64,000 nucleotides of DNA from an uncultured Nitrospirales bacterium (GCA_964411925.1 CAYPNI010000002.1:1653-65652); one strand, 5' to 3'; positions 1 through 64,000 are shown, numbered from the stretch's first letter. The notes: generated from the sequence alone by a model not told the origin. Numbers and translations are program-made.

Positions 1-1895
<1,895 letters not shown>

Positions 1896-1928
1896 GCAGC
1901 ATTCACCTCAACAGTTGTGGTCGATAGA

Positions 1929-1953
1929 GCGACAGGGACGGTCCTCCCCTAAG
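1929..1953 (-). other. 8-bp stem-loop in the rpoB 5' leader (cggtcctc / 9-nt loop / gaggaccg)
   Basis: Perfect inverted repeat 1929-1936 / 1946-1953, 34-60 nt upstream of the rpoB ATG. On the mRNA strand the loop and 3' arm read AGGGGAGGA. Confidence 0.3.
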
Positions 1954-2065
1954 GAGAGGACCGGAAAGGACAGTTATAGTACAGACAGACGGAGCGCTCC
2001 AGGCCGCGCCGACGCTAGACGGTGTTCGACCCCCGCCGCGGTTGCACTGACTGACATCGGATCAA

Positions 2066-2101
2066 GCGGGTAGACTACAAAAGGGCGGAAGCACGTGTCA
2101 A
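2066..2101 (-). promoter_or_regulatory. Putative sigma70-like promoter for rpoB (minus-strand TTGACA, 18 nt spacer, TAGTCT)
   Basis: The reverse complement of 2096-2101 is TTGACA. 18 nt downstream the reverse complement of 2072-2077 is TAGTCT. This lies in the 270-nt leader between the BFN gene and rpoB. Confidence 0.25.
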
Positions 2102-2166
2102 GCAGGCGATGGGGAGTCGGTTCAGAGTTTCCCGGTCATCGTTATAACTAATTGCAACTGAATGGG

Positions 2167-2628
2167 TTAGGTGTCGTCCTCGGTCGCTTCGTCGTCTTCC
2201 TCAGGTTCTTCAGTCTCGACGATCCCCACATCCTGCGCGGCGGCGTCCATCACCTCGTCGGCGACGAAGATGGGGCACTTGGTCCGCATCGCGACGGCAA
2301 TTCCGTCGCTGGGCCGCGAGTCGATTCGGAGCACTTGTTCAATGTCGCCGGCGGCTGAGATCTGATTGACATTGAGATGGGCGAAGAACGTCTCGTTCTC
2401 AAGTTTATAGATGGTGACGGACTGTAGTTGGCCGCGCAGGCCTGCGAGGATGTTGCACACGAGGTCGTGCGTCATCGGCCGGCCGAGTTTCTCTTCCATC
2501 AGGCCGACCTGGATCGCCTGCGCCTCGGGCAGACCGACCACGATCGGCAGGACCCGATCCTCGTGCCTGAGCAGCACGACCGGGTGCGCGGCCCCATCGC
2601 TGACGCCCAGCACTTCCACTTCTATCAT
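2167..2628 (-). CDS. Bifunctional nuclease (BFN/DUF151) family protein
   Basis: From the internal Met: MIEVEVLGVSDGAAHPVVLLRHEDRVLPIVVGLPEAQAIQ...RPMTHDL...YKLENETFFAHL, with an acidic C-terminal tail. A strong AAGGAGG SD lies immediately upstream of the ATG at 2626-2628. The longer annotated ORF (to 2814) has an implausible N-terminus. Confidence 0.8.
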   Translation of the reverse strand: MIEVEVLGVSDGAAHPVVLLRHEDRVLPIVVGLPEAQAIQVGLMEEKLGRPMTHDLVCNILAGLRGQLQSVTIYKLENETFFAHLNVNQISAAGDIEQVLRIDSRPSDGIAVAMRTKCPIFVADEVMDAAAQDVGIVETEEPEEDDEATEDDT

Positions 2629-2771
2629 CGGCGCCTCCTTTCGGCGTGCCCGTATCATCATACGCAGAACGGCGTGCCGTGCGCGACCCGCCGGGACGCC
2701 GCGCGATCCGCGACGGCTCCCCGACTTATACTGTCGTCGCTTGATTGACTTGAGGCGGCGAGCGCAGAACC

Positions 2772-3404
2772 GTGACTGGACACGAGCGGAGAAACACGCG
2801 GGCGAATTGGTCACCGCTCAAATCGTTCGGCGGTAATTCGGGCCGCGTCCGCCTGGCGGTGTCTCTTGTCGCTTTGGTCCTCTCGTTCGGGACATTGGCG
2901 CTCATTCTCAGCAATCGGCTGGGCTTCTACGTCGTCCCGTCGGCATCGATGGAGCCGACATTGCATCCGAACGATCGCATTGTCGCCGTGGCGTCTACGG
3001 CGCACGAACGCGGCCAGGTCGTGGTCGTACGCGACCCGGTGAATCGGGAGGGATTTCTCGTCAAGCGCATCGTGGGCATGCCGGGTGACCGGGTCGAAGT
3101 GTTCAGCAAACGACTCGTGGTCAATGGGTTGCCGGTGAACGAGCCTTATCTTCGCGAACCGATCGACTATCAACTTCCCCCGACGACGTTGCCCGAGGGC
3201 GAGGTTTTCCTTCTGGGGGACAATCGCAACGAGAGCGAGGACAGCCATGTCTGGAAACACGGCGTCCCCGTGACGGACATCGTCGGCGTCGTACGATACA
3301 TCTATTCTCCCGGGGACCGCCGCGGTGTGCGCGTTTCGTATCCCGAGGTCTTCCGTGGCATCGCGCCCGCCTCGACCGCCGAGGCGAGAACGGCGGATCG
3401 GTGA
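2772..3404 (+). CDS. lepB: Signal peptidase I (S26 family), copy 1
   Basis: N-terminal TM helix, then motifs PSASMEPTL (catalytic Ser box), VKRIVGMPGDRVE and GDNRNESEDSHVW. Confidence 0.85.
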   Translation: MTGHERRNTRANWSPLKSFGGNSGRVRLAVSLVALVLSFGTLALILSNRLGFYVVPSASMEPTLHPNDRIVAVASTAHERGQVVVVRDPVNREGFLVKRIVGMPGDRVEVFSKRLVVNGLPVNEPYLREPIDYQLPPTTLPEGEVFLLGDNRNESEDSHVWKHGVPVTDIVGVVRYIYSPGDRRGVRVSYPEVFRGIAPASTAEARTADR

Positions 3405-4516
3405 ATCGTCTCGATCGTTACTTGCTGCTGGCCGTCCTGAGGCCATCCAGCCTGGCGTTTGCGGTTTCGTCGGTTTTCTTCCTCGCGCAGGAGATCAACG
3501 AACGATCACGATCCATCCTGGCCCAGGTAGTCGAGTTTACGGATCTGGCTCGGCTCACGTTCTACCTGTTCCCGTCGCTGTTGCCGTACGTACTGCCGGT
3601 GACGCTATTTTTCGGGGTATTGGCGGGATACGGGAAACTGGCTGAGCGTGGTGAACTGACGGCGATGTTTGCGGCAGGAATGTCGGCCCGGCGAATGTTT
3701 GCACCGTCGATCGTGTTGGCCGGCACGTCGATCGTCGCCATCGTCGCAATCCAGAATTACCTGCAACCGCTCGGCTTCTCCCGCGCGTACAACCTGATTC
3801 GCGCTGAACTTCCCGCCCGTGCCACGATCGACAGGCTCGAGCCGGGCGTGGTGCACAAGATTGGGAATTCGCGTATTTATTTCCACAGCAGCGACCCTGA
3901 TTTGAATGAGGTTTACGGCGTGGACGTCGTACGATTTGAGCCGGGGCAGGTGGCCACGGTGTTCCACGCCGAATCGGCGCACGTCGTAAAGGAGCCGTTC
4001 GGACAGTCGCTGGTGCTCGGCCGCGGGTTTACCGTCTCGTCCGATCGAATTCGCTCGTCGATGGAGCGCGCAATACTCCGGATTCCTGGCCCGGACCTTA
4101 CTTCCGGGTCGTTGAGAAAAACCCGATCCGGATCGAGCCTCCAAGAATTGTTCGCATTGGATAGGGACTTGACGGCCGCGGAGGAGGAATCGTCCACGCC
4201 GTCGAATCGGCTCGAGTTGCGGAAAACCAGACAGGAGATCTCCGATCGCCTGAGCCTGCCGTTTGCCGCGCTCGGTCTGGCGGCGATCGCGCCGCCGCTG
4301 GTGATCTGGCTCAACCGGAACCGCCGAACCTCCCGGGTGCGCTCGTTTGCGATCGGGCTCGGCATATTGGTCGCGTTCTACGTAGCCCGAACCATGCTTC
4401 AGCCGGAGGATTTGGTAGCGCTTGAGGCGGCGCTGGCGCTCGGTTGGCTGCCGAATGTTGCGGTGCTGGCCGCGGCGCTCCTGATGTATCGGCGGTTAGC
4501 CCGCGCTGCGGGCTAG
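3401..4516 (+). CDS. LPS export ABC permease, LptF/LptG (YjgP/YjgQ) family
   Basis: N-terminal MNRLDRYLL, typical of LptF/LptG. Multi-TM permease with a central periplasmic domain. ATGA overlap with lepB. Confidence 0.8.
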   Translation: MNRLDRYLLLAVLRPSSLAFAVSSVFFLAQEINERSRSILAQVVEFTDLARLTFYLFPSLLPYVLPVTLFFGVLAGYGKLAERGELTAMFAAGMSARRMFAPSIVLAGTSIVAIVAIQNYLQPLGFSRAYNLIRAELPARATIDRLEPGVVHKIGNSRIYFHSSDPDLNEVYGVDVVRFEPGQVATVFHAESAHVVKEPFGQSLVLGRGFTVSSDRIRSSMERAILRIPGPDLTSGSLRKTRSGSSLQELFALDRDLTAAEEESSTPSNRLELRKTRQEISDRLSLPFAALGLAAIAPPLVIWLNRNRRTSRVRSFAIGLGILVAFYVARTMLQPEDLVALEAALALGWLPNVAVLAAALLMYRRLARAAG

Positions 4517-4521
4517 GGACG

Positions 4522-5637
4522 GTGCGGTTGAAAATTCTCTCGCGACACCTCGGGTCCTCGATCATCAGTGCGTTTTCGATCGCGTTACTCGCGCTGTGTT
4601 TTCTGTACGTGTTGATCGATCTCGTCACGCGTTTGATCGACGACGTGGTCGAGTTCGGCATACCCTGGACCGCTGTCCTGCGGTACTACGCGGCGATCGT
4701 TCCCGTCGCGATTGTGGAGTACCATCTGGCCGGCTTCGCATTGCTCATCGCCGTGCTCGCTGTCATGGGAGCGCACGCCCGCCGGCAGGAACTCACGGCG
4801 ATGCTCGCCGCGGGCGTCCCGCTGCACCGGCAGGCGCTGCCCGCACTTACCGTCGCGCTGGTCGTCATGGCCGGATTGCTGGCGACGTCCCAATGGGTCG
4901 CACCGCAGTCCGAGCGCGAGAGGATGTCGTTCGAGGCGGAATACCTCTCGGAATCGGTACTCGAATACTGGGGAATTCGCGAACCCGTGAGCTGGTCGAG
5001 TCTGGAGGGCGGGTGGACTTGCCACATCACCAAGTTCAATCGCGTCGCGCTCTCGGGGGAGGAGGCCTTTCTACTTTCGCTCGCCGAGGGTCGGGAGGAA
5101 CACATCCGCGCGAAGCGAATTTTCTGGGACCCGGGACGCCGGGCGTGGATTCTGGAAGACGGATCCTGGGCCGTCTATCAGGCGCGGGAGGGTTCTGACG
5201 GCAACTCTGCGATGACCGAACAGCGGATCACCCAGATCGAGGCCCCCCTGACCGAGACCCCTGAGGAGCTATTCGAGCCGTCAGACCCGCCGGCCGGGTT
5301 CTCGACTTCGAAGCTCCCGGCCATCATCCGCTCCGGGGAGAGCCGAAACGTCCCTGTGCGCGCATTGCGCGTGGAGTTCCATTCCAGGTTTGCGAGCGCA
5401 GCGCTTCCGGTCGTGATGGTAGTGCTCGCGGTGCCATTGGGTTCCCAGATTCGCAGGGGAGGCCGTTCGGCGGCGATTACCGTGGCCGTGGGTTTGGCAC
5501 TGGCCTACCTCATTCTATTCGCGATTAGCTTGAATCTTGGGCGTATCGGCCGGATTGAGCCTGTATGGTCTGCATGGCTGACGAATCTTGCGTTTGGCGG
5601 GGTGGGATTGGTGCTGTTTCGTCGCGCTCCCACGTGA
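4522..5637 (+). CDS. Second LptF/LptG family permease
   Basis: A GTG at 4522 gives VRLKILSRHLGSSII..., an LptF/G-like N-terminus right after the stop of the upstream permease at 4514-4516. The rest is TM-rich. The ORF-track start at 4444 is probably too far upstream. Confidence 0.7.
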   Translation: MRLKILSRHLGSSIISAFSIALLALCFLYVLIDLVTRLIDDVVEFGIPWTAVLRYYAAIVPVAIVEYHLAGFALLIAVLAVMGAHARRQELTAMLAAGVPLHRQALPALTVALVVMAGLLATSQWVAPQSERERMSFEAEYLSESVLEYWGIREPVSWSSLEGGWTCHITKFNRVALSGEEAFLLSLAEGREEHIRAKRIFWDPGRRAWILEDGSWAVYQAREGSDGNSAMTEQRITQIEAPLTETPEELFEPSDPPAGFSTSKLPAIIRSGESRNVPVRALRVEFHSRFASAALPVVMVVLAVPLGSQIRRGGRSAAITVAVGLALAYLILFAISLNLGRIGRIEPVWSAWLTNLAFGGVGLVLFRRAPT

Positions 5638-5648
5638 TTTTCGGCCAT

Positions 5649-5678
5649 TTCGACTGACTTCGACTCGAATCGACTGAC
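5649..5678. promoter_or_regulatory. Three tandem 10-bp direct repeats (tTCGACTgAc / TTCGACTcgA / aTCGACTGAC) upstream of the DUF2961-like gene
   Basis: Read directly from the sequence. Period of 10 bp (one helical turn), about 100 nt upstream of the ATG at 5777. The pattern fits a response-regulator or iteron-like binding site. Confidence 0.25.
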
Positions 5679-5776
5679 GCAACTCCAAGCTGTTAAAGCA
5701 CTTGCAGCCACCCGGATACTCTGGTACACTTTCAAACGGGGGAAAGTTCAAGTCACGTATTTGGGGGGACCTTCGC

Positions 5777-7306
5777 ATGCGAGTCCTATGCGTTGGGGTG
5801 GTGGTCTGTCTATGTGCCGCCGGTTCCGCGTTCGCGGACAAGCGCGCGCCCGAGGGGTGGACCGTTCCGCTCGATCAGCTCGGCCTTAATGGCTCACTGG
5901 AGCGGCTGCCCGATCCGAAGAACTGGCAGGTCAGGCAGGTATCCAGTTACGACCGTGCGGGCGGCAACGCCGATGATCACGGCGGCCATCAGGTGTATGA
6001 GGGTGGCGTCGTCATGGCGGACCTCGAGGGTCCGGGGGTGATCACGCGGATCTGGACGCGCAATCCCAGCGGCACGATCTACATTTACGTGGATGACATT
6101 GAACATCCGCTGTTGACGGTTCCTTTTCAGGACTTTTTTACGGGCTCCCTCGAATTGTGGAGCCCGGCTTTCAACCTCATGGGTGTGCCGTTTGTTGGAG
6201 AGTCCACCGGCGGCTACTACAGCTACATCCCGATTCCGTATGAGCGGCATTGCCGAATCATCGCTACGCCGACGGAAGACGCGCTGACCTACCAGGTCAC
6301 GTACGCCGAGCTTCCCAAGGAGACGCCGGTGCGGTCTTTCGGCCTTCGCCTGACGGATGACGACCGCGAATTCTTCCGGAGGTGGAAAGATTCCTGGAAG
6401 GGGCTGGCGCTTCGGTGGCCGTCCAAGGACGAGAAAATGCACAAATCCCGGCACAACTTCTGGCCGGGCGCGGACACACTGGTTTACCCGATTGTGGGCC
6501 CCGGCACCATCACGGAAATCGAATTTACCGTGGAATCGGCGGACCAGCAGACGATGGAAGGTACGTACCTCTCCATTCATTTCGATGGCGAGGAAGAACC
6601 GTCGGTCTACGCGCCGATCGGCACCTTTTTCGGCACGGCGACCCAGAATGCCGAGGAGCATAGCAGCGTTGTTGTCGGCCGGGTAGACGGCCGGATGTGG
6701 TGCCGGTTTCCGATGCCGTTCCGCACGGGCGCTGAGATCCGCATCGTCAACACGACCAAGCAGCTAACGGACGTCGGCTACTGGATCACGTGGCGCCCCG
6801 GGGACGTCGGCGACGCGCGGTATTTCCACGCGAAGTCGGCGGAAACCGTTACGGTGGAAGGCAAGCCGGTCGTAGTGGCGGACATCCGCGGCAAGGGGCA
6901 TTACGTCGGCACGACGGTGGCGGCGCGCAACGCCGACTCGCTGACGTTCCTCGAGGGAGACGATGTCTACCTTGTGGACGGCGCGAGCGCGGATAGTTTC
7001 CATGGTACGGGCACGGACGACTACTTCAATTCCGGATGGTACTTTGCGACAGGGCCGGCCTCCGCGCCGACCCACGCGGTGACCGTGAAAGAAACGGGGG
7101 CTCCGTCGGGCTTCGTGGCGTTCCGGAGCCACCTGACCGAACCGGTTCCGTTCACGAAGTCATTTGTCTTCGAACTTGAGCACGGCCCGCATAACGACCG
7201 GCCGGGCGTGACGTATTCGAGTGTGGCGTATTGGTACGAGGCGCCGGCGGATGCCCAGGCAGGAGGCGACACGCAGCTCGCTGCGTACGATCCGGGCCAG
7301 CCTTAA
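5777..7306 (+). CDS. Secreted DUF2961-like (GH172-like) protein
   Basis: Signal peptide MRVLCVGVVVCLCAAGSAFA. The Gly/aromatic-rich beta fold with YSYIPIPYERH and FHGTGTDDYFNSGWYF is reminiscent of DUF2961. The family call is from memory, not searched. Confidence 0.6.
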   Translation: MRVLCVGVVVCLCAAGSAFADKRAPEGWTVPLDQLGLNGSLERLPDPKNWQVRQVSSYDRAGGNADDHGGHQVYEGGVVMADLEGPGVITRIWTRNPSGTIYIYVDDIEHPLLTVPFQDFFTGSLELWSPAFNLMGVPFVGESTGGYYSYIPIPYERHCRIIATPTEDALTYQVTYAELPKETPVRSFGLRLTDDDREFFRRWKDSWKGLALRWPSKDEKMHKSRHNFWPGADTLVYPIVGPGTITEIEFTVESADQQTMEGTYLSIHFDGEEEPSVYAPIGTFFGTATQNAEEHSSVVVGRVDGRMWCRFPMPFRTGAEIRIVNTTKQLTDVGYWITWRPGDVGDARYFHAKSAETVTVEGKPVVVADIRGKGHYVGTTVAARNADSLTFLEGDDVYLVDGASADSFHGTGTDDYFNSGWYFATGPASAPTHAVTVKETGAPSGFVAFRSHLTEPVPFTKSFVFELEHGPHNDRPGVTYSSVAYWYEAPADAQAGGDTQLAAYDPGQP

Positions 7307-7399
7307 GCCCGTTTCCCCGATAGCACCAACCCCCCACGAGAATTGGATTTGGGAGCGCCCTGCATCGCCGGGGCGCGGCCAGGTGAGGAGGAGGTAGAC

Positions 7400-9424
7400 G
7401 TGGATCGGATGATGCGTTTGATAATGCCGTGCGCCGCGCTTGCGCTGGTGGCGGGGTGCGCGACGACGCCCGAGGGAGCGGATTCGACTCCGCGCCTGAA
7501 TTCGGGCAGCAGCTCGGCGTCGCACATGGCGGAGCACATGCAGTTTGAGCCGCTGCCGCTGGCGACGGTCGATGCCGTGGAAGATCTCTCCGCACCTGAA
7601 CCGCGGCCCACGGCCGAGCTCATCGCCGAGGCCCGAGAGGCGTTTGCAGCGGCCAATACGGCGATTGAAGCGGGCGACGAGGAAGCGGCCTACCAGAATT
7701 ACACGATCATGATGGAGCGGTTGCTGGAGGCCGACCTGGATCCGGCGACGTTCTACGGATTGCGCGAGGAATTCTCGGGCATCCTTTCGCAGTCGTTCGA
7801 AATCGCGCGGAACTACGACCGGCCGGACCACGAATCGGGGACGGGCGACTATCTCGCGGACTTCGGCGTGGACCACGCGCAGCCGCTCAACGCGCGCGTC
7901 CAGGCGGAAATCGACGCCATCCAGCGCGTCTATCCCAAGAGCTTCCAGGCGGGACTCGATCGCAGCTACCGGTATCTGCCGCATATCCGCGCGGAATTCG
8001 CGAAGGCGGGCCTACCCGAGGACCTGGTCTGGCTCGCGATGGTGGAGAGCCAATTCACGCCGAAAATCAATTCGCATGCGGGCGCGGGCGGCATGTGGCA
8101 ATTCATGCGCAGCACAGGGCGCCGGTACGGCCTTTCGAACGACTGGTATCTGGACGAACGCTACGACTGGAAGCAGTCCACGCAGGCGGCGGTGCAATAC
8201 CTCTCGGACCTTTACACGATGTTCGACGGCAATTGGCCGCTCGCCATCACCGCGTACAACATGGGTGAGGCGGGTCTCGAAGGCGCGATCGCGTCCACCG
8301 GCGGCGAGCGCGACCTCTGGCGCCTGATCGAAACGCCGCCGGCATCGCGGCGCATTCGCCTGGAATCCAAGCGCTTCTACGCGAAGTTTCTGGCTTCGGC
8401 CATCGTGGCGAATAACCCGGAGCAGTACGGGTTCGAACGCCGGCCGCAGGACGAAGAGCGCACGGAGTACGTGACCGTGGACGGTTCGTATTCTCTCTCG
8501 GACGTCGAAGACCAGATCGGTGCGGCGCGGGGCAGCCTCGCCCGGCTGAATCCTCAGTATCTACGCGGATATACGCCGCCGGCCCGCGTGACGCAGCTGG
8601 CGGTCCCGACGGAACTTCGCGAGAAGACGGCGAGCGCGATTGAACACATGCCGGAGATGCGCCTGGGCAGCCACACGGTGCAGCGTGGCGAGACCCTCTC
8701 GGGAATCGCTTCAACGTACAAAGTGACCCTTGCCGAACTGCAGCGCACGAACAACATCAAGTCGCCCAAGTCGCTCCAGATCGGGCAGAAACTCATTATC
8801 CCCGGCTTCGAGGAATCGTCGAGCCCGGTGGTCGCGGCCGAACCGGGCGCGACGACGTACACCGTGCGGCGCGGGGACAGCCTCTCGACCATCGCCGCCG
8901 CGCACCGCGTGACGGTGCGTGACCTGCAACGCTGGAACAACATGGGCAACAGCACGACGATCACCGCGGGGAAGCGGGTGGTCGTCGCCGCATCGGCCGC
9001 GCCGGCCAACACGAAGACCGCAGCCGCGCCGTCGAAATCCGGCGACGTCGTATATCACACGGTCAAGAAGGGGGAATATCCGGGCAAGATCGCCAGCAGT
9101 TACGGCGTCGCCCTGGAGGATTTCCTTTCGTGGAACAACCTCAACAGTCGCTCGACGATTCGCGTTGGTCAGCGGCTCAAGATCCTCACGCCGGCCGCCA
9201 AGCCCGAACCGCAGGTTGTCGCCGCGGCGACGGTTGAGGGTCTCAGCATCCCGCGCACGCACGTCGTGGCGCGCGGCGAGTCTGCGTGGACGATCGCGCA
9301 AAAGCACGGCGTCGCGCCGACCGACTTGCTCAAGTGGAACCGGCTGAGCTCGGATTCCGTGTTGCGCGAGGGCGACCAACTCGTGATCGACAATCCGGAT
9401 TCGACGGAACGGCCCGCGTTCTAA
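7400..9424 (+). CDS. mltD: Membrane-bound lytic murein transglycosylase D-like lipoprotein with 4 C-terminal LysM domains
   Basis: Lipobox LALVAGC. SLT domain ESQFTPKINSHAGAGGMWQFMRSTGRRYGL...AYNMGEAG. Four LysM repeats (HTVQRGETLSGIAS..., YTVRRGDSLSTIAA..., YHTVKKGEYPGKIAS..., HVVARGESAWTIAQ...). GGAGGAGG SD ahead of GTG 7400 / ATG 7409. Confidence 0.8.
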   Translation: MDRMMRLIMPCAALALVAGCATTPEGADSTPRLNSGSSSASHMAEHMQFEPLPLATVDAVEDLSAPEPRPTAELIAEAREAFAAANTAIEAGDEEAAYQNYTIMMERLLEADLDPATFYGLREEFSGILSQSFEIARNYDRPDHESGTGDYLADFGVDHAQPLNARVQAEIDAIQRVYPKSFQAGLDRSYRYLPHIRAEFAKAGLPEDLVWLAMVESQFTPKINSHAGAGGMWQFMRSTGRRYGLSNDWYLDERYDWKQSTQAAVQYLSDLYTMFDGNWPLAITAYNMGEAGLEGAIASTGGERDLWRLIETPPASRRIRLESKRFYAKFLASAIVANNPEQYGFERRPQDEERTEYVTVDGSYSLSDVEDQIGAARGSLARLNPQYLRGYTPPARVTQLAVPTELREKTASAIEHMPEMRLGSHTVQRGETLSGIASTYKVTLAELQRTNNIKSPKSLQIGQKLIIPGFEESSSPVVAAEPGATTYTVRRGDSLSTIAAAHRVTVRDLQRWNNMGNSTTITAGKRVVVAASAAPANTKTAAAPSKSGDVVYHTVKKGEYPGKIASSYGVALEDFLSWNNLNSRSTIRVGQRLKILTPAAKPEPQVVAAATVEGLSIPRTHVVARGESAWTIAQKHGVAPTDLLKWNRLSSDSVLREGDQLVIDNPDSTERPAF

Positions 9425-10029
9425 CGCGACATCCGGGCAGGCCGGGAGCGACCGGCCTGCGCACAGATCGCGTCGAACAGGCGCGAGACGGGCTCAATTC
9501 CGAAGTCGTCAAAGTTTCTCGGGTTGGTCCAAAACTCCTCGAGCCGGCCGCGGTGTTCGTGCTCGTACATGATCACCTTGATCATCATTTGGGCCTTGTC
9601 CAGGCCGCGCAGCAGCCGGGCCTCGCGGCTTGACGCCTGCAGAAACTCGCGGTGATACGCGGCATACCGCTTGTCGAATGAATCGAGCATCCGCTCGGTG
9701 ATGGCCTGCTCGGCCTCGGCCTTCGCCTCGCGTAGATGCTGGTCCACGGCCGGCATGGGAACGTCCATTGTCACCGCCTCGGACAAGTCGTGCGTGAGGG
9801 CCATCGCGAGCACTTTGGCCTGGTCGAACTCGCCCGGGCAATGCTCCGTCACCAGCAGCGCCATGAGCGCGACGAAATGGCTGTGCGCGGAGACGCTCTC
9901 GGGCTCGGAGACGCCACGCAGGAGAAACCCCGCGCGCGGGACGCGGTCCAGCGGGTGAATCGCTTCGAAGAGGGAGAGCAGTCGCTGTTCGAACGAGGGC
10001 ATCGGCGCGAGTATGCCAGAGCGGCGCAT
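9421..10029 (-). CDS. HD-domain phosphohydrolase (YfbR-like 5'-deoxynucleotidase family)
   Basis: ESVSAHSHFVALMALL...THDLSEAVTMDVP, an HD motif arrangement. The start is ambiguous (M at 10029 or 10002). Confidence 0.65.
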   Translation of the reverse strand: MRRSGILAPMPSFEQRLLSLFEAIHPLDRVPRAGFLLRGVSEPESVSAHSHFVALMALLVTEHCPGEFDQAKVLAMALTHDLSEAVTMDVPMPAVDQHLREAKAEAEQAITERMLDSFDKRYAAYHREFLQASSREARLLRGLDKAQMMIKVIMYEHEHRGRLEEFWTNPRNFDDFGIEPVSRLFDAICAQAGRSRPARMSR

Positions 10030-10087
10030 TGGCTCGAAACGCCGCCGACAGGTAGAATGGGCGCTCTTCTTTGAGCGGGACGACCCC

Positions 10088-10675
10088 ATGAGCGACGCCG
10101 GTTACATCAACTACTACGACATTCTGGGTCTGCGCGACAACGCCAACCCCGGCGAGGTGCGCAATACGTACCGCACGAAAATGAAGGCGCTGGTGCAGGA
10201 GATCAAGCGAAGCACCATCACGGAGGACCGGCGCGCGCAGTTCATTCTCGAGATGGCCAAGATGAACGGCGCAGTGATCGTCCTGCGCGACACCGCGCGT
10301 CGCGAGGCGTACTGGAAGGAGCGCGAGGAACTGATCGCGCTGGAGAAGCGGTGGTGCGAGGCGGCGGACCGCGACCCCGATCCGGAAAAGACGGACTTGC
10401 TGCGCCGCGAGTTTGACGGGCGAATCCGCTCATTCTTGAGCAAGTACGTCGAGGAAACGATGCTCGAAGCCGCGCTGGACAAGGAAGTCGCGGAGACAAG
10501 CGGCTGGAACGTCTATTACTCGCGCTATGCGTTGAACCTGCTGCGGCACTACCGCCACCTGCTCTACCACGACATCCTCGAACGCCTGCCCTATCACGCC
10601 GTGACGCGGCCCGCGATCGACTGGACCGAGCGCGCGAGGCTGGTCGAGCGCGTGGTATCCGGGAAGGGGGCCTGA
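10088..10675 (+). CDS. Hypothetical protein with an N-terminal J-domain-like region lacking the HPD motif
   Basis: YYDILGLRDNANPGEVRNTYRTKMKALVQEIKRS resembles J-domain helices I-II, but VQE replaces HPD. Confidence 0.55.
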   Translation: MSDAGYINYYDILGLRDNANPGEVRNTYRTKMKALVQEIKRSTITEDRRAQFILEMAKMNGAVIVLRDTARREAYWKEREELIALEKRWCEAADRDPDPEKTDLLRREFDGRIRSFLSKYVEETMLEAALDKEVAETSGWNVYYSRYALNLLRHYRHLLYHDILERLPYHAVTRPAIDWTERARLVERVVSGKGA

Positions 10676-10677
10676 AC

Positions 10678-11790
10678 GTGGCCAGAAAGCAATCGATCGC
10701 GCCAAAGTCCGTCAACCCGGAAGCGGTCGCGGAGGCGATTGCCAAGAGCGTGGCGGACGGCGACATCGTCAATTTCCGGCTGCTGTTCTCGTCGTTTTCG
10801 CCCGCGCGGGCGGATTCGAGCGAAGCATTCAGCGACGAGAAATACGCCTACCTGCTGCCGACGGACGAGGAGCGGCGCGACGCGGCGTTTACGGGAGCGC
10901 TCGGCGCGGCACGCAGCGTGGAGACGCGGGCGCTCGTGGACCGCGAACTCGCGGCGAACCGGCCGGCACAACTTCCATCCGAACTGGTACTCCTGCTTGC
11001 GGACAACGCGGTGCGGCTGGGTAAGTGGACCAGCGCGTCGCAGGCGTACGAGCTGTTGCGTTTGCGCCGCCGCATGCAGGAGGAATTCCTTAAACAAGGG
11101 CTGGCGGCGCTCGATTCGGGCGACATCGGCCGGGCGGTGCGGGGTGTGCGAATCGGCGCGGCATTGGCCTACGACTATGCGGCGTTCCCCGAGCCGATGC
11201 CGATGGTGCCGCAGTATCAGAGCAAGGCGCTGATGTTGCACGCGCTCTACCCCATGCGCGCGGAGGATTGCCTCGCGCTGGCCGAGCCGGAGGCGCACGT
11301 CCAGACTGCGTTGAACTATCTACTCGTCGATACAACGAGCGCGGGACGGCTCGAGTCCGCGCCGCTGGAGAAACGGATCGCGTTCGTGAAAGCGCTCGTC
11401 GCGGAGATCGATCCTGACTGGGCGACATTCGTAGCGCGGTTCGCGGACGCGTGCCGGCTCACGCTCGAATTCGGTGAACGGTCACGGCGGCTCGGCCGGC
11501 ACGAGGACGAGACGCTGGTTGACGAAATTGAGGAACAGCAGTCGGACGATCCGTGGGCCATCACGCGCGCACTGCTGGGACGCGACATTCCGGGGGCCGC
11601 CTGGTGGCAATACTTAAAGGAACTGGCGTATGAGCATCCCGCATCGGTCCTGTTTATCTCGCGTCAGGTGATCGGCGAGCACGAAATCCTGATGCCGCGC
11701 CTGCGGGCCGGGGCGCCGCTGGCCCCCGCCCTGGGCCTCGCGGAGCTTGTATCGGAATCGGCGGCAGGGACTGGCGCTTCGGGGGCGTAG
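10678..11790 (+). CDS. Hypothetical protein, co-oriented 3 nt downstream of the J-like gene
   Basis: 370-aa ORF starting at GTG with no recognisable motifs. High-GC coding bias in this frame. Confidence 0.5.
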   Translation: MARKQSIAPKSVNPEAVAEAIAKSVADGDIVNFRLLFSSFSPARADSSEAFSDEKYAYLLPTDEERRDAAFTGALGAARSVETRALVDRELAANRPAQLPSELVLLLADNAVRLGKWTSASQAYELLRLRRRMQEEFLKQGLAALDSGDIGRAVRGVRIGAALAYDYAAFPEPMPMVPQYQSKALMLHALYPMRAEDCLALAEPEAHVQTALNYLLVDTTSAGRLESAPLEKRIAFVKALVAEIDPDWATFVARFADACRLTLEFGERSRRLGRHEDETLVDEIEEQQSDDPWAITRALLGRDIPGAAWWQYLKELAYEHPASVLFISRQVIGEHEILMPRLRAGAPLAPALGLAELVSESAAGTGASGA

Positions 11791-11943
11791 CGGGAGGCCC
11801 GATTCCGCCGGCCCATGCGGTATTTCCGGATTCGCTGGAGTTTTCGCGTCCTTTTTTGTGTTAAATCTGTCATGCGTTTACTTGTTGACCGATTGCGTGT
11901 TACATTTCAGCTCTAAGTAGAGGCCACAGGAAGCTTTAGCCCG

Positions 11944-12606
11944 ATGGAGACCGCGCCCCAGGCCGCTCCGGATGCGTCCAGCGACCAGACCGCTTCCGAC
12001 AAGCACGAGCTACGCCGCGAGATTCTCGATTTCATCAAGCTTGTGGTTTGGTTCTTGATCATTTTCCTCGGCTTGCGCGCGTATGTGGTGGAGGGATACG
12101 AAGTCCAGGGCGAGTCCATGGAGCCCACGCTGGATAACAACGAGCGCATCCTGGTGCTCAAACTGCCGCACCAGCTCGCGCAGTGGGGGCTGTTCGGGGG
12201 CATCAACGCGATCGAACCGGGCGATGTGGTCGTGTTTGACAGTCCGGATAACGCGGGCAAACGCTACGTGAAGCGCGTCATCGCCGCGGGTCCGCCGTCC
12301 AAGGGGGGCACGTCGCAGGCTGCGCACGCGGCAACCGAGACCTCGCAACGGATCCAGGTCGTTTATGACCGGGGCGACGTCTACGTAAACAATCACAAGC
12401 TGGACGAGCCGTACCTGACGGAGAGCGCGCGGATCACGCCGGACCGTCAGGAGGTCGCGATCGGCGCGGGCGAATACTACGTGCTGGGCGACAACCGCGC
12501 GGTCAGCAAGGATAGCCGAAGCTTCGAGGCGGTGAACGACAACGCCATTATCGGCAAGGCCGTGTTGCGGTTCTGGCCGCCGTCGAAAATCAGCCTGATT
12601 CGATGA
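11944..12606 (+). CDS. lepB: Signal peptidase I (S26 family), copy 2
   Basis: TM helix, then GESMEPTL, VKRVIA and GDNRAVSKDSR motifs. Confidence 0.85.
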   Translation: METAPQAAPDASSDQTASDKHELRREILDFIKLVVWFLIIFLGLRAYVVEGYEVQGESMEPTLDNNERILVLKLPHQLAQWGLFGGINAIEPGDVVVFDSPDNAGKRYVKRVIAAGPPSKGGTSQAAHAATETSQRIQVVYDRGDVYVNNHKLDEPYLTESARITPDRQEVAIGAGEYYVLGDNRAVSKDSRSFEAVNDNAIIGKAVLRFWPPSKISLIR

Positions 12607-13445
12607 AGACGCTCGTCTTCGCCGACGTCCACCTCAAGGTGGACGCCGCGAATCGTGGTACGGTTGACGAGTTCGTGGCGTTTCTGCGCGATATCGCCCC
12701 CTCCGAGTTCGATCGCATCGTCGTGGTGGGCGATCTGTTCGACTTCTGGTTCGAATACCGTCACGTCGTGTTTTCGGGTTACTTCGATGTTCTGCGCGCG
12801 CTCGCGGACTTGCGCGACGGCGGAATCGAATGCCATCTCGTCTGCGGCAATCACGACTTTTGGGCGGGACGCTTTTTCCGCGACGAGCTGGGGTTCAAGG
12901 TGCACCCGGACGCGTACGACACGCGGATCGGCAACCGGCGCGTGCGCTTCGTCCACGGTGACGGCGTGAATCCCGCGGACAAAGCCTACGGGCGGTATAA
13001 ACGCCTGATGCGTTCCTGGCTGGGCGTGAAACTCATGGCGCTGATTCATCCCGACTGGGCGATGGCGATTGCGCAGCGCGTCTCGCGCGCCAGCCGCCGC
13101 CTGCAATCTCCGCACGGGGCCCTGCGGAGCCGGGAGATCGCCGCTGTCCGGGAGTACGCGCGCGGCGTTCTCGCGGCGGGCGAAACCGATGCGGTCGTTT
13201 GCGGCCACACGCACACGTCCGCGTACGAGGAGTTCGACGCGCCCGGCGGCCGGGGCCTCTACATCAACACGGGTGGATGGGTGGACGAGCGGGTGTATTG
13301 GATTTGGGACGGCGAGACGGTCTCGCGCTATTCCGGACCCCTTGCGGAGCGTCGCCGCGCGCCGGTTTCAGGGGCCGATCAGCGGCAGGATGTGGCCCTG
13401 GGAGCGGTAGATATAGCCCGCCAGAAAGCCGACCAGGCCCAGTAG
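12603..13445 (+). CDS. lpxH: UDP-2,3-diacylglucosamine diphosphatase LpxH-like metallophosphoesterase
   Basis: MKTLVFADVHL...VGDLFDFW...CGNHDFW...VHGDG...CGHTH is collinear with E. coli LpxH motifs. ATGA overlap with lepB copy 2. The 3' end overlaps the convergent PP2C gene by about 78 nt. Confidence 0.75.
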   Translation: MKTLVFADVHLKVDAANRGTVDEFVAFLRDIAPSEFDRIVVVGDLFDFWFEYRHVVFSGYFDVLRALADLRDGGIECHLVCGNHDFWAGRFFRDELGFKVHPDAYDTRIGNRRVRFVHGDGVNPADKAYGRYKRLMRSWLGVKLMALIHPDWAMAIAQRVSRASRRLQSPHGALRSREIAAVREYARGVLAAGETDAVVCGHTHTSAYEEFDAPGGRGLYINTGGWVDERVYWIWDGETVSRYSGPLAERRRAPVSGADQRQDVALGAVDIARQKADQAQ

Positions 13446-14306
13446 CGCGCTGACGAAGAACCACATCAGTTTGAAACCGTGCTTGCGTTTGATCGCGCGC
13501 AGCCGGAAGTACAGCAGCAGGAACGGGCTCGGGCTGACGCTCACCGCGACGACCGTGATGTTGTCTTTACCCCCGTTCTCGTTCGCCATGTTGACGAGGC
13601 GATGGACGATCTCAGCCGCGCTGCCTCCGCGAATGAATTCCGTGCAGATCTCGGCGTCCTTGACCATGTTCACGAGTCCGTCCGAACACAGCAGCAACCA
13701 GTCGCCGGGGACGACGTGCCAGACGTAGCTGTCGATTTCGATCTCGGGACGCGTGCCGACGCTGCGCGTGACGACGTTCCGGCGAAAGTCGAGTTCGGCC
13801 TCGGACTTTGACATGAGGCCGGCCTTCACCTGTTCGTCCACCCAGGAGTGGTCCTCGGTGCGGCCGATGATGTCGCCGTCACGGATGTGGTAGACGCGCG
13901 AATCGCCGACATTGCACACGTAAGCTTTTTTTGGCGACACGAGGCACGCGGCCAGCGTCGTGCCCATGGGTTTGCCGTTCGGATTGAGGTCCTGATTGGT
14001 CTTGAACACACTGGCGTTGGCCATGCGCACGTAACGCGTCATCAGATCGAGCGTGGCGCCGTCGGCGTCGCCATCCGGCCCCGGCTGCGGGGGCGGCTCC
14101 TTAAGGGAATCGCGCAGAATGGATACGGCGAGCTTGCTGGCAATCTCGCCGCCCATGTGTCCACCGAGGCCGTCGGCCACGGCCACCAGCGCACCGTCTC
14201 GAAACAGGTTCAGATTGGGGGTGTCGTCGCGGAACACACCGAACGAGTCCTCGTTCTCGCGCTTTCGACGCCCCATATCCGAGAGCGCGGCGATATCGAG
14301 ACGCAT
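13368..14306 (-). CDS. PP2C-family Ser/Thr protein phosphatase with a C-terminal membrane anchor
   Basis: RRKRENEDSF...AVADGLGGHMGGE...GDSRVY...LLCSDGL...ENGGKDNITVV, then a hydrophobic C-terminus. Confidence 0.8.
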   Translation of the reverse strand: MRLDIAALSDMGRRKRENEDSFGVFRDDTPNLNLFRDGALVAVADGLGGHMGGEIASKLAVSILRDSLKEPPPQPGPDGDADGATLDLMTRYVRMANASVFKTNQDLNPNGKPMGTTLAACLVSPKKAYVCNVGDSRVYHIRDGDIIGRTEDHSWVDEQVKAGLMSKSEAELDFRRNVVTRSVGTRPEIEIDSYVWHVVPGDWLLLCSDGLVNMVKDAEICTEFIRGGSAAEIVHRLVNMANENGGKDNITVVAVSVSPSPFLLLYFRLRAIKRKHGFKLMWFFVSALLGLVGFLAGYIYRSQGHILPLIGP

Positions 14307-14549
14307 CAGTTCGATTCTCCACAACGGTTGCAAAACCTACCAAAGAAAGTTCGTCATGGGCAAACCCGGGGATTGCGTTCGCCAGCGTCGTGCGGCACAG
14401 CGGATCATCGGGCGCGACGATCTGTACGGTTGACCGATTCCCGCAGCCGCGTTACAATCGCACTGAATCGGATCGCGTGGCGCGGCGGCCACGGGCACTG
14501 CGCGATCCGGACTTCATTCCGGGGGAACCGCGGGGCGGTGCGTACGTCG

Positions 14550-16196
14550 ATGCGCGAGTCGACCTTCAGTTCGTTCCTGAGCCACGACGGCAACCGGCGC
14601 GCCCACGATCTCTGCCTCGCGGTGAGCCGCGCGGAGCCCGTCAGCCCCTTGCCGCTCGTGCTGGTCGGCGAGCGCGGCAGCGGCAAGACGCACCTGCTGC
14701 GTTCCGTGGCGCACCGGCTGCGCGCAACGCTTGGCCACGCGGCCATCGTGATGCTTTCGCCGCAATCCAAGCCGGAAGAGATGACGCGGCTCGCGAACGA
14801 TCCCAAACCGATCGACATGGCGCGATACGCCGTATTGCTCATCGATGATCTGCATGGATTCACGGGCCATTTCGACACGCTCACGCGACTCATCGGCGTA
14901 TTCCTCGAAAACGACCACCCGATCATCGTCGCATCCGAAGTGCACCCCGACCGGCTGGCCAGTCTGCCGCCTCCCTTGTCTCGAATCGTCCACGGGGGGC
15001 AGGTCGTGCAGGTGGACGGTGGAGAGGCACAGGCGGCCATCAAGGTGGTCGAAGCGGCCATACGGGACGAGCAGCGCGAGGCGATCGCGAAACTCACCGC
15101 GCGTGTTCGCGAGCTGGAAGCCGCGGGCCCGGAAGGCGTCGCGCTCGATTTTGAAGAAAGCGCGGCGGCGAACGAGGAGCTGCAACAACATCTCACGGAA
15201 GCGCGGGAGGAAATCGAACAACTGCGCGGCGAGCACGCACTGCTTGCGGTGGCGGCGCGCGAGGCCGTCGTCCTGCGTAAGAAACTCGACGACCTGGAAC
15301 GTGAGCGTGTTGAGCGTGCGACGCAGCCCGCCGAGGATTCGTCCCCGCAGACGCAAGAACTCAAGCGCAATCTCGACGAGGCGCGCTATGACGCGCAAAA
15401 GGCGCGTGAGGAAGCACGGGGCATGCTCGAACGCGCGCAACGACTGCTCGGCGAGTTGCACATGAGTCGCGAATCCTACGAAGCGGCACAGCGCGACCGT
15501 GAACGCCAGCGCGAAGACATTCGCCGGTTTCAGGGGCTGCGGGACGACAACTCGGCGGCGGACGGTTCCGCCGCGCCCACGCAGGCAGCAGAGGCACCGC
15601 TGGCCGCCCCGGCGGAGGACCCGGCGCTGATCGCCATGCGGGAGGAGCTTCACCGGCTTCAGGAAAGCCTGGTTCGCGCGCGCGCCGAGCGAGACAATGC
15701 CAAAAGCCATCTCGCGCACATTCGCGAGGCGCTGGACACGGCACTCGCGGACCTGGACCAGCTGCGCACGGACGCCGCGCAGGACGCGGCGGCGCACGCG
15801 GCGCGCGTGACGGAACTCGAACAGGCGCTGGTCGCGCGCCAATCTGAAGTCGAGCGGTTACAGGCCATGCAGCGCGCCTTTACGGACGAAGTGCGCGCGT
15901 TGCAGTCGCAGGTGACCGAGGGCGCGGAGGTGCTCGAGCGGCTCATGGAATTGTTTGGCGCCGGCCCGGCGCAGAGCGATGACGCGGACGGACCGAACGA
16001 AACGGAGGAAACTTCGCCGGAGAGATTGGCGCCGCGGGCGGATTTTGGCGATGGGATTCGACTCGTATCGCGCCGCGGCGCAGCACTGCATCACATCGAG
16101 GAGCTGCGCGGTCAGTTGGCGTCGTTCTTTCCCCCAAACCTGCCGCCGCTCGAAACGGGCGACGACGAGGCGAGCGGCCGGGCGCAATCCGCCTGA
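14550..16196 (+). CDS. Hda/DnaA-like P-loop ATPase domain fused to a ~350-aa Glu/Arg/Ala/Leu-rich coiled coil
   Basis: N-terminal PLPLVLVGERGSGKTHLLRSVAH...VLLIDDLHGF...IIVASEVHPDRL...PPLSRIVHGGQVVQV matches the DnaA domain III / Hda layout. The remainder is a heptad-like REEL/AQ-rich sequence. The part of the ORF-track frame upstream of 14550 is antisense to the PP2C gene. Confidence 0.65.
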   Translation: MRESTFSSFLSHDGNRRAHDLCLAVSRAEPVSPLPLVLVGERGSGKTHLLRSVAHRLRATLGHAAIVMLSPQSKPEEMTRLANDPKPIDMARYAVLLIDDLHGFTGHFDTLTRLIGVFLENDHPIIVASEVHPDRLASLPPPLSRIVHGGQVVQVDGGEAQAAIKVVEAAIRDEQREAIAKLTARVRELEAAGPEGVALDFEESAAANEELQQHLTEAREEIEQLRGEHALLAVAAREAVVLRKKLDDLERERVERATQPAEDSSPQTQELKRNLDEARYDAQKAREEARGMLERAQRLLGELHMSRESYEAAQRDRERQREDIRRFQGLRDDNSAADGSAAPTQAAEAPLAAPAEDPALIAMREELHRLQESLVRARAERDNAKSHLAHIREALDTALADLDQLRTDAAQDAAAHAARVTELEQALVARQSEVERLQAMQRAFTDEVRALQSQVTEGAEVLERLMELFGAGPAQSDDADGPNETEETSPERLAPRADFGDGIRLVSRRGAALHHIEELRGQLASFFPPNLPPLETGDDEASGRAQSA

Positions 16197-16244
16197 AGCC
16201 GCCCGGCGCTTTATCGGCTGCACGGGTGTCCGTAGAATCACACG

Positions 16245-17321
16245 ATGTCCCAGTGGATTTGGCTCACGGTTGTGCTGCTGTCGGCCCCTCAGGGCGAGAT
16301 CGGCTATCTCGTGCGACCGAACGCGGGCCCGGCGCAAATTCATGTCGTCTCGCTCTCGACTGGAGTTACCCGGACGATCGGTGTCGACGGGGCGCGGGAC
16401 ACTCCGAGATGGTCACCCGACGGGCTGCGCGTGGCGTACACGGTCGAGACGCCGCGCGGTACCGGCGTGTACGTGGCGGAGCTAAACGGGCCGGGCGGGC
16501 AGTACGTCGGCGGCGCGGAGGCGGACCGGCACGGACCGGTCTGGTCGTCGGACGGCTCGCGGATCGCCTATACGGTCGGACACGGTCTGGAGGCACAAGT
16601 CGCTGTCTTCGATTTCACGACGGCCGTGGAAACCGTGTGGGGCGGTGGTAGAACGAGCCTCACCTCGCCTGTGTGGGCGTCGAGCCGGTTGGTCCGCCTG
16701 CTGATCGATCCCGACCGAGACCTCACGCCGGCACTTCCATCGGCGATTCCGGGCGCGTGGAACGACTCGCGCGAACTCCTGATCGCCCTCGGCTTTGCCG
16801 GTTCGCCCGGCGCGATGACGACGGATCTGCTTGTGGTATCGGAGAACGACGTGACCGAGATCCCGCTGTCCAACATGCCGTCGGATGGGGACTACGCTGA
16901 GTTTGCCCCCGCGGCGGCTGCGGACGCTCTGGCCTTCGAGTCGAACGACGGCGGCGACCGCGAAATCTTCGTGATCACGCGCCGATCGACGTTCGACCTG
17001 AGCAATCATCGCGCGGCAGATTGGCTGCCCGCGTGGGCGCCAGACGGAGGCGCAGTCGCGTTTCAGTCATTCCGGAGCGGCCGCAGTGGAATCTACCAAT
17101 GCGTACCGAGACGGGCCGGGCGTGTACGGTCCATCGTGGCGGAGTCCGCGGGCGATTGTTGGGCGCCGGCGTGGTCGCCGGACAGCCAGTGGATCGCGTA
17201 TGTCGGTGATGCGGAGGGCGAGCCCGCGGTTTACGTCATTCAGCCCGACGGATCCGAGCGGCAACGAATCTCGCCACCGGGGATCTCCGCGGACGTACCC
17301 GCGTGGAGGCCTGTGCGGTAA
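16245..17321 (+). CDS. TolB-like beta-propeller (PD40/WD40-like repeat) protein
   Basis: Repeated W/Y-SPDG-IAY blades (RWSPDGLRVAYTV, PVWSSDGSRIAYTV, PAWAPDGGAVAF, PAWSPDSQWIAYV) with an N-terminal hydrophobic segment. Confidence 0.7.
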   Translation: MSQWIWLTVVLLSAPQGEIGYLVRPNAGPAQIHVVSLSTGVTRTIGVDGARDTPRWSPDGLRVAYTVETPRGTGVYVAELNGPGGQYVGGAEADRHGPVWSSDGSRIAYTVGHGLEAQVAVFDFTTAVETVWGGGRTSLTSPVWASSRLVRLLIDPDRDLTPALPSAIPGAWNDSRELLIALGFAGSPGAMTTDLLVVSENDVTEIPLSNMPSDGDYAEFAPAAAADALAFESNDGGDREIFVITRRSTFDLSNHRAADWLPAWAPDGGAVAFQSFRSGRSGIYQCVPRRAGRVRSIVAESAGDCWAPAWSPDSQWIAYVGDAEGEPAVYVIQPDGSERQRISPPGISADVPAWRPVR

Positions 17322-18283
17322 TGCGCGTCTTCGCCTTTTTGTTGATCCTGGCTGCCGCTGGGGCCGCGTCCGCGCGCGACGAGACGGGCCGGCTCTCGCT
17401 CATCGTCACGCCCAACAACGCGCAGCCGGCCGTGCTCCAGCCGGGTGGCGCGATCGAGGCCCTACTGCGGGAGAATGTACCGCTGCGAATCGAGTCCGCG
17501 GAGGGAAGTGTGCCGCTGGAGTTTCTGTCCGCCCGGCCGTGGCGCGGGCGGTGGGTGATAACCTCGCGTATCCCGGCGTCGGCGCGACCGGGCGCGTACA
17601 CCTTGATCGCGGAACGTGCAGAACGCTCGGACGCCGCATATCGCTCGGTGTATGTGCTGCCGGAGCGGCCCGACACGTATCGCATCGCTCACGTCAGCAA
17701 TCTACGCGTGGGCGATTCGACGCGGGCGGATTCGCAACTGTTCCGGTTGACCGATGCACTCAATGACGGCGCGCCGGATTTGATTCTGATCACGGGTGAT
17801 CTGACTGCCGGCGGCACGGAAGATCAATTCCGAATCGCGCTCGATGTGTTGAACGATTGCCGCGCACCGACCTTGGTTGCGCCCGGCGACGCGGACGATG
17901 CGGAGGGGCTGCTGGAGGCCTACCTCGGCGAGTTCCCGGCCGCGCTGCGGTACGGACCGGACGGCTATCTGCTCTGTCCGCCGCCGTCCCGCGTGTCGCA
18001 GGGCAACGAGGCGCGTTTGCATATTCAACGCCGCGCCATTCGTGCGGCGCGGTGGTCGGTTGGCGCTGTAGCGGCGACCTCGCGCCAGGATTTGCGGGCC
18101 GCGCTGTCGCTGCTCGTGGACGACCCGCTGGACTTTGTCTTCGAGGCCACGACGGTTGAGCGGGCAGTCCCGGCGATCGCCTGGGGCCGGACGAAGTCCT
18201 ACGCGGCGGCCGGCGACCGGCAGATCACGTGGTTCACGGTGAGTCCGCCAGGCATCGTGCGCGCCGAGACCGCTACCGAGTGA
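17321..18283 (+). CDS. Secreted calcineurin-like metallophosphoesterase-like protein, possibly degenerate
   Basis: Signal peptide MRVFAFLLILAAAGAASA. Residues AHVSNLRVGD, ILITGDLTAGG and LVAPGDAD loosely match metallophosphoesterase motifs I-III. TAATG overlap with the TolB-like gene. Confidence 0.5.
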   Translation: MRVFAFLLILAAAGAASARDETGRLSLIVTPNNAQPAVLQPGGAIEALLRENVPLRIESAEGSVPLEFLSARPWRGRWVITSRIPASARPGAYTLIAERAERSDAAYRSVYVLPERPDTYRIAHVSNLRVGDSTRADSQLFRLTDALNDGAPDLILITGDLTAGGTEDQFRIALDVLNDCRAPTLVAPGDADDAEGLLEAYLGEFPAALRYGPDGYLLCPPPSRVSQGNEARLHIQRRAIRAARWSVGAVAATSRQDLRAALSLLVDDPLDFVFEATTVERAVPAIAWGRTKSYAAAGDRQITWFTVSPPGIVRAETATE

Positions 18284-18290
18284 CGCTCGC

Positions 18291-19622
18291 TCAGAGCGCG
18301 CCGGAGGAGATCGATTCGATCATCGTAATGAGCGGCAGGAACATGCCCAACACGATCGATCCGACGATGAATCCCATGATGACAACGAACGCGGGCGTAA
18401 TCGTTTCGGTCAGCCCGTCGACGGCAATCTCGATTTCCTCTTCGTAGCTCGACGCGACCTGGTCCGACACTCGCTCAAGCGAACCGGTTTCTTCGCCGGT
18501 GAGCATCATGTCGACGACGACACCGGAAAGATAGCCCTGCCGCTCCGCGTCGCGGAGCGGCCCCTCCAGACCCTCGCCGCGTTCGACGGAGTCACGCATG
18601 TCCTGGATGACGCCGACATAGGCGCGATTGGCCACGGAGTTCTTGCACAGGTCGAGCGTGGCCATCATGGAAACGCCGCTGCGGATGAGCATGGCGAACG
18701 TGCGGAGGAACTGGGACACGACGCGGCGGCGCAGGATGCTGCCGAGGACGGGAATCCTGAGTTTGACCTTGTCCGCCTGGAGCTGGCGCACGGGGCTGCG
18801 CACCCACCAGAAGTTATAGGCCAGTATGAGCAGGATTACGACGATCACGAAGGGGAACCAGTAAGCCCGGACCGCGTCGGCCGCATTCATGATGAATTGC
18901 GAGTAGGAATTCAGCTTGACGTCCATCGACTCGAAGATGTCCCGGAACGCGGGAATGACGAAGATGGACAGGATAATTACGAGGCCGACGGCCACGACGA
19001 CGAGGAAGCTCGGGTAAATCAGAGCGACCTGCACGCGCTTTTCCTGACGATCGCGCTGCTCGCGAAATTCGACGATTCGGCGAAGGACGACGGGTAACGT
19101 GCCGCTGGCCTCGGCAGCCTTGATCAGGTTGACTTCGACCTGCGGGAAATAGCGCGCCTCGCGCGCGAACGCCTGCCACAGCGGGTTGCCCGCTTCGACG
19201 TATTCGGCAATACCGGCGACGAGCTGGCGGACGCCCTTCTGTTCGCTGCGGTGGGCGAGTGTCTTGAGACCCTTGAGAATGGGCGTGCCTGATTCGAGCA
19301 TCATGATGAGCTGGCGCAACAGCACGGTTACGTCGCGCCGGCGCACGACACCGCGCGACAGCGCCGCCACGGGAGACGGCGAGGCGGACGCCCTGGGTAT
19401 GCTACGGGTCTCACCGCCGGGCGTCCGGTCGAGTTCGAGTTCCTGCACGAGCCCGCCTGCCTCGGGCAGCGCCGCCGAGCGCGGCGTTTCTTTCTCGTGA
19501 ATTGCGCGACGGCGCGACGTGACGCGGGTGGCCGATTCACTCCGCCTGGACGCGCTGGTCCGTTTCTGGCGTGCCGCGACTTTCGCCTTGGTGCTGGGCT
19601 TTTTCGGCGGGTTCGTGGGCAT
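18291..19622 (-). CDS. gspF: Type II secretion / type IV pilus platform protein GspF/PilC family
   Basis: Two T2SSF repeats (LLRQLIMMLESGTPILKGL... and FLRTFAMLIRSGVSMMATL...) with three TM segments. Preceded by a ~95-aa basic Pro/Ser/Arg-rich N-terminal extension that may not all be translated. Confidence 0.8.
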   Translation of the reverse strand: MPTNPPKKPSTKAKVAARQKRTSASRRSESATRVTSRRRAIHEKETPRSAALPEAGGLVQELELDRTPGGETRSIPRASASPSPVAALSRGVVRRRDVTVLLRQLIMMLESGTPILKGLKTLAHRSEQKGVRQLVAGIAEYVEAGNPLWQAFAREARYFPQVEVNLIKAAEASGTLPVVLRRIVEFREQRDRQEKRVQVALIYPSFLVVVAVGLVIILSIFVIPAFRDIFESMDVKLNSYSQFIMNAADAVRAYWFPFVIVVILLILAYNFWWVRSPVRQLQADKVKLRIPVLGSILRRRVVSQFLRTFAMLIRSGVSMMATLDLCKNSVANRAYVGVIQDMRDSVERGEGLEGPLRDAERQGYLSGVVVDMMLTGEETGSLERVSDQVASSYEEEIEIAVDGLTETITPAFVVIMGFIVGSIVLGMFLPLITMIESISSGAL

Positions 19623-19670
19623 TCTCGTCTATCCTCCGTCGCGTTCCGTTCGCGCCCGTGGGCGCCGCGT

Positions 19671-20648
19671 TCAGTTCGTATCGTTGCTGGTATCGACTAC
19701 GGCGGCACTGTCCGGAGAATCGCCCCCGGTGGCTCGCGCGTCGGCGCCGCGCAATTCGCGCCAATACCGGATCGCATATCCGTCATCGTCGCGGAACGCG
19801 ATCACGGCTTCCACAGCCGCGTACACCGGCCGGTGATTGCCGCCGGGCATGTCCAGTTTCGCCGCGCTGCGCACGCGGAAACACTTCGACTCGAACGCAA
19901 CCCCCGCGGGCTTTTCCCGGGGCGCGAAGGGCGCGACGTCGAGATTGAACGTCGAGGGTTCGCGGCCGACTTTCTGCAGCACGTCGGGCCAATCCCTGAA
20001 TGGGCGTTTTGTGGCAAGATCGGCCGCTTCGTTCTGCGAGATACCAAACGCGGCCGCGAGCGCGCGCGGGCTCGCCGTGTTCAGGTTGAGGTCATCGCCT
20101 GACGGCTCACCGGTGTATACCGTGAAGTCGTTTTGCTGGAGCGATTCGAACTCTTGCGCATCAGCGATCTCGTTTACGCGCAGCGCATCAACGCTTGGCA
20201 ACCGCGAGCCCTTGCCGCGCATCGAGATAAGCTTGTCCGTCGAGGCGGCGTCGAGCCCCATCGCCCGCAACAGGGGCGCGGGCGCGGTGTTCAGGTTGAC
20301 GCGCGCGGATTCGTCTTCGACGGACACCGTCACGTGCTGCGGATAGGCGCCGTCTCCCGTTTGTTCGTGCCGATACGTTGATAAAGTTATTTCGTATGAC
20401 GATTGCGGCTGCGCGGATTCGTCGAGCGCAGACCGGATTTCGCCGATGGCGGCGTATACGCCGCCGGCCGCGAGATTGCGCGCGCGCGTCCGGTGAAGCT
20501 GGACACCCGCGTCGGAAAATTCGAGCCACATGTAGCCCAAGTACGCCGTGCCCAGCAGCGCGAAAATAGCGAGCAGCGCGATCGCGGCGAAGAGCGCCAT
20601 GCCGCTGCGGTCATTCGGGCGAAGGATTGTCATGCGCGAGGGTCTCAT
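19671..20648 (-). CDS. gspK: GspK-like minor pseudopilin
   Basis: N-terminal hydrophobic MALFAAIALLAIFALLGTAYLGY, then two VNLNTAP / LNLNTAS helix-hairpin-helix-like motifs characteristic of GspK. Confidence 0.65.
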   Translation of the reverse strand: MRPSRMTILRPNDRSGMALFAAIALLAIFALLGTAYLGYMWLEFSDAGVQLHRTRARNLAAGGVYAAIGEIRSALDESAQPQSSYEITLSTYRHEQTGDGAYPQHVTVSVEDESARVNLNTAPAPLLRAMGLDAASTDKLISMRGKGSRLPSVDALRVNEIADAQEFESLQQNDFTVYTGEPSGDDLNLNTASPRALAAAFGISQNEAADLATKRPFRDWPDVLQKVGREPSTFNLDVAPFAPREKPAGVAFESKCFRVRSAAKLDMPGGNHRPVYAAVEAVIAFRDDDGYAIRYWRELRGADARATGGDSPDSAAVVDTSNDTN

Positions 20649-21289
20649 CGGACGTGCACCGGGACGACGATCTGGCGGGAGACCTGGAACTGCGCCGGCC
20701 GGTCGGGGTCTTCAATCGAAAGGCTTACGCCGACCGCCGCGGGCTGCCCGGGCTGATTCCACTCATCGACCCAGACCGCACCCGGTCCGGGCGCGAGATA
20801 CTGGACTGCGAACCCCATCACACGCGCGTTCGGGATGACTTCGATCCGGTTGGTCTCGGGAAACCCGCCGCTGAGCGTACCCACGGTGCGTACCAGCACT
20901 CCGACCCCGCCGGCGCGCTCCACGTGATAGCCGACTTTAGCGGGCACCGCAAGCGGCCGATTTGGATCCATCGCCCGGATGGGCACGGCGAGTTGGTCGT
21001 CGCGATGCTGCGCCGGCGGATAGGTGCGCGAGTCCTGTACGCTGCGCGTCGCGCCTTCGATGGCGATACCGGAGACGTCGAAGGAGAGTGTATCGGCGAT
21101 GTCGCGCCGGATTGACTCGAGCGCGAGATCGGCTTTTGCGTCGAGTTCGGCTACGGCTTGCCGCTCGTTCCACGCGGCGATGACGCCGTACAAGGTTGAC
21201 GTGCCGACGGCCATCACAAGCCCGATGATCGACGTCACGACGAGTAGTTCGATGAGCGTAAAACCCGCGCGCGATCGGCGTGCCGTCAT
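20645..21289 (-). CDS. Prepilin-type N-terminal cleavage/methylation domain pseudopilin (GspJ-like)
   Basis: MTARRSRAG|FTLIELLVVTSIIGLV prepilin leader with a G-F cleavage site. ATGA overlaps on both sides. Confidence 0.7.
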   Translation of the reverse strand: MTARRSRAGFTLIELLVVTSIIGLVMAVGTSTLYGVIAAWNERQAVAELDAKADLALESIRRDIADTLSFDVSGIAIEGATRSVQDSRTYPPAQHRDDQLAVPIRAMDPNRPLAVPAKVGYHVERAGGVGVLVRTVGTLSGGFPETNRIEVIPNARVMGFAVQYLAPGPGAVWVDEWNQPGQPAAVGVSLSIEDPDRPAQFQVSRQIVVPVHVR

Positions 21290-21816
21290 AGCCCGACTCC
21301 TTCGGCGCCCGCGCGGGGAATGGCAGAGGTCAGCATGAACTGTTTGAGCCGTCCTTCGAGCTGCCATTGGACTTCCACGGTCAGTTCAACGTAGGCCGCG
21401 TCCTGCGACGGAAGCCGCGCGGAAGCCGACCAGGTGTATCCCCCATAGGTCGCGCGCTCTCGGTCGTACGCGCGGCGCGCGAGCGGCAGGGCGAGCGGCG
21501 GTTCGGTGAACTTCTGCGGAACCGGCCCGTTCTCGCGCGCGGTTACGGGCAGCGGTGCGTTCGGCGTCTGGTCCTGGTAGTTGGGCCATACGAAGAGTTC
21601 GGGCCGGCTCTGAATGAGCGTCAGGTACTCCTGCGCAATGCTTGCCGCGATCTCGTGCGTACGGCTGGATTTCGCCAGGGATTGGCTTCCCAGGAAGAGC
21701 TTGAGGAGGACGGTGGTAGCCACGCCCATGACGACGAGCGCCGTGAGCAGCTCAATCAGCGTGAAACCCGTGGCCCGCCGGCGCGGCGTTGACCGATCCT
21801 GGCCTGGAAACGGCAC
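21286..21816 (-). CDS. Prepilin-type pseudopilin (GspI/GspH-like)
   Basis: ...RRRATG|FTLIELLTALVVMGVATTVLL prepilin signal. GTG start at 21816, start uncertain. Confidence 0.65.
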   Translation of the reverse strand: MPFPGQDRSTPRRRATGFTLIELLTALVVMGVATTVLLKLFLGSQSLAKSSRTHEIAASIAQEYLTLIQSRPELFVWPNYQDQTPNAPLPVTARENGPVPQKFTEPPLALPLARRAYDRERATYGGYTWSASARLPSQDAAYVELTVEVQWQLEGRLKQFMLTSAIPRAGAEGVGL

Positions 21817-21998
21817 GGCGCCCCTTTCCTTCCGCGCGGGCCGGCTGGAAACGATCGCGGCCCGCCCCCCGTTAACCCGTCCGGTTCGAATTCACCGACA
21901 AAATCGCGATCGGAAGCGTGAATTTGTCCAGTGATTGTATCGCGGGGTTCTTCGGGGTGTCAACGGGCCGGCGGACCGGTGGCCGGAACCGACGGGGG

Positions 21999-22511
21999 CT
22001 ACGCGTCAGCGGGTGGTGGCGAGAAACTCCGGCTCGCGAGTTCGTTGTCCAGCAAAAACAGCGCGCTCGTGTTGTCGCCGATGAGTTTGAGTTTCTGGAC
22101 AATGTCGTCCGCGGAGGCCTCTTCCTCGACCTGTTCGTTGACGAACCATTGCAGCATTGTGTTCGTCGAGTGGTCGCCTTCCTTGAGCACGAGCGTCACA
22201 CACTCTCCGATTTTTTCGGAGATGAAGCATTCGTGCTTGTATGCGTCCTTCATCGCGTCCAAGGGTGACTTCCATTCCTGCTTGGGCTCGGCCGCGGCGG
22301 CGAAGAATGGACGTGCGCCTCGGTTGATGATGTAGGTGTAGATTCGGTGGACGTGCGTCAACTCCTCCTGAGCCTGTATACGCATCCAGTTCGCAAATCC
22401 CTTGAGGTTCACTGAATCGAAATGAGCGGCCATGGCGTAATACACGTAGGCTGACGCGAGTTCGTGGTTAAACTGTTCGTTTAGTTTTTCGAGCACATTT
22501 TTCTTGAGCAT
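21999..22511 (-). CDS. ftn: Non-heme bacterial ferritin
   Basis: MLKKNVLEKLNEQFNHELASAYVYYAMAAHF...QAQEELTHVHRIYTYIINRG...HECFISEKIGECV...WFVNEQVEEEA, the ferroxidase-centre pattern. GGAGGG SD 9 nt upstream. Noticeably lower GC than its neighbours. Confidence 0.85.
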   Translation of the reverse strand: MLKKNVLEKLNEQFNHELASAYVYYAMAAHFDSVNLKGFANWMRIQAQEELTHVHRIYTYIINRGARPFFAAAAEPKQEWKSPLDAMKDAYKHECFISEKIGECVTLVLKEGDHSTNTMLQWFVNEQVEEEASADDIVQKLKLIGDNTSALFLLDNELASRSFSPPPADA

Positions 22512-22543
22512 AGGGTCGATCCCTCCGCGGTTCGTCGGAGCGT

Positions 22544-23053
22544 TCAGGTGGCCGATTTCGCCGCGGCCAGAACGGCGTCGTAATTCGGATGCTCGGCAAT
22601 CTCGGGGACGTACTCGGCGTACTTGATGCGATCGTCCTTGCCGATCACGAAAACCGCGCGGCTGAGGATCCGCAGGCCGGGCACGAGTGTGCCGTAGTTC
22701 TTGCCGAATTCGGTGTGGCGGTGATCGCTCAATACGACGAGCTTTTCCTTGTCGATGCCTTCGGCGCCGCAAAAGCGCGCCTGGGCCATCGGGAGATCGG
22801 CGCTGATGGTGATGAAGGCTGCGTTTGGCAGTTTGACGGCTTCGTCGTTGAAGCGCTTCGTCTGCGCGGCGCACACCGGCGTGTCCAGCGACGGCACCAC
22901 GCTCACGATACGCGTTTTCCCCTTGAAATCGCTCAGTTTTATCTCGTTCACCAGGTCCTTGCTCACGGTCGCGTCAGGCGCCTTATCACCGGTCTTCAGT
23001 TCTGGTCCTTCAAGGGGAAGCGGTTTGCCGCGTAGCGTGGTCATTCGGGACAT
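22544..23053 (-). CDS. tpx: Thiol peroxidase (atypical 2-Cys peroxiredoxin Tpx)
   Basis: SVVPSLDTPVCAAQTKRFNDEA...ISADLPMAQARFCGAEG...RAVFVIGKDD aligns closely with E. coli Tpx, including the peroxidatic and resolving Cys. Confidence 0.9.
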   Translation of the reverse strand: MSRMTTLRGKPLPLEGPELKTGDKAPDATVSKDLVNEIKLSDFKGKTRIVSVVPSLDTPVCAAQTKRFNDEAVKLPNAAFITISADLPMAQARFCGAEGIDKEKLVVLSDHRHTEFGKNYGTLVPGLRILSRAVFVIGKDDRIKYAEYVPEIAEHPNYDAVLAAAKSAT

Positions 23054-23252
23054 GGGTCGATAACCTCGTTGGGGTAGTCCGTTGCCGTTGGGAACATCGA
23101 TCGGATGAGCGACGCGCCATACTAGAGAACGACGCGGTGCGGGTCAAACGTTCGCCCGAGCGGCGGCGACGCCGTCACGCGTGCTCGATGCCCGTCCTGA
23201 AGGCGAGTACAATGCGGATGGCCGAGTTCGCTGGACACCTCCCACGACACGC

Positions 23253-23687
23253 ATGGAATCCCCCATCGAAGAGTCGCCTCAAGAGAACGCAGCGAGGCGG
23301 TTTCGCGTCCTGCTGCGTCTGAGCGCGCTCGCGACGGTCGTTCTGGCGGCGGCCGCGTATCTGGCGATCGACGAGGCTGCTGCCGCCGGCGTGCTACTCG
23401 GAGGCATCGCGAGCATCGTTGGATTTCGATTGTTGTCGGTCCGCATGCGGCAGCTCGCGACGACCGCGCCGGACAAACTGCGTACGTGGATGGTCGTGGG
23501 CGCCTACATGCGCCTGATCGTCTACGGACTTTTTCTTTTCGCGGGCTATTGGCTGGATCGTGAGACATTGCATGGGTTTTTCGGCGCGTTGGCCGGCCTG
23601 ATGGCGGCGCGGTTTGTATCGATTTACGGTTCGCTCGTCGGCGCATTGCGGCAACGGCGCACGCGCGGACGCGACGCGGGGACATGA
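23253..23687 (+). CDS. Small hypothetical membrane protein (4 predicted TM helices)
   Basis: MESPIEESPQENAARRFRVLLRLSALATVVLAAAAYL...; hydrophobic helices; no motif recognised. Confidence 0.4.
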   Translation: MESPIEESPQENAARRFRVLLRLSALATVVLAAAAYLAIDEAAAAGVLLGGIASIVGFRLLSVRMRQLATTAPDKLRTWMVVGAYMRLIVYGLFLFAGYWLDRETLHGFFGALAGLMAARFVSIYGSLVGALRQRRTRGRDAGT

Positions 23688-23692
23688 CGCGG

Positions 23693-24469
23693 CTAGGATC
23701 TCTGGGACGTTTCCGCGCGCGACGCGACCCGCGACAGGGGAAGGATTCTGCCCGTCCGAATCTCCCACCACACGTGTGCGGCGTCTCGCGCGCCGCGCCA
23801 GTATCGCTCCATGCCAAACTTGGAGACGCCGTGTTTGCGCGGGTGATGAGTGACTTCGATTTCGCCGACGCGAAACCCCTGCGCCGCAGCAACAACGGGA
23901 ATGAGGCGGTGGTAGTCGTGTTTGAGGATCGCCGCGCGGGCCACTTCGCTGCGCATCGCTTTGAATCCGCAGTTGGCATCGTGCAGACGAAGGCCAAACA
24001 GGAGCGATACTGCGCCGTTGAACACGCGCGAGGCGGCGCGCTTGCTCCATGGGTCGTGGCGGCGGCGTTTCCAGCCGCAGACGAGGTCCAGTCCGCCCGC
24101 GAGGGCTTCGAGGAACCGCGGGATCTCGTCCGGCTGGTCCTGGAGATCGCCGTCCATCGTAATGACCACGTTGCCCGTGACCCGCGCGAATCCTGCTGCG
24201 AGCGCCCTCGTTTTGCCTTGGTTGTTGGGAAAATGGACCACGGTGACGTCGCCGCGCCGGGCCGCGATCGCGTCGCAGATTGCGCCTGAGCCGTCGGTAC
24301 TGCCGTCGTCCACGAGGACAATCCCGCCGCTCCGTGGGGGCAATTGAGCCGCAATCGCGTCAACCAACGGCCCGATGGTTTCGTTTTCGTTGTAGACCGG
24401 GACTACGACGGTCAGGTTCCAGTCCGGTGGATGGGGTCGGCCGCTGCCGGCCGGATTCGCTACAGGCAT
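23693..24469 (-). CDS. Family 2 glycosyltransferase (polyprenyl-phosphate sugar synthase / DPM1-like)
   Basis: LTVVVPVYNENETIGPLV...LVDDGSTDGSGAI...ITMDGDLQDQPDEIPRFL, with GT2 DXD and QxxRW-region motifs. Confidence 0.8.
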   Translation of the reverse strand: MPVANPAGSGRPHPPDWNLTVVVPVYNENETIGPLVDAIAAQLPPRSGGIVLVDDGSTDGSGAICDAIAARRGDVTVVHFPNNQGKTRALAAGFARVTGNVVITMDGDLQDQPDEIPRFLEALAGGLDLVCGWKRRRHDPWSKRAASRVFNGAVSLLFGLRLHDANCGFKAMRSEVARAAILKHDYHRLIPVVAAAQGFRVGEIEVTHHPRKHGVSKFGMERYWRGARDAAHVWWEIRTGRILPLSRVASRAETSQRS

Positions 24470-24559
24470 GTTGATCCAGCAGTTGTTCGTAAGAGCGAAT
24501 GTGGATAGCATAGTCGACTGGGTTGATAGACGCGAATTCAATGATGGATAGGAGTTGCG

Positions 24560-25369
24560 ATGCGATTTCGTTTTGAAGTACCGAGCTTGATTCTGACGAT
24601 GGCACTCGTGGTCGTTTCGTGCGGCAGCCGGGAGCCGACGTTGTTACAAATGAAGTTTGAACCGTCGAAATCCTACCGCCTGTCGGTTCGCAAGGAATCG
24701 ACCGTGACCGACGCTTCGAAGGACGGATCCGGCCCATCGATGAAACCGTCGAGCAGTTTCGTCTATATCGTTCGCGCGGAGCGCATCTACGAGAATGGAG
24801 ACACGGGCCTGTCAATCACTACGGAGAAGGCCGAGTCGTCCGTGGTACCGGCCTTCTCGGCGGCGCTGCAAGGACAGACCTTCGGTGCGCGGGTATCCCC
24901 GAGCGGCAGGTTTCTCGAATTCAGCGGGACAGACGCCCTCAGAGAACACGTAAAGAGATCGATCTCGGACAAGGAAATCGATCGGCTGCTGTCGAGCGTG
25001 AGCGATGAGGCGCTCGCCCAAACGTTCAATTCGATATTCGACGTGTGGCCCTCGGTACCCGTGGCGCCTCGCGACACCTGGAGCCGGGATTCCATCTTCA
25101 ATCCGGGGGCGAACGCGTATCAATTCACGGAATTTCGGTTGGCGGCGATCGACGCGACCGGTGCCCGAATCAAATTTACGTCGAAGTTTCACGCGGAAAA
25201 CAGCGCGGACTCGCCGACGGTGGGCGAGGCCCGCGGCGAGCTGCAGTTGTCGACGGCCGACGGCGTCCTTCGCTCGCTCCGTGAAGAGAGCGATTTCACC
25301 ATGAAGCTGACTGACGAATTGACCCTGAGGACCAAGACCACCACTTACGTGACGTTCGTGCCGCTATAG
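24560..25369 (+). CDS. Hypothetical lipoprotein
   Basis: Signal peptide plus lipobox LVVVSCGS. No recognisable domain. Confidence 0.5.
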   Translation: MRFRFEVPSLILTMALVVVSCGSREPTLLQMKFEPSKSYRLSVRKESTVTDASKDGSGPSMKPSSSFVYIVRAERIYENGDTGLSITTEKAESSVVPAFSAALQGQTFGARVSPSGRFLEFSGTDALREHVKRSISDKEIDRLLSSVSDEALAQTFNSIFDVWPSVPVAPRDTWSRDSIFNPGANAYQFTEFRLAAIDATGARIKFTSKFHAENSADSPTVGEARGELQLSTADGVLRSLREESDFTMKLTDELTLRTKTTTYVTFVPL

Positions 25370-26355
25370 GCGCGAAGCGCGGAGAGCGCGGCCTGCATGT
25401 CGGGGGGAAGCGCGGCGGTAAAGCGAACGAGCCGGCCGGTCGCGGGATGCTCGAATCCCAGTAGCCGCGCGTGAAGCGCCTGCCCTTGAAGCTGTTGGGC
25501 AGCCGCGCGTACCGCTGGCGGTACGTCCCACGCGCGGAAGTCCGTCACGCCGTAGAGGGGATCGCCCAGCACGGGCCGGCCGACGAAGCGCAGGTGGACG
25601 CGGATCTGGTGGGTGCGGCCGGTTTCCAGCTTCAGCGCGACAAGACTGGCCGCGCCGAAGCGTTCGAGAACCGAGTAGCGGGTAACGGCGTCGCGCGCCT
25701 CGGGGGCGTTGATTCCCATTCGTTTGCGGTCGCCCGTGCTTCGGCCGATCGCCGCGCGTATGACCCCGGCGTCCTCCGCGAATTCTCCCTGCACGAGCGC
25801 GACGTATTCCCGCTCGAAGCGGTGCTCGCGCGCCTGGCGCGAGAGTGAGTCGAACGCACGGCGGGATTTCGCGACGACCATGACGCCGGAGGTGTCGCGG
25901 TCGAGCCGATGGACGATGCCGGGGCGAATCCACGCGCCTTCCTCGCCGGCGTTCGTTGGGCGCTCGAAATCCTTGCAATGAAACAGGACCGCGTTGACGA
26001 GCGTGCCGGAGGGATGTCCCGGGGCGGGATGGACGACGAGTCCGGCGGGTTTGTTGACGACGAGAACGTCTGCATCTTCGAAGACGATTTCGAGTGGAAT
26101 GTCTTCGGGTTCGAGCGAAATTGTGGGCAACGCGGGGAGCTCGAACTGTACGGTTTCCGCGGCGCGCAGGCGCTGGCCTGGGCGCTTGGCGGCACGGCCG
26201 TTGACTTGCGCGGCGCCGGACTTGATCGCGATCTGGATCGCGTTCCGCGAAAAATCGCCGAGGCGTCCGGCGAGGAATATGTCGAGGCGGAGATCCGCCT
26301 CTTCGGGCTCGACGACGAGTTCGACGGATTCGGGTGTGTGGGGATCGGCGGCCAT
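25345..26355 (-). CDS. rluD: RluA/RluD-family 23S rRNA pseudouridine synthase
   Basis: S4-like N-terminus (RLDIFLAGRL...), HRLDRDTSGVMVVAK catalytic Asp motif, and GRTHQIRVHL. Confidence 0.85.
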   Translation of the reverse strand: MAADPHTPESVELVVEPEEADLRLDIFLAGRLGDFSRNAIQIAIKSGAAQVNGRAAKRPGQRLRAAETVQFELPALPTISLEPEDIPLEIVFEDADVLVVNKPAGLVVHPAPGHPSGTLVNAVLFHCKDFERPTNAGEEGAWIRPGIVHRLDRDTSGVMVVAKSRRAFDSLSRQAREHRFEREYVALVQGEFAEDAGVIRAAIGRSTGDRKRMGINAPEARDAVTRYSVLERFGAASLVALKLETGRTHQIRVHLRFVGRPVLGDPLYGVTDFRAWDVPPAVRAAAQQLQGQALHARLLGFEHPATGRLVRFTAALPPDMQAALSALRAYSGTNVT

Positions 26356-26430
26356 TGAAAGTAAATCGGGCAGGACCTGTTCAAGATCCTGCCCGAGAAT
26401 CGGATTCTCAGTAAATACCGACGCGGTGAA

Positions 26431-26619
26431 TCAGGGTTCGAGCGCGGAGACCTGGCGGGCGACGGCCTTGGCGAGTTTGCGCCGGCGGCGTTCGCTCGGT
26501 TTCTCGTAGTACTTGATTTCCTTGAGGCGCTGCATCAGGCCTTCCTTGTTGCACTTTTTCTTGAAACGGCGCAGCGCCTTCTCGAACGGTTCGTCCGGTC
26601 TAACTCGGACTTTCGTCAC
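26431..26619 (-). CDS. rpsU: 30S ribosomal protein S21
   Basis: MTKVRVRPDEPFEKALRRFKKKCNKEGLMQRLKEIKYYEKPSERRRRK is the S21 signature. Confidence 0.85.
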   Translation of the reverse strand: MTKVRVRPDEPFEKALRRFKKKCNKEGLMQRLKEIKYYEKPSERRRRKLAKAVARQVSALEP

Positions 26620-26802
26620 GCGGAACCAACCTCCCTTCGGATCTGAGATTTCGAGCCGGTTGGGCCGAAGCCGATGGCTCGTGGTCCGCCCGGCGCACAG
26701 CCGAGGGACAGTGCATAAGTATAACAGCGGAAAGGCGCGGGAACAAGACTGAAGGGGTTGGGACTGGGGGGAAGCAAGGGAAGTATGCGGGGGATCGGGA
26801 GG

Positions 26803-27855
26803 TCATGGGGCGGTTGGCTCCGCCAGGCGGGATTCGGCGAGGCGGTCTGCCGCGGCGGCGGTGGAAATGCGCTGTTCGCGGGCGATGCGGAAGACGTGGG
26901 TGAGCGTGGGGCCGATGCCTTCGGTGCGGGTACGGGCGGCGTCGGGGGAATAGCCTTCGGGGGTGAATTCGCAGGCGATGTTGATGATGCCGCCGGCGTT
27001 GATGACGTAGTCGGGGGCGTACAGGATGCCGCGGTGTTGCAGCCGGTCGGCGTCGGCGGGTTCGGCGAGTTGGTTGTTGGCGGCGCCGGCGACGATGCGG
27101 CATTGGAGGCGCGGGATCGTGTCGGCATTGAGAATGCCTCCGCGCGCGCAAGGAGAGACGATGTCGCTGGGATGCGCGAGCGTTGCATCGGGACCCTCAA
27201 GGAACTCGGCGGCGTGTGCGTGGGCGAACTTGCGCGCGCGTCCGGCGTCCAGGTCGCACACGGCGACGCGCATACCGGCTTCGACGCATAGCTCGGCGAG
27301 GCGTCCGCCGACGGCGCCGACGCCCTGGATTGCGACGCTCCGCTCAGCGAGATCGGGCGAGCCGAAGACTTTCTGGCAACAGGCGCGGATGCCGACGAGG
27401 CAGCCGTAGGCCGTCATAGGCGAGGGGTTGCCGCTCGAGCCGCGCTCGACGGACAGGCCGGAAACCCAGCGCGTCTCGCGCGCGACGGTCTCGAGATTCG
27501 CGACGGTGATGTTCATGTCTTCGGCGGCGATGTACGCCCCGCCGAGGGCTTCGATGGCGCGGCCGAGCGCCAGGAACATCGCCTCGGATTTATGCTTCGG
27601 GTCGCCGATGATGACGGCCTTGCCGCCGCCCTGGCCCGTCCGCGCGACGGCGGCTTTGTACGTCATCGCGCGGGCGAGGGCGTTCGCATCGGCCAGCGCG
27701 TCGGCCTCGGAGGCGTAGGGCCACATGCGCATGCCGCCGAGCGAGGGGCCGAGGCGCGTGCTGTGAATCGAGATGAATGCGTTGAGGCCGGAGGCGTCGT
27801 CGGTGATGTGGACGACGCGTTCGTAGCCGGGGGTGGGGATGTCGGTGATGCGCAT
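26803..27855 (-). CDS. Glu/Leu/Phe/Val dehydrogenase family enzyme (leucine/phenylalanine dehydrogenase-like)
   Basis: GGGK catalytic Lys box (GQGGGKAVIIGDP), Rossmann GVGAVGGRLAELCVEAG, ~350 aa. Confidence 0.75.
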   Translation of the reverse strand: MRITDIPTPGYERVVHITDDASGLNAFISIHSTRLGPSLGGMRMWPYASEADALADANALARAMTYKAAVARTGQGGGKAVIIGDPKHKSEAMFLALGRAIEALGGAYIAAEDMNITVANLETVARETRWVSGLSVERGSSGNPSPMTAYGCLVGIRACCQKVFGSPDLAERSVAIQGVGAVGGRLAELCVEAGMRVAVCDLDAGRARKFAHAHAAEFLEGPDATLAHPSDIVSPCARGGILNADTIPRLQCRIVAGAANNQLAEPADADRLQHRGILYAPDYVINAGGIINIACEFTPEGYSPDAARTRTEGIGPTLTHVFRIAREQRISTAAAADRLAESRLAEPTAP

Positions 27856-28457
27856 TTCGGATACCGTAGCGAATTTGGATCACGCGGAGGAAATGAGACG
27901 CGGAGAACGACACGGTCAAGGTCAAGAGCGGTTTTAACCACAGATGGATTTTGATAAATACAGATGAAGACGGCGCGGACCCGAGCTCTCGCCGAGGGTG
28001 CGATGATCGGCATGAGTTGGGGTCGGCGAATCGAGGCAAGGCGCGCGCTGGGGGGAATCAAAGTGACGCGATGAGGTCGAGGATCAGGAATAGAAGGCCG
28101 ATCGCGGTCGGTATCGCCAGGCAGCCGTAGGCAATGAACGGCCCACCGAGACGGTCAACGTAATCGGCCCACTGGTCTCTCCAACGAGGTCTTAGAAGAG
28201 GGTCGGGAACTTACCACTCATCGTTTTCTGGTTCTTCGAGACTCATTGTGATCCATTCTACCCATGGTCCAGCAGGAACATTTTCGATAGTCCAAAAGAC
28301 AGGCAAACGCGCGGATGTGCACCCAGCAAGCATCCGACCAGGATGTGTGGCACTCGCGGATTGACGAACGGCGGGTCGCTTGGGCAGGCTGGCGAGTTTA
28401 GAAGGCGGCCCGACGGGGGTTGGCGTCGGGACCGGATTGAACGCGGAGCGAGAGAGT

Positions 28458-29321
28458 ATGAATCCAGCCGCTGGACGGTTCCGCTCACCTTGTGGTTCGG
28501 GCGCCGAGCTTGCCTACTACGACTGGCGCGGGCCGGAGGGCGCAGCGGCGATCTTTTGCGTACACGGTTTGTCGCGCAACAAGAAGGACTTTCGCTCGCT
28601 GGCGGCGGCAGTGGCGGGAGAGTTTCGCGTGGTGTGTCCGGATGTCGTTGGCCGGGGCGAGAGCGAGTGGCTCGGGGATAAGCGCGGTTACACGTACCCG
28701 AATTATGCCGCGGACTTGATCGGACTGATCGAACACCTCGGGATCGGGCCGGTGGCGTGGGTCGGGACCTCGATGGGCGGGATCCTGGGGATGATGGTGG
28801 CGTCGGCGCGACCGGATCTCGTGCAGCGGCTGGTGCTGAACGACGTCGGCGCAGACGTCGATTCCGCGGGCGTCAAACGGATTCTGGGATACGTCGGCAA
28901 ACGGCACCGGTTTGACTCGAAGCAGGACGCGATGGCGTACATCCGCGAGATCCTTGCGCCATTCGGCGTGACGAGCGAGGACGAGTGGGAGGCGCTCTAC
29001 GACGCGACGTTCGTCGAGAAGAACGGCGGGGTCGAGTTCGCCTACGATCCGGCGATCGTTTCCCCCGCGCCGGGCGCCGTACCCGCGCCGCTCAACTACT
29101 GGGACGAATGGAGCCGCATCGCGTGCCCGGTGTTAATCTTGCGCGGCGCGGACTCGGATCTACTTTCGCGTGCGACGGTGCTGCGCATGTGCGAGCGAAA
29201 GGGGACGCGCTCAGTCGAAATCGCGGGTTGCGGGCATGCGCCGGCGCTGTTGAAGGCGGCACAGATTGGTTTGGTAGTGCAGTATTTGCGCGAAGCGTGT
29301 ACGGACGGATGGGACGTATGA
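28458..29321 (+). CDS. Alpha/beta-hydrolase fold protein
   Basis: HGLSRN..., nucleophile elbow GTSMGG, C-terminal GCGHAP catalytic His region. GAGAG SD ahead of the ATG at 28458. Confidence 0.75.
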   Translation: MNPAAGRFRSPCGSGAELAYYDWRGPEGAAAIFCVHGLSRNKKDFRSLAAAVAGEFRVVCPDVVGRGESEWLGDKRGYTYPNYAADLIGLIEHLGIGPVAWVGTSMGGILGMMVASARPDLVQRLVLNDVGADVDSAGVKRILGYVGKRHRFDSKQDAMAYIREILAPFGVTSEDEWEALYDATFVEKNGGVEFAYDPAIVSPAPGAVPAPLNYWDEWSRIACPVLILRGADSDLLSRATVLRMCERKGTRSVEIAGCGHAPALLKAAQIGLVVQYLREACTDGWDV

Positions 29322-29352
29322 GTTGCATGGGAATCATGCGAAGGAGACTCCG

Positions 29353-31296
29353 GTGAGATTTTGTGCGCGGCTTGCAATGGTGGGGATATCGGTGGGTGTT
29401 TGGACGACGGGCGCGTACGCGCAGCAGGGCGCGGAGGACGGGCAGTGGCGGCATTATGCCGGCGACCGCGGGAGCACGAAGTATTCGGGGCTGGGCCAGA
29501 TCAATCGGGCTAACGTGGGGACGCTGACGGAGGCGTGGCGGTGGGCGTCGGTCGAGACGGACACGGGGCAGCGGGGAATCGGGGGGTTCAAGGCGACGCC
29601 GCTGTATGTGAACGGTGTGCTGTATACGAGCACGTCGGTGGCGCAGGTGGCGGCGATCGACCCGGCGACGGGGAAGACGCTTTGGGTGTATGACCCGGAG
29701 GCGTACAAGATCGGGCGTCCGGCGAACTCAGGGTTTCAACACCGTGGCGTGGACTACTGGACGGACGGAACGATCGAGAGGCTGCTGATCGCGACGGGCG
29801 GGCGCCAATTGATCTCGATCGACGCGAAGACGGGCAAGCCGGATCCGAAATTCGGAACGAACGGGATCGTCGATCTGTCGCAAGGGCTGGGCAAGGAATT
29901 CAATGCGCGGTTTCTGGGGTACAACGCGCCGCCGGTGGTTTGCCGGGACATGATCGTGATGGGGTCAATCATCACGGACGGAGGATCGACGAAGTCGATG
30001 CCGCCGGGGCACATCCGGGGATTCGACGTGCGCACGGGCGAGCAGAAATGGATGTTTCACACGATTCCGCAGGCGGGCGAATTCGGCAATGACACGTGGC
30101 TGAACGATTCGTGGACGTATTCGGGGAACACGAACGCGTGGTCGATGATGAGCGTGGACGAAGACCTGGGGTACGTATACGCGCCGATCGGGACGCCGAC
30201 GAGCGACTGGTATGGCGCGCTGCGGCCGGGCGCGAACCTGTTCGCGGAAAGCCTCGTGTGCCTCAACGCGGCGACGGGCGAGCGCGTGTGGCATTTCCAG
30301 GTGGTGCATCACGGGATGTGGGACTACGACCTGCCGGCGGCGCCGATTCTGTGTGACCTCAACGTGGGCGGCAGGCCGATCAAGGCGGTCGCGCAGGTGA
30401 CGAAGCACGGGTTTACGTTTGTCTTCAATCGCGAAACGGGTGAGCCGGTGTGGCCGATAGAGGAGAGGCCGGTGCCGCAGAACGGCGCGCCGGGTGAGTG
30501 GGTCTCGCCGACGCAGCCGTTCCCGACGAAACCGCCGGCGTTTGAACGGCAGGGCGTGACGGAGGACGACCTGATCGACTTCACGCCGGAGCTGCGCGCG
30601 GAGGCGATCAACATTTTGAAGCAGTACACGGCGGGTCCGCTGTTCTCGCCGCCGAGCGTGATCACGGAGACCAACAAGGGGACCGCGACGCTGCCGAGCC
30701 CCGCGGGCGGGGCGAACTGGGGCGGCGCGTGCCTGGATCCGGAGACGAACTGGCTGTATGTGCCGTCGATGACGTGGCTGGTGAGCATCGGGCTATTGAA
30801 GAACGACGCGAACCGGTCGGAATTCGAGTACGGAATCAATGCGGCGGATTTCATGATCCTAAGTCCGCAGGGGCTCCCGATTGTGAAGCCGCCGTATGGG
30901 CGGATCACGGCGATCGACCTCAACAAGGGGGAGATCGCGTGGCAGGTGGCGCACGGGGACGGGCCGAGGGATCATCCCGCGCTGCAACACCTCGACCTGC
31001 CGCCGCTGGGCTCGGCGACGAATGGTTTCTTGTCGAACGGGGGCGGCGTGCTGACGAAGGAATTGCTGTTCATGATTCAGCCGGACCCGAGTCCAAGTTC
31101 GGTGATGCAGACGGGGACGGACGGCGTGATTCGCGCGTTCGACAAGACGACGGGCGAGGAATTGTGGGAGCAGAAGCTGGGCGCGGTTCCGCATGGGACG
31201 CCGATGACGTACATGCACGAGGGAAAGCAGTATCTCGTGTTGGCGGTGGGCGGACAGACGGAGCCAGCGAGCCTGGTGGCGTTTCGGTTGCCGTGA
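29353..31296 (+). CDS. Soluble PQQ-dependent (quinoprotein) sugar/alcohol dehydrogenase with signal peptide
   Basis: Signal peptide MVGISVGVWTTGAYAQQ. HHGMWDYDL motif and repeated beta-propeller W-motifs typical of the PQQ glucose-dehydrogenase family. AAGGAG SD 6 nt before the GTG at 29353. Confidence 0.8.
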   Translation: MRFCARLAMVGISVGVWTTGAYAQQGAEDGQWRHYAGDRGSTKYSGLGQINRANVGTLTEAWRWASVETDTGQRGIGGFKATPLYVNGVLYTSTSVAQVAAIDPATGKTLWVYDPEAYKIGRPANSGFQHRGVDYWTDGTIERLLIATGGRQLISIDAKTGKPDPKFGTNGIVDLSQGLGKEFNARFLGYNAPPVVCRDMIVMGSIITDGGSTKSMPPGHIRGFDVRTGEQKWMFHTIPQAGEFGNDTWLNDSWTYSGNTNAWSMMSVDEDLGYVYAPIGTPTSDWYGALRPGANLFAESLVCLNAATGERVWHFQVVHHGMWDYDLPAAPILCDLNVGGRPIKAVAQVTKHGFTFVFNRETGEPVWPIEERPVPQNGAPGEWVSPTQPFPTKPPAFERQGVTEDDLIDFTPELRAEAINILKQYTAGPLFSPPSVITETNKGTATLPSPAGGANWGGACLDPETNWLYVPSMTWLVSIGLLKNDANRSEFEYGINAADFMILSPQGLPIVKPPYGRITAIDLNKGEIAWQVAHGDGPRDHPALQHLDLPPLGSATNGFLSNGGGVLTKELLFMIQPDPSPSSVMQTGTDGVIRAFDKTTGEELWEQKLGAVPHGTPMTYMHEGKQYLVLAVGGQTEPASLVAFRLP

Positions 31297-31317
31297 GAAT
31301 TATTCGCGAAGTCGAAC

Positions 31318-31345
31318 AGGCCTAAGCTGAACTGCGCTTAGGCCT
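31318..31345 (+). terminator. 10-bp perfect stem-loop (aggcctaagc / gcttaggcct) downstream of the PQQ-dehydrogenase gene; no U-tract
   Basis: Inverted repeat read from the sequence. Followed by an A-run rather than a T-run, so it is a non-canonical terminator candidate. Confidence 0.3.
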
Positions 31346-31492
31346 GCCACACGAACGAGAAAAAAATACCGCAGCACGGGAGGGGGTCTCGTGCTGCGGC
31401 GGACGAGCGGGGGGCCGCTCGTGTGCAATATACCGGGGGCCAAGGGGGTTGACCGCCGGCAACGTAAGAACGGGTTCAACTGCGCCGGGGCG

Positions 31493-31909
31493 CTACTCTG
31501 CCGGCAACACGCGATCGACGATTCGGCGAATCCGGCCGGTGTCGGGTTCTTTGCGAACGACGACGACGAACGGGTACCGCGCGATCACATCGGGTGGATG
31601 GAGCGGGGCCTCGCCCAACTTATCGTTGAGCGCTTTGAGCAGCCCGCCCAGGCTCGAGACGATCTTGAAAGTGCCTTCGTCTTCCACCCGCAGTAGCTCG
31701 ACGTGGACGCCGTCTCCGGTGAGTCTCACGCCTTCATCCACTTGAGCAAAGCCCATGCCTGAAAGATCGACTCGGGTGGCGGAATCGAACGTAATCCCGT
31801 TGTTTTCAAGGGCTTTCGTGAGATCTTCGACGGTTTCGATGGGGGGTGGGGCGGCGCAGGCGATGGTCAATCCGAGCCCGAGAAGGGCAACGTGTCGCAG
31901 TAGTGACAT
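31493..31909 (-). CDS. Small hypothetical lipoprotein (138 aa)
   Basis: MSLLRHVALLGLGLTIACAAPPP... signal peptide with lipobox. It sits 23 nt downstream of the MFS gene in the same orientation. It is not listed separately in the ORF track because it lies in the tail of the spurious 637-aa frame. Confidence 0.55.
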   Translation of the reverse strand: MSLLRHVALLGLGLTIACAAPPPIETVEDLTKALENNGITFDSATRVDLSGMGFAQVDEGVRLTGDGVHVELLRVEDEGTFKIVSSLGGLLKALNDKLGEAPLHPPDVIARYPFVVVVRKEPDTGRIRRIVDRVLPAE

Positions 31910-31932
31910 AGCTTGTCCATGGTAGCACACGT

Positions 31933-33267
31933 TCACTTCTGACAAACATTCGGTGCCGGGGCGTCGGGGAGCGGCACGGCGGCCCGAATGAGCGCCTGCT
32001 GGCGCTGAAACACGGGGCCGGCGACCGGATTGCGGACGAAGACGAGGCAGAGGCCGGCAACGGCGTATGCAATGACGAAGACGATGAACGCGGCGTGGTA
32101 ATCGCCGGTGGCGTCGTGGATGAGGCCGGCGATGGGGACGCCGCTGGCCTGGATGGGGAGCATGCAGGGGCTCATGAGCCCCATGACGCGGCCGAACACG
32201 GGGCGGGGGAAGTAATCGCCGACGAGCGAGCCCCAGAGCGGCACGACGCCGCCCATGCCGAAGCCGAAGATGGCGCCGGCGATCAGGAGTTCGTGGTAGG
32301 TGGTGGCGGGGAGGAAGAGGAGCGTGGCGACGGCCTGGAATGCGAGGCAGAGGACGAGGGCGAGGCGCGCGTCCACGTAGTCGGCGACGAACCCGAAGAG
32401 GATTTTGCCGACGACGCCGACGCCGGCCGAGACGGTGAGGATGTAGGACGCTTGAATGCGCGTGATGCCGAGATCGTGTGCGTGGGGGATCATGTGGATG
32501 AGCGTGGCGGCCATGGCGAAGAAGTTGAAGCCGATGCAGAGCGTGATCGCCCAGAACGTCGCGTTGCGCAGCGTGGCGAGGGTGGAGAAGTTCGACGTGA
32601 AGCGGGGCATGGGGCCGTGCGCGCCGAGATCGTCGTTCAGCGATACGCGGGCGCCGTCGGGGTTGAGGCCGATGTCTTCGGGCCGGCTGATCACGAAGAC
32701 CCAGACGATGGGGAGGAGCGCGCCGACGGAGAGCGCGCCGAAGATGAGGAAGGTGTCGCGCCAGCCGTAGTTGACGACGAAGTAGGACGTGACGGGGGCC
32801 ATGACCATGCCGGACATGGAGACGCCGGTCGTGGCGATGCCGAGCGCGGCGCCGCGGCGCCGGACGAACCAGTTCGAGACGAGGGCGGTGCTGGAGAGCT
32901 GGCCGATGCTGACGACGCCGAGGGCGAGAAAGGTGCCGATGAGGACGTAGAACTGCCAGAGGGCGGTGATGTGCGCGGCGAGGAAGAAGCCAACGCCGAG
33001 GCTGACGCAGCCGATCATCATGAGGCGGCGGACGGACCAGGTGTCGATGAAGCGGCCGAGGAACGGTGCGGCGAGGGCCATGGCGGTGTTCATGAGCGTG
33101 AGTCCCATGGCGACGGCGAAACGGGAGGCGCCGAATTCCTTCTGGATGGGCTCGAGGAAGACGCCGTAGGAGTAGAAAATGAAGCCGGTGGCGACGAAGA
33201 GTGTGATGAAGGTGGCGATGACGATCCACCAGCCGTAGAAAAAGAGTTTGAAGTTTCGCAGGAGCAT
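31933..33267 (-). CDS. Major facilitator superfamily transporter
   Basis: 12 predicted TM helices, 444 aa. The longer 637-aa frame listed on the same strand is a GC-driven open frame in a different frame and is discarded. Confidence 0.85.
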   Translation of the reverse strand: MLLRNFKLFFYGWWIVIATFITLFVATGFIFYSYGVFLEPIQKEFGASRFAVAMGLTLMNTAMALAAPFLGRFIDTWSVRRLMMIGCVSLGVGFFLAAHITALWQFYVLIGTFLALGVVSIGQLSSTALVSNWFVRRRGAALGIATTGVSMSGMVMAPVTSYFVVNYGWRDTFLIFGALSVGALLPIVWVFVISRPEDIGLNPDGARVSLNDDLGAHGPMPRFTSNFSTLATLRNATFWAITLCIGFNFFAMAATLIHMIPHAHDLGITRIQASYILTVSAGVGVVGKILFGFVADYVDARLALVLCLAFQAVATLLFLPATTYHELLIAGAIFGFGMGGVVPLWGSLVGDYFPRPVFGRVMGLMSPCMLPIQASGVPIAGLIHDATGDYHAAFIVFVIAYAVAGLCLVFVRNPVAGPVFQRQQALIRAAVPLPDAPAPNVCQK

Positions 33268-33316
33268 TGGTTAACAGGTGAACAATCTGCCGGGAGGTGC
33301 GAATTCCGCATGGTTC

Positions 33317-33425
33317 CTGGGAGCTTGGGGCGTTCGGGGCGGCGGCTGACCCGGCGCGCGTCGTCCCGATGCTTGCGATTATACGCGAGGATGCGTACCC
33401 GTGCACTCGGGCGGGCTAGCAGCCG
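33317..33425. repeat. 109-bp direct repeat, copy 1 (108/109 identical to copy 2); carries a consensus TATAAT on the minus strand at 33378-33383, upstream of the MFS gene
   Basis: ctgggagcttggggcgttcggggcggcggctgacccggcgcgcgtcgtcccgatgcttgcgattatacgcgaggatgcgtacccgtgcactcgggcgggc[t/g]agcagccg is present at both loci. The ORF track independently shows identical MHGYASSRIIASIGTTRAGSAAAPNAPSSQ peptides at both places. Confidence 0.9.
33378..33406 (-). promoter_or_regulatory. Putative promoter inside repeat copy 1 (perfect -10 TATAAT; weak -35), oriented toward the MFS transporter gene
   Basis: The minus strand reads ...gcatcctcgcgTATAATcgcaagcatc.... A TSS would lie about 100 nt upstream of the MFS ATG. 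Confidence 0.3.
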
Positions 33426-33516
33426 CCAGGCCAGCAGCGGCGACGGGGAACCTGGGCGATGATGCCACGGATCAGCAAAATCACGCCGAGGTCGCGCGGC
33501 CCGATGCTTTGCGAAA

Positions 33517-34974
33517 TTACCAGTCTGTGACGCCGATGTCGCGCAGTGCGTCTTGCGCCTCCTTGACTCCCATTCGGGCGGCGGTCACCCAATTCTCGGT
33601 CGCCTTCTTGATGTCCTCTGGGCCCAAGAGCCCTTTGTAGTACAGATTTCCAAGTTGATACCAGGCGATTGGTTCGCCATCGCGAGCGGCGGCGGCGAGG
33701 AGCGTTGCTGCTTCGCTGTAATTTCGCGGGGCGTCGCCTTCGATGTACATCATGGCGAGACTGTACATTCCGGCTGCGTATTCGAGTGCTGCCGACTTGC
33801 CGTACCACATGAGCGCCTTCGCGCTATCTTTATTTACGATGTCGCCCCCATCACGGTAGTGATCTCCGAGACGTTTCATGGCGCGTGGCAATCCACGATC
33901 GATGGCTCGCTCGTAGAGTTCGAGCGCTGCGGGTGCGTTTCGCTCGATACCGAGTCCGTCGGCGTACATGTCGGCAAGATTAGTCATGGCGAGTTCCATG
34001 CCGTCAGCGCCTTCGCCGGCCGACGCGTAGTACCTTGCGGCGCGTTTCGGGTCGGGTTCGACGCCGATGCCATGTTGGTAGGCTGCGCCAACCAGGAACT
34101 GTGCCTCTGTAGATCCCGATTCGGCGACCGTTTTTACGAAACCGAAGACTTCGCTGGCCAGTTTCGCGGCGCCGACGGGATCTTTCGAATAAACACTGAG
34201 TCCGTGAAACATGTTTCGTGCGATCCACATCTTCGCGATTCGATCGCCACGGTCGGCACATCGCTGAAAGAGGTCTCTGGACTGCAATCGATCATTCAAG
34301 TTGCCGGTGTGAGTCTGGAGCCTCACCGCTTCCTTCCGATCGTTCGCCGTCCTCAGGTCGACGAAGGGATCCACTTTGGATTGCAGAGGTAGAGGTGGGG
34401 GCGGCTCCGGTTCCGGAAAGGCGTACCACGTCCACGCCGCTGCGATGGCTGTCGCAATCGCGAGCGTCGCGACGAGCATACTGAGTCGCCGGGGCGGACG
34501 GTGCCCCGTAGGATTGGCTTTGGGCTGCGGGGCGGCGATTGGGCCCGAAATCAAGCGCGCAAGTCTGGCAGCGACCTCCGCGGGCGATTTTTCGCGAAGG
34601 TGTTCGAACTGCGCAGCACCGACACAGTACGCCAGCGCGGGCGGGAGTTCGGCGTCATCCGCGCGCACGGGATAGATTTTCTTGTCTTCTTCGAAGGCGA
34701 GTTGGACTTCGATCTGCACGTTTCTGGACTGGTTGGCATGTTCCGAAACAATGAGAATGAGGCCGCCGGAGGCCGTGATCGCCGGAGGAATGACGGCGGT
34801 ATAGACTTCGCCGGGGTTGATGTCGCGCACGGCACTCCAGCATTTCACGCCAAGCGACTCGAGCGCGTCGCGGATCCGATTCGCAGCGACCGTGTCTTCT
34901 GTCGCGTGACTTATGAACAGATAGCCCGGCCACCTCGACTTCAAAGCTGGTCCGGGTTCGAACGTGCCGCTCAT
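33517..34974 (-). CDS. TIR domain - single TM helix - Sel1-repeat protein (paralog 1)
   Basis: N-terminal YLFISHATED...RDINPGEVY...LILIVSEHANQSRNVQIEVQLA (TIR boxes 1/2 plus a conserved Glu). TM LSMLVATLAIATAIAAAWTWYAF. About 6 C-terminal Sel1-like repeats (AQFLVGAAYQHGIGVEPDPKRAARYY..., MTNLADMYADGLGIERNAPAALELY..., etc.). Lower GC than its flanks. Confidence 0.85.
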   Translation of the reverse strand: MSGTFEPGPALKSRWPGYLFISHATEDTVAANRIRDALESLGVKCWSAVRDINPGEVYTAVIPPAITASGGLILIVSEHANQSRNVQIEVQLAFEEDKKIYPVRADDAELPPALAYCVGAAQFEHLREKSPAEVAARLARLISGPIAAPQPKANPTGHRPPRRLSMLVATLAIATAIAAAWTWYAFPEPEPPPPLPLQSKVDPFVDLRTANDRKEAVRLQTHTGNLNDRLQSRDLFQRCADRGDRIAKMWIARNMFHGLSVYSKDPVGAAKLASEVFGFVKTVAESGSTEAQFLVGAAYQHGIGVEPDPKRAARYYASAGEGADGMELAMTNLADMYADGLGIERNAPAALELYERAIDRGLPRAMKRLGDHYRDGGDIVNKDSAKALMWYGKSAALEYAAGMYSLAMMYIEGDAPRNYSEAATLLAAAARDGEPIAWYQLGNLYYKGLLGPEDIKKATENWVTAARMGVKEAQDALRDIGVTDW

Positions 34975-36254
34975 TTTTCCGGCTCCCCCTCACGAGTCTG
35001 TAGCGCAGCTTTCGCTCGCGTGCTCCCGTTTTGCGCCGCCATCGCCCACAATTCGAGCGCGGCCTGCACATCGAGCGATACACCGGTGCCTGTAATGAGC
35101 ATCTCGCCGAGTTTGAACTGCGCGTCGGCATACTGGTGATCAGCTGCCTTCTTGTACTGTTGTACGGCGCGCACGCTGTCTACGCTCACTCCGCCCCGTC
35201 CCTCGCGGTAGACATCTCCAAGGCGGGTCATGGCTCGCACGTCTCCCCGTTCCTCAGCTTTTTGATACCACCGGATTGCCTCCGCCATGTTTTGTTGTTC
35301 TCCCAGCCCTACCTCGCACATGGTGCCGAGTTTGAACATTGCGATCGCATAGTCGGCATCGGCGGCCCGGCGATACCTATCCGCGGACTCCGTGGTATTC
35401 CGTTCGATTCCGATTCCCAATTCCAAGGCGTGCGCATAAAGGAACTGCGCCTCGACAGAACCAGAGTCCGCCAGAGACTGGACGCACCGCACGACCTTAC
35501 GGGCCTTTCGTATTGCGGCGGGACGATCCAAGGGAAACATGCCGTGCTCGTTATAAAGACTTCGAGCCACCCAAAGCGCCGCAAGCGGATCACCGCCGTT
35601 GTCGGCTTCTTCAAGCAATCGTCTGGAAAGCTCAAGATTGTCCTTGCCTGGATTCTTCTCATAGAGGTCGATGGCTTGCGATCGCGTCTCATCGAATTTT
35701 CTCGCGAGATCGGCATGGCATCGGGGGAGAGACACGTATCCCCCAAGCAAGAGCAGAACGAGAATGACGAATCCTGTAATGACATGTAGCTTGGATAATC
35801 TTCTCGGAGGACGGTCCTTCTTGGCGTCCGCATTCCCGTTGGGCGACCCGCGCGCTTCGCCAGATTTGATGGCGGTTTCCAACTTCGCGACGATTTGACG
35901 AAGCGGACCGTGTCTCGCGTCGATGTACTGATTGATGCTCAGGTAGTATTGAACAGTGTCGGGGGGAAGCGTGTCATCGAGTTGTACCGTCAACACGTTT
36001 TTGCCGTTCTGCACGGCGATTTCAAGTTCACGACGGACGTGCGGCGATTGAAGCGACCACTTCGACATGATTAGGACAAGGCATGTCGATTTTCTGATTC
36101 CCGCGACGATTTCGGAAGGGTACTCGTCTCCGGCTTTGATGTCGCGAGGGGCGATCCAGCAGGGAATATCTCTGACTTCGAGTTGATTGACGATTTGTCC
36201 CGCGAGTTTCTGATCCTCGGTCGCATGGCTGATGAATGCGCGGTGCGCCGGCAT
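34971..36254 (-). CDS. TIR domain - single TM helix - Sel1-repeat protein (paralog 2)
   Basis: AFISHATEDQKLAGQI...RDIKAGDEYPSEI...CLVLIMSKWSLQSPHVRRELEIAVQ is classical TIR box 1, box 2 and the S-W...E motif. TM LHVITGFVILVLLLLGGYV. C-terminal Sel1 repeats. GAGGGAGG SD 6 nt before the ATG. ATGA overlap with paralog 1. Confidence 0.85.
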   Translation of the reverse strand: MPAHRAFISHATEDQKLAGQIVNQLEVRDIPCWIAPRDIKAGDEYPSEIVAGIRKSTCLVLIMSKWSLQSPHVRRELEIAVQNGKNVLTVQLDDTLPPDTVQYYLSINQYIDARHGPLRQIVAKLETAIKSGEARGSPNGNADAKKDRPPRRLSKLHVITGFVILVLLLLGGYVSLPRCHADLARKFDETRSQAIDLYEKNPGKDNLELSRRLLEEADNGGDPLAALWVARSLYNEHGMFPLDRPAAIRKARKVVRCVQSLADSGSVEAQFLYAHALELGIGIERNTTESADRYRRAADADYAIAMFKLGTMCEVGLGEQQNMAEAIRWYQKAEERGDVRAMTRLGDVYREGRGGVSVDSVRAVQQYKKAADHQYADAQFKLGEMLITGTGVSLDVQAALELWAMAAQNGSTRAKAALQTREGEPEK

Positions 36255-36375
36255 CGTCGGCCTCCCTCAGAATAGACAGGCCAGCTATATTGGGATGCAG
36301 CGCTAGTAAAGTCAATTTAAATTCGCTTTGCGCCTGACGTTGCGCCGAGCGACGCGGGGCGATCCGCGAGGGGTG

Positions 36376-36484
36376 CTGGGAGCTTGGGGCGTTCGGGGCG
36401 GCGGCTGACCCGGCGCGCGTCGTCCCGATGCTTGCGATTATACGCGAGGATGCGTACCCGTGCACTCGGGCGGGCGAGCAGCCG
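36376..36484. repeat. 109-bp direct repeat, copy 2; TATAAT on the minus strand at 36437-36442, upstream of the TIR-Sel1 operon
   Basis: See copy 1. It lies between the kefB-like stop (36494) and the TIR paralog 2 start (36254). Confidence 0.9.
36437..36465 (-). promoter_or_regulatory. Putative promoter inside repeat copy 2 driving the TIR-Sel1 pair
   Basis: Same TATAAT-containing sequence as copy 1. It would give a ~170-nt 5' UTR ending in a strong SD. Confidence 0.3.
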
Positions 36485-36493
36485 GATCAGCGG

Positions 36494-38245
36494 TCAATCG
36501 TGATCGGCGTCCGCGGAGAGTCCCTCGAGCAGCGCCACTTGCAGCTTGGCGTGGATGAGGATGAGTTTTTTGCGCAGAAACACGGCGAGCAGGGTGACGA
36601 TGCCGGTAACGAGCAGCAGCAGTTCGATGGGCGGCAGGATGCTGGAGCTCAGCGCGGAGATGAGAAGCGCGAACAGCAATATGGCGGCGAGCGGGATAAT
36701 TTCGGCGAGGGCCATTCGAACGCGGAGATTGGGCGCGGTGGCGCCGGATCCGCGCGACTGCGCGAGGATGATGCTGAGGCCTTTGAGTTTGCGGTAGACG
36801 GCGTAGACGAAGGGGAGCGAGGCCGTGAGCGCGGCGGCCCAGAGGAGCGCGCGCTGGTAGCGTTCGTCGAGCGCGCCGGCGCCGATCAACTCCAAGAGCG
36901 GCGCGGCGAAGAGCGCCATGCCGAGGAAGGCGGCGGCGACAAGGAGGCAATTGACGGCAATCTGGGCAAGTGTGCGTCGCACGACTTTTACCGTGAGCGA
37001 TTCGCGCCCGGAGGGCTGGGTGGACTGGAGCCAGTCGGTGTAGAGCTGGGACTCGCGCCGGATGGACGCGGGGATCACGCGGCCGATGCGGGTGGCGAAC
37101 GGATCGGAGAGGCGAATCAGATAGGGCGTGAAGAGGGTGGTGATGGCGGAGACGGCCACGGCGATGGGATAGAGGAAGTCGCTGGTGACGCCGAAGCTCA
37201 GGCCGAGCGCGGCGATGATGAAGGAGAATTCGCCGATCTGCGCGAGGCCCATGCCGACGCGGAGGGAGGTGCGCGGGCCGTTGCCCGTGACGAATGCGCC
37301 GGCTCCGCAGGCGAGGACCTTGCCGATGACGACGGCGGCGGTGATGACGGCGATGGGCCATGCGTGGCTGACGAGAATGGCGGGGTCGAGCAGCATGCCG
37401 ACGGTGACGAAGAAAATCGCGCTGAACATGTCCCGAATCGGCGCGACGAGGCGCTCGATGCGCGGAAGGTCGCGGGCTTCGGCGATGACGGCGCCGATCA
37501 TGAACGCGCCGAGGGCGACGCTGTAACCGAGTTTGAGCACAACGAGACAGAAGCCGAAGCAGAGGCCGAGGACGGTGACGAGGAGCATTTCATCGCGCTC
37601 GAACCGGGCGACGTAGGCCAGGAGCCGCGGAACGAGGAGCAGGCCGGCGAGCATGGCGACGACCATGAAAACGCCGAGTTTGCCGACGGTGCCGGCGATT
37701 TGAACGGCGTCCATATCGCCGGTGACGGCGAGGCTGGACAGTAGCGCGATGATGGCGATGGCGAGGATGTCTTCGACGATGAGTATGCCGAAGATGAGCT
37801 GGGCGAACCGCTCCTGTTTGAGCCCGAGTTCGTCGAGCGCCTTGATGATGATGGTGGTGGACGAGATGGCGAGCATGGCGCCGAGGAAGATGGAATCCAT
37901 GGACGCCCAACCGAAGAACCGGCCGATTTCGTAGCCGACCCAGATCATCAGAATGATTTCAGCAGTCGCCGCGACGAGCGCGGAGACGCCGACGCGCCGC
38001 AGCTTTCGCAGGCTGAATTCCATGCCGAGCGAGAGCATGAGCAGGATGACGCCCAGTTCAGCGAGCGACTGGATGGTCACTTCGTCGACGACGAGCGGGA
38101 AGGGCGGTGTGTAGGGGCCGATGACAAATCCGGCGAGGATATAACCCAGGACGACGGGCTGGCGGAGGTGATGGAAGATGAGGGTGATGACGCCGGCGAT
38201 CAGCATGATCACGGCGAGATCCTGAATGAAATGAGTGGCGTGCAT
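36494..38245 (-). CDS. Monovalent cation:proton antiporter (CPA2 / Kef-type) without an RCK domain
   Basis: MHATHFIQDLAVIMLIAGVITLIFHHLRQPVVLGYILAGFVIGP is the typical CPA2 N-terminus. About 13 TM helices, with a C-terminal extra membrane domain instead of TrkA-N. GGGAG SD ahead of the ATG at 38245. The ORF-track start at 38308 would add an implausible 21-aa lead overlapping the promoter-like motif. Confidence 0.8.
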   Translation of the reverse strand: MHATHFIQDLAVIMLIAGVITLIFHHLRQPVVLGYILAGFVIGPYTPPFPLVVDEVTIQSLAELGVILLMLSLGMEFSLRKLRRVGVSALVAATAEIILMIWVGYEIGRFFGWASMDSIFLGAMLAISSTTIIIKALDELGLKQERFAQLIFGILIVEDILAIAIIALLSSLAVTGDMDAVQIAGTVGKLGVFMVVAMLAGLLLVPRLLAYVARFERDEMLLVTVLGLCFGFCLVVLKLGYSVALGAFMIGAVIAEARDLPRIERLVAPIRDMFSAIFFVTVGMLLDPAILVSHAWPIAVITAAVVIGKVLACGAGAFVTGNGPRTSLRVGMGLAQIGEFSFIIAALGLSFGVTSDFLYPIAVAVSAITTLFTPYLIRLSDPFATRIGRVIPASIRRESQLYTDWLQSTQPSGRESLTVKVVRRTLAQIAVNCLLVAAAFLGMALFAAPLLELIGAGALDERYQRALLWAAALTASLPFVYAVYRKLKGLSIILAQSRGSGATAPNLRVRMALAEIIPLAAILLFALLISALSSSILPPIELLLLVTGIVTLLAVFLRKKLILIHAKLQVALLEGLSADADHD

Positions 38246-38307
38246 CGATCTCCCGGGGTTGGACGATGGGGGTTCCGGATACTCGCCAGTATACGCAAGG
38301 ATGCGCA

Positions 38308-38339
38308 CCTACTTTCTTTTTGGAAAAAAAGAAAGTAGG
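38308..38339. promoter_or_regulatory. Perfect AT-rich palindrome: 14-bp arms (cctactttcttttt / aaaaagaaagtagg) with a 4-nt spacer, just upstream of a TATACT -10-like box for the kefB-like gene
   Basis: Read directly from the sequence. It lies in the divergent kefB-like / SDR intergenic region. It is adjacent to gcgcatccttgcgTATACT (reverse complement of 38288-38306), which resembles the repeat's gcatcctcgcgTATAAT. Confidence 0.4.
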
Positions 38340-38566
38340 CAAAGAAAAATCAATGTTGGGTGGAGGGTGGATCGTGGGGCAAGTAAGAACTCCCGGGAGG
38401 GATGAGTCGGCCGGGGGTTGAAAAACGAAGCTAACTTTTGGCTTGGATTGGGTTTCGAGAATGGCACGTCGCCCCCGAAGGCGATAGTCGGGAGCTGTGA
38501 AGCCGGCGGGGTCAGCCGGTATGCTGGGCGAACTTTTACTTAACGGGTGGCGGAAGGAGCGTCGGG

Positions 38567-39349
38567 ATGAGTGCGTCGATCAGTTTAAAGGGGAAGGTAG
38601 CGATTGTGACGGGCGGGGGGCGGGGGATCGGGAAGGCGATAGTGCAGAAATTCGCGGAAGCGGGGGCCGGGGTGGCGATCGCGAGCCGGAAGATGGAGAA
38701 CCTCGAGGCGACGGCGGAGGAGTTCAAGAAGCTGCCGGGGAAAATCCTGCCGGTGGCGTGTCACGTGGGGCGGCCGGAGCAGTTGGAGGACCTGGTCAAG
38801 CGGACGGAGAAGGAACTGGGGCCGGTGGACATTGTGGTGAACAATTCGGCGACGAATATCGGGCAGGGGCCCGCGCTGGATGTGACGGACGACATGCTGG
38901 ACAAGATGGTGGATGTGAACGTGAAGTCGGCGCTGCGGCTGATCCGGCTGACGGTGCCGAGGATGAAGGAGCGCAAGTCGGGCGGGTCGATCATCAACAT
39001 CGTGTCGATCGCGGGGCTGCGGCCGCAGTACCAGGGGCTCTTGTACAGCTTCACCAAGGCGGGGCTGATCATGATGACGAAGAGCTGGGCGCAGGAGTTC
39101 GGGCAGTTCGGCGTGCGGGTGAACGCGATTGCGCCGGGCCTGATCAAGACGGATTTCAGCGCGTTCTTCCACGAGAACCCGGACCGCGTCAAGGCGATCG
39201 AGCGGACGCAGCCAATCCCGCGAATCGCGGAGACGAGCGAGCTGGGATTCGCCGCGTTGTACCTCGCTTCGGACGAGGCGTCTTTTGTCACGGGCGAGAT
39301 CCTGGTGATCGACGGCGGGGCGATGATCGGGCGCGGCGGGACGATTTGA
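38567..39349 (+). CDS. Short-chain dehydrogenase/reductase (SDR) family oxidoreductase
   Basis: [11 protein letters not shown] (Rossmann), NNSA, S...YSFTKAG catalytic Tyr/Lys. GGAAGGAG SD. Confidence 0.85.
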
Positions 39350-39575
39350 CCGCGGATCGATGAGCCGCTTCACCGCGGATCAACATCGCGGATTGCCGCC
39401 GGGACGGCGGCCCTACGATACGAGGCCGATCCGTCGCTGTTTTCGGCATGGCTGGATCGTTGGACCTGCGTCGGATGAGCCAGAAAGTCTCGTTCAACGG
39501 ATCGACGAAATGGATCTTTCTGGACGGCGCGGTCTGTGGTTCGGACGCAGTGGCGCGAAGCGATCCGATCCGCGA

Positions 39576-40679
39576 TCAGTTCCGCGAGATGGCCGCGGCG
39601 ATGGGTCGTCCGGATTTGGGTTCCGCCTTGTTGTAGTCGTGGCCGAGGAGGGCGGCGATGGTGGCGGCGATTTGGGACTGGGTGACCGGGTCGCCTCCGG
39701 AGACTTCGCCGGCGGCGGGGGTGTCCGGGCCGAGGAATGCGAACCAGACGTTTTCGGAGCCGGGGACGCGCGCGCTATGGCTTTTCCATCCGTCGGGCGG
39801 GTCGCCGCGGCCGTGATCCGTGGCGAGGATGAGCGTGGTTTTGTCGCGGTAGTGCGGGATGGATTGGACGGTTTCCCAGAGCAGGCGGACGCACTTGTCG
39901 AAGTTGTGCGCGGATTGCAGGTAGTGGTCGTAACGGCCGGCGTGGGCCCATTCGTCAGTCTCGCCGAAGGAAAGATAGAAGAGGCGGGGGTGATGCGTTG
40001 TGAGATATTCGAGTGCGGTTTCGAAGGTGAGTGAGTCGAAGGGTTCGCCCTCGAAGTAGCGGAGGGTCTCGTCTTTGAGGCGGTTGAGCAATGTCATCGT
40101 GGCGGTGGGTTTGCGTTCGAGCATGGGTTCGTAACCCCCGTTGACGTAGAAGCCGCAGCGGTCGCGGTTAAAGATCCAGGGGAAGACGTCCCATGCGCCG
40201 AAGGCCGCGACGCGTCCCTTGAATCCTGGCTGGTTGTGCATCCATTCGAAGACGGTGACGTTAGGGTTGGGGAACTTGTCGTTGCTGTCGATGCGGTCGT
40301 CCGCGAATCCACAGAGGATTTCACTGTAGCCGGGGTAGGAGAAGTTCTTTCCGTTGGTCACGGTGGCGATGCTGCCTTTGTCCTGGTTGCCGAGGACCTG
40401 GCCTTGTTTTGCGATGACGGTCCACAGGAAGGGGAGCAGGGCTTCGCGGCGGGCTTCGGGTGTGTCGCGCCAGTAGCGTTCACGAACGAGGTTGGGATCG
40501 CTGACGAAACCATCCTTCTTCGTGATGAGGGATTCTTCGGCGCCGCGGAAGGTTTCCTGCCAGCGAAGACCGTCGGTCATGACGAGGATGACGTTTTCGG
40601 TTTTATGGGTGGACTGGGCGTGGACGTCGGTCGAGAACACGGACGCGGCTAGAGTGAGGGCGGCTAGAATTCGACGCAT
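39576..40679 (-). CDS. Secreted alkaline-phosphatase-superfamily protein (phosphodiesterase/ENPP-like)
   Basis: Signal peptide MRRILAALTLAASVFSTDVHA. ILVMTDGLRW core, ATDHGRGD. The family assignment is approximate. Confidence 0.6.
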   Translation of the reverse strand: MRRILAALTLAASVFSTDVHAQSTHKTENVILVMTDGLRWQETFRGAEESLITKKDGFVSDPNLVRERYWRDTPEARREALLPFLWTVIAKQGQVLGNQDKGSIATVTNGKNFSYPGYSEILCGFADDRIDSNDKFPNPNVTVFEWMHNQPGFKGRVAAFGAWDVFPWIFNRDRCGFYVNGGYEPMLERKPTATMTLLNRLKDETLRYFEGEPFDSLTFETALEYLTTHHPRLFYLSFGETDEWAHAGRYDHYLQSAHNFDKCVRLLWETVQSIPHYRDKTTLILATDHGRGDPPDGWKSHSARVPGSENVWFAFLGPDTPAAGEVSGGDPVTQSQIAATIAALLGHDYNKAEPKSGRPIAAAISRN

Positions 40680-40799
40680 GGGGAATTCCTTTGGATTCTT
40701 GAACGAAATTAGTCGGAGTGTAACAGGAATTCGTTCGGGGTGTGTGAAAACAACGTTGGGGGTTGAAACAGCCGCCGACAGTGACGGTACAGCGACGGA

Positions 40800-41189
40800 T
40801 TAGCGCCGCGGGTTGAGGCGCGCAATGGGCACGCAGGCGTCCTCCGTCGCGCCACATTGCCTGAACGCGTTCTTCATGCGTGTGCGCATGGCCTTCAGCC
40901 GCGCAATTTTGCGGTCGATGTCCTGCAGGCGCGCGGCGATGGTGGGGGCTGTGTTGGCGCAGATGGCGGCATTGTCTTCGATGAGATCGAGAAATGTCTG
41001 GGTGTCGGCGAGCGTGAAGCCCATCTCCTGCATGTCTTGAATGAAGGCGAGGCGATCGGGGGAGTTGTCCGCGTATTCCTTGTATTGGTTTTCGCGGCGC
41101 TGGACGACGTCGATCAGCCCGCGGCGCTCGTAGTACCGGATGGTATCGCGGGAAACGTTGGCTTTCTGGGCCAGTTCACCGATAAGCAT
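40800..41189 (-). CDS. MerR-family transcriptional regulator
   Basis: N-terminal HTH MLIGELAQKANVSRDTIRYYERRGLI, a coiled-coil dimerisation region, and C-terminal Cys residues (CANT..., CGATEDAC). Confidence 0.85.
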   Translation of the reverse strand: MLIGELAQKANVSRDTIRYYERRGLIDVVQRRENQYKEYADNSPDRLAFIQDMQEMGFTLADTQTFLDLIEDNAAICANTAPTIAARLQDIDRKIARLKAMRTRMKNAFRQCGATEDACVPIARLNPRR

Positions 41190-41282
41190 GAGCGACCTCC
41201 ATGTCTATTGACCGTGGACTATGGTCCACGGTTTAGCGTGGATCAAGTCGGCGAACGGAACGACGTCGAATCGGAGGTGACG

Positions 41283-41792
41283 ATGCGTACGACAGTAGTG
41301 ATCGTGATCGCGGCCGCATGTGCAATGGCCGGATCTCAGAACGGAAGGACGGTGTGCGCCGTGGAGAGCGATGAACTGGCGACGGAATCGACGAAGGCGA
41401 GCACGGGCGAGGTCTGTTGTCTCCCGGCGACCGGAAACGTAGAGAGCGCCGATACGAAGCTTTTTACGGCCAATGGCACTTCGAACGACGCGGCGGCGGG
41501 GCCGCTTGCCTGTTCATTGACCGATTCGGAATTGCGGTCGCGGCTGGAGGAACTGCGCGTTCTGCTCAAGAAGGCGGCCAGGAACATCGTGCGGGAATCG
41601 AGCTCGGTCTCGGTCACTTTCGCGGAGGGACATTCGGCGGAGGTGATGAAGTTCGTGGAACTGGAGCGGGCATGTTGTCCGTTCTTCTCGTTCACGTTGC
41701 GGTTGCCCGCCGGCAAACCGATGGAGCTTACGGTGTCGGCCCCGCCGGGTGGGGAGACGTTTCTGAAGGAACTGTTCCCGGACGGCGATTGA
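41283..41792 (+). CDS. Small secreted Cys-containing protein, divergent from the MerR gene
   Basis: Signal peptide MRTTVVIVIAAACAMAGS. CC pairs (EVCCLP, ACCPFFSF). GGAGG SD 5 nt upstream of the ATG. The part of the ORF-track frame upstream of 41283 is antisense to MerR. Confidence 0.55.
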   Translation: MRTTVVIVIAAACAMAGSQNGRTVCAVESDELATESTKASTGEVCCLPATGNVESADTKLFTANGTSNDAAAGPLACSLTDSELRSRLEELRVLLKKAARNIVRESSSVSVTFAEGHSAEVMKFVELERACCPFFSFTLRLPAGKPMELTVSAPPGGETFLKELFPDGD

Positions 41793-41867
41793 CCGAAGGC
41801 GCTCAAAGATACCGCGGCCCTCGGACGATGATTTCGTCTTGGGGGCCGCGGTGGGTATCGGACCTGG

Positions 41868-42920
41868 TCAGCTGATCTGCAGCGATTTGACGTATTCGCT
41901 GTTGTAGACCTGCTCGGCGTAGGACGCGAGGATCATGCGGTCGTTGTCGGTGAGGGTGGTGTCACCGGTGAGGGTGGCGATGTTGTCTTCGAGGTCGGAT
42001 AGGTTCGAGATGCCGATGTTGAGCATGGAGATGCGCTGATCGGCGAGCACATAACGCAGGGCGGCGGCAGGCACACTGCGCTGCGTCTGCGGGTCGGCGC
42101 CGGCAACGACGTTGCGGGTCCCCTGGCCGAGGAGGTTTGCGCCGAGGGTCTTCATGGCGACGACGGCCATGCCGAGTTCGTGTGCGCGGGCGAGGCACTT
42201 TTCGCGCCACTCGATCTTCGAGTCCGACAGCATGGTCGTCATGGCGCGGCGCATGTAGCCTTTGGCGAGGAGCACCTGGTCGAAGTTGCCGGTGTCGATC
42301 ATAGTGTAGACGTCTTCGAACTGGACGTGCGTCGTGAGGCCGATGAAACGTACGAGTCCCTCGTCGCGCAGCTTGACGATTTCATCGAAGATTTTCATGC
42401 CGAGTTCCGAACCGCCGCGCTCCATCACGGGGCTGTGAATCTGGAGACAATCGACGTAGTCGGTGTCGAGTTCCTTGAGCGAGGTTTCGAGGCTCTTGCG
42501 GGTCTCGCTGGGGCGCGGGTCGGCGACTTTGGTCGCGAGGTAGACGTTGTCGCGGACGTCCTTGAGCGCGGCACCCATGATGCGTTCGCTCTCGGAGTAG
42601 ACGCGAGCGGTATCGAAATAGCGCACGCCTTTGTCATAGGCGGTGCGAACCATCTTCACGCGCTCGGCCTCGGGATCGAGCTTGACCATGTAGGCCGCCT
42701 CCCACGAATTGACCATGGCGGAGCCGCCGTGACCGAGGACGGGCAGCACGTGGCCGGTCTTGCCGAAGGGCCGGGTGGGGATGGCGCCGGTGGCGGCGAT
42801 CTGCTTGTTGGCCGGGGCGGCATGGGCGACGCCGGCACTCAACGCGGCTGCGCCCGCGGCGACGTGCACGCCGGTCTTGAGGAAGCTGCGGCGATCGATT
42901 TGAGACGAGGGCTCGTGCAT
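41868..42920 (-). CDS. Aldo/keto reductase with twin-arginine (Tat) signal peptide
   Basis: Tat signal RRSFLKTGVHVAAGAAALSAGVAHA. AKR motifs (FDTARVYSE..., IGLTTH, catalytic Tyr region). Confidence 0.8.
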   Translation of the reverse strand: MHEPSSQIDRRSFLKTGVHVAAGAAALSAGVAHAAPANKQIAATGAIPTRPFGKTGHVLPVLGHGGSAMVNSWEAAYMVKLDPEAERVKMVRTAYDKGVRYFDTARVYSESERIMGAALKDVRDNVYLATKVADPRPSETRKSLETSLKELDTDYVDCLQIHSPVMERGGSELGMKIFDEIVKLRDEGLVRFIGLTTHVQFEDVYTMIDTGNFDQVLLAKGYMRRAMTTMLSDSKIEWREKCLARAHELGMAVVAMKTLGANLLGQGTRNVVAGADPQTQRSVPAAALRYVLADQRISMLNIGISNLSDLEDNIATLTGDTTLTDNDRMILASYAEQVYNSEYVKSLQIS

Positions 42921-43033
42921 GGGGGTTCTCCTGGGGATGACTGCGTCCGCGGTCGAATGCGGCCATTGTGGCACCGGCCTACACGTAATACAACGAACTG
43001 GAGCGCGCATGTCTTACGGGCGGGGCCGTGAAC

Positions 43034-44791
43034 TTAGTTCAACAACAGGCCCAATTCGTCGTGTCCCGCCAAGGCGGCGATATCCGCAGGGGTGCGGCCG
43101 CTGGCGTCGGGCAAGGACGGATCCGCCCCTCGTTTGCGCAATTCGCTGGCGGCCGATTGGTTGCCCGCAGCGGCGGCGAAGTGGAGCGGCGTCCAGCCGG
43201 CGGGGTTTTGCGCGTCATTGACGTCCGGGTTGCGATCGAGTACGAGTGTGAGCAATGTGGGGATTCGTGATTCGGCGGCGAGATGAATGGGCAGGTATCC
43301 GCCGGGGTCGCGATGCTTTAGTGCGTCCGGATCCGATTCGAGTACGTGCCGCAACGCGGTCTCGGATTCGAGTGCGATCGCAAGATGGGCGAGCGGGACG
43401 CCACGCTTGGCCTCGGGCAGGAGCATCGCCAACTGGCGATCGAAGGCCGGCCCTGTCTGGTCGGAAGCGGTGTCGCGCGCAAGCTCCTGGAGATTCATCG
43501 GCGGCGCTTCGGGCTCCGGTTCGGACAGCTTGAGTTGGTCGAGCAACCGGACGTGGCCGTTTCGCTGAGCGATGACGAAGGGGGACAGCCCTTCGCTGTC
43601 GAGGGCCTCGATCGAAGCGCCCGCGGCGACCAGCGCGCGGACGGGGACCAGATCGCCGGCGAACGCCGCGTAGTGCAACGGACTGCGGCCTAGGAAGTCG
43701 GTGGCGTTCGGGTCTGCGCCATGCTCGAGCAGCAGCTTAATGTCCGGGCGCATCGCACCCATCGCGGCGAGATGGAGCGGCGTGCGGCCGAGACCGTCGA
43801 CCGCGTCTGAGTCGGCGCCATGTTGCACGAGCATCGCGACGATGTCCGCGTCGCGTCCGAGCACGGCAGCATGGAGCGATGTCCAGCCGGAGGGTTTCAT
43901 GGGCTCGTCGGGGTCGAGCCCATCGTCGAGGGCGCGTTTAGCCATGGGTTCGTTGCCGGCCATCGCCGCCTGGAACAGGCGGGTGAATCCCGCGACGGAG
44001 CGGTCGCTGATGTCGGCCAGCGCGACAGGCGTGTCCGCTCCTGAGCCGATTGCTGCGTCGAAAGCGGTATTCGAAAGTCTTTTCAGCAGATTCGGTTTGT
44101 TTTTTGACTGATCGAGCAGGGCTTGAATGACGACGGTCCAATTCTTCTTCGCCGCGGTGCTCATGCGTGCGTTGGCGCGGGCCGGAGTGTCTACGAGGCG
44201 GGCGCCTGCATCGATCAGCAGCGTGGCGGCATCCGGGCTGGCTTGTTCGAGCGCGAGATCGATCGGGGCGTTGTCGAACCCGGAGACGGCATTGACGTCC
44301 GCACCACGTGCGATGAGGAGTTTGACCAGGTCCACATGGCCGCGGCGGATGGCGAGATGGAGCGGGCGCCGTCCCTCGCTGTTGGCCGCGTTAATGTCGG
44401 CACCGAGGTCCAGTATCCGTTCTGCTAGATCGCGGCGGCCCCAGTGCGCAGCCCAATGCAACGGCGTCGAAAGCGTTCGGTCGGCCAGCTTCACGTCGGC
44501 GTCGTTGTCGAGCAGGTACGACGCAATGTCTGCGCGATCTTTGCTCAGCGCGGAAACGAGGGGCGTCGCACGCGAGTAGGTGTCGGTGCTGTTTACCGAG
44601 GCGCCGTGTTCGAGGAAGTACTTTACGAGTTCGAGTTCGCCGTCGGCAGCGGCGCTGAAGACGTTGCCGCGTGCAATGAGCGCTTCCGGATTCGCGGACG
44701 TACCCGGGTCCTCCGGCGATTGCTGCGCGGACGCCGCCTGGGCGAGGATCGCAAGGATGAGGGCGAAATAGCGGGGAACCACAGGCCTCAT
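43034..44791 (-). CDS. Secreted ankyrin-repeat protein (~15 repeats)
   Basis: Signal peptide MRPVVPRYFALILAILAQAASAQQ. Repeated TPLHLAA..GH...LLL..GAD motifs throughout the 585 aa. Confidence 0.85.
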   Translation of the reverse strand: MRPVVPRYFALILAILAQAASAQQSPEDPGTSANPEALIARGNVFSAAADGELELVKYFLEHGASVNSTDTYSRATPLVSALSKDRADIASYLLDNDADVKLADRTLSTPLHWAAHWGRRDLAERILDLGADINAANSEGRRPLHLAIRRGHVDLVKLLIARGADVNAVSGFDNAPIDLALEQASPDAATLLIDAGARLVDTPARANARMSTAAKKNWTVVIQALLDQSKNKPNLLKRLSNTAFDAAIGSGADTPVALADISDRSVAGFTRLFQAAMAGNEPMAKRALDDGLDPDEPMKPSGWTSLHAAVLGRDADIVAMLVQHGADSDAVDGLGRTPLHLAAMGAMRPDIKLLLEHGADPNATDFLGRSPLHYAAFAGDLVPVRALVAAGASIEALDSEGLSPFVIAQRNGHVRLLDQLKLSEPEPEAPPMNLQELARDTASDQTGPAFDRQLAMLLPEAKRGVPLAHLAIALESETALRHVLESDPDALKHRDPGGYLPIHLAAESRIPTLLTLVLDRNPDVNDAQNPAGWTPLHFAAAAGNQSAASELRKRGADPSLPDASGRTPADIAALAGHDELGLLLN

Positions 44792-45084
44792 AGACGACTC
44801 CGCACGCTCTGGACCTTCTCGCTCAGGGATTGGTCGCGATCGGACCTTGTACCCAGCTTGATGGTGGTGGTGATTCGCGGCGCTCCCATGTCATGAACGA
44901 TCTCGTGGCATTTTTTGATGACAGCGAAGACCGCGTCCCAGTCGCCTTCGATGTTGGTGCCGTACGCGTGCATTTCATGGGTGAGGCCGGCGTCTCGAAT
45001 GGCCTTTTGGCAGGCGACGATGTATTCGGAGAGGGAGACGCCCACACCGATGGGAACGACGCAAAGATCGACGAGAACTTTCAC
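44788..45084 (-). CDS. MTH1187/YkoF-family (DUF77) small protein, immediately upstream of and overlapping the ankyrin gene
   Basis: VKVLVDLCVVPIGVGVSLSEYIVACQKAIRDAGLTHEMHAYGTNIEGDWDAVFAVIKKCHEIVHDMGAPRI matches the MTH1187/YkoF pattern. GTG start at 45084 chosen; the longer ORF-track N-terminus is low-complexity. Confidence 0.55.
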   Translation of the reverse strand: MKVLVDLCVVPIGVGVSLSEYIVACQKAIRDAGLTHEMHAYGTNIEGDWDAVFAVIKKCHEIVHDMGAPRITTTIKLGTRSDRDQSLSEKVQSVRSRL

Positions 45085-45208
45085 CGGAATTCTGCCCGCC
45101 TGACGGGAAATCCGGAGTATACCGCCGCAGTGACTGGCTTTGGTACCGTTCCATCTCGCTTCGTGGACGTGCCAGGCGGTCGATGCGCATTGTGGGAGAG
45201 GTGATCTC

Positions 45209-46504
45209 TTGAGGGACCAGGCGCGCACAGCCGGCGGAAAACACCGTCGGCGGCTCGCGTTGACGCTGGGGGCCGCGATCGCCGGAGGGCTCGCGCTACT
45301 CGCCCAATTCGAGCGGATCCACCAGGTGGATTTCATGGGGGATGAATCGGGGTGGATCGCCTCCGCCGGGTACTACACCGACCTCGTGGCGATGGGGGAT
45401 TTCTCTCACGCGAGCTGGGAGGGGGAACACCTCGGTCCGTGGGGGAGCATCAACCCGAGCCTTGGAAAACTGCTGCTGGGCGCGGGTCTTCGGTTGAATC
45501 CCCGGGTGACCGGCCGCGATTTGGAGTTCCGGCAGGTGTATCGGTTCTCGCAGAGCTTCGAATGGAACGCGAAGTGGGGAAATGTGCCGTACGAGTCGAC
45601 TGTAATTCGCGCGCGCGAGGTCACGGCGGCGTTCTATTCGTTGTCACTCCTCGTGTTGTTCGTGGCGGTGGCGATGCATTCGAACGTCTTCGCGGGCTTA
45701 GTTGTGGTGGCCGCGATGTTGACGAACGGGTGGGTGGTGAAGGAGACGACGCCGGTCCTCACTGATCCGTACTTTTTTCTATTCATGTTCGGACTGGTTT
45801 GCGTTGGCGGCCGAGCGATGGCAGCAGAGGCCGTTCGAGTGAAGACGGCGTGGTTTGCCCTGGCGGGTGTGCTCGCGGGCGCGGCGTGTTCGGTAAAAAT
45901 CAACGGGTTGCCGCTGGCGGGCGTGTTCGTGGTTTCGCTGTTGGCTTATGAAAGCGCGGTGCGGCGCGGGGTTTCGTGGAAGGCGCAAGCGGGGGCCCTC
46001 GGGTCGTTCATCATCAGCGCGCTCGCGGTGATATACGCGCTCAATCCCTATTTCTGGCCGACAGACTCATGGAGAAATGTCCTCGAGTTTCCGCGACTGT
46101 TTGCGAGGTGGCCGGACTTGTTCGCGATCCAGCGCGAACAGCTTCCATGGCCCGAGACGGGCCGAACCCTGGAGATCATCCGGGTGTTGTTCGGGCTGTT
46201 TACGCTGTACGCGATCGAGATTTTGTTCTTCGGTGTGGGCCTGGGGCTACTCGCGACTCGACTGGTGCGATCGGTGGCGCAGAAACAACTGGACGCGAGC
46301 GTTGTGCCGTTTCTGTTCTTCGCGGTAAATCTGGTCTTTCTGCTCGCGCTTCTTCCGGTGAACTATCGGCGGTACTACCTGTTGGCGGTGGCTTCGGTCA
46401 AGGTCATCGAGGCGGTCGGACTCTCGTGGCTGGTCGTAACGCCGCTGATGTGGGCTGTTCGAACGGTGGTCAACCGAACGCCGCGGGCGATGAATCCGTC
46501 TTAA
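45209..46504 (+). CDS. Polytopic membrane protein, probable GT-C fold (PMT/ArnT-like) glycosyltransferase
   Basis: About 11 TM helices. A DE-containing first loop (FMGDESGWIASAGYY) resembles the PMT/ArnT catalytic loop. TTG start with GGGAGAGG SD. Confidence 0.45.
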   Translation: MRDQARTAGGKHRRRLALTLGAAIAGGLALLAQFERIHQVDFMGDESGWIASAGYYTDLVAMGDFSHASWEGEHLGPWGSINPSLGKLLLGAGLRLNPRVTGRDLEFRQVYRFSQSFEWNAKWGNVPYESTVIRAREVTAAFYSLSLLVLFVAVAMHSNVFAGLVVVAAMLTNGWVVKETTPVLTDPYFFLFMFGLVCVGGRAMAAEAVRVKTAWFALAGVLAGAACSVKINGLPLAGVFVVSLLAYESAVRRGVSWKAQAGALGSFIISALAVIYALNPYFWPTDSWRNVLEFPRLFARWPDLFAIQREQLPWPETGRTLEIIRVLFGLFTLYAIEILFFGVGLGLLATRLVRSVAQKQLDASVVPFLFFAVNLVFLLALLPVNYRRYYLLAVASVKVIEAVGLSWLVVTPLMWAVRTVVNRTPRAMNPS

Positions 46505-46515
46505 GGCGGCGGCGG

Positions 46516-47094
46516 TTACTTCTGTGCGCGCGCTCTCACGACTTCGACGAAGGCGTCGGACTTCATGCCTGCGGCGCGTCCCTCGGCCTCGGCCTGATCG
46601 GCGGTGAGGCCGGCGCGGTCGATGCGGTAGAGGGCCCAGACGGCGCCGACACGGTTCGAGCTGGCGCAGTGGAGAAGAACGGGGGCGCCCTGGGCGGCGT
46701 CGAGCGCGTCGAACATTTTCGCGAGGTCTTCATTCGAGGGGAGGTCGCGGCCCATGGGCAGGTTGACGTATTTCATGCCCGCAGACTCGACGGCGGCTTT
46801 CTCGTCGAAGCCGAGTTGGGCCATTTCGGGTTCGGTGCGCAGGTTGACGATGGTCTTGACGCCGCGCTTGGCGAACTCGGCGAGGTCGGACTCGGAGGGC
46901 TGTCCGGCGAAGAAATGTTTTCCGGAAGTGTCGCTGGAGACATTAGGGGTGTCGCCGACTTGGGCGGGTTTGATGGTGACGGGTTCGGATTGATGCGCGG
47001 GGTTGGCGGTGGGGGAATCGTTTTGCTGGGCGGCGATCGCGCTGGCGACGAAAAGGACGAACGCGGCAGTGAGTGAAGCGGTCAGTCGTCTCAT
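46516..47094 (-). CDS. Secreted CX5R-motif (protein-tyrosine / dual-specificity phosphatase-like) protein
   Basis: Signal peptide MRRLTASLTAAFVLFVASAIAAQQ. P-loop LLHCASSNRVG (HCX5R). Confidence 0.6.
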   Translation of the reverse strand: MRRLTASLTAAFVLFVASAIAAQQNDSPTANPAHQSEPVTIKPAQVGDTPNVSSDTSGKHFFAGQPSESDLAEFAKRGVKTIVNLRTEPEMAQLGFDEKAAVESAGMKYVNLPMGRDLPSNEDLAKMFDALDAAQGAPVLLHCASSNRVGAVWALYRIDRAGLTADQAEAEGRAAGMKSDAFVEVVRARAQK

Positions 47095-47349
47095 CGGTTT
47101 GAATCCTCGCAGGTCAGTCTTGGTGAACACGGTATAGAGGGCGCCGGGCAAAAGGCGAATCCCGGGTAATTCCGGACTTGAGATTTCCATTGCGGATTCG
47201 TGCGATGGCGGCGGGCCGCGGGGATGGCTTCGTCGCAATGACCGGGAAGCATGAGAATTATGGGAGGTGTGGGGAAACGGATCGCCGGGCGTTCGGCGAA
47301 TTGTCGATCGGTTGGGGTGAGGGTGGTAGGCCCGGTTGTGACGTAGCGG

Positions 47350-48330
47350 TCAGATTCGGACTGGTTGGCGGGAGCGGGCGGAGCGGTAAGCGGCGAGGGT
47401 GACTTCGACGGCGCGTAGACCGTCTTCGCCGGTGGCGGCGGGGGGACGTCTGTCGCGAACAGCATCGACGAAATCGCGGACGAGCGCGAAATTCGCATCA
47501 TCGCCCCAGCCTGCCCACTCGTGGCGGCCGGTGTCGTCGCGGTAAACGTCCACCTTCTGCGCGAAGGCGTCCACACTAAGCGTGCCGCGGGCGCCGTGGA
47601 GTTCGAGCGTAAGGTCACCCCACGTGGGGAACGACGTGGGCCGGTTCCAGCTGGCGACGTGGGCGACCCGGATGCCGGTCTCCATTTCGAGTTGGAGGCT
47701 GCCGATGTCGTCGGTGCGGATGCCGGGCCGAAGTTTATTGCCGAGGGCGCAGTAGACGCGGGTGAATTCGCGGCCGGTGATCCAGCGGAGCGCGTCGGCG
47801 ACGTGGACGGTGTGATCCATGACGGCGCCGCCGCCGCTCAACTTCGGGTCGGCGAACCATCCTCCAGGGAACTGGCCGTTGTTCGTGCAGGCGGCGGCGA
47901 GCAATGGCCCGATTTCGCCTCGCCGGAACCGCTCGCGCGTCTCGACGAGGGGCGTGGCGAATCGGCAGGGGAAGGCGGTGCCGAGGCCGACCTTGGCCCG
48001 GCGGCAGGCGGCGACCATGGCGCGGGCATCGGCGATCGTGGTGGCGAGCGGCTTCTCGCACAGGACCCAGAGTCCGGCCCTGGCGGCCGCTTCGACCATC
48101 GGGCGGTGCTTGACGTTTTCCGAACAGACGATGACCGAGTCGAGATCGTTGGCGAGGAACTTGTCGCGACTGGCGGTGAAGGTCGTGCCGTATAGCTTTG
48201 CAGCGGCGCGGCCGCGGCGCGCGTCGTCGTCCCAGATTCCCGCGAGTTCGGCGCTGTCGATGCGGGTGAGCGCAGCGGCGTATGCGTGCGCGTGCATATG
48301 CGCGAAACTCATAATGCCGACTCGGATCAT
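47350..48330 (-). CDS. Gfo/Idh/MocA-family NAD(P)-dependent oxidoreductase
   Basis: IRVGIMSFAHMHAHAYAAAL...VLCEKPLA...DHTVHVAD layout. Confidence 0.85.
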   Translation of the reverse strand: MIRVGIMSFAHMHAHAYAAALTRIDSAELAGIWDDDARRGRAAAKLYGTTFTASRDKFLANDLDSVIVCSENVKHRPMVEAAARAGLWVLCEKPLATTIADARAMVAACRRAKVGLGTAFPCRFATPLVETRERFRRGEIGPLLAAACTNNGQFPGGWFADPKLSGGGAVMDHTVHVADALRWITGREFTRVYCALGNKLRPGIRTDDIGSLQLEMETGIRVAHVASWNRPTSFPTWGDLTLELHGARGTLSVDAFAQKVDVYRDDTGRHEWAGWGDDANFALVRDFVDAVRDRRPPAATGEDGLRAVEVTLAAYRSARSRQPVRI

Positions 48331-49376
48331 GTGGGCTCCTTCCGGTGGAGTTCGTCACGCGCCGGATCGATTCCGGCGTCCGCCGCGCGCTTGAACCAGC
48401 GGCGCGCCGTGGCGGCATTGCGCCGGAGTCCCAGGCCTTCACGGTAGCAGTACCCCAGGCGGAACTGTGCCCAGGGATCGTCCTTGTCGGCGGCGTCCCG
48501 AAAGTACTGCACGGCGCGATCGAGGTCGTGTGGAAGTCCGCGGCCGAGCAAATGGCGCTCACCGAGTTCGCGCATGGCACCGGGGTGACCTAGGGCGGCG
48601 GCCTTCTGCAGCCAGACGATGGCGTCGTCGCGGTCGCCGCGTTTTCGGGATTCGGCCAGGGCGAGGCCGAGCGAGTATTGCGCGGACAGATAGCCCTGGG
48701 CGGCTGAACGGCGCAACCACGAGACCGCGCGGGCGCGACTGCGCCGGACACCGCGGCCGGCGAGGTATATCGCGCCGACGACGAACTGGGCGTGTCGGCT
48801 GCCCGTCTCGGCGGCCTTGCGATACCAGTGGAGCGCACGTGAATCGCTCTGCTTGACGCCTCGCCCTTCACTGTAGAGCCGGCCCATTCGCATCTGCGCG
48901 CGGAGATCGCCGTCCATCGCCGCGCGGCGATACCACTGGGCGGCGCGGCGATAATTCCTGGTGACGCCCGCGCCGTTCTCGTATGCGCGGGCGAGATGAA
49001 ACCGGGCGACTTCGTCGCCGTCGTTCGCGGCCATGCGGTACCAGCGGAGCGCGCGCTTCGCGGACTGACGCACGCCATGGCCGACGGCGTAGCGATAGCC
49101 GAGGGCGAGTTGGGCGTAGTTGTCGCCCTGGAGGGCGGCCTGTTCGAGCCAGCGCGTGGCCGAGCGCGACGAGCCGGAGCCGTTGTCGCTGCGGTAATAC
49201 ATGGACGCAAGGGCGTACTGGGCGGGGGCGTATCCCGCGCGGGCGGAACGCCGCAACCAACGCATGGCTTCCTTGCGATCGCGGCGGCCACCGGTGAGAT
49301 AGGCAGCGGCGAGAACGCATTGGGCTTCGGCGTCGCCGGATTCGGCCATCTCGAGGAGTTCGGGGTCCATGTTCAA
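48327..49376 (-). CDS. Sel1-repeat (SLR/TPR-like) protein, no signal peptide
   Basis: About 9 tandem Sel1 units (AQ..LA..Y..G.GV..D...A..W...AA..G). ATGA overlaps with both flanking oxidoreductase genes. Confidence 0.8.
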   Translation of the reverse strand: MNMDPELLEMAESGDAEAQCVLAAAYLTGGRRDRKEAMRWLRRSARAGYAPAQYALASMYYRSDNGSGSSRSATRWLEQAALQGDNYAQLALGYRYAVGHGVRQSAKRALRWYRMAANDGDEVARFHLARAYENGAGVTRNYRRAAQWYRRAAMDGDLRAQMRMGRLYSEGRGVKQSDSRALHWYRKAAETGSRHAQFVVGAIYLAGRGVRRSRARAVSWLRRSAAQGYLSAQYSLGLALAESRKRGDRDDAIVWLQKAAALGHPGAMRELGERHLLGRGLPHDLDRAVQYFRDAADKDDPWAQFRLGYCYREGLGLRRNAATARRWFKRAADAGIDPARDELHRKEPT

Positions 49377-50296
49377 CGGCCGATCTTGACCGCGCGCGCG
49401 GTGCCAGCGGACTCGACCGCGGCCTCGACGACGCGGAGCACGTGTTCTTCATGCCTGCGCTGCCTGGCGGACATGGGGCCGGCGTCGATGGCGTCGAAAA
49501 ACTGACGCAATCGACGGACGATGACTGGCGGGTCGAGCGGGCTGGACGCGACCGCGGCGCGGCTGGACGTTGCGGTATGCGGCGCGACAGAGAGGATCGC
49601 GTCAGACGTGGTGAATTGGACCATGCCGGAGGCGCCGCAGAGTTCGATCGCGGCGCGGTCGCTGGCGTCGGGCGCAACCGAGGCGACGCACTGCACGAGC
49701 GGGCCGCTGCCCAGGGTCAGCGTGAGCAAGGCGGCGTCCACCGACTTCTTGCGGACGATCTGCGCGAACACCGAGGTGACGCGGCCGAAGGTCTCCGCAA
49801 TCCAGTCGAGGTCGCCCGCGAGCGAATCGAGCGCGTCGCCTCGCGCGGCGTGTCGATGAACACGGACGAAGCCGACCTCGCCGATCGCGCCGGCGGTGAC
49901 CTGGGCGGACGCGGCTGCGAATTGCGGGCAGGACCGGGCGGGATCTGCGGGGGCGAGGACGGCGCCGGCCTGCGCGGCGGCGTCGAGCAGGCGGCGGGCA
50001 TGCTTCGGATGATGCGCGAGGGGAGCGGCCCAGTACACGGGCAGACCGGCACCCAGCGCGTGTGTGGCGGGCTCGATGTCGCGCGGGGATGGCGACGTGA
50101 CGAGGATCGCGTCGGCTGCGGCGATGGCGTGGACGGGCCGGGTGGTGAACGGGACGCCGAACTTCGCGGCGGTGCGCTTTGCGGCAGGGGATGACGCGTC
50201 TGCGCAGGCGGCGATGGTGTGGCCGAGTGAGCGTGCGGCGGCGGCGAGTTCATCCCCGCGAGCGCCGCAGCCGATGAGGGCGAGATTCATGCGCAA
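49373..50296 (-). CDS. Gfo/Idh/MocA-like oxidoreductase (second copy in the operon)
   Basis: N-terminal LALIGCGARG Rossmann motif, Ala-rich, 307 aa. Confidence 0.65.
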   Translation of the reverse strand: MRMNLALIGCGARGDELAAAARSLGHTIAACADASSPAAKRTAAKFGVPFTTRPVHAIAAADAILVTSPSPRDIEPATHALGAGLPVYWAAPLAHHPKHARRLLDAAAQAGAVLAPADPARSCPQFAAASAQVTAGAIGEVGFVRVHRHAARGDALDSLAGDLDWIAETFGRVTSVFAQIVRKKSVDAALLTLTLGSGPLVQCVASVAPDASDRAAIELCGASGMVQFTTSDAILSVAPHTATSSRAAVASSPLDPPVIVRRLRQFFDAIDAGPMSARQRRHEEHVLRVVEAAVESAGTARAVKIGR

Positions 50297-50450
50297 TTTT
50301 CCCCCCGTAGGCAGTATAGGGGGCGGCGGAGAGGGTTTTCGAACAGGGGCGGCGCAGAAGACGTGGGAGGAATGCGATTAGTGAAGTGTGGAGAGTGGAA
50401 CGAGCCTGGGCGTGGCGTCCCCGCGCATGGATGGGCGGTATACTGACGGG

Positions 50451-51353
50451 ATGGGCCCGGAAATCGACAAGCACTGTGTGCGTATTGGACCCGCGGGTTG
50501 GTCGTATGACGACTGGAAGGGGATCGTGTACCCCGCGGACATGCCGCGCACGACGCATGCGCTGGAACTGTTGTCAGGGTGGTTCGATACGGTGGAGATC
50601 AACGTCACGTTTTACCGGCCCGTTGCCGCGCGGATGAGCGCGGGCTGGCTGAGCCGGGTATCGGGCAACGCGGACTTCCGGTTCACGGCCAAAGTCTGGC
50701 GGCGATTCACGCACGACGAGGCGGACGAAATCTCGGAACGCGAACTGAATGAATTTCGCCACGGGATCGACCCGCTGGCGGAATCGGGCCGGCTGGGTAC
50801 GTTGCTGTTGCAGTACCCGTGGTCGTTTCGGCGTACGCCGGAAAACCGGCGAAAAGTTGCCGCGATTACCACGGCCCTGAATGCGTATCCGCTGGCGGTG
50901 GAGGTGCGTCATGACTCGTGGCTGTGCGACGACTACCTGGACGGTTTGCGGGCGCAGGGGATAGCGTTTTGCAACATTGACCAGCCCGAGCACGACCACG
51001 GGATTGGCGCGACGGACTACACGACGGGCCCGCTGGGATACGTGCGGTTGCACGGGCGAAACCGCGCGGCGTGGTTCAACGCGAAGGCGCCGTCGTATGA
51101 GCGGTACAACTACCTTTACGGCGAGGCGGAGTTGCAGCCGTGGGTGGATCGCATTGCGTCGATCGGCGAGCGGGCCGAGGAGACGTATGTGGTGACGAAC
51201 AACCACTACCAGGGCAAAGCGGTGGCCAATGCGCTTGAGTTGATGGCCGCGCTGGGCCGCGGGCCGCGAGAACTGCCGGAGGATCTCCTGTCGGCGTATC
51301 CGCGGCTGCGCGGTGTGCTGGACAGTGCGCCGGCGAGCGGGCGGGGCACATGA
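50451..51353 (+). CDS. DUF72 (UPF0759) family protein
   Basis: IGPAGWSYDDWKGIVYP...YVVTNNHYQGKAVANA hallmark DUF72 motifs. Confidence 0.8.
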   Translation: MGPEIDKHCVRIGPAGWSYDDWKGIVYPADMPRTTHALELLSGWFDTVEINVTFYRPVAARMSAGWLSRVSGNADFRFTAKVWRRFTHDEADEISERELNEFRHGIDPLAESGRLGTLLLQYPWSFRRTPENRRKVAAITTALNAYPLAVEVRHDSWLCDDYLDGLRAQGIAFCNIDQPEHDHGIGATDYTTGPLGYVRLHGRNRAAWFNAKAPSYERYNYLYGEAELQPWVDRIASIGERAEETYVVTNNHYQGKAVANALELMAALGRGPRELPEDLLSAYPRLRGVLDSAPASGRGT

Positions 51354-52198
51354 GACAGCAGCGCGCAATCTGGTTCATCGCAGCGGCGTCGGTCGCGCTG
51401 GCGGTCGGTGCGTTTGGCCTGCGGGAGATCGTGAACGGCCGCTCGCTGTCTCCGCAAGCGAGCAGCCGGCAGGAACGCGACCGGCTGATCGATGAGATGT
51501 TGCGCGCGCTGGACCTGGATCCGCGCGTGCGGCAGGCTGACACGCAGCGGCTGGTCGCGCAGACCGCGGCCTACAGCGACGAACCGTCGTTGTCGACGGC
51601 GGAGACGCTGTATGCGCTCGGGCTGCGCAAGTACTACGGCGAGTTCGACACGGCGGGGGCGCGCGACGCCTTCGAACGCGCGACACGCGCGAAACCCTCC
51701 TGGGCGTGGCCGGTGAACGCGCTGGGGATCGTGGAATACGTGTCGGGCGAGCGCGACGCGGCGATGGCGAGGTTCGCGGAGGCCCTGCGGATGGCGCCGG
51801 GGTGGAGCCGGCCGCATGCGGACATGGCCATACTGCTGCGCCGCGCGGGGGACATGGGCGCGGCGTTGAGCCACGCGCAGGCGGCGCTGACCATCGAACC
51901 CGAGCACCCGATCAATCATTACAACTACGGGGTGATACTGGACGAGTTGGGGCGGCATGGGGAGGCGCGGTCGCAGTACCAGGAGGCGATCAAGATTTCG
52001 CCGGATCTTCCGCAGGCCCTGTACAACCTTGCGTGCAGCTTCGCGCGTGAGGGGGATGTGGACGGGGCCGTGGGGCCGCTGGCGCGGGCAATCGAGCTCG
52101 AGCCCGAGTTCCGGCTGGATGCGCAGACGGATCCCGACTTCGACGTCGTGCGCGCGACGGCGGCGTTCGAATCCGTGGTGGCGAAGGCGGCAGAGTAA
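51350..52198 (+). CDS. TPR-repeat protein with N-terminal membrane anchor/signal
   Basis: N-terminal hydrophobic IWFIAAASVALAVGAF. At least 5 TPR units (A...LG.....G....A...F..A). ATGA overlap with the DUF72 gene. Confidence 0.75.
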   Translation: MRQQRAIWFIAAASVALAVGAFGLREIVNGRSLSPQASSRQERDRLIDEMLRALDLDPRVRQADTQRLVAQTAAYSDEPSLSTAETLYALGLRKYYGEFDTAGARDAFERATRAKPSWAWPVNALGIVEYVSGERDAAMARFAEALRMAPGWSRPHADMAILLRRAGDMGAALSHAQAALTIEPEHPINHYNYGVILDELGRHGEARSQYQEAIKISPDLPQALYNLACSFAREGDVDGAVGPLARAIELEPEFRLDAQTDPDFDVVRATAAFESVVAKAAE

Positions 52199-52233
52199 CG
52201 CGGCGGCGGGATAAATTCAGGTCGAGAATCGCG

Positions 52234-54096
52234 ATGTACCTCCAACGAATAGCGCCTGCGCTGGCGATTGCGGCGCTCTGCGCGGGATTGATGTCGTGCA
52301 CCGGCCCGGGCACTGCGCGACGAGAGCCCGCGCGCGTCATTTGGATCGCCGTCGATTCGCTTCGAGCGGACCACGTCGGAGCGTATGGATACGACCGGCC
52401 GACGACACCGTGGCTGGATGAATTCGCGGCGCAGTCAGTACGGTTTGAGTGGGCGCTGACTCCGGCCAACCACACGCTTCGGTCGGTGGCAGGGTACTTC
52501 TCGGGTGTGCCCTACACGATGCTGCAGGAGAGCGCGGCGGAACACGGCCTGCCGGCGGAGACGGTAACGCTGGCCGAGGCGCTGAAGGGCGCGGGCCTGC
52601 GCACGCTGGCGTATACCTCCAACGCGGTGCTGGGAAATGTGCAGGGGTTCAAGCAGGGATTCGACGAGTATCACTTCGTCGCCGAGCCGGGGCAGTTGAA
52701 GGCTTCGCTCGACGAGATGACTTCGGCCATCCGGCGTGACTATCGCCGATCGAGCGGGCGGGAGTTCATCTACGTGCATACGATGGACGTGCACTATCCG
52801 TACCGTCCGCCGGCGCCGTACGGCGCGATGTTCGCGACGGAACCGTACGCCGGGCGCGCTGTAGTCGAGGGTATGCCGGTCTGCGACGAGGACCGGACAC
52901 CGGCCACAAGTTCGCTGCCGTATTGGGACCCGAAAGGCTGGGTGGACGACGCGGCCGTTCGCTATCTGACGGAGCTGTACGACGGGGCGATTCGCTACAC
53001 GGACTCTCGCCTGGAAGCGCTACTGGAGGCGCTCGAGTGGGATCCCGAAACCGATGTGGTGATTATCTCGGCCGATCACGGGGACCAACTGTACGAGAAA
53101 AAGTGGTTCAGCCACTTTGAGACGCTGACGCCGATGGAGATTCGCGTGCCGCTGATCGTGAACTACGCCGGGTTCGACGCACGGACCGTCAAGGCGTGCG
53201 CGAGTTTGCTGGACTTGTATCCGACGCTGCTCGAACTCTTCGGCGCGGAGATGACGGAACGCACGTTGGGCAAGAGCCTGGTGGAGACGTTGCGCGGCGG
53301 TGCGGAACCGGGACCGCGGCTCATCTATTCGGAAAATGCGCCCAAGGCCGGGTTGAGCGTAGCGGCGGTATCGGACGAGTACTGGTACTGGATGCGGCTA
53401 AACCGGACGCAGCATGAGCCGTGGGAGATTTGGCCGTATGAGGAGTATCTGTTCCGGTACCGGGAGGATTCGGGCTTCGGACGAAATCTCATCAACGAGG
53501 AAGCACAGGTGGCGGAGGAGATCAACGCCCGGCTTCGCGAACTGAATCCGCGTTGGGCGGCGTACTCGCGCGAGCGGATCCGTGAGCCGATCGATGGCGT
53601 TCATCTGGGCGAGAACTTGTTTCAGGGCCCGATGAGTTCCCTGTCCGAAGGTGTGCCGGTGTTCACGGCAGACGGGGACGGGTGGACGGCGGAAACCGCC
53701 GTGGCGGGATTGCGGGGACGGGCGACGGGGATCGAGCCGGGCGGGCGATACCTGTTGCGGGTACCGTATACGTTGGAGTCCGGCCGAATCCGGGTTGCGC
53801 TGAGCCCGGCGGAGTTCAAGCGGCCGGGATTGGGGCGCGTGGACTACGTGTGGCGCCACGAACTCGTAACTTCTTCGAGCGAGGCATCGTTATTGTCGGT
53901 GGTGGTGGTGCCCGCGGGCGAGGCGGTAGATCTGCGCGTGGTGTTCGACCCGGGCACGATTGCGACGTTGGGTGAGCCGGAGTTGCGACGGATTGACGAG
54001 AACTGGGTGGAGCCGTGGCCGGCGCCGGCGGACAAATGGCAAGACCGGGACGATGCCGAGGAACTGGAGCGGCTCAGGGCACTGGGATACGTCTGA
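52234..54096 (+). CDS. Sulfatase-like (alkaline-phosphatase superfamily) lipoprotein with Asn at the formylglycine position
   Basis: Lipobox GLMSCTG. VIWIAVDSLRADHVGAYGY...TPANHTLRSVAG aligns to the sulfatase C/S-x-P-x-R box, but reads N-H-T-L-R. Confidence 0.7.
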   Translation: MYLQRIAPALAIAALCAGLMSCTGPGTARREPARVIWIAVDSLRADHVGAYGYDRPTTPWLDEFAAQSVRFEWALTPANHTLRSVAGYFSGVPYTMLQESAAEHGLPAETVTLAEALKGAGLRTLAYTSNAVLGNVQGFKQGFDEYHFVAEPGQLKASLDEMTSAIRRDYRRSSGREFIYVHTMDVHYPYRPPAPYGAMFATEPYAGRAVVEGMPVCDEDRTPATSSLPYWDPKGWVDDAAVRYLTELYDGAIRYTDSRLEALLEALEWDPETDVVIISADHGDQLYEKKWFSHFETLTPMEIRVPLIVNYAGFDARTVKACASLLDLYPTLLELFGAEMTERTLGKSLVETLRGGAEPGPRLIYSENAPKAGLSVAAVSDEYWYWMRLNRTQHEPWEIWPYEEYLFRYREDSGFGRNLINEEAQVAEEINARLRELNPRWAAYSRERIREPIDGVHLGENLFQGPMSSLSEGVPVFTADGDGWTAETAVAGLRGRATGIEPGGRYLLRVPYTLESGRIRVALSPAEFKRPGLGRVDYVWRHELVTSSSEASLLSVVVVPAGEAVDLRVVFDPGTIATLGEPELRRIDENWVEPWPAPADKWQDRDDAEELERLRALGYV

Positions 54097-54100
54097 TGGG

Positions 54101-56056
54101 ATGGGCCGTCAGGAACGTCGAGGCGTCTCGGCGGCACGCGATCGCCAACCTCGCGCCTTCGTTGGGCTGACGGGGACGGACCCAGGCAATCGGAGCACTT
54201 ACTTGTCCCCGGCTGATACGAATACCCCGTCCGAAGCGGTTGCGGACCGTGGCGCGATTGGGCCGCGTCAGTTCCCGCCGCTGGCGATTGCGGTGTTGAT
54301 CTCATTGCTCACCGCGGCGCTCTTTAGCCGGGCGCTGACCTGCGACTTCGTGGACTTCGATGACGATCTCTACGTGACAGGGAACGCGCGGGTTCAGGAG
54401 GGGCTCACGCCGGAGACGTTCGCGTGGGTCTGGTCGGCAACTGTCGGGGTGCAGTGGTACCCACTGACGTTGATGTCGCATCTGTTCGACGTGTCACTGT
54501 TCGGTTTGGATCCCGCCGGCCATCACGCGACGAGCGTTGCCTTGCACGCACTGAACGCGGGGCTGCTTTTCATGGCGTTGCGCGCGCTGACGGGCCACGC
54601 CTGGCCAAGCGCGATTGTCGCCGCGCTGTTCGCGGTACACCCGTTGCGTGTCGAATCCGTCGCATGGATCGCCGAGCGCAAGGATGTGCTGAGCGGCCTG
54701 TTCTGGATGCTGGGGCTCTGGGCCTACGCCGGGTATGGCCGGGCGCCGCGGGTGGGCGGTTATTTGCTGGTGCTGCTGGTGTTTGCCTGCGGGCTGATGT
54801 CCAAGCCGATGGTGGTCACGTTTCCGTGCGTGTTGTTGCTCCTGGACTATTGGCCGCTCCAGCGGATGACGGTCGGGCCAGGGCAGCGGATACGGCGCGT
54901 GGGTTTCCTGGTGGCCGAGAAGTTACCTCTTTTCGCATTGGCGGCCGCGGCAGGCGTGGCTACCGTGCTCACGCAGTCGGCGGGCGGTGCGATGGCCTCC
55001 TGGGATGCGTCGCCGCTGTGGACGCGAATTCTGAATGCGCTTGGTGCGTATGCGGTGTACGTTTGGCAGACGGTTTGGCCGGCGAACTTGGCGGTGACGT
55101 ATCCGATGCCGCCGGCGGGATTGCTCGAGACGCGGGCGCTGGCCGGCCTGCTGTTGATCGCGGGGTGTTCGGGGCTGGCTTGGTACGCGAGGGCGGCTCG
55201 ACCGTACCTGTTGGTCGGCGGCCTTTGGTATCTCGGAACGCTCGTACCCGTCATTGGGCTCGTGCAGGTGGGGGCGCAGTCGCACGCGGACCGGTACACG
55301 TATCTGCCCCAGATCGGTCTGTTCGTCGCGCTCGTGTGGCTCGCGCGCGACATCTCATCGCGCAAGCCGGCCCTGCAACGCCTGGCGGCAGGCACGGCGG
55401 GCGTAGTTATGGTTGCATATGGTGCAATCACCGCGATTCAGATTGGGTCGTGGGAAACGAGCGAGACCTTGTTTGCCCGTGCGCTGGCGGTAACGACGGA
55501 AAACGCGCGGGCGGAAAATGGGTATGGACGTGCCTTGCTCGATTCGGGGCACGCTGCGGAATCCGTCCCGTACATGAGCGAAGCGACGCGCATCGAGCCG
55601 GGTTTTGTGTACGGCTGGCGGGATCTCGCGCGGGCTCAGCTGGAGGCCGGGGACGCCGCAGCAGCGCTGGAGACGGCGGACGCCTCGCTGATCCGGTTCC
55701 CTGAAAATGCGGGTCTACTGTCCGTATCTGGGCGGGCCGCGTTGAGCCTCGGCTTCCCGGACCATGCCGTGGGGCGTTTCGAACAATTCGTGGCGCTCGA
55801 ACCGGAGAGCGTGGCGGGTTGGGTAAACCTCGGCATCGGCTATGGGCAGCTGGGGAAATGGGAAGCCGCCCGTCGCAGCCTCGACCGGGCTGTCTCACTG
55901 GATCGAAGCAACGTCGACGCCCTGTACAATCTGGGAGCTTTGCACTTGGCGGTTGGCGAACGGGAACCGGCGCGCGAACGGTTCAGGGAGGTCTTGCGGC
56001 TGAACCCCGAATACGTTGCCGCCCGAGAACAGTTGGCCGCGCTTGAAGATGGGTAG
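54101..56056 (+). CDS. TMTC-like membrane protein: N-terminal polytopic DUF1736/PMT-like domain plus C-terminal TPR repeats
   Basis: About 10 TM helices with DFDDDLYV and HATSVALHALN motifs. C-terminal TPR units (GWRDLARAQLEAGDAAAA..., WVNLGIGYGQLGKWEAA..., LYNLGALHLAVGEREPA...). The start is uncertain. Confidence 0.65.
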   Translation: MGRQERRGVSAARDRQPRAFVGLTGTDPGNRSTYLSPADTNTPSEAVADRGAIGPRQFPPLAIAVLISLLTAALFSRALTCDFVDFDDDLYVTGNARVQEGLTPETFAWVWSATVGVQWYPLTLMSHLFDVSLFGLDPAGHHATSVALHALNAGLLFMALRALTGHAWPSAIVAALFAVHPLRVESVAWIAERKDVLSGLFWMLGLWAYAGYGRAPRVGGYLLVLLVFACGLMSKPMVVTFPCVLLLLDYWPLQRMTVGPGQRIRRVGFLVAEKLPLFALAAAAGVATVLTQSAGGAMASWDASPLWTRILNALGAYAVYVWQTVWPANLAVTYPMPPAGLLETRALAGLLLIAGCSGLAWYARAARPYLLVGGLWYLGTLVPVIGLVQVGAQSHADRYTYLPQIGLFVALVWLARDISSRKPALQRLAAGTAGVVMVAYGAITAIQIGSWETSETLFARALAVTTENARAENGYGRALLDSGHAAESVPYMSEATRIEPGFVYGWRDLARAQLEAGDAAAALETADASLIRFPENAGLLSVSGRAALSLGFPDHAVGRFEQFVALEPESVAGWVNLGIGYGQLGKWEAARRSLDRAVSLDRSNVDALYNLGALHLAVGEREPARERFREVLRLNPEYVAAREQLAALEDG

Positions 56057-56122
56057 TCCGGGGAAAGTGAGCGCTGCAAATCTTGTCCAAAATCGACCCA
56101 GATGACGATGGAGTGTCTTTCG

Positions 56123-56761
56123 ATGCGCGATAGAGTTTCAATTTGCTACGTGTTGGTCCTCTTCGGGTTCGCCCTGATCGGCTGCGAGGCTCCGCTCGAT
56201 TACGCCGATAGCGGGGAGTCGAAATCGGCGGATGGGCGGACGGCAGATGGGTCCGCATTGCCGGATGAGTCGACATTGAAGGCGTGGGCACAAGAGTTGG
56301 GCGAATCAGAACTGCGAAAACTTGCGGCGGCGGAAATGATTTACCGGAACGCCGTATTCGAACACCTTCTCGAGGGGGATTTGAGCGTCAGCTGCACGTA
56401 CATGAAACTTTACCGGCAGTTCCGCGAATTCGAAGTCGTGGACATTGCTCGATCGGAGTCGATTCTTCGTCCTGTCCGGTATACGATACGCTACGACTAC
56501 GATTTGCTTGGAACGAGCACAGAGCATCAATCGCGGGTTAGGGACTTGAGCCTGGCACGCGAGGCGGCGTCGGATATGTATTTCAGCAAGATTACGGAAG
56601 ATAGTCTGACCCGTACTTACGATTCCGACGGTATCGGCCGCCCGGTCAACAATTACCCACCGCAGCTGGAAAGGCCGAATTATTGGCAGTATCAGACCCG
56701 AGTCGAGTTTTTCGGCCATCGCTGGTCACTGGCAGATGTGAGCCAGTTCGCCGTCCAATAG
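56123..56761 (+). CDS. Hypothetical lipoprotein in a low-GC islet
   Basis: Signal plus lipobox FALIGCEAP. No recognisable domain. GC visibly lower than the surroundings. Confidence 0.5.
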   Translation: MRDRVSICYVLVLFGFALIGCEAPLDYADSGESKSADGRTADGSALPDESTLKAWAQELGESELRKLAAAEMIYRNAVFEHLLEGDLSVSCTYMKLYRQFREFEVVDIARSESILRPVRYTIRYDYDLLGTSTEHQSRVRDLSLAREAASDMYFSKITEDSLTRTYDSDGIGRPVNNYPPQLERPNYWQYQTRVEFFGHRWSLADVSQFAVQ

Positions 56762-56772
56762 CGTCCCCGGAA

Positions 56773-56801
56773 CTTGACAGGTCACGTACCGTATGCTACG
56801 C
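56773..56801 (+). promoter_or_regulatory. Putative sigma70-type promoter (perfect TTGACA -35, 17-nt spacer, TACGCT) ahead of the small secreted protein gene
   Basis: The -35 hexamer is a perfect match to consensus; the -10 matches 3 of 6 positions. Confidence 0.25.
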
Positions 56802-57027
56802 TTCGCTAAATTGATCGGTTGGGCCTTGTCGGGTTGACAGGGATTGCTTGGGGAGGAGTGATCGCCACATTTCACCATCACCACACGCTGGAACGGAATT
56901 ATCCTTTTACGGGGTAGAGAGTCGGGGCGTTCGCGGGGCTTGGTGACGGAAAATCAGGGCGGTTTCTTCTTCATAGGGCGAAATCAGCCGAATCAAGACC
57001 CTATCGAGGGAGGAGGTGAAAGAATCT

Positions 57028-57468
57028 ATGAAGAAGATCGCAATCTTCGCGGCCGTGATGGTAGTTGGCGCGGGCGTCGCTCTCGCGAGCACGCTTAACG
57101 TTCCGTTCTTCCTCGACAACCAGTCCAACAACGCGGGCTCGACCGGCGTTGTGGGTCGTATCGGCGTCAAGGAAGGCAGCGGTTCGGACCAGACGATTAC
57201 CGTCATCTACACCGCGTTGAGCTCGAGCGGCACGCCGACGGACCAGACGGTCACGTTCGTACTGGGCGCGAACCAGCAGGTTCGCTGGAACCCGGTGCAG
57301 AGCAACTCGGCGGAGGCCAGCGGTGCGGGTTCGGCAGTGCCGAACATGAGCATCGCCGGTCGTACGGCGGGTAGCGCGAAAGTCATCGGTACGTCGATCT
57401 CCGGTAACTACTCGGAAATCGACTTGTCGCGTAGCTCGACGTCGATGCACGTGCTCCTTCCGCTCTAA
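57028..57468 (+). CDS. Small (146 aa) secreted Ser/Thr/Gly-rich beta-type protein
   Basis: Signal peptide MKKIAIFAAVMVVGAGVALA. GGAGGAGG SD 8 nt upstream. Followed by a canonical intrinsic terminator. Confidence 0.65.
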   Translation: MKKIAIFAAVMVVGAGVALASTLNVPFFLDNQSNNAGSTGVVGRIGVKEGSGSDQTITVIYTALSSSGTPTDQTVTFVLGANQQVRWNPVQSNSAEASGAGSAVPNMSIAGRTAGSAKVIGTSISGNYSEIDLSRSSTSMHVLLPL

Positions 57469-57519
57469 TCGAGACATCACATTCGCTGGTTAGCGAGCGA
57501 GCCTGGAAAAAGTTTTTAA

Positions 57520-57557
57520 GGCGGGTATGTCGTGAGACATGCCCGCCTAGTTTTTTT
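57520..57557 (+). terminator. Rho-independent terminator (12-bp stem ggcgggtatgtc/gacatgcccgcc with one G-U pair, gtga loop, then tagTTTTTTT)
   Basis: Inverted repeat followed by a 7-T run, 52 nt after the stop of the small secreted protein gene. Confidence 0.7.
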
Positions 57558-57602
57558 GTCGGCGGGGATTCGGCGTCAGGGGGACTGGCCCGGGCTATCG
57601 AA

Positions 57603-59210
57603 TCAGGCGGGTTTGCGGGTGACCACGGACGGGATGATTCGCGTGCGCAACAGCAAGAACTCGATGCTGTCGATGAGGGCTTCATAGGACGCAGCAATGA
57701 TGTTCTCGGAGACGCCGACGGTGTACCAGGCGTCCCTGGCGTCGCCGGACTCGATCAAGACCCGGGTTTTGGCGCGCGTGCCCGATCGGCTGTCCAGGAT
57801 GCGGACCTTGTAATCCTCGAGTTTGAGATCCGAAATCTCCGGATACGTTTCCAATAGGGCCTTGCGCAAGGCCTTGTCCAATGCGTCTACCGGGCCCTCG
57901 CCCTCGGCAGCCGTATGCATCCTCTGACCGCTCGGCAGGATGAGTTTGATGGTCGCCTCCGAGACGTTTTCGCCGTTGTGTATGCGGCCCGAAACGCTGG
58001 TGTGGAACCCGTCCACGGTGAAGAACGGCTGGTGCATTCCCAGCGTCCGGCGAATCAGCAACTCGAGTGAGGCGTCCGCGCCTTCGTATTCGTAGCCTTC
58101 GCTCTCGAGGTTCTTGATGTGGTCGAGGATTCGGCGGGTGACCGGGGCGTGACGGTCGAGCTCGATGCCGAACTCTTTGGCCTTCTCGAGCACGCTGGAG
58201 CGACCCGCGACTTCGCTGACGGGGATGTGCGTCCGGTTGCCCACGAGGACGGGGTCGATGTGTTCGTAGCTCGACTTGACCTTGCGCACGGCGTCCGCGT
58301 GCATGCCGCCCTTGTGCGTGAATGCGTCCCGGCCGACGAACGGATCGGAGTCGCGCGGAACCATGTTGGCCAGTTCGGCGACGAGGTGGCTCAGAGACGT
58401 GAGGCCGGCGAGTTGAGCCGGGGCAATGACCTCGCATCCCATCTTGAGCTGAAGGATGGGCACGATCGAGCACAAGTTGGCGTTGCCCGTTCGCTCGCCG
58501 TAGCCATTGATGGTTCCCTGTACCTGTACGGCGCCTTCGCGGACGGCGCGAACGCTGTTGGCGACGCCGCAGCCGCAGTCGTTGTGGGCGTGGATGCCCA
58601 GGGGAGTATCGGGCACGGCAGCGCGGACGCGGTGCATGGCGCCGGCGATCTCCTCGGGCAAGCGGCCGCCGTTGGTGTCGCAGAGAATGAGGATCTCCGC
58701 ACCGGCGCTGCGCGCCCGCTGAAGGACGGCGAGCGCATAGTCGGCGTCCTCGGCGAACCCGTCGAAGAAATGCTCGGCGTCGAAAAAGACGCGCCGGCCG
58801 TTCGACTTGAGATACTCAACTGAGTCTGCTATCAGGGCCAGATTCTCGTCCAGCGTGACCCGCAAGACTTCTCGCGCCTGGGTGGGGGAAGACTTGGCGA
58901 AAATGGTGACCACGTCGGTGCGCGCGCTGAGAAGCGCCGCGAGATTGCCATCGTCTTCCGGGGCGACGCTGGGGTGGCGCGTGCTTCCGAAGGCCGCCAT
59001 TTTCGAAGTTTTGAGGCCGAGGTCGCGCGCGCGTTCGAAGAGTTCGACGGCCTTGGGGTTCGAGCCAGGCTGGCCTCCTTCGATGTAGGCGGCGCCGAAC
59101 GCGTCGAGCGCCTTGACGACGCGGAGCTGGTCCTCGGGCGAGAACTTGATTCCGGGGCCCTGGGCGCCATCGCGAAGCGTGACGTCGTAGATGTCGACTT
59201 TTTGGGCCAC
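57603..59210 (-). CDS. cimA: (R)-citramalate synthase (LeuA-family, long form)
   Basis: IYDVTLRDGAQGPGIKFS...YIEGGQPGSNPK...HAHNDCGCGVAN... plus a C-terminal LeuA-dimer-like regulatory domain, 535 aa. Confidence 0.8.
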   Translation of the reverse strand: MAQKVDIYDVTLRDGAQGPGIKFSPEDQLRVVKALDAFGAAYIEGGQPGSNPKAVELFERARDLGLKTSKMAAFGSTRHPSVAPEDDGNLAALLSARTDVVTIFAKSSPTQAREVLRVTLDENLALIADSVEYLKSNGRRVFFDAEHFFDGFAEDADYALAVLQRARSAGAEILILCDTNGGRLPEEIAGAMHRVRAAVPDTPLGIHAHNDCGCGVANSVRAVREGAVQVQGTINGYGERTGNANLCSIVPILQLKMGCEVIAPAQLAGLTSLSHLVAELANMVPRDSDPFVGRDAFTHKGGMHADAVRKVKSSYEHIDPVLVGNRTHIPVSEVAGRSSVLEKAKEFGIELDRHAPVTRRILDHIKNLESEGYEYEGADASLELLIRRTLGMHQPFFTVDGFHTSVSGRIHNGENVSEATIKLILPSGQRMHTAAEGEGPVDALDKALRKALLETYPEISDLKLEDYKVRILDSRSGTRAKTRVLIESGDARDAWYTVGVSENIIAASYEALIDSIEFLLLRTRIIPSVVTRKPA

Positions 59211-59251
59211 GGCGGTCTATAAGCCTCGGGAATGGGCGTAAAAACGGGGCA

Positions 59252-60481
59252 TTATGCCACAGGCTGGGCCGCCAACTCGCGTTGCCGGATCATCGCGGGG
59301 ACCAGTTCGAAACCCTTGGGGAAGAGGACGCCGGCGCGCGCGGCTTCGCGCTCGTGATACTCCGTGAGACCGTTGGCGACGATTCCGGGACCATACAGAA
59401 CGAACGGAACGGGGCCGGGCGCGTGCGTGCGCGAGGCGATCGAGGTCACATGGTCGGGTGCGATGACGACGCGCACATCCCCACGATCGCGGGCGAAGTC
59501 GAGGCACGGCGCAACCACCTTCGCGTCGAAATCCTCGATCGCCTGCAGCTTGAGATCGGCACGGCCTTGATGGGCGGTCTCGTCGGGCGCTTCGACGTGG
59601 AGATAGGCGAAATCGTGGCGGTCGAGCGCCCGCAGGGCGGCGTCGACTTTTCCGTCGTAATTCGTGTCCAGATAACCGGTTACGCCTGGCACCCGGAGCA
59701 CCTCGAAACCGGCGCAGTGACCGATTCCGTTGACGAGGTCCACGGCCGAAACGACGGCACCGGAGATGCCGAACCGGTCCCGGTAGGGGGCGAGCCGAGG
59801 CGCGCCGCCCTGTCCCCAGAGCCAGATGCTGGTGGCCGGTAAGTGGCCCGCGTCGATGCGCCGGCCATGGAGCGGATGGGCGGCGAGGACCCCGCGCGAG
59901 GCGTCCATCAGGTCTAGAATTATAGAACTATTGTTTCCGTTTGGTATATAGTTAGAATACTCTTGATCTGTTATATCATGAGGCGGGGTGCACCGGAGCG
60001 CGCGCAGGTCCGCGAGTGCGGCGCGATCGGCGCGGATAAGACATAGGTTCCGGTAGCTGACCCCGGGGACGAAGCGGATGTCGGGCGTGCCGAGGGACTC
60101 ATTGAGCGCGCCGATGAGTTCGCGCGACTCCTCCGAGGTGATATGATCGGCGGTGAAATCCTTCATTCGGCCGTCCGCGAGCGTGACGAGATTGCAGCGG
60201 AAGACCAGTTCGTCGTCGCCGGGGACGATTCCCTGGTTGGCGGCCTCGAGCGGTGCGCGGCCGGTGAACGATTCGGCTGGGTCATAGCCGAAGCACGAGA
60301 GGTTTCCGATGTCGCTGCCGGCGGCGAACCCGTCCGGGATCGGGCAGAAGAGTCCCGAGATTCCCTCGCGGGCGGCCCGGTCCATCGCTGGCGTGTTGGC
60401 CGCTTCGAGTGGTGTGCGGTTGCCTAGTTCTGCGAGGGGGAAATCGGCCATGCCGTCGCCGAGCAGTACGATGAACTTCAC
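59252..60481 (-). CDS. apgM: Cofactor-independent phosphoglycerate mutase, archaeal type (ApgM)
   Basis: MKFIVLLGDGMADFP..., AP-superfamily metal ligands, C-terminal HVEAPDETAHQG. Contains an in-frame AT-rich patch at 59911-59982. Confidence 0.85.
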   Translation of the reverse strand: MKFIVLLGDGMADFPLAELGNRTPLEAANTPAMDRAAREGISGLFCPIPDGFAAGSDIGNLSCFGYDPAESFTGRAPLEAANQGIVPGDDELVFRCNLVTLADGRMKDFTADHITSEESRELIGALNESLGTPDIRFVPGVSYRNLCLIRADRAALADLRALRCTPPHDITDQEYSNYIPNGNNSSIILDLMDASRGVLAAHPLHGRRIDAGHLPATSIWLWGQGGAPRLAPYRDRFGISGAVVSAVDLVNGIGHCAGFEVLRVPGVTGYLDTNYDGKVDAALRALDRHDFAYLHVEAPDETAHQGRADLKLQAIEDFDAKVVAPCLDFARDRGDVRVVIAPDHVTSIASRTHAPGPVPFVLYGPGIVANGLTEYHEREAARAGVLFPKGFELVPAMIRQRELAAQPVA

Positions 60482-60568
60482 GATGGTCGGGTCCTCTTAT
60501 GGGGTGTTGGGAGGTGGCTAATCTACGTATTTCGAGAGGCACGGTGCAAGGTTTTCTGCGGGTGATCG

Positions 60569-61255
60569 ATGTCTGCGAACTGGCCTAAGACGCTGGCCGC
60601 CCTGCGCCTGCTGAGAGATTGCTGCCCGATTCCCGCGGAGGACGAGTATTTGGGGTTTTGCGATCGGTACCAGCAGCTTTGTTCCACGTGGAACCCAGCC
60701 GCAAAGCTCCTGTCCAAGATCGACATTGAGAACCGGTTCGACGCGCATATTTCAGACTCGCTGAGTCTACTTCCGTACGTTCGGGCCGCGATCAGCGCCG
60801 GCGTGCAAGAGTATGTCGATATCGGACCTGGAGCCGGGTTCCCCGCGGTGCCCATTCTGGCGGCTGGCATCGAAGTCCAGACTCGCCTGATCGAAAGGAG
60901 TGCCAAGAAGTGCGAGTTCTTGGGACTGGCCGTCGCACGCCTCGGACTTGCAGCGGTCTCGCTTGTTCAGGCGGAGTATCCGCACTACGCCGCAACCAGC
61001 AGCCCGAAGGTCTATACAGCTCGAGCGACAGACAATCCTGATACGCTCGATGAGCGACTAATGGAGCGTCTGCTCGACACTGACCTATACCTTGCCCAGC
61101 GGGCGGTGAACGTGACACGTTCCGGGCTGAGCTCATTCAAAATTCAAGATGCGTTCGATCGGCATTCACTCCGCCGATCGGAATTGTATGTCGTGAGTCA
61201 GACGACGATGATTGAGAGGTTCCACGTGGAACCTGTCCTTCTACCCTTCCGCTGA
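60569..61255 (+). CDS. rsmG: 16S rRNA (guanine527-N7)-methyltransferase RsmG/GidB-like
   Basis: DIGPGAGFPAVPILAAG SAM-binding motif (compare E. coli DVGTGPGLPGIPLSIV). GC lower than the window average. Confidence 0.7.
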   Translation: MSANWPKTLAALRLLRDCCPIPAEDEYLGFCDRYQQLCSTWNPAAKLLSKIDIENRFDAHISDSLSLLPYVRAAISAGVQEYVDIGPGAGFPAVPILAAGIEVQTRLIERSAKKCEFLGLAVARLGLAAVSLVQAEYPHYAATSSPKVYTARATDNPDTLDERLMERLLDTDLYLAQRAVNVTRSGLSSFKIQDAFDRHSLRRSELYVVSQTTMIERFHVEPVLLPFR

Positions 61256-61564
61256 GTCATGCACTCGCGAAAACTATCCACAGCGCGATCCCGTCCACCG
61301 CGGCTATACAGAGGGGTCGGTTTTTCACCATGCCACAACGAACGGAATCCAACACCGGTGTCAGAAGGAAAGCCCGACGCGGCCCGACTTATCCACAAAC
61401 CGTCCACGAGAACGCTGATTCCGAGAGAACATGACTCGATCGGAGCGAAATCGATGCATTCGTAACCTATATAACTATCTCTATATAGTTCGCGATTGCC
61501 TTCCCGACCGCCTCCTTGTGATTCAATGCCCGTTCGCGACCTGCGAACGAAGGAGGATGCATCC

Positions 61565-62353
61565 GTGAAACCGATTCCAAGCAACTCTTGGTTCCCGCTA
61601 CTGGGGCTTGCGTGCGCGCTGCTGTCCGCCTGGGACGCCCGCGGCGCGGAGTGGGACCACGTCCACGTCCTCGCGCCGGACACGGCAGAAGCGGCCGAGT
61701 GGTATGCCAAGCACTTCAATGGCGAGGTGACCAAGGCGGGGCCATTCGACGCCGTAGTATTCGGCGGTTGCCTCGTAAAGTTTCGAAGGAGCGTTGCCGA
61801 GACGCGCGGCAGCGAGGGATCGGCCATCGACCATCTCGGCTTCTCGGTGCCGGATCTGGCCGCGAAAATGGCCGAATTAAAGGCCGCCGGCGTAGCGGTG
61901 GTCGCGGAGCCAAAGCGGATCGAATCCGCGGGATTCAGTTACGCCTTCGTGGCCGATCCGTGGGGGACGCGCATCGAGGTGTTGGACGATGCGGACCTGC
62001 AGGGGTTTCACCACCTGCACCTGAAGTCACCGGATCCTTCCGCAACAGTTAAATGGTATTCCGAAATGTTCGGCGGCGAAATCGTGACGTTTAAGGGGAT
62101 GGCCGCGTTGCCCGCGATTCGCTACGAGGGTATGTGGCTGGTGGTGCAACAGGGCGAGGGCGTCGAGCCCTCCACGGGGCATTCCATCGACCATCTGGGC
62201 TGGAAATTTGGGGATTTCGACGCCGCGTTGGGCCGACTTCGGGCGGCGGGCGTCAGGTTCGCGACAGAGCCGCAGCCGGCGGAACGGCCCACGATGGCCT
62301 ACATCCTGGGGCCGGATGACGTGAAGATCGAGGTCGTCCGGGCGGCCGAGTGA
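61565..62353 (+). CDS. Secreted two-domain VOC (glyoxalase/bleomycin-resistance/dioxygenase) family protein
   Basis: Signal peptide VKPIPSNSWFPLLGLACALLSAWDARGA. Two IDHLGF/IDHLGW-type VOC modules. AAGGAGG SD 8 nt before the GTG. Confidence 0.7.
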   Translation: MKPIPSNSWFPLLGLACALLSAWDARGAEWDHVHVLAPDTAEAAEWYAKHFNGEVTKAGPFDAVVFGGCLVKFRRSVAETRGSEGSAIDHLGFSVPDLAAKMAELKAAGVAVVAEPKRIESAGFSYAFVADPWGTRIEVLDDADLQGFHHLHLKSPDPSATVKWYSEMFGGEIVTFKGMAALPAIRYEGMWLVVQQGEGVEPSTGHSIDHLGWKFGDFDAALGRLRAAGVRFATEPQPAERPTMAYILGPDDVKIEVVRAAE

Positions 62354-62362
62354 AGGTGGCTC

Positions 62363-63454
62363 CTAGCGGGTCGACGGGATCTCGTGGGTCAGGCAGTGAA
62401 GAGTGCCGAGGCCCCAGACAAGATCGACGGCGTGGATGCCGACGACGGCGCGTTTGGGAAAGAGTTCGGCGAGGATGCCCAGAGCGACGCGATCGTTCGG
62501 GTCGTTGAAGGTCGGGACGAGGATGCGATTATTGGCGATGTAGAAGTTGGCGTAGCTGGCGGGGAGGCGGACGCCGTCGAAGGACAGCGGGGCGGGCATG
62601 GGCAGATCGACGACGTCGATCTTGCGGCCGTCGGCATCGGTGGCGCCCTGGAGCCGTTCGCGGTTCTCGGCCAGGGGGCGGTAGTTCGCGTCTCGGCGGT
62701 TCGACTCGCGACATAGTACAACAGTATTTCGATTCACGAACCGGGCGAGATCGTCCACGTGTCCATGGGTGTCGTCACCGGCGATGCCGCGCCCCAGCCA
62801 GAGGACTTTTCGGATGCCGAGATATTCGGCGAACACCGCCTCGTAGTCCGCGCGGTTGAAGCCAGGATTTCGGACCTGGGTCCGCGGGTCGAGCAGGCAC
62901 TCCTCGGTCGTCAGCAGCGTGCCGGCGCCGTTTCCGTCGATGGCGCCACCCTCGAGGACGACGTGCCGGCGGGCGTGAATCGCCTTTAGAACCGGGGCTT
63001 TCAGGCGTTGTCCGAGGAGCCGGGGGACCTTCGCGTCGCGCCGCCAATCGGGGTACTTGGCCCAGGCGTTGAACGCGAAGTGGACGGCCTGGAGCGACGT
63101 TCTCCCCGAGGTCTTCTTCCGGACGAACGCCGGGCTGCAATCGCGCATCCAGCCGCGATCGAGGCGCGCGGGGATGAACACGACGCGGGCCAGATCGACC
63201 CCGGCCCGCTGCAGGATCGCGGCGATTTTGGGGCGTTCGCGCCGGGACGGGATGAGCAGGTGCACAGGTTCGGACGGGGATAGGGCACGAATGATTTCTG
63301 CGAACACCCAGGGGATGGGTTCGAACTTTCCGGGCCAATCGGCGCGATTCACGGGCCAGGCAAGGAGCGTGGCCTGGTGGGGCTCCCACTCGGCGGGAAA
63401 GCGGTAGCCGTGGGAGTTGAGGGAGCGGCGCTCGGCGGCTGCGAGACTGGTCAC
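62363..63454 (-). CDS. aguA: Agmatine deiminase
   Basis: FPAEWEPH, GAIDGNGAGTLLTTEECLL, GLGTLHCLT (catalytic Cys) motifs. Confidence 0.85.
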   Translation of the reverse strand: MTSLAAAERRSLNSHGYRFPAEWEPHQATLLAWPVNRADWPGKFEPIPWVFAEIIRALSPSEPVHLLIPSRRERPKIAAILQRAGVDLARVVFIPARLDRGWMRDCSPAFVRKKTSGRTSLQAVHFAFNAWAKYPDWRRDAKVPRLLGQRLKAPVLKAIHARRHVVLEGGAIDGNGAGTLLTTEECLLDPRTQVRNPGFNRADYEAVFAEYLGIRKVLWLGRGIAGDDTHGHVDDLARFVNRNTVVLCRESNRRDANYRPLAENRERLQGATDADGRKIDVVDLPMPAPLSFDGVRLPASYANFYIANNRILVPTFNDPNDRVALGILAELFPKRAVVGIHAVDLVWGLGTLHCLTHEIPSTR

Positions 63455-64000
63455 GTTTCGTCGATGAAGCGGCGAGTGATGTCGCCGTAGGCGTCGATGC
63501 GGCGGTCGCGGAGGAAGGGCCAGTTGCGGCGAATGGTCTCGAGGTGGTCGAGATCGATCTGTGCGATGAGGACCTCCTCCTTGTCCGTTGACGCTTCGGC
63601 GATGACCACGCCCTGCGGGTCGGCGATGAACGACGTGCCCCAGAACTCAAGGCCGGCCTGCTCGGCGACGGGCCGCTCGAAGCCGACCCGGTTGACCGCG
63701 GCGACATAGACGCCGTTGGCGATGGCGTGGCCGCGCTGGACGGTCATCCAGGCGTCGCGCTGGGCCGCGCCGTACTGGGCCTTCTCGTGCGGGTGCCAGC
63801 CGATGGCGGTCGGGTAGAAGATCACCGCGGCGCCGCGGAGCGCCGTGAGCCGGGCGGCCTCCGGGTACCACTGGTCCCAGCAGATGAGCGTGCCGACGCG
63901 GCCGTACCGGGTGTCGAAGGCCTGGAAGCCGCGGTCGCCGGGTGCAAAGTAATATTTTTCATAGTACGCGGGATCGTCGGGGATATGCATCTTGCGGTAC
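63451..64000 (-). CDS. aguB: N-carbamoylputrescine amidase (CN-hydrolase family), C-terminal part; the 5' end runs off the window end
   Basis: LICWDQWYPEAARLTALRGAAVIFYPTAIGW is the nitrilase-superfamily catalytic Cys box. ATGA overlap with aguA. Confidence 0.8.
   Translation of the reverse strand, partial: YRKMHIPDDPAYYEKYYFAPGDRGFQAFDTRYGRVGTLICWDQWYPEAARLTALRGAAVIFYPTAIGWHPHEKAQYGAAQRDAWMTVQRGHAIANGVYVAAVNRVGFERPVAEQAGLEFWGTSFIADPQGVVIAEASTDKEEVLIAQIDLDHLETIRRNWPFLRDRRIDAYGDITRRFIDET

Follow-up and report, generated by a model that had tools for sequence, protein, structure and literature searches.

A tandem pair of TIR-TM-Sel1 genes

The window (the whole 64,000-nucleotide stretch of DNA analysed) carries two adjacent genes, A and B, each coding for a TIR domain, a single predicted transmembrane (TM) helix and a C-terminal Sel1-like-repeat solenoid.

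34971..36254, minus strand: gene A, TIR-TM-Sel1 protein of 427 aa (ORF; Pfam TIR_2 and Sel1; AF2 mean pLDDT 86.5)
33517..34974, minus strand: gene B, paralogous TIR-TM-Sel1 protein of 485 aa (ORF; Pfam; AF2 mean pLDDT 86.4)
33482..33498, minus strand: terminator-like hairpin followed by ATTTTGCTGA, 19 nt past the B stop (pattern scan)

The two reading frames meet at the junction GAA AAA TGA / ATG AGC, where the stop of A and the start of B form a 4-nt ATGA overlap. Shine-Dalgarno-like sequences (GGGAGG upstream of A, GGGGGAG upstream of B) are located 7–10 nt 5' of the respective ATG codons. The proteins are 32% identical over 398 aligned columns (E 2e-54), and the locus is thus correctly described in an earlier note as a pair of ATGA-overlapped paralogues. 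Since high-scoring domain matches occur in two intact, translationally coupled reading frames, chance does not account for them. Terminator-like sites are no more numerous in the region than expected by chance; the hairpin after B is suggestive by its position alone.

No close homologue of either A or B was found. Both are singletons in a collection of 15 billion proteins, an exact look-up of protein A on contigs gave nothing, plasmids yielded no full-length homologue, and the phage records contained just two weak TIR-only matches.

Genomic context of the gene pair

Genes A and B occupy an insertion of 3.06 kb that has a low GC3 and a direct repeat on either side.

36371..36484, no strand assigned: direct repeat copy 2, a duplicated native intergenic segment upstream of A (repeat search, 114 nt, 97%)
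33426..36370, no strand assigned: insert-specific DNA of 2945 nt carrying A and B (absent from the collinear relative L081)
33312..33425, no strand assigned: direct repeat copy 1, native intergenic, upstream of the MFS gene and downstream of B (same repeat family, D2)

The collinear relative is a soil contig of about 80% DNA identity (L081), reached through the neighbouring SDR gene by way of a member of its 90%-identity cluster, and it presents an empty site without A and B. The direct-repeat core (about 110 nt, with one mismatch between the copies) has its homologue in the one intergenic region between antiporter and MFS genes on this contig, and native sequence runs from copy 1 into the MFS gene as it does there. 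A scan of genome contigs with the neighbouring antiporter retrieved relatives of at most 61% identity and no empty site. The GC content of the insert (0.587) lies in the lowest 0.2% of 2945-nt windows, and the GC3 of the A and B genes is 0.63 and 0.68, compared to 0.77–0.92 in the other genes measured. Judged by these sequence features, the cassette is a horizontally acquired and apparently recent insertion. No terminal inverted repeats, i.e. transposon-like ends, were found around the insert, and comparable flanking direct repeats are absent from ten related loci. Rfam gave no match in the window, so that the ~110-nt repeat corresponds to no known RNA. The stretch 33200–36600 lacks a sigma-70 site by a consensus promoter scan, and the notion that the duplicated intergenic segment donates a promoter to gene A therefore stays conjecture.

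The cassette is neighboured by genes for an MFS transporter, a Na+/H+ exchanger, an SDR and a PQQ dehydrogenase, and is therefore not part of a defence island. Neither the cassette nor the rest of the 64-kb window contains an effector gene. The same 64 kb have no RyR-like ORF, and no secretion-system genes surround the cassette. PADLOC returned weak matches only, restricted to the TIR domain.

Predicted membrane topology and the Sel1 solenoids

35793..35813, minus strand: A juxtamembrane motif RPPRRLS, residues 148–154, identical in B (pairwise alignment)
35727..35783, minus strand: A single TM helix, residues 158–176, VITGFVILVLLLLGGYVSL (Kyte-Doolittle 19-residue mean 2.49; AF2 helix)
34992..35726, minus strand: A Sel1-like-repeat solenoid, residues about 177–421, predicted periplasmic (Pfam, AF2, Foldseek)
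34429..34485, minus strand: B single TM helix, residues 164–182 (Kyte-Doolittle mean 1.86; AF2 helix 162–184)
33538..34356, minus strand: B Sel1-like-repeat solenoid, residues about 207–479, predicted periplasmic (Pfam, AF2, Foldseek)

Hydropathy analysis detected no N-terminal signal sequence in A or B, the N-terminus not being hydrophobic in either protein (first-40-residue maximum of 0.56 and 0.08, respectively). A has no second segment above 1.6 on the Kyte-Doolittle scale, while the second window of B above this value (residues 59–77, mean 1.71) falls within the TIR fold. The helices are flanked by more K and R residues on the TIR side than on the C-terminal side, with 6 versus 4 in A and 4 versus 0 in B. 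The same bias is seen in 47 of 54 single-TM relatives (mean K+R of 3.63 on the TIR side versus 1.48; Wilcoxon p = 2e-9). Hence, the lack of a signal peptide and the positive-inside rule, in A and B as well as in the 54 relatives, fit a predicted N-in/C-out arrangement with cytoplasmic TIR, one TM helix and extracytoplasmic Sel1 solenoid, a call made from hydropathy and charge bias. All three lines agree with the earlier proposal that signal peptides are absent, the TIR inside and the Sel1 part outside. The RPPRRLS motif was considered as a family-wide Tat-type signal anchor and rejected, RR preceding the TM helix in only 15 of the 54 relatives.

The C-terminal regions of both proteins belong to the Sel1 family, with repeats above the Pfam threshold (PF08238: E 5e-26 and 90.6 bits for A, E 1e-28 and 98.8 bits for B; cut-off 30.7) that form an alpha-alpha solenoid. 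The AF2 model of the A solenoid comprises 13 helices with pLDDT mostly >90, and that of B consists of helical repeats with pLDDT >90. Sequence matches of the A Sel1 part in the PDB are to Sel1 proteins (best E 1e-47), and Foldseek matches SLR proteins to the Sel1 parts of both A and B. Weak NCBIfam matches of the Sel1 part are to MotX, ExoR, AlgK and MerG, which are periplasmic proteins. A role as ectodomain is supported by the Ser/Thr receptor kinases P0006 and P0009, which carry homologous Sel1 repeats (39–40% identical to those of A) after a TM helix of their own. These kinases share with A and B the order of N-terminal cytoplasmic catalytic domain, one TM helix, linker and Sel1 repeats; they differ in having a kinase instead of a TIR as output, and in being single genes instead of a pair.

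TIR domains and the putative catalytic glutamate

35862..36245, minus strand: A TIR domain, residues about 4–131, predicted cytoplasmic (Pfam TIR_2; AF2 fold; Foldseek)
36027..36029, minus strand: A Glu76 codon GAA, aligned with SARM1 catalytic E642 (hhalign)
34543..34926, minus strand: B TIR domain, residues about 17–144, predicted cytoplasmic (Pfam TIR_2; Foldseek)
34708..34710, minus strand: B Glu89 codon GAA, same column as A Glu76 (alignments)

Both domains exceed the curated Pfam TIR_2 threshold (PF13676, cut-off 28) and are members of the TIR superfamily, the match covering residues 7–116 in A (E 4.6e-22, 79.2 bits) and residues 20–129 in B (E 2.9e-17, 63.7 bits). The three motifs that had been reported as retained in both TIRs are indeed seen in the two translations: FISHA (A 7–11, B 20–24), the RDI box (RDIKAGDEY, A 37–45; RDINPGEVY, B 50–58) and the S-x5-E segment with its Glu (SPHVRRE, A 70–76; SRNVQIE, B 83–89). 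The AF2 models of both TIRs display an alternating strand/helix (flavodoxin-like beta/alpha) fold with pLDDT 91–97. The best PDB TIR match of the A TIR in Foldseek is AbTir 7uxu_A (target-normalised TM 0.82, rmsd 2.6, 134 columns), the AbTir NADase filament structure. The B TIR is matched to BtpA (4lzp_D, TM 0.65) and the MAL TIR (5uzb_A, 0.73). Of 21 columns that are highly conserved in the family, 4 deviate from the consensus in B and 2 in A.

By sequence-profile alignment, Glu76 of A coincides with SARM1 E642 (SARM1 sequence and numbering having been checked against PDB chains) as well as with the Glu of Cat1, oyster TIR-STING and PdTIR. Furthermore, E76 of A and E89 of B sit in helix alpha-C of confident AF2 models, in keeping with a Glu at the NAD+-cleaving position. 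This column holds Glu in 83 of 85 relatives, among which F7, D14, C32, W33, R37, D38 and S70 (A numbering) around it are also conserved. However, profile alignment places a Glu in the same column of the TLR6 and TLR15 TIRs, which are not known to be enzymatic. A Glu also occupies the catalytic column in >70% of all TIRs (PMC7075850). Its retention is thus a requirement for NADase activity without being proof of such activity. The position of SARM1 W638 is taken by His72 in A (36039–36041) and Asn85 in B, and among the 85 relatives by Gln (37) or His (35) in 72 cases and never by Trp; a Trp four residues before the Glu is present in SARM1, Cat1, TIR-STING and PdTIR, and missing from A and B. 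The claim of a catalytic Glu therefore stands with respect to placement, through the alignment to E642, and is qualified as a marker of NADase activity by the Glu of the TLRs and the replacement of Trp by His or Asn.

These same observations on the Glu (TLR6/TLR15; PMC7075850) and the unconserved Trp position would suit a non-enzymatic membrane scaffold or regulator of the envelope, in which Sel1 would bind cell-wall enzymes or peptidoglycan in the manner of other periplasmic Sel1 proteins and the TIR would be a homotypic interaction module only, as in animal TLRs and adaptors. The absence of an effector and of defence context around A and B, the weak NCBIfam likeness to ExoR, MotX and AlgK, and the report of Sel1 repeats after a TM segment as peptidoglycan-associating modules (PMC7159879) point in the same direction. 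We nevertheless consider a scaffold unlikely, as the conserved Glu and its seven conserved companions are what is expected of an active site, the nearest fold of the A TIR is an active NADase, and a foreign, recently inserted cassette is atypical of housekeeping envelope functions; the link of the wider family to RyR, Macro and SLATT genes, detailed below, points instead to nucleotide products. We favour membrane sensors with putatively enzymatic TIR domains.

Relatives of A and B in metagenomes

An exhaustive HMM search found 186,138 cluster representatives of the TIR subfamily at E <= 1e-3. The best 150 of these 186,138 matches are all proteins with 2–7 TIR domains, making this search uninformative on TM/Sel1 architectures. 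A word-index homology search gave 1 match for the A TIR domain alone and 14 for a 9-sequence TIR profile. The subfamily signature is FISHA...CWIAPRD...S-x5-E.

The architecture of relatives was assessed in 80 loci picked by similarity to A, near-duplicates included, from soil and other environmental metagenomes. TIR followed by one TM helix and a C-terminal region is the commonest architecture in this A-biased sample (54 of 73 complete relatives), with the C-terminal region swapping between Sel1, TPR, FGE-sulfatase, Kelch, WD40 and unknown types. Tandem arrays of 2–4 TIR genes occur at 14 of the 80 loci, with ATGA overlaps in L121 and L153. Single TM helix, C-terminal swapping and tandem arrays together give the family a logic that is usual for receptor or conflict systems. 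Two further TIR-TM-Sel1 genes were found, in L087 and L164, with no second TIR gene in the available DNA at either locus; the downstream side of the L087 gene is a contig end. Co-function of A and B, for which the earlier note put forward a putative heterodimer, is favoured by their co-transfer as one unit and by the recurrence of tandem or ATGA-overlapped relatives, while the 3- or 4-gene arrays fit a diversified receptor repertoire equally well as obligate pairing.

We define a TIR-TM-ectodomain class by an N-terminal TIR with FISHA/CWIAPRD/S-x5-E, exactly one TM helix about 20–100 residues on, more K and R on the TIR side of this helix and at least 100 residues of C-terminal region. A has all of these features, as does B with a degenerate CWSAVRD motif, and 54 of the 73 complete relatives in the metagenome sample make up the class. 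No description of such a class was found in the searchable literature.

The size and provenance of the family bear on a role as host-directed virulence factors of the Tcp/Btp type, which would block eukaryotic TLR signalling and use Sel1 as host-interaction modules in the manner of Legionella LpnE/LceB. Although the B TIR is matched to Brucella BtpA/TcpB and the Sel1 part to LpnE and LceB by Foldseek, this role is very improbable for proteins with an internal TM anchor and no secretion signal, encoded without secretion-system context near the cassette and belonging to a huge family with relatives from soil and other environmental metagenomes.

Genes for RyR-domain proteins were found at 16 of the 80 TIR loci versus 0 of 80 control loci. 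The RyR domains are fused to TrkA_N, PAS-HisKA, AAA or cyclase modules, and by this domain composition the fusion proteins look like signal transducers. In L087, the TIR-TM-Sel1 gene has a Macro-domain gene immediately upstream; other neighbours in related loci are SLATT, TPR-S and patatin genes, classes with an effector role in Thoeris systems (bioRxiv 10.64898/2025.12.03.692087). Recent work has shown that RyR domains bind cADPR signals made by TIRs, with 2'cADPR and 3'cADPR being either bound or cleaved (PMC13232231). It is conceivable from these partners, the transducer-like modules to which RyR is fused, its recognition of both cADPR forms and the known TIR+SLATT and TIR+ion-channel Thoeris types (bioRxiv 10.64898/2025.12.03.692087) that A and B are a cue-sensing, Thoeris-like generator acting in trans, with a cADPR-type messenger reaching a RyR-, SLATT-, Macro- or SIR2-type receptor elsewhere in the genome, and not a means of NAD+ depletion. 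This is a sub-case of the sensor-pair explanation with a different final step. It appears quite unlikely, as neither the cassette nor the surrounding 64 kb holds a receptor gene, and a fresh 3-kb cassette would need a compatible receptor already in the host.

Proposed function

We propose that the foreign two-gene cassette encodes a paralogous N-in/C-out inner-membrane sensor pair that putatively triggers NAD+ cleavage, a reading drawn from sequences and predicted models to which we give a probability of about one half. The Sel1 domains would bind an extracytoplasmic ligand or sense an envelope perturbation (a cell-wall fragment, envelope protein or phage component). Ligand binding may alter the association of the membrane-tethered TIRs, in the form of A-A, B-B or A-B assemblies, and TIR assembly would form a composite active site around Glu76 and Glu89 in which NAD+ is cleaved. 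With no effector in the cassette or the 64-kb window, the output would be either NAD+ depletion (leading to growth arrest or abortive infection) or a messenger of the cADPR type, for which an unlinked protein would be the reader.

More tentatively, A and B could represent a widespread prokaryotic class of transmembrane TIR receptors, in which sensing outside leads to NAD+-derived messengers that RyR fusion proteins, where present, decode. The sensors of such a class would be Sel1, TPR, Kelch, WD40 and FGE-sulfatase regions, and the RyR domains would be fused to kinase, cyclase, AAA or RCK/TrkA modules. If true, this would constitute a bacterial outside-in signalling or immunity pathway, with the cADPR-RyR connection tied to a bacterial gene neighbourhood; the RyR-gene association predicts that the TIR product is read by a RyR module.

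As far as we know, descriptions of bacterial TIR immunity have concerned cytoplasmic sensors until now. If active, membrane-spanning TIRs with periplasmic sensors would couple envelope events, with phage adsorption, cell-wall damage and neighbour signals as candidates, to NAD+ chemistry inside. The A/B pair provides a compact test case, consisting of 3 kb and two genes of recent transfer with a natural empty-site control in L081.

Comparison with known TIR and Sel1 systems

The TLR-type layout has been regarded as a eukaryotic invention; it is seen here in mirror image. The TLR-like layout put forward in the earlier note is upheld for the succession of ectodomain, one TM helix and cytoplasmic TIR, and is qualified by the polarity, which is reversed (type II), and by the ectodomain, which is Sel1 instead of LRR. 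Common to A/B and the TLR/IL-1 receptor family are a repeat or other ectodomain, a single TM helix, a cytoplasmic TIR and a Glu in the same column. TLRs are type I proteins that begin with a signal peptide and an LRR ectodomain and end in the TIR, whereas A and B have the TIR first and no signal peptide, are without MyD88-type adaptors and probably have an enzymatic output. Lacking the type I topology with LRR of the TLR family, A and B are not members of it, and the resemblance is convergent and one of layout only. Paralogous TLR1/2/6 and IL-1R with its accessory protein work in pairs (PMC7075850).

With AbTir, ThsB, Cat1 and TIR-STING, A and B share the TIR_2 fold and the alpha-C Glu aligned with the catalytic Glu, and their related loci have the Thoeris-type neighbours Macro, SLATT, TPR-S and patatin. 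Unlike A and B, these other TIR proteins either are soluble or carry fused sensor or effector domains of the cytoplasm, and their genes adjoin an effector gene; in A and B, a single TM helix connects the TIR with a predicted periplasmic Sel1 solenoid and no effector is adjacent. In a Thoeris system, the TIR gene (ThsB) shares its operon with an effector that the signal activates (SIR2-SLOG, Macro-TM, SLATT and others), and the insert consists of A and B only. The largest survey, a systematic one of Thoeris systems, explicitly discarded stand-alone TIR proteins (bioRxiv 10.64898/2025.12.03.692087).

SARM1 resembles A in the correspondence of E642 with E76 and in the conserved S-x-x-x-x-x-E-(L/I) helix, and differs in W638, in its ARM-SAM regulatory domains and in being a soluble mitochondria-associated octamer. 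Dictyostelium TirC is a membrane-tethered TIR NADase of bacterial origin, in which the tether restrains a highly active enzyme (PMC13142454). As in A and B, the TIR of TirC is held at the membrane by a single hydrophobic helix; this helix is N-terminal and there is no ectodomain. The C-terminal 250–280 residues of A and B form a canonical SLR solenoid akin to those of Oxalobacter 6ok3 and 6ork, E. coli c5321/EsiB, HcpC, LpnE and AlgK. Those SLR proteins are secreted or periplasmic and stand-alone, whereas in A and B the solenoid ends a TIR membrane protein.

Predicted membrane topology of a TIR gene pair

Genes A and B follow each other head to tail, both on the minus strand.

34971-36254, minus strand: gene A, ORF of 427 aa
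33517-34974, minus strand: gene B, ORF of 485 aa

Their junction reads GAAAAATGAGC, so that gene A, ending in TGA, and gene B, starting with ATG, overlap by four bases, and GGGAGG and GGGGGAG lie 7-10 nt 5' of the A and B start codons. Each protein contains an N-terminal TIR_2 domain (Pfam; A residues 7-116, E 4.6e-22; B residues 20-129, E 2.9e-17) and Sel1 repeats in the C-terminal half (E 5e-26 and 1e-28, respectively). All motifs cited in the earlier note were found (FISHA; RDIKAGDEY / RDINPGEVY; SPHVRRE / SRNVQIE), and its description of the genes as ATGA-overlapped paralogues holds, given the 4-nt overlap and an alignment of A with B over their whole length (E 2e-54). As this alignment reaches only 32% identity, A and B are old paralogues.

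A single segment qualifies as transmembrane (TM) in each protein (A 158-176, Kyte-Doolittle mean 2.49; B 164-182, mean 1.86). The sole other stretch scoring above 1.6 lies in B, within the TIR fold, and neither protein has a hydrophobic N-terminus by hydropathy. The TIR-side flank of the helix is K/R-rich (DAKKDRPPRRLSKLH in A, GHRPPRR in B), while the far side of the B helix reads PEPEPPPP. AF2 models (mean pLDDT 86.5 for A and 86.4 for B) have high confidence in both the TIR domain and the Sel1 solenoid, and low confidence only around the linker and TM helix. Because the first codon was left out of the input, residue numbers in the models are one lower than in the proteins.

Two indirect arguments favour an outside location of the Sel1 region. 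In the database Ser/Thr kinases P0006 and P0009, the kinase domain is followed by a TM segment, a Pro-rich linker and Sel1 repeats, the latter 39-40% identical to those of A; kinase domains have to face the ATP of the cytoplasm, as TIR domains have to face NAD+. The Sel1 part furthermore shows weak NCBIfam similarities to MotX, ExoR, AlgK and MerG, which are periplasmic proteins. Hence, the single helix, the lack of a hydrophobic N-terminus, the K/R flank and the Sel1 arguments make a sensor-outside, TIR-inside layout well supported by computation. Of the TLR-like topology claimed in the earlier note, the missing signal peptide, inside TIR and outside Sel1 are supported by hydropathy, charge and the Sel1 kinases; the likeness to TLRs is one of layout, in mirror image, A and B being type II proteins with the TIR first. 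TIR, Sel1 and bacterial TIR immunity are all already known; in the searchable literature we found no account of a TIR protein from bacteria that spans the membrane and carries its sensor domain outside the cytoplasm, although one may still exist.

A and B arrived by recent insertion

The pair is a recent insertion. It is bracketed by two copies of a ~110-nt native intergenic segment that differ by one mismatch and lie 3059 nt apart, and comparison with a related farmland-soil metagenome contig (L081) reveals the empty site.

33312-33425: one copy of the ~110-nt segment
36371-36484: the other copy
L081:3596-3789: single-copy intergenic segment, empty site

L081 was reached through the protein cluster to which the neighbouring SDR belongs, and it runs collinear to the window (DNA identity about 80-88%). 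On this contig, the MFS gene adjoins the Na+/H+ exchanger gene, with one copy of the segment between them. The 2945 nt of insert-specific DNA have a GC content of 0.587 against a window mean of 0.637, placing them in the lowest 0.2% of same-size windows, and GC3 is 0.63 in A and 0.68 in B compared to 0.77-0.92 in eight other genes measured. Being so divergent yet having arrived together, A and B moved as a unit. No integrase, inverted repeats or known RNA was found with the insert, for which a filled-in staggered break and the integration, by a single crossover, of a circle that carried the segment are candidate routes. The surrounding genes are metabolic or housekeeping, and the site is thus not a defence island. 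For the neighbouring antiporter, no species representative exceeded 61% identity.

A second presence/absence difference separates L081:6579-14743 from window positions 39350-39575. Here, ~8 kb of DNA that is missing from the window separate the SDR gene of L081 from the next gene common to both. Its products include an FG-GAP protein, a metallophosphatase and a Ser/Thr kinase-WD40 protein of 1345 aa.

The conserved glutamate and the predicted active site

As the best-supported reading, we propose, with a probability of about 0.5, that A and B constitute a mobile two-gene module of single-pass membrane TIR proteins. The periplasmic Sel1 domains would sense an extracytoplasmic cue, upon which the TIR domains would assemble (oligomerisation-dependent activation) and cleave NAD+. 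As there is no linked effector, the output would be either NAD+ depletion or a messenger detected in trans, and the biological role may be defence. Of this model, the domain architecture, the charge-based topology, the Glu alignment, the fold, the insertion and the architectures and neighbourhoods of the family have been shown, whereas ligand sensing, activation, NAD+ chemistry and defence are inferred.

An alignment of the nine closest TIRs contains 8 invariant columns, including A E76. When the profile of these nine was compared by hhalign with the human SARM1 TIR (SARM1 sequence identical to PDB chains, residue 1 = 561), SPHVRRELEIAV was paired with KDWVHKEIVTAL, which aligns SARM1 E642 with A E76 and SARM1 W638 with A H72. 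A profile search of the PDB aligned this Glu with one in Cat1, in oyster TIR-STING and in PdTIR, as well as in TLR6 and TLR15, and the column is Glu in 83/85 relatives. At the level of sequence profiles, the Glu is thus retained and correctly placed in A and B, as the earlier note had proposed. Its status as catalytic does not follow: a retained Glu is necessary, not sufficient, for NADase activity, being shared by TLR6 and TLR15.

SARM1 carries W638 four residues before the Glu, where A has His and B has Asn.

36039-36041: A residue 72, aligned with SARM1 W638
34720-34722: B residue 85, aligned with SARM1 W638

None of the 85 TIRs in the subfamily alignment has Trp in this column, which is mostly Gln (37/85) or His (35/85), while CWIAPRD is nearly invariant. 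The subfamily therefore seems to possess an active-site flavour of its own, whose make-up may be unlike that of the NADase TIRs characterised so far. The best PDB match of the A TIR is the AbTir filament with bound 3AD (7uxu_A; target-normalised TM 0.82, rmsd 2.6), and the B TIR matches BtpA and MAL. That the pair acts instead as a host-directed, Tcp-like factor is highly improbable.

Architecture of the wider TIR family

No close relative of A was found in 5.8 billion clustered proteins, matches covering either the TIR or the Sel1 half only. The TIR profile matched 186,138 cluster representatives (E <= 1e-3) of 1.84 billion. The top matches among these (database proteins P0048-P0197) carry 2-7 tandem TIR domains in chains of up to 2330 aa; architectures with several TIRs per chain are thus common in the subfamily.

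With FISHATED and CW[IS]A[PV]RDI as seeds, a scan of metagenomes yielded 80 loci, a sample chosen by similarity to A that includes several near-duplicates. It holds 73 complete ORFs with an N-terminal TIR, 54 of which have exactly one hydrophobic helix after the TIR (median gap about 36 residues; median C-terminal region about 250 residues), and no ORF in the sample has a hydrophobic stretch before the TIR. In these 54 relatives, K+R per 15 residues averages 3.63 on the TIR side of the helix and 1.48 on the far side, with an excess on the TIR side in 47 (p = 2e-9).

Just before the TM helix, A and B share seven identical residues despite their low overall identity. This is not general in the family, RR preceding the helix in 15/54 relatives.

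35793-35813: RPPRRLS, A residues 148-154
34480-34500: RPPRRLS, B residues 159-165

Among 85 C-terminal regions scanned (83 relatives, A and B), we found FGE-sulfatase (13), TPR (9), Sel1 (4, including A and B) and WD40 (3) domains; Kelch propellers occur in all three genes of metagenome locus L132, and most other regions gave no domain match. Tandem arrays of 2-4 such genes, whose C-terminal domains are usually of one kind, are present at 14/80 loci. The 4-nt ATGA overlap recurs in L121 and L153, whereas the two genes of L111 abut. For the other two TIR-TM-Sel1 genes (L087 and L164), the available DNA holds no further TIR gene, L087 reaching its contig end downstream.

Several arrays combine a canonical with a divergent TIR. 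Measured against 21 highly conserved columns, one TIR of the L121, L153, L112 and L132 arrays matches 21/21 while the neighbouring paralogue departs at 5-11. This asymmetry recalls receptor pairs made up of a canonical and a divergent member; in the window it is mild, with 2 departures in A and 4 in B.

Gene neighbours of family members

RyR is the commonest Pfam family (12) among 120 ORFs flanking TIR genes, where SLATT, TrkA_N, TPR-S, DUF4231 and patatin also occur. Using an HMM made from the flanking RyR regions, RyR-like ORFs (PF02026) were detected in 16/80 TIR loci (0.54 Mb) compared to 0/80 unrelated control loci (1.46 Mb), and one further in L085. Many lie on the same strand as the TIR gene, 30-90 nt away or overlapping.

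RyR-positive TIR loci: L088, L091, L095, L096, L098, L099, L106, L114, L121, L123, L126, L132, L148, L152, L153, L156; also L085

Architectures of the RyR partners:
TrkA_N-RyR
PAS-HisKA-RyR
AAA-RyR
adenylate/guanylate cyclase-AAA-RyR, beside a cNMP-binding protein
N-terminal region without domain match, then RyR

A 2026 preprint (PMC13232231) shows that 2'cADPR and 3'cADPR, both products of TIRs, are bound or cleaved by RyR-domain proteins of phages. Together with the proximity of RyR and TIR genes, this suggests a TIR to RyR signalling axis in the family. The window contains no RyR-like ORF within its 64 kb, and signalling in trans as a variant of our main model is rather improbable.

Recognised types of Thoeris include TIR+SLATT and TIR+ion-channel operons, in a survey that removed stand-alone TIR proteins (bioRxiv 10.64898/2025.12.03.692087). 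A Macro-domain gene lies directly upstream of the L087 TIR-TM-Sel1 gene (L087:5384-5887), patatin-like phospholipase genes lie beside TIR-TM genes (L164:7562-8692, L085:4426-5559), and an nSTAND1-WD40 gene is near the TIR gene of L164. These neighbours provide an anecdotal link to ADP-ribose chemistry and effector-type enzymes. The RyR, Macro, patatin and SLATT associations argue that the subfamily is enzymatically active, making ADPR-type signals. A non-enzymatic envelope scaffold, with which a glutamate also found in TLR6 and TLR15 would be compatible, is an unlikely role for the pair.

A-like Sel1 domains are also fused to caspase/CHAT domains (database protein P0002; plasmid matches H6 and H9), so that this repeat module occurs together with several domains of death or signalling type. 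In P0002, an N-terminal hydrophobic, signal-like segment precedes the fusion.
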